Origin: Nitrospirota bacterium
GTDB lineage: Bacteria > Nitrospirota > Thermodesulfovibrionia > Thermodesulfovibrionales > UBA6898
Length of the DNA: 64,000 bases
Reading direction: 5' to 3'
Assembly (NCBI GenBank): GCA_003252075.1
Contig: QKDO01000058.1
Coordinates: forward strand, 6,017-70,016
Shown here: one piece after another, positions 1-64,000 of the stretch
How positions within the stretch are numbered: the first letter of the stretch is position 1
How the letters are laid out: the number at the start of each line of letters is the position of its first letter
Program-made: the position numbers and the translations under genes
The notes under the pieces: model-generated
The model's input: the letters and a program-made list of their open reading frames with translations, nothing else
Databases searched by the model: none
Told to the model about the DNA's origin: nothing

Positions 1-39711: not shown

Positions 39712-40119
39712 TTATGCCCCGGCCTTTACTTCAATTTTCTGGGTCTTGGCCTTCTCGGCCTTCGGGAGCACGAGTTTCAGAACGCCGTTCTTCACTGTCG
39801 CCTGAATCCGCTCCCGGTCGATCTCATTCGACAGTGTGAACCGGCGGTGATAATCGCCGATGCCGTATTCGTACACAGCGAGCTGCATGTCCTGCGGGAT
39901 ATCCGGATCCACCTTTGCGTAGATCTCGAGGATGTTCTTCTCAAGCGTGATGTCGACCGAGGACTCGTCCACGCCCGGGACATCCGCAATGATCGTGGTC
40001 TGATCCCTACCCTCAATGATGTCCACGGCCGGTTGATACACGCGCCGTTCACGCGTGCGCTCATCCCGTTCCGTTGTTACCGCTTCCTTTTTCCGCGTAT
40101 CCAGATTGTCGTTTGCCAT
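39712..40119 (-). CDS. Hsp20/alpha-crystallin small heat-shock protein (second in operon)
   Basis: YQPAVDIIEGRDQTTIIADVPGVDESSVDITLEKNILEI...GDYHRRFTLSNEID...ATVKNGVLKLVLPK. Confidence 0.9.
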   Translation of the reverse strand: MANDNLDTRKKEAVTTERDERTRERRVYQPAVDIIEGRDQTTIIADVPGVDESSVDITLEKNILEIYAKVDPDIPQDMQLAVYEYGIGDYHRRFTLSNEIDRERIQATVKNGVLKLVLPKAEKAKTQKIEVKAGA

Positions 40120-40136
40120 ATCTTCACCTCCTGTCG

Positions 40137-40574
40137 CTATTCGCTGCTAATGCTGATCTTCCGGGGCTTGTCAGCCTCTGCGCGCTGTACCGAGATCGTC
40201 AGAACACCCTTCTGGTACTTCGCATCCACCCTGCTGCTCTCGACCCTGAAGGGCAGGACTATATTCTTTGAGAACTGGCCGCCCCAGCGTTCGCGGCGGT
40301 GATAGGTCTCGTCCTCCTGCAAATCGCTGCCCTGGCGCTTTCCCTTGATCGTCAGCATCTCGTCAGCCACGGATATGTCGATGTCCTTGGGTTCCATGCC
40401 TGCGACTTCCGTCGTAATGACTGCCTTGTCAGCCGATGCCCAGACATTCACGAGAGGAAAATCATGTACTGACGATCTGCCCATGCGGGACAGGTCCCTG
40501 CTCATCCGCTCGAATTCCCTCCAGGGATCGACGAACCTTCCCAGCCTATCGAAATCCGACCACAACATATGCAC
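40137..40574 (-). CDS. Hsp20/alpha-crystallin small heat-shock protein (first in operon)
   Basis: FPLVNVWASADKAVITTEVAGMEPKDIDISVADEMLTIKG...ERWGGQFSKNIVLPFRVE...AKYQKGVLTISVQ. AGGAGG RBS. Confidence 0.9.
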   Translation of the reverse strand: MHMLWSDFDRLGRFVDPWREFERMSRDLSRMGRSSVHDFPLVNVWASADKAVITTEVAGMEPKDIDISVADEMLTIKGKRQGSDLQEDETYHRRERWGGQFSKNIVLPFRVESSRVDAKYQKGVLTISVQRAEADKPRKISISSE

Positions 40575-40607
40575 ACCTCCTGATATAAATGTTTAAAAAT
40601 TAACCAT

Positions 40608-40634
40608 TTGGCACTCTAACAAGCCGAGTGCTAA
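40608..40634 (-). promoter_or_regulatory. CIRCE (HrcA operator) upstream of the sHSP operon
   Basis: The minus strand reads TTAGCACTC-GGCTTGTTA-GAGTGCCAA. Against the consensus TTAGCACTC-N9-GAGTGCTAA this is one mismatch with exact 9-nt spacing. It lies 34-60 nt upstream of the ATG. A perfect TTGACA (plus-strand 40664-40669) and an AT-rich candidate -10 lie just upstream. Confidence 0.75.
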
Positions 40635-40824
40635 TTATTATTTATCATAAAAAAACAGGGGCTGTCAAGACCTAAAATCGTGTTTATTGGGTATGATGGC
40701 CACGGAAAGAGGTGAGGACGGAAAGGCTGGGCGCAGGATAAACATAGCCTGATGAGACTCATGGACGCAACAGGTCAGGGGTTATTGTCTGAAGAGTCTA
40801 ACCTGAGCATGAAGTCTTCTACCT

Positions 40825-40973
40825 GCGATGAAGAACGATCCCCTATCCAGTAGGCTGTGGGCATTCCGCCGGGAGAGACAATGGATGCAGTTATCACTCG
40901 CGGATATCCCGATGAGGTCTATGAGCAGACAGGCGGGAGCAAAAACGTAACACCGCGCCCTTCCGGGGAATAG
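40825..40973 (+). pseudogene. Decayed copy of the 3' end of the ferredoxin-nitroreductase gene (copy 2)
   Basis: GCGATGAAGAACGATCC... aligns with 38818 onward. The 114 nt from GGCATTCCG to the TAG stop align without gaps to 38856-38969 (about 25 mismatches by hand count). An in-frame TAG replaces the GGG-CAG codons. No 5' part of the gene is present. Confidence 0.65.
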
Positions 40974-41216
40974 CCTCGGGGGCAAAGACATTGCCTTTCA
41001 GCCAGTCTGCTGCGCCTGATACTATACCCTGCCGTGATAATCTCATACATGAATATTTCCGTTTATGACAGGTAAAATCTGCTTTCCCTTCCTTCTGGAC
41101 TCAAGTATGGAGCGGTTCTGCTATAGGAACAAGGTTCCTCTTGGAAATAAAAGCAGGCGCCATTACAGGCGGCAACAGCATGTTTGGCAACTGTTACTAC
41201 AGGATATTGAAAAGTC

Positions 41217-42599
41217 CTAAAACGTAATCGCGAGTTGGGCACCCAATACAACAGCATTCCCCACGGCGCCGCTTCCGCCCGGCTTTATCACGTACTGAAG
41301 GTCCGGAGTGACTGAGAGCCATGGGGTTATTGTGATACGATAGTTGGACTCAATCACTGTCTCTCCCGACCTTTGCGGTATGTATCCGCTGAAACTCCCG
41401 TAAATGGTACCTATCGAGGCAATGTCCTTCCAGCGACTGGGGATCAGTCCCTGGTAACTTAACCCGCCGCCAAAAAAATACGGCATAGTGCTGACACCCG
41501 GTTTAGGCGACAGAGCGACTTCTCCCCAGACAGTCAGGCCTTTCCGGCTTGCAGGGCCTCCGTCCCGGTAAACCATCTGCTGAAACATGGCATACAGATT
41601 GTAGTTGCTGCCTGCGGTGCCTGCGGGTAAGCGCAGACTGGTAAAATCATTGCTGTCGTAAAAGCCGCCGATCGTGTATTCACCCGGCAGCCCGGAGTCC
41701 CCTTGGGCCTGATTGTGCAGATAACTGACCTGCGCTATTGTCAGCAGCCCGGAATTACCCTGCTGGAGCGCAAAATTGGCTCCGCTGTCCTTACCGCTGG
41801 CGGCATTGGGGTTTGTATTAAAAATGCCTGTTACAACCTGAATGGCCGGAACCAAGTCATACATTACCTGGACACCCCACTCCACACCTGGAGGGCTGGG
41901 CGTGAACGTTGCGTCATTGATACCGAGAGAACCGGGGACAGCGTTAATACCCCCATTGATAAAGTTGTTTAAGACAGGCAGCGTCGCAAAGGTGTTGGCA
42001 GGGGCCAAGCGGCCAAGAGCAATGGTAAGCGCACCGTCAAAGAACTGCTGCTGCAGATACATCTGCTGCAGATTGACCTTTTCTCTTCCGGTGAACGCGC
42101 TCTGCACCTCGAACACATCACCGATATACTTGTCCGAAAGATCCTGACCCGATGAGTAACTGCCTCCTATGTTGAAAGAGAGGCCGGGTACACCCAGGAG
42201 CTTATGGATATCCCAGGCCATCAGAGTTTCCACTGTACCGGCATAGGTGATTCCCTGATTTTGGCCGCCGCTCGGATTACCCATGAACTGAGCCGTGTAC
42301 GAGAGTATCCAGGTAATCCCGAGGTTCATCAGTTTGGTCCGATACCCTGCCCAATCTCGGGTCAATGTTTCTTCTATCGCAACAAAGGGCTTTCCCACAC
42401 AACTGAAATGAAGGCCGTGAGGATCAGCGGGGCTAGGACAGCGGAGGGTCCGGTCAGTTACGGCCCCAGGATCTTCAGCAGACCCTGAAGCATCCTGCGA
42501 TTGCGTGGCGTCAACCTGGGCAGATGCCGGCACAGTGCTGCCAAGGGGAAGATCAGACGCCAGGAAAAACAGAGCAGTTACAAGGCAAAGGCAGCCCAT
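41217..42599 (-). CDS. OprB-family (carbohydrate-selective) outer-membrane porin
   Basis: Signal peptide MGCLCLVTALFFLASD. LTRDWAGYRTKLMNLGITW...FMGNPSGGQNQGITYAG...DIHKLLGVPGLSF is typical of OprB. C-terminal aromatic residue (LAITF). A GGAAGG lies 6 nt before the ATG at 42599. Confidence 0.7.
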   Translation of the reverse strand: MGCLCLVTALFFLASDLPLGSTVPASAQVDATQSQDASGSAEDPGAVTDRTLRCPSPADPHGLHFSCVGKPFVAIEETLTRDWAGYRTKLMNLGITWILSYTAQFMGNPSGGQNQGITYAGTVETLMAWDIHKLLGVPGLSFNIGGSYSSGQDLSDKYIGDVFEVQSAFTGREKVNLQQMYLQQQFFDGALTIALGRLAPANTFATLPVLNNFINGGINAVPGSLGINDATFTPSPPGVEWGVQVMYDLVPAIQVVTGIFNTNPNAASGKDSGANFALQQGNSGLLTIAQVSYLHNQAQGDSGLPGEYTIGGFYDSNDFTSLRLPAGTAGSNYNLYAMFQQMVYRDGGPASRKGLTVWGEVALSPKPGVSTMPYFFGGGLSYQGLIPSRWKDIASIGTIYGSFSGYIPQRSGETVIESNYRITITPWLSVTPDLQYVIKPGGSGAVGNAVVLGAQLAITF

Positions 42600-42856
42600 C
42601 CTCATCCTTCCCCCGAAACCTGCCCGAAGCAAAGACTTCCTGTTGCACCACTTTCTTACATTGCAGACTTCTCTACGCATCTGAATCTATCCATGATGTC
42701 GCGGCAGTTATCAGGCACTGGCTGCAAGGGATCTGTTCATGCATTATTTATCGCCAGACTCTTTTTGTCGTTAAAATATCACACCTGGCATCGGAAAAAA
42801 CAGCGGCTGACGTGAAATACTCGCTCGGGCGCAGATGAAAGGATCGAGGGTAATAA

Positions 42857-43081
42857 TTCGGAAATATCTCCGTCGCCAGGATATTGACTTTGAGAGCCTG
42901 CCATCGGGTCCTGGAGATGCAGGATGGCCCCGGGAGGCGGTCCGCGTTAAGGCAACTGACAAACACCGGCATTCCGTCAGAAGAGACAATGCACGCCGTT
43001 ACCGCCTTCGGGTATCCCGGTGAGGTCTATCAGCGGACAGCCGGGAGCAGAAGCGCAACACCACGCTCTTTGGCAGGATAG
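42857..43081 (+). pseudogene. 5'-truncated remnant of a nitroreductase paralogue (copy 3 of the 3' end)
   Basis: Frame translation: ...ENISVARILTLRACHRV...GIPSEETMHAVTAFGYPGEVYQRTAGSRSATPRSLAG*. The last 114 nt align without gaps to 38856-38969 (about 21 mismatches by hand count). Two stop codons (TAATAA) lie immediately upstream. No ferredoxin or N-terminal nitroreductase part is present. Confidence 0.6.
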
Positions 43082-43116
43082 CAACCGGGGACCGAGACTT
43101 CGCCATTGAGTATCCA

Positions 43117-43160
43117 CTGCAACAAGAAAGACCTGATCCTCACGCAGCCTCAGGTGCAGG
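43117..43160 (+). repeat. Direct repeat R, copy 1
   Basis: CTGCAACAAGAAAGACCTGATCCTCACGCAGCCTCAGGTGCAGG. 34 of 44 positions are identical to 43808-43851. The first 20 nt match 19/20. Confidence 0.55.
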
Positions 43161-43354
43161 CCTGCCCGGTTCATCCGGGGATTCGAGAGATACTACAAGA
43201 TCCTTTGGAAAGGCGTTGAGTCTTTTATCTTCGTCAGTAGTTCCTCCGGGTACTTTGACCTGAGAAAGATTAAACAATCAGCGGGAAAAGGCGTAAAATA
43301 TAAGTGTGGCGAACGAAAAATACACCCCGTAGGGATAAGAAGGAGGTTTGCGCC

Positions 43355-43789
43355 ATGAAGAACAGAAGCCTGGTTTTGATTGTTGGACTTATAGTAATCA
43401 CGGCCATCCTCATATCCGGAGCACCTGTCATGGCCGGCGGAGGGCATGGCGGAGGCTGGGGCTGGGGCTATTTCGGTCTCGGGCTTGCCACAGGAGCGCT
43501 TTTGAGCTATCCCTATTACTACCAGCCGTACTATCCGTATTACCCGTATTACCCATACTATTCTTATTATCCCTATGCCTATGCTCCGGCATATCGTACT
43601 TCACCGACGGTGATTTACCGCGAACGGGAACCGGCGTATGCAGAGCCGGATCGGGCGAGATATTCCTCCCGGAATACCTGGTACTACTGCAAAGAGTCCA
43701 ACGCCTACTATCCCTATGTACGGAATTGCCCCGGCGGATGGGAGAAGGTGCCTACGGTGCCGCCATCGGAACCCGGCAGCGACAGGTGA
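43355..43789 (+). CDS. Secreted Tyr/Pro-rich low-complexity protein with a conserved Cys-containing C-terminal motif
   Basis: AGGAGG RBS and signal/TM MKNRSLVLIVGLIVITAILISGAPVMA. Then a GGGHGGGWGWGYFG segment, a (YYP)-type run YPYYYQPYYPYYPYYPYYSYYPYAYAPAY, and WYYCKESNAYYPYVRNCPGGWEKVP. Confidence 0.6.
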   Translation: MKNRSLVLIVGLIVITAILISGAPVMAGGGHGGGWGWGYFGLGLATGALLSYPYYYQPYYPYYPYYPYYSYYPYAYAPAYRTSPTVIYREREPAYAEPDRARYSSRNTWYYCKESNAYYPYVRNCPGGWEKVPTVPPSEPGSDR

Positions 43790-43807
43790 AGATCAGAAAG
43801 CGGGTCA

Positions 43808-43851
43808 CCGCAACAAGAAAGACCTGACGCTCGCGCAGTCTCCTGTCACGG
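43808..43851 (+). repeat. Direct repeat R, copy 2
   Basis: CCGCAACAAGAAAGACCTGACGCTCGCGCAGTCTCCTGTCACGG. It ends 11 nt before the stop of the NERD gene. Confidence 0.55.
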
Positions 43852-43861
43852 TGATACTCCT

Positions 43862-44761
43862 TTATTTGCCCTCTGCCTTTTTTGCATAGGCGACGGGTTC
43901 TACGTCCCGACAGCGCTGCTCTACTTGGTGGGCTATCCTTTGCATAAGAATGTCAGTCACGCAAGCGTTGCCCGTACCTTTGAGCAAAAGGTCCGGATTC
44001 TTACCGTTGTAGATGAGCATATCAGAAGGCTTCTTGCGCTCGATAAACCATCCGGGGAGGGCAAGAACCGGTTTTACCCAAACAGGCTCACCAACAGCAC
44101 TGCTCAACCACTGAGATAGCCATGCTGCCTGGCGTTTCGCCTGGTCTAAGGGTTTCTTCTCTGTCCAGTTCGGAAAGATAAGCGATTCACCATCAAAGAC
44201 AACTGTAGCTTCTGCAGGCCCTCCTCTTTTATCCGGTTTTGCTCTTCCCTTTGTCTCAACAGCAAAGACGCCTTTTGGGCTAATGACGACGTGATCGACA
44301 TTAAACTTTTCTGCAGGAAAGTCATGATAGATCCTGCAGCCTTGCAGCATGAGTTGGTTCAGTTCCTGCCCGACTGCAAGCTCACAGTCAAGACCAAGCC
44401 GGAGAGCGGCTCTTTCTTTTGCTTTTTTCCACATTTTGAAAATAAGGATAATTACAGCGACCAGTGGTGAAAGAGTGTAAAGGATCACAGTGAATGTCGA
44501 GTTTTTTCCCGACACAGCTATGGCAAGATATACTGCATAGAATAATAAAGGCAAAGAGACGGTTGCCAACAGATAAAAGTTGAGATCATCATCGAGAGCT
44601 TCGATACCTTTTCTTAATGTTTCTCCCGGCATTCTCAATAATTGTCGCGTAAGCGGATTTCTGCGTCCCCGTCGAGTCAATCCAAAAAACCAAAATACTC
44701 CGATGATAATCGCGAACGTTCCTAAAAAAATTATATGAGGCGTAAAAAGCAGAAGGTACAT
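43862..44761 (-). CDS. Membrane-anchored NERD (nuclease-related domain) protein
   Basis: Three N-terminal TM helices, then CRIYHDFPAEKFNVDHVVISPKGVFAVETKGRAKPD, which matches the NERD pattern. The start overlaps the HNH gene stop by 1 nt (TAATG). Confidence 0.7.
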   Translation of the reverse strand: MYLLLFTPHIIFLGTFAIIIGVFWFFGLTRRGRRNPLTRQLLRMPGETLRKGIEALDDDLNFYLLATVSLPLLFYAVYLAIAVSGKNSTFTVILYTLSPLVAVIILIFKMWKKAKERAALRLGLDCELAVGQELNQLMLQGCRIYHDFPAEKFNVDHVVISPKGVFAVETKGRAKPDKRGGPAEATVVFDGESLIFPNWTEKKPLDQAKRQAAWLSQWLSSAVGEPVWVKPVLALPGWFIERKKPSDMLIYNGKNPDLLLKGTGNACVTDILMQRIAHQVEQRCRDVEPVAYAKKAEGK

Positions 44762-45138
44762 TATGTCATTGGCTCCTTTTTTAAGTTTCTTTGCCTGTTC
44801 GCAGCTTGACGTCTTGCAACAAGTCTGCGGAAATGCTTCCCGGCATCGGTATTCTTCTTAATCTCCTTTTTTGCAATCAAGCCAAGAAGCAGAAGCTCCC
44901 GAAGCGCCCTGCCCTTGCGATGCCAGCGGAGACGATTGCAGCGGACACAGGCAGGGAGATAGTTCTCGGCTGCATTCTTGCCACCCTTGTCCTTCTGAAT
45001 GACGTGGTCAACTTCCCACGCGCCCTTTTCAGGCTGCCCTTTCTTAATGCCCCGGCGGGCAAAGAATAGGCGGTCGCCACAGAAATGGCAGTGACCGGAA
45101 GTGCGGGAGAAGATGGCTTTAAGTGTGTTGTTCGTCAT
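44761..45138 (-). CDS. HNH endonuclease
   Basis: CHFCGDRL...WEVDHVIQKDKGGKNAAENYLPACVRCNRLRWH is a canonical CxxC...DH...N...CxxCN HNH zinc-finger motif. Basic C-terminal tail. Confidence 0.8.
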   Translation of the reverse strand: MTNNTLKAIFSRTSGHCHFCGDRLFFARRGIKKGQPEKGAWEVDHVIQKDKGGKNAAENYLPACVRCNRLRWHRKGRALRELLLLGLIAKKEIKKNTDAGKHFRRLVARRQAANRQRNLKKEPMT

Positions 45139-45230
45139 TAAGTAAGCAGTAAAAGCAATATAACCCTTATCCTGTCATCCAAAAAGCATTATCTTCTATG
45201 CTCTTCACACAAGTTATCCCAAAAGATCTC

Positions 45231-45383
45231 CTAGGGCATAATCTCTTCATGCTTTGATCGCCAGTGTGCGTCTATACCATCCCACCCATTACCCTGAAAG
45301 ATGTGACCACAGATTGGGCATTGCCGTGGTCTTTCCTTTTGCACTTTCTTCTTACAGCAAAGACATCTAATTTCTTCTTTCAT
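45231..45383 (-). CDS. 50-aa zinc-ribbon protein (not in the ORF track)
   Basis: MKEEIRCLCCKKKVQKERPRQCPICGHIFQGNGWDGIDAHWRSKHEEIMP*. CxxC-x11-CxxC arrangement. Its ATG overlaps the McrC-like stop (ATGA). Confidence 0.45.
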   Translation of the reverse strand: MKEEIRCLCCKKKVQKERPRQCPICGHIFQGNGWDGIDAHWRSKHEEIMP

Positions 45384-46411
45384 ACTCTTTTCTCAGGATG
45401 ACTGCTTAGGTTTTTATAATCCTCCTTAGATTCATAGTTCAGTGCTTCCAATAATCTTGTCATAAATTCTTCACCATTTGCATCAAGATCGTTGTCAAGT
45501 GGGAAGCTGAGGCAGCGAATCGTGCAATCACCGATACGTATAGAATGCGGACCTGCCGGCATTGACGGGTATACGAGAAATGCTGTCAAGCAGCGCTTTG
45601 ACGTAGCGTAAGAGGAAACTTTTGCTATATCATTAGTCGACGGCTTATCTTCCTTCTTATACTTAGTGTCAAGAACGCATAGAGGCGTTTCTTTGCCAAG
45701 ATCATAAAGCACCAAATCAATTCTAAAGAAAATAGACCCGTCATCGCTGATGCGAACATGTTCTTGAGGCTTAAGGAAATATCGCTCCGGCAAATGCACT
45801 TTAAGCCATTCAGCAACAAACAATTCATATAGGCGATCCATATTGACGAGAAATGGTATTGCCGCCCTACTGCCAGCTTCATGAGACGGGCCACTGTGTT
45901 CGAGAAAAAACCTACACAGTGCATGCAAAGGTCTGTAGTCTTCATTCAAGCGATTGTAGAGTCGATTTATACAGATTTGTGCTTTAAATGGCTTCAGAGT
46001 TACCAACTGCTGTAAGTCACGATAAGCACGGCGTACAGTCTGTGTTGTTCTCTCTGAGTAAAAATGAGATCTCAATATATTATGAAGAGTCCAAGCGGGG
46101 ATTTGATTTTCTTCCAAGTCGGCTGTGTGCTCCTCATAATGACAAAGAAAGGCGGGGGCCCACGTCTTCTTTATCTTTTCATTTATATCGAGGCGGCCAG
46201 CGAGGTGATATAACGTATCAGCTTTGGAAACATAATTCCTGTAAAAGCTTTTTCTGCCACGGTCTAAAATTTTTAAACTCAATATCTTTGCAAAACGGTC
46301 GAAAGAACCTGTCGCAAGAGGAGTCCTACATCTTCTTATACCACCAGGCGTCCTGGCCGCCTTCGATAAAAGTAAGGGGATCAGCCTTGCTCCGATCGGT
46401 TCTGTCACCAT
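45380..46411 (-). CDS. McrC-like PD-(D/E)xK nuclease; no McrB partner, probably 5'-truncated or with an unreliable start
   Basis: FYRNYVSKADTLYHLAGRLDI and the nuclease core FFRIDLVLYD...CVLDTKYKK resemble McrC. The first 86 nt (about 28 codons) overlap the 3' end of the upstream GC-rich gene, and there is no internal ATG for about 190 codons. The sequence is visibly AT-richer than the window. Confidence 0.55.
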   Translation of the reverse strand: MVTEPIGARLIPLLLSKAARTPGGIRRCRTPLATGSFDRFAKILSLKILDRGRKSFYRNYVSKADTLYHLAGRLDINEKIKKTWAPAFLCHYEEHTADLEENQIPAWTLHNILRSHFYSERTTQTVRRAYRDLQQLVTLKPFKAQICINRLYNRLNEDYRPLHALCRFFLEHSGPSHEAGSRAAIPFLVNMDRLYELFVAEWLKVHLPERYFLKPQEHVRISDDGSIFFRIDLVLYDLGKETPLCVLDTKYKKEDKPSTNDIAKVSSYATSKRCLTAFLVYPSMPAGPHSIRIGDCTIRCLSFPLDNDLDANGEEFMTRLLEALNYESKEDYKNLSSHPEKRV

Positions 46412-47249
46412 AGGTCAGCTTGCCGCCCTTGACGCTGAATTTCCAAGTACCGTAAAGCTTTCCGCTCAGCGCCAGTTTCAGGGTGTATGACCCGTCAACT
46501 GCAAGCAAGTCCTTTGCCTTGAAATAGGCGCCGCCTGAGGTCTTGACCATGGGGAATATCATGTCGAATTCGAAACGGTTCCACTCCCGGTGGAGGGAGA
46601 TGGTCTGGTTCTCCCGCGACGTGCAGACGAGTTTCTTGTCCTTGTCCCGGGTTATCTCGATGCGGGGAGCGTAATCCACGGTAAGCTTGTCGGCAGAGTC
46701 GTGCCTCAGCCATACCTTGAACGAAAGACTGTTGCCAGGGTCCGCCTTCGGATAGTAGAGGTACGCCCAGCTGCTCCAGTCGCCGTCGATGAGGTACACA
46801 TCGCCTCCTGCGAAAGGATCGGAAGGCGATTTTTTTGCTATGCTGAACAAGAAGGTGTAGAACTTTGCGCCTTCGAGATAAAAATCGAGCACGTACGAAC
46901 CCGGCTCCTTAAACGGGAACATGAGCAGACTCGACTGTCCGCTACTGAGGTCAGTGGCAGTCATGAAATCAAACCTCATGTACGGCAGTTTGATAAGTTC
47001 TGTTTTAAAATCAAACCGGTAGAGCTCGGCGCCGTCGGCTTTTCTGAAGATGACCCACCCCTTTGCTCCTGCGGGCATGAACACCCCTTGCATCTGGTTG
47101 TCCAGGGAGAAGCTGGCGTTGTTGCTCACAAGCCTGACATTGTTGAGCAGGGAAGCGAACATGATACCGGGCGGATATTCGGCCACGGCCGGGAGGGAGA
47201 GCGCCGCAACGAGCAATAGGGCAATCACGAGCAACGTCAACTTTTTCAT
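46326..47249 (-). CDS. Secreted hypothetical protein with an internal duplication
   Basis: Signal peptide MKKLTLLVIALLLVAALSLPAVA. Two similar segments: GSYVLDFYLEGAKFYTFLFSI and GSYTLKLALSGKLYGTWKFSV. Host-like composition. Confidence 0.55.
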   Translation of the reverse strand: MKKLTLLVIALLLVAALSLPAVAEYPPGIMFASLLNNVRLVSNNASFSLDNQMQGVFMPAGAKGWVIFRKADGAELYRFDFKTELIKLPYMRFDFMTATDLSSGQSSLLMFPFKEPGSYVLDFYLEGAKFYTFLFSIAKKSPSDPFAGGDVYLIDGDWSSWAYLYYPKADPGNSLSFKVWLRHDSADKLTVDYAPRIEITRDKDKKLVCTSRENQTISLHREWNRFEFDMIFPMVKTSGGAYFKAKDLLAVDGSYTLKLALSGKLYGTWKFSVKGGKLTYGDRTDRSKADPLTFIEGGQDAWWYKKM

Positions 47250-47666
47250 TTCATCCTCCTTATGTCAAAAATGGTTGCATGCCGGCCACGTGCAGCCGGA
47301 AAAACCGTATACGCACACATGTCATAGAGCGAAAAACACAGGCCTGGTGCCGAAGAGCCCGCGCAGCTGTAAGCGACTGCACTTGAAGATGATTCCCGCC
47401 AAGAACATGACGATACGGATACCCTTATGACCGGCAGGCCTTCCGGCTATTTTATGTGAGCAGGGCGATAAATGCCATACCCTATCCAAGAAAAATCTTT
47501 TGATAGGAAGAATGGTCCCAGGGTCATCAATGCTTATGGAGATCTGCAGACCTTCCATGGGCCTGGCCTTGCTTTGCCGAGGCACGAACACGCCGGGAGT
47601 CAGAAGCGCCGAAGTCTCACGCAGGCAGGTACGCAAGCCTGCAGGTTGTGGTAAAATCTCTGTCAT

Positions 47667-64000: not shown

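What the first reader, a model, noticed from the sequence alone, without database searches (positions are those of the whole stretch)
43862..45138. Translationally coupled HNH endonuclease + membrane-anchored NERD protein: candidate two-gene defence or abortive-infection module
A 125-aa HNH endonuclease ends in TAATG, overlapping the start of a 299-aa protein. That protein has three TM helices and a cytoplasmic NERD nuclease-related domain.

The pair sits in a compositionally atypical stretch next to other nuclease and toxin remnants. I do not recognise a named defence system with this exact HNH + TM-NERD architecture. A membrane-tethered nuclease-like sensor paired with a small basic HNH effector would suit phage defence.
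Basis: partly seen in the sequence, partly recalled or inferred. Interest (0 to 1): 0.7.

Follow-up and report, generated by a model that had tools for sequence, protein, structure and literature searches.

The report
Coupled HNH and membrane-anchored NERD nucleases
Two overlapping genes for a small HNH nuclease and a membrane-anchored NERD nuclease form a rare two-gene unit that recurs in other genomes; it sits among defence-type genes and is probably an untested anti-phage or anti-plasmid module.

Summary
On the minus strand, a 125-aa HNH gene (44761-45138) ends in TAATG and overlaps by 1 nt the start of a 299-aa gene (43862-44761). That protein has three N-terminal TM helices and a cytoplasmic NERD (PD-(D/E)xK) domain. 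Catalytic residues are intact in both proteins.

Co-conservation is real but narrow.
- Within the HNH subclade at least about 61% identical to this one, 8 of 10 distinct contexts carry a NERD gene, or its remnant, directly downstream, overlapping where the junction is intact.
- The partner is either this TM-NERD or an unrelated-looking soluble NERD with a zinc ribbon.
- Outside that subclade, 0 of 79 HNH loci carry a NERD.
- Only 1 of 80 TM-NERD genome loci carries this HNH. About 12-15 of the 80 carry a different, HNH_2-type nuclease next door.

TM-NERD is a large family (578 clusters at 50% identity), and its neighbours are often restriction-modification or other defence-type genes. Neither protein hits PADLOC, and I found no named HNH+NERD system.

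Best reading: a rare modular two-nuclease cassette, probably defensive, here in its membrane-tethered form. The "NERD sensor plus HNH effector" split is not supported. Function is untested.

The parts
44761..45138 (-). Small stand-alone HNH endonuclease gene (125 aa). It consists of a McrA-type catalytic domain only, plus a basic C-terminal helix.
   Evidence: ORF. Pfam HNH 1.3e-7. Family-invariant residues are C17, C20, C64, C67 and D44, H45, N59, N68, H73. The closest solved structure by sequence is the HNH domain of EcoKMcrA, 6ghc, E=1.7e-5.
44932..45036 (-). HNH (beta-beta-alpha-metal) core, residues 35-69.
   Evidence: Pfam match coordinates. Invariant D44-H45, N59, C64-x-x-C67-N68.
44759..44763 (-). 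TAATG stop/start overlap. The HNH stop and the NERD start share one base.
   Evidence: Sequence read directly.
44773..44776 (-). GGAG Shine-Dalgarno-like motif, 11 nt upstream of the NERD ATG and inside the 3' end of the HNH gene.
   Evidence: Sequence read directly. Its function is inferred.
43862..44761 (-). TM-NERD gene (299 aa): three N-terminal TM helices plus a cytoplasmic NERD (PD-(D/E)xK) nuclease domain.
   Evidence: ORF. Pfam NERD 2.9e-16. AlphaFold2 model pLDDT 83.6. 2313 homologues. 578 clusters at 50% identity with E<=1e-30, nearly all about 300 aa.
44672..44761 (-). TM helix 1 (residues 1-30).
   Evidence: Hydropathy. Model helix 7-30.
44579..44671 (-). Cytoplasmic loop 1 (residues 31-61), carrying the family's most conserved N-terminal motif, RRGRRxPLTRQLLRxPGExLR.
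   Evidence: R34, P36, L37, L42, R43, P45 and G46 are invariant among the 17 sequences of A1. P36, R43 and G46 remain invariant across the 113 sequences of A5, and L37, L42 and P45 are at least 90% conserved there. The loop has 8 K/R. Its role is unknown.
44507..44578 (-). TM helix 2 (residues 62-85).
   Evidence: Hydropathy. Model.
44426..44503 (-). TM helix 3 (residues 87-112). It continues as a long helix into the NERD domain.
   Evidence: Hydropathy. Model helix 89-140.
44054..44395 (-). NERD domain (residues 123-236), including the catalytic E127, D156-H157 and E169-T-K171.
   Evidence: Pfam coordinates. Invariant or near-invariant columns across 113 homologues. The top Foldseek hits are all PD-(D/E)xK nucleases, but none is significant.
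45231..45383 (-). 50-aa CxxC...CxxC zinc-ribbon ORF. It overlaps the end of the McrC-like gene by 4 nt (ATGA) and lies 92 nt upstream of the HNH gene. It is part of the same low-GC islet; membership of the module is unproven.
   Evidence: ORF. Only weak zinc-ribbon hits. Not found next to the pair in other loci.
45380..46411 (-). Orphan McrC-like PD-(D/E)xK nuclease gene (up to 343 aa; the true start may lie further downstream), with no McrB partner. It is a neighbour in the same low-GC islet, not a conserved partner of the pair.
   Evidence: Pfam McrBC 7.1e-30, aligned from model position 75 onward. NCBIfam McrC 4e-20, far below its cut-off. JGI called only a 153-aa product here.
44100..46350 (.). 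Low-GC islet (0.40-0.47, against 0.54 for the window) covering NERD, HNH, the Zn-ribbon ORF and the McrC-like gene.
   Evidence: Composition profiles. Per-gene GC and GC3.

Best explanation
The two genes form a bicistronic, translationally coupled two-nuclease cassette. It belongs to a rare but conserved class: a small McrA-type HNH nuclease of one subclade ('clade A') followed directly by a NERD-family PD-(D/E)xK nuclease. The NERD partner is exchangeable. In most clade A loci it is a soluble NERD with a C-terminal zinc ribbon. Here and in a few relatives it is a 3-TM, inner-membrane-anchored NERD.

The cassette lies in a 2.3-kb low-GC islet next to an orphan McrC-like nuclease. The TM-NERD family as a whole is often flanked by restriction-modification and other defence-type genes. 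I therefore read the cassette as a candidate anti-phage or anti-plasmid module.

Proposed mechanism (inferred, not shown): both proteins are made from one transcript. TM-NERD holds a Mg-dependent DNA endonuclease at the cytoplasmic face of the inner membrane. There it meets DNA entering the cell rather than the nucleoid, as shown for the unrelated membrane nuclease SNIPE. The HNH acts as a co-effector, for example as a second-strand nickase or a backup nuclease.

Shown: gene structure, domains, intact catalytic motifs, topology prediction, recurrence of the pair, and partner swapping. Inferred: co-transcription, any physical interaction, the DNA substrate, and the defence role.
For: (1) Anatomy. 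1-nt TAATG overlap with an internal GGAG. Both Pfam domains score above their cut-offs. Catalytic residues are invariant across homologues: NERD E127, D156 and K171, with E169 at least 90% conserved; HNH D44, H45, N59, N68, H73 and four Cys.

(2) Recurrence in HNH clade A. Ten distinct contexts were examined.
- This genome, intact pair.
- L002: HNH plus TM-NERD with a 14-nt overlap. The NERD has a frameshift in a T6 run of a MAG that I take to be a long-read assembly.
- L166: the HNH 3' end lies 26 nt upstream of a TM-NERD that is 71% identical.
- L165: a 27-aa HNH stub upstream of an intact TM-NERD that is 73% identical.
- L171: intact HNH (78%) followed by a 39-aa TM-NERD stub.
- L168/L169, L172 and L175 (plus a Logan contig): HNH overlapping a soluble NERD by 4, 1 and 4 nt; the C-terminal zinc ribbon is seen in the complete L168/L169 and L175 copies, while the L172 copy runs off the contig.
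- Exceptions: L170 and L173/L174.

(3) Partner swapping. The two NERD partner types share only the NERD core (hhalign, 88 columns, E=3.5e-4). HNHs linked to the two types interleave in the HNH tree. The HNH+NERD architecture has therefore survived exchange of the partner.

(4) HNH association of TM-NERD. About 12-15 of 80 TM-NERD genome loci have an adjacent, co-directional HNH_2-type nuclease of a different family. It lies on either side and occurs in at least 3 clades of the NERD tree. Another locus has a 535-aa HNH two genes upstream.

(5) Defence context. Immediate neighbours of TM-NERD include type I, III and IV R-M components, SLFN-like helicase (PADLOC PDC-S41), STAND NTPases, SIR2, a PLD/DUF3427 helicase and DUF4357.

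(6) Precedents. NERD nucleases are validated defence effectors: HEC-02 (10.1101/2024.01.29.577857) and ZwsA (10.64898/2026.04.06.716636). Membrane tethering of a nuclease as a self/non-self device is shown for SNIPE (PMC13190303).
Against: - Both families mostly occur without each other. Only 1 of 80 TM-NERD genome loci has this HNH. None of 79 more distant HNH loci has any NERD, by tblastn with both NERD types and by Pfam on immediate neighbours.
- Closer TM-NERD relatives lack the HNH: P0002 at 68%, P0004 at 64% and P0009 at 58% identity.
- The stubs in L165 and L171 show that each partner survives loss of the other.
- HNH GC3 (0.60) differs from NERD GC3 (0.45).
- No promoter or terminator consensus supports the operon.
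- There is no evidence of physical interaction. No multimer prediction was possible, and the HNH monomer model is poor (pLDDT 57.7).
- There are no experimental data for either family.
- Clade A is small, roughly 17-20 clusters at 90% identity, so the sample is thin and partly made of short contigs.
Confidence: 0.5

Rival explanations
1. The two are independent neighbours. Two autonomous single-gene nucleases (a minimal McrA-like HNH and a stand-alone TM-NERD) sit side by side in a defence islet. They have been co-inherited for a while but have no functional interplay.
For: - Most members of both families occur alone or with other neighbours.
- Either partner can decay while the other stays intact.
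- Codon-position GC differs between the two genes.
- Stand-alone NERD nucleases are described as lying at the edges of other defence systems (PMC10853773).
Against: - 8 of 10 clade A HNH contexts have a NERD or its stub directly downstream, and the reading frames overlap where the junction is intact.
- The partner comes from two NERD subfamilies that share only the catalytic core. That pattern is hard to get by chance adjacency.
- A 25-nt leader upstream of the HNH is conserved across cassettes.
Confidence: 0.25
2. The HNH is a selfish hitch-hiker. The small HNH is a mobile, free-standing homing-type endonuclease gene that inserts into intergenic spots. It happened to land upstream of NERD genes and spread with them.
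For: - In the wider family the HNH lies tightly packed (gaps of 0-40 nt, or overlaps) beside unrelated housekeeping genes: NUDIX, thioesterase, UbiE methyltransferase, alpha/beta hydrolase and O-antigen ligase.
- It has no conserved neighbour there.
- It is strongly conserved (53-80% identity) and its named relatives span several phyla (Anaerolineales, Omnitrophica, Nitrospira).
Against: - It is absent from phage, plasmid and viral-contig collections.
- No repeats or target-site signatures flank it.
- Within clade A the downstream gene is almost always a NERD, although the two NERD types share no 5' sequence that could serve as a homing target.
Confidence: 0.1
3. The pair is a toxin-antidote or abortive-infection pair. 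One nuclease is a toxin held in check by the other and released on infection.
For: The architecture is compact, overlapping and two-gene, and it lies near toxin-antitoxin genes in related loci: RelE/ParE-like in L002 and PIN-MazE in L166. Aravind-type analyses propose NERD as a suicidal backup effector (PMC12839542, PMC10853773).
Against: - Both partners keep full catalytic sets.
- Each persists intact where the other is only a stub.
- About 80% of TM-NERD genes have no HNH neighbour of any kind. That does not fit an obligate antidote.
Confidence: 0.1
4. The membrane NERD protein is a housekeeping protein, in the manner of S. aureus SmdA (cell division and morphology), and the HNH is incidental.
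For: SmdA has a TM helix plus a NERD-like domain and acts in cell division (PMC9040797). One TM-NERD relative lies downstream of lpxB-msbA-kdtA-lpxK genes.
Against: - The distribution is patchy. The pattern scan confirmed 285 relatives among representative genomes of 185,579 species (a lower bound), and the named records span several phyla.
- The neighbourhoods are variable and rich in defence genes.
- The cassette sits in a low-GC islet.
- Catalytic residues are intact, whereas SmdA lacks several of the most conserved NERD residues.
Confidence: 0.05

Closest known systems
SNIPE (membrane-bound GIY-YIG nuclease that cleaves phage DNA during injection; PMC13190303)
   Same: An inner-membrane anchor with the N-terminus outside and a nuclease domain facing the cytoplasm. 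It is encoded as a compact defence-type gene. Membrane tethering offers a way to spare the chromosome.
   Different: There is no sequence or fold relationship. SNIPE has one TM helix, DUF4041 and a GIY-YIG domain. This protein has three TM helices, a conserved basic loop and a PD-(D/E)xK NERD domain. No Pfam domain other than NERD scored above its cut-off. SNIPE is a single gene, whereas here an HNH gene is coupled upstream. The resemblance is a functional analogy only and is untested.
HEC-02 (ABC ATPase + NERD protein; 10.1101/2024.01.29.577857), Nhi (from my own knowledge: NERD-type nuclease fused to a helicase) and ZwsA (10.64898/2026.04.06.716636)
   Same: A NERD-family PD-(D/E)xK domain with the (D/E)xK signature, used as a defence effector. 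For HEC-02, a two-gene layout with NERD as one partner.
   Different: The partner here is a 125-aa HNH, not an ABC ATPase. There is no helicase, VHS or S4 domain. The NERD protein is membrane-anchored. PADLOC models give no hit to this protein.
EcoKMcrA (type IV restriction HNH enzyme, PDB 6ghc)
   Same: The HNH core, with a CxxC...CxxC zinc site and DH...N...H, aligns at E=1.7e-5. JGI annotates relatives as McrA.
   Different: The 125-aa protein has only the catalytic domain. The N-terminal modified-cytosine reader of McrA is absent, so modification dependence cannot be assumed.
SmdA of Staphylococcus aureus (PMC9040797)
   Same: An N-terminal membrane anchor, a cytoplasmic NERD-like domain and a conserved C-terminus.
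   Different: SmdA has one TM helix and a degenerate NERD that lacks several conserved residues. It is essential and confined to Staphylococcaceae, and it acts in cell division. This family has three TM helices and intact catalytic residues, and its distribution is patchy and associated with defence-type genes.
Heterodimeric restriction enzymes with two different catalytic subunits (e.g. R.BspD6I large and small subunits; from my own knowledge)
   Same: Two separate nuclease polypeptides encoded side by side, which could each cut one strand.
   Different: There is no methyltransferase partner, no evidence of a heterodimer and no known recognition site. The small subunit of R.BspD6I appeared only as a weak, non-significant Foldseek hit.

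Membership tests
Pfam NERD (PF08378), PD-(D/E)xK superfamily | Profile score above the curated gathering threshold. | tested here: met
   60.4 bits against 22.1, E=2.9e-16, model positions 2-111 of 111.
Pfam NERD (PF08378), PD-(D/E)xK superfamily | Catalytic E...D...(D/E)xK signature. | tested here: met
   E127, D156 and K171 are invariant and E169 is at least 90% conserved in 113 homologues. The same IDH...ETK core aligns with the soluble NERD partner.
Pfam NERD (PF08378), PD-(D/E)xK superfamily | Restriction-endonuclease-like alpha/beta fold. | tested here: inconclusive
   The model (pLDDT 83.6) shows the expected run of beta-strands 143-170. The top Foldseek PDB hits are all PD-(D/E)xK nucleases (SfsA, R2 endonuclease, Bax1, Can2, Hjc), but the best E-value is 8.9e-3 and TM-scores are at most 0.27.
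HNH endonuclease (PF01844) | Profile score above threshold, plus the DH...N...H/N motif with a zinc-binding Cys pair. | tested here: met
   32.0 bits against 21.4. D44, H45, N59, N68, H73 and C17, C20, C64, C67 are invariant in 22 homologues.
McrA-type type IV restriction enzyme | An N-terminal modified-DNA reader domain joined to the HNH. | tested here: not met
   The protein is 125 aa. Only the C-terminal HNH part of 6ghc (residues 209-281) aligns.
SNIPE | DUF4041 DNA/tape-measure-binding domain plus GIY-YIG nuclease. | tested here: not met
   Pfam finds only NERD above its cut-off. SNIPE's domains are as described in PMC13190303.
SNIPE | Inner-membrane anchoring with a cytoplasmic nuclease; removal of the TM segment is toxic; injected DNA is cleaved. 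| not testable with these tools
   Only the predicted topology is available. Confirmation needs PhoA/LacZ fusions, a TM-deletion toxicity test and infection assays.
HEC-02 / Nhi / other named NERD defence systems (PADLOC-DB v2) | A match to the system's protein models, plus the partner ATPase or helicase. | tested here: not met
   There are no PADLOC hits for TM-NERD (window and L022) or for the soluble NERD partner. No ATPase or helicase gene lies in the cassette.
Two-gene operon (co-conserved functional pair) | Adjacency and orientation conserved across diverged genomes. | tested here: met
   Met only within HNH clade A. 8 of 10 contexts carry a NERD or its stub directly downstream on the same strand, with overlaps of 1-14 nt at the intact junctions (L166 has a 26-nt gap). 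Not met across the families at large.
Type II toxin-antitoxin pair | The toxin cannot persist without its cognate antidote. | tested here: not met
   L165 has an intact TM-NERD with only a 27-aa HNH stub. L171 has an intact HNH with only a 39-aa NERD stub. Most TM-NERD genes have no HNH neighbour.
McrBC system (for the neighbouring McrC-like gene) | A McrB GTPase partner next to McrC. | tested here: not met
   No McrB-like ORF lies near 45380-46411. The upstream ORF (46326-47249), which begins with an apparent hydrophobic signal sequence, has no Pfam hit. The NCBIfam McrC score of 72 is far below its cut-off of 338.

The most novel reading that the evidence does not exclude
The 3-TM NERD proteins are a second, evolutionarily independent class of membrane-tethered 'entry nucleases', working like SNIPE. 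They would cut phage or plasmid DNA as it crosses the inner membrane. They would also recruit interchangeable HNH partners (the small McrA-type HNH here, HNH_2-type proteins in Geobacter and Desulfuromonas relatives) to form a two-active-site cutter. The conserved basic loop between TM1 and TM2 would act as the gate or sensor.
Probability: 0.15. Interest if true: 0.75.

Novelty: new variant of a known kind. Interest (0 to 1): 0.45.

Why it matters
If the cassette defends the cell, it would add an unnamed two-nuclease module (HNH + NERD) to the defence repertoire. It would also show that its NERD partner can be swapped between a soluble and a membrane-anchored form.

The larger point is the TM-NERD family itself. 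It comprises 578 clusters at 50% identity and is missing from PADLOC. Membrane tethering of a nuclease has only recently been shown, for SNIPE, to give self/non-self discrimination without sequence or modification recognition. An unrelated and much larger family with the same layout would make it directly testable whether that principle is general.

If the pair turns out to be two independent nucleases, the finding is ordinary defence-island content.

Tried and rejected
- A PDB sequence search with the TM-NERD profile gave only spurious hits to engineered proteins and a beta-lactamase.
- Foldseek on the TM-NERD model gave no significant match, probably because the long TM helices dominate the model.
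- The AlphaFold2 model of the HNH was too poor to search with (pLDDT 57.7).
- Promoter and terminator consensus scans found nothing useful around the cassette. There are no tRNA genes in the window.
- The TM-NERD has no phage hits and only 4 weak partial plasmid hits. The HNH has no hits in plasmids, phages or IMG/VR contigs.
- My first co-occurrence test used only the TM-NERD as tblastn query and suggested 'no co-conservation'. It missed the soluble NERD partner. I corrected this after the look-up of P0125 and re-tested with the second NERD type.
- I considered matching contig lengths between the hit tables to find further pairs. Short contigs would match by chance (several coincidences expected), so I accept only the 89,581-bp Logan contig shared by P0132 and P0245 as a probable extra pair.
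- I considered the idea that the wider HNH family pairs generally with PD-(D/E)xK nucleases. A few neighbours fit (NucS_C, Mrr_cat, MjaI, BsobI, DUF4268), but of the ten tightly linked neighbours sampled, most of those with a recognisable domain are housekeeping genes. I dropped it.
- A literature search on the PADLOC 'mad2'/MADS hits among neighbours led nowhere. Those hits probably reflect methyltransferase cross-matches.
- A fused-chain or multimer structure prediction of HNH + NERD was not attempted.
Full report
**1. What is in the sequence**

On the minus strand, a 125-aa ORF (44761-45138) and a 299-aa ORF (43862-44761) meet at ...GGAGCCAATGACATAATGTACC... The HNH stop TAA and the NERD start ATG share one base. 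A GGAG lies 11 nt upstream of that ATG.

Pfam assigns HNH (PF01844, 32.0 bits against a cut-off of 21.4) to the first ORF. It assigns NERD (PF08378, 60.4 bits against 22.1, residues 123-236) to the second.

The 299-aa protein has three hydrophobic segments, at residues 1-30, 62-85 and 87-112. The first loop is K/R-rich (8 K/R), as is the stretch after TM3 (5 K/R). This places the N-terminus outside and the NERD domain in the cytoplasm. An AlphaFold2 model built from 113 homologues (mean pLDDT 83.6) shows the same helices, followed by a beta-rich domain.

The pair lies in a low-GC stretch: 0.40-0.47 between about 44.1 and 46.35 kb, against 0.54 for the window. Upstream on the same strand are a 50-aa zinc-ribbon ORF and an orphan McrC-like nuclease gene with no McrB partner. 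I did not find the 'toxin remnants'.

**2. The two families**

TM-NERD is not an oddity.
- A word-indexed search finds 2313 homologues.
- An exhaustive HMMER scan of 1.84 billion representatives finds 578 clusters at 50% identity with E<=1e-30. Nearly all are about 300 aa and align end to end.
- Across 113 members, E127, D156, H157, T170 and K171 are invariant and E169 is at least 90% conserved. This is the PD-(D/E)xK set.
- A loop motif between TM1 and TM2 (RRGRRxPLTRQLLRxPGExLR) is the best-conserved N-terminal feature.
- Foldseek against the PDB returns only PD-(D/E)xK nucleases at the top (SfsA, R2 endonuclease, Bax1, Can2, Hjc). None is significant.

The HNH belongs to a family of about 120-aa stand-alone proteins (437 hits). 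C17, C20, C64, C67, D44, H45, N59, N68 and H73 are invariant. Its closest solved relative is the catalytic domain of EcoKMcrA (6ghc, E=1.7e-5), without McrA's reader domain.

Both proteins therefore look catalytically competent.

PADLOC-DB v2 has no model that hits TM-NERD, and gives only weak generic HNH hits for the small protein.

**3. Are the genes co-conserved?**

- Of 80 representative-genome loci encoding TM-NERD, only L002 (a Nitrospira MAG that, like the window, has a small heat-shock gene just beyond the NERD gene) also encodes this HNH.
- Of 80 metagenome loci encoding the HNH, none has a TM-NERD, and no neighbour is conserved at all.

Look-ups of the closest relatives changed the picture. 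The look-up of L168/L169 showed that my tblastn test had missed a second NERD type. Within the HNH subclade at least about 61% identical to the window's ('clade A'), I examined ten distinct contexts.

| Context | Finding |
|---|---|
| Window genome | Intact pair |
| L002 | HNH + TM-NERD, 14-nt overlap; NERD frameshifted in a T6 run (I take this MAG to be a long-read assembly, so possibly an error) |
| L166 | 3' end of the HNH 26 nt upstream of a TM-NERD 71% identical |
| L165 | 27-aa HNH stub upstream of an intact TM-NERD (73%), just downstream of the 3' end of a type I methylase (HsdM) gene |
| L171 | Intact HNH (78%) followed by a 39-aa TM-NERD stub |
| L168/L169 | HNH overlapping, by 4 nt, a different 303-aa soluble NERD with a C-terminal zinc ribbon |
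| L172 | HNH overlapping the same type of soluble NERD by 1 nt (gene cut by the contig end) |
| L175 (plus a Logan contig) | HNH overlapping a 300-aa soluble NERD with a zinc ribbon by 4 nt |
| L170 | HNH with an altered 3' end, no NERD |
| L173/L174 | DUF4268 (PADLOC PDC-S11) - HNH - 76-aa TM protein |

So 8 of 10 contexts carry a NERD gene or its remnant directly downstream. A further probable pair is P0132/P0245, which lie on the same 89,581-bp contig.

Re-testing all HNH loci with the soluble NERD as query, and by Pfam on immediate neighbours, confirmed that the 79 more distant HNH loci have no NERD.

**4. Partner swapping and a wider HNH theme**

The soluble and membrane NERD partners share only the catalytic core (hhalign, 88 columns, E=3.5e-4; BLASTP finds nothing). 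In a neighbour-joining tree of the HNHs, those linked to TM-NERD and those linked to the soluble NERD interleave. That tree is weakly resolved because the protein is short. A 25-nt leader upstream of the HNH start is shared by L168, L172, L175 and L002. Keeping an HNH-then-NERD layout while the NERD is exchanged argues for a functional link.

Independently, about 12-15 of the 80 TM-NERD loci have a co-directional HNH_2-type protein next door (324 aa, or a 264-aa relative). It lies either upstream or downstream, at 40-94% identity, and in at least three clades of the NERD tree. Locus L163 has a 535-aa HNH two genes upstream. TM-NERD thus keeps company with HNH nucleases of three families.

Even so, about 80% of TM-NERD genes have no HNH neighbour. 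Closer TM-NERD relatives of the window protein lack one as well:
- P0002 (68%), with a SLFN-like helicase upstream;
- P0009 (58%), downstream of lpx genes and a patatin gene.

**5. Context**

Immediate neighbours of TM-NERD in 80 genomes include:
- type I methylases (HsdM) and type I restriction subunits;
- type III and type IV restriction components;
- SLFN-like helicases (PADLOC PDC-S41);
- STAND NTPases, SIR2, PLD/DUF3427 helicases and DUF4357.

The upstream neighbour is on the same strand in 58 of 71 loci. The family is patchy across the phyla named in the records, among them Nitrospirota, deltaproteobacterial lineages (Geobacter, Desulfuromonas, Desulfobulbaceae), Beta- and Gammaproteobacteria, Planctomycetota and a Candidatus Falkowbacteria MAG. 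It is absent from the phage collection and nearly absent from the plasmid collection. This is the profile of an accessory gene that keeps defence-type company.

By contrast, the wider HNH family lies tightly beside unrelated housekeeping genes. That keeps alive a selfish-element reading of the HNH.

**6. How it most likely works**

Shown:
- two intact nuclease genes with coupled reading frames;
- a predicted membrane anchor with a cytoplasmic active site;
- recurrence of the pair, and partner exchange.

Inferred:
- one transcript yields both proteins;
- TM-NERD acts as a DNA endonuclease held at the inner membrane, where it would meet incoming DNA rather than the nucleoid;
- the HNH is a co-effector, either a second-strand nickase or a backup nuclease.

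The analogy is SNIPE, a single-pass membrane GIY-YIG nuclease. It cleaves phage DNA during injection, and removing its TM segment makes it toxic (PMC13190303). NERD nucleases are validated effectors in HEC-02 and ZwsA. Stand-alone NERD genes have been described at the borders of Dnd and BREX loci as possible backup effectors.

I give about 0.5 to 'functionally linked, defence-type two-nuclease cassette' and much less to the specific entry-nuclease mechanism. The stubs in L165 and L171 argue against a toxin-antidote relationship and show that each gene can stand alone.

**7. Comparison with known systems and novelty**

- It is not SNIPE: there is no DUF4041 or GIY-YIG domain.
- It is not HEC-02 or Nhi: there is no ATPase or helicase, and no PADLOC hit.
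- It is not McrA: there is no reader domain.
- It is not SmdA-like. SmdA has one TM helix and a degenerate NERD, and it is an essential cell-division factor restricted to Staphylococcaceae.
- No named HNH+NERD system turned up in PADLOC v2 or in full-text searches. Newer catalogues could not be checked.

I classify it as a new variant of a known kind. The domains and logic are familiar. The combination is unnamed, and the membrane-tethered NERD family is uncharacterised.

**8. Verdict**

The unit is conserved only in a small HNH subclade, and the 'sensor plus effector' roles are not supported. Interest is moderate (0.45). The lead most worth following is the large TM-NERD family as a possible SNIPE-like class of nucleases, rather than this particular pair.

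Noticed in passing
window 38836-43842: The last 134 nt of the ferredoxin-nitroreductase gene (38004-38969, +) recur as degenerate direct copies at 40840-40973 (77%) and 42948-43081 (70%), about 2 kb apart. They bracket the three small heat-shock genes and the OprB porin gene. A further 37-nt repeat (43115-43151 and 43806-43842, 86%) brackets the Tyr/Pro-rich ORF and ends 20 nt from the NERD stop codon. This looks like serial cassette accretion at one site. No integrase or tRNA lies nearby.
   Followed up: partly
window 45231-46411 (minus strand): An orphan McrC-like PD-(D/E)xK gene has no McrB partner. Its stop overlaps (ATGA) the start of a 50-aa CxxC...CxxC zinc-ribbon ORF. The 5' end of its long ORF overlaps by 86 nt the preceding 307-aa ORF, which begins with an apparent signal sequence, so the true start may be internal. 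JGI called only 153 aa here.
   Followed up: partly
L009, L012, L022, L023, L029, L044, L055 (upstream); L024, L031, L042, L058 (downstream): TM-NERD genes in Geobacter, Geomonas, Desulfuromonas and some proteobacterial genomes sit next to a co-directional 324-aa protein. It has a C-terminal HNH_2 domain and an unassigned 200-aa N-terminal domain containing an 'APHKPFLLLAVMDL' motif, at 40-94% identity. It hits PADLOC model PDLC04132 'HNH'. This may be a second, more common HNH+TM-NERD module.
   Followed up: partly
L084-L162 (HNH loci from metagenomes): Outside clade A, the small HNH gene is wedged with gaps of 0-40 nt, or with overlaps, beside unrelated genes (NUDIX, thioesterase, UbiE methyltransferase, alpha/beta hydrolase, O-antigen ligase, IS1595 transposase). 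It has no conserved neighbour, yet it stays 53-68% identical to the window's HNH in these loci, which come from many different metagenomes. This behaviour resembles a small mobile or selfish gene.
   Followed up: partly
L173 1684-3266 / L174 (same as L083): A three-gene string: a DUF4268 protein (PADLOC candidate PDC-S11, E=1.6e-126), then a clade A-like HNH (68%), then a 76-aa membrane protein, with gaps of 6 and 2 nt. It lies next to a RelB/YafQ toxin-antitoxin pair. The HNH may also partner with PDC-S11.
   Followed up: no
L002 5987-6100: The TM-NERD reading frame shifts in a T6 homopolymer between TM1 and the conserved loop. The contig naming suggests a long-read assembly. This is either a sequencing error or a recent pseudogene.
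   Followed up: partly
L168 157-181, L172 315-338, L175 3976-4000, L002 5595-5619: A leader of about 25 nt, A(A)AGGGGACAGGCTACTTTnnTAAATG, directly upstream of the HNH start is conserved between cassettes that have different NERD partners. The window copy is related but carries an 8-nt insertion.
   Followed up: no
window 43304-43789 (+): A 161-aa ORF with a signal-like N-terminus, a Gly-rich stretch and YPYYPYYPYY repeats. It has no Pfam hit.
   Followed up: no
window 43862-45138: The two coupled genes differ in third-position GC: HNH 0.60 against NERD 0.45. This hints at different histories, in line with partner exchange.
   Followed up: no
protein database (cluster of the window's NERD protein): The window's own TM-NERD is in the collection, but its 90% cluster is represented by a 71-aa fragment. 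It therefore did not appear as a 100% hit in the homologue search. This is a tool artefact worth knowing about.
   Followed up: yes
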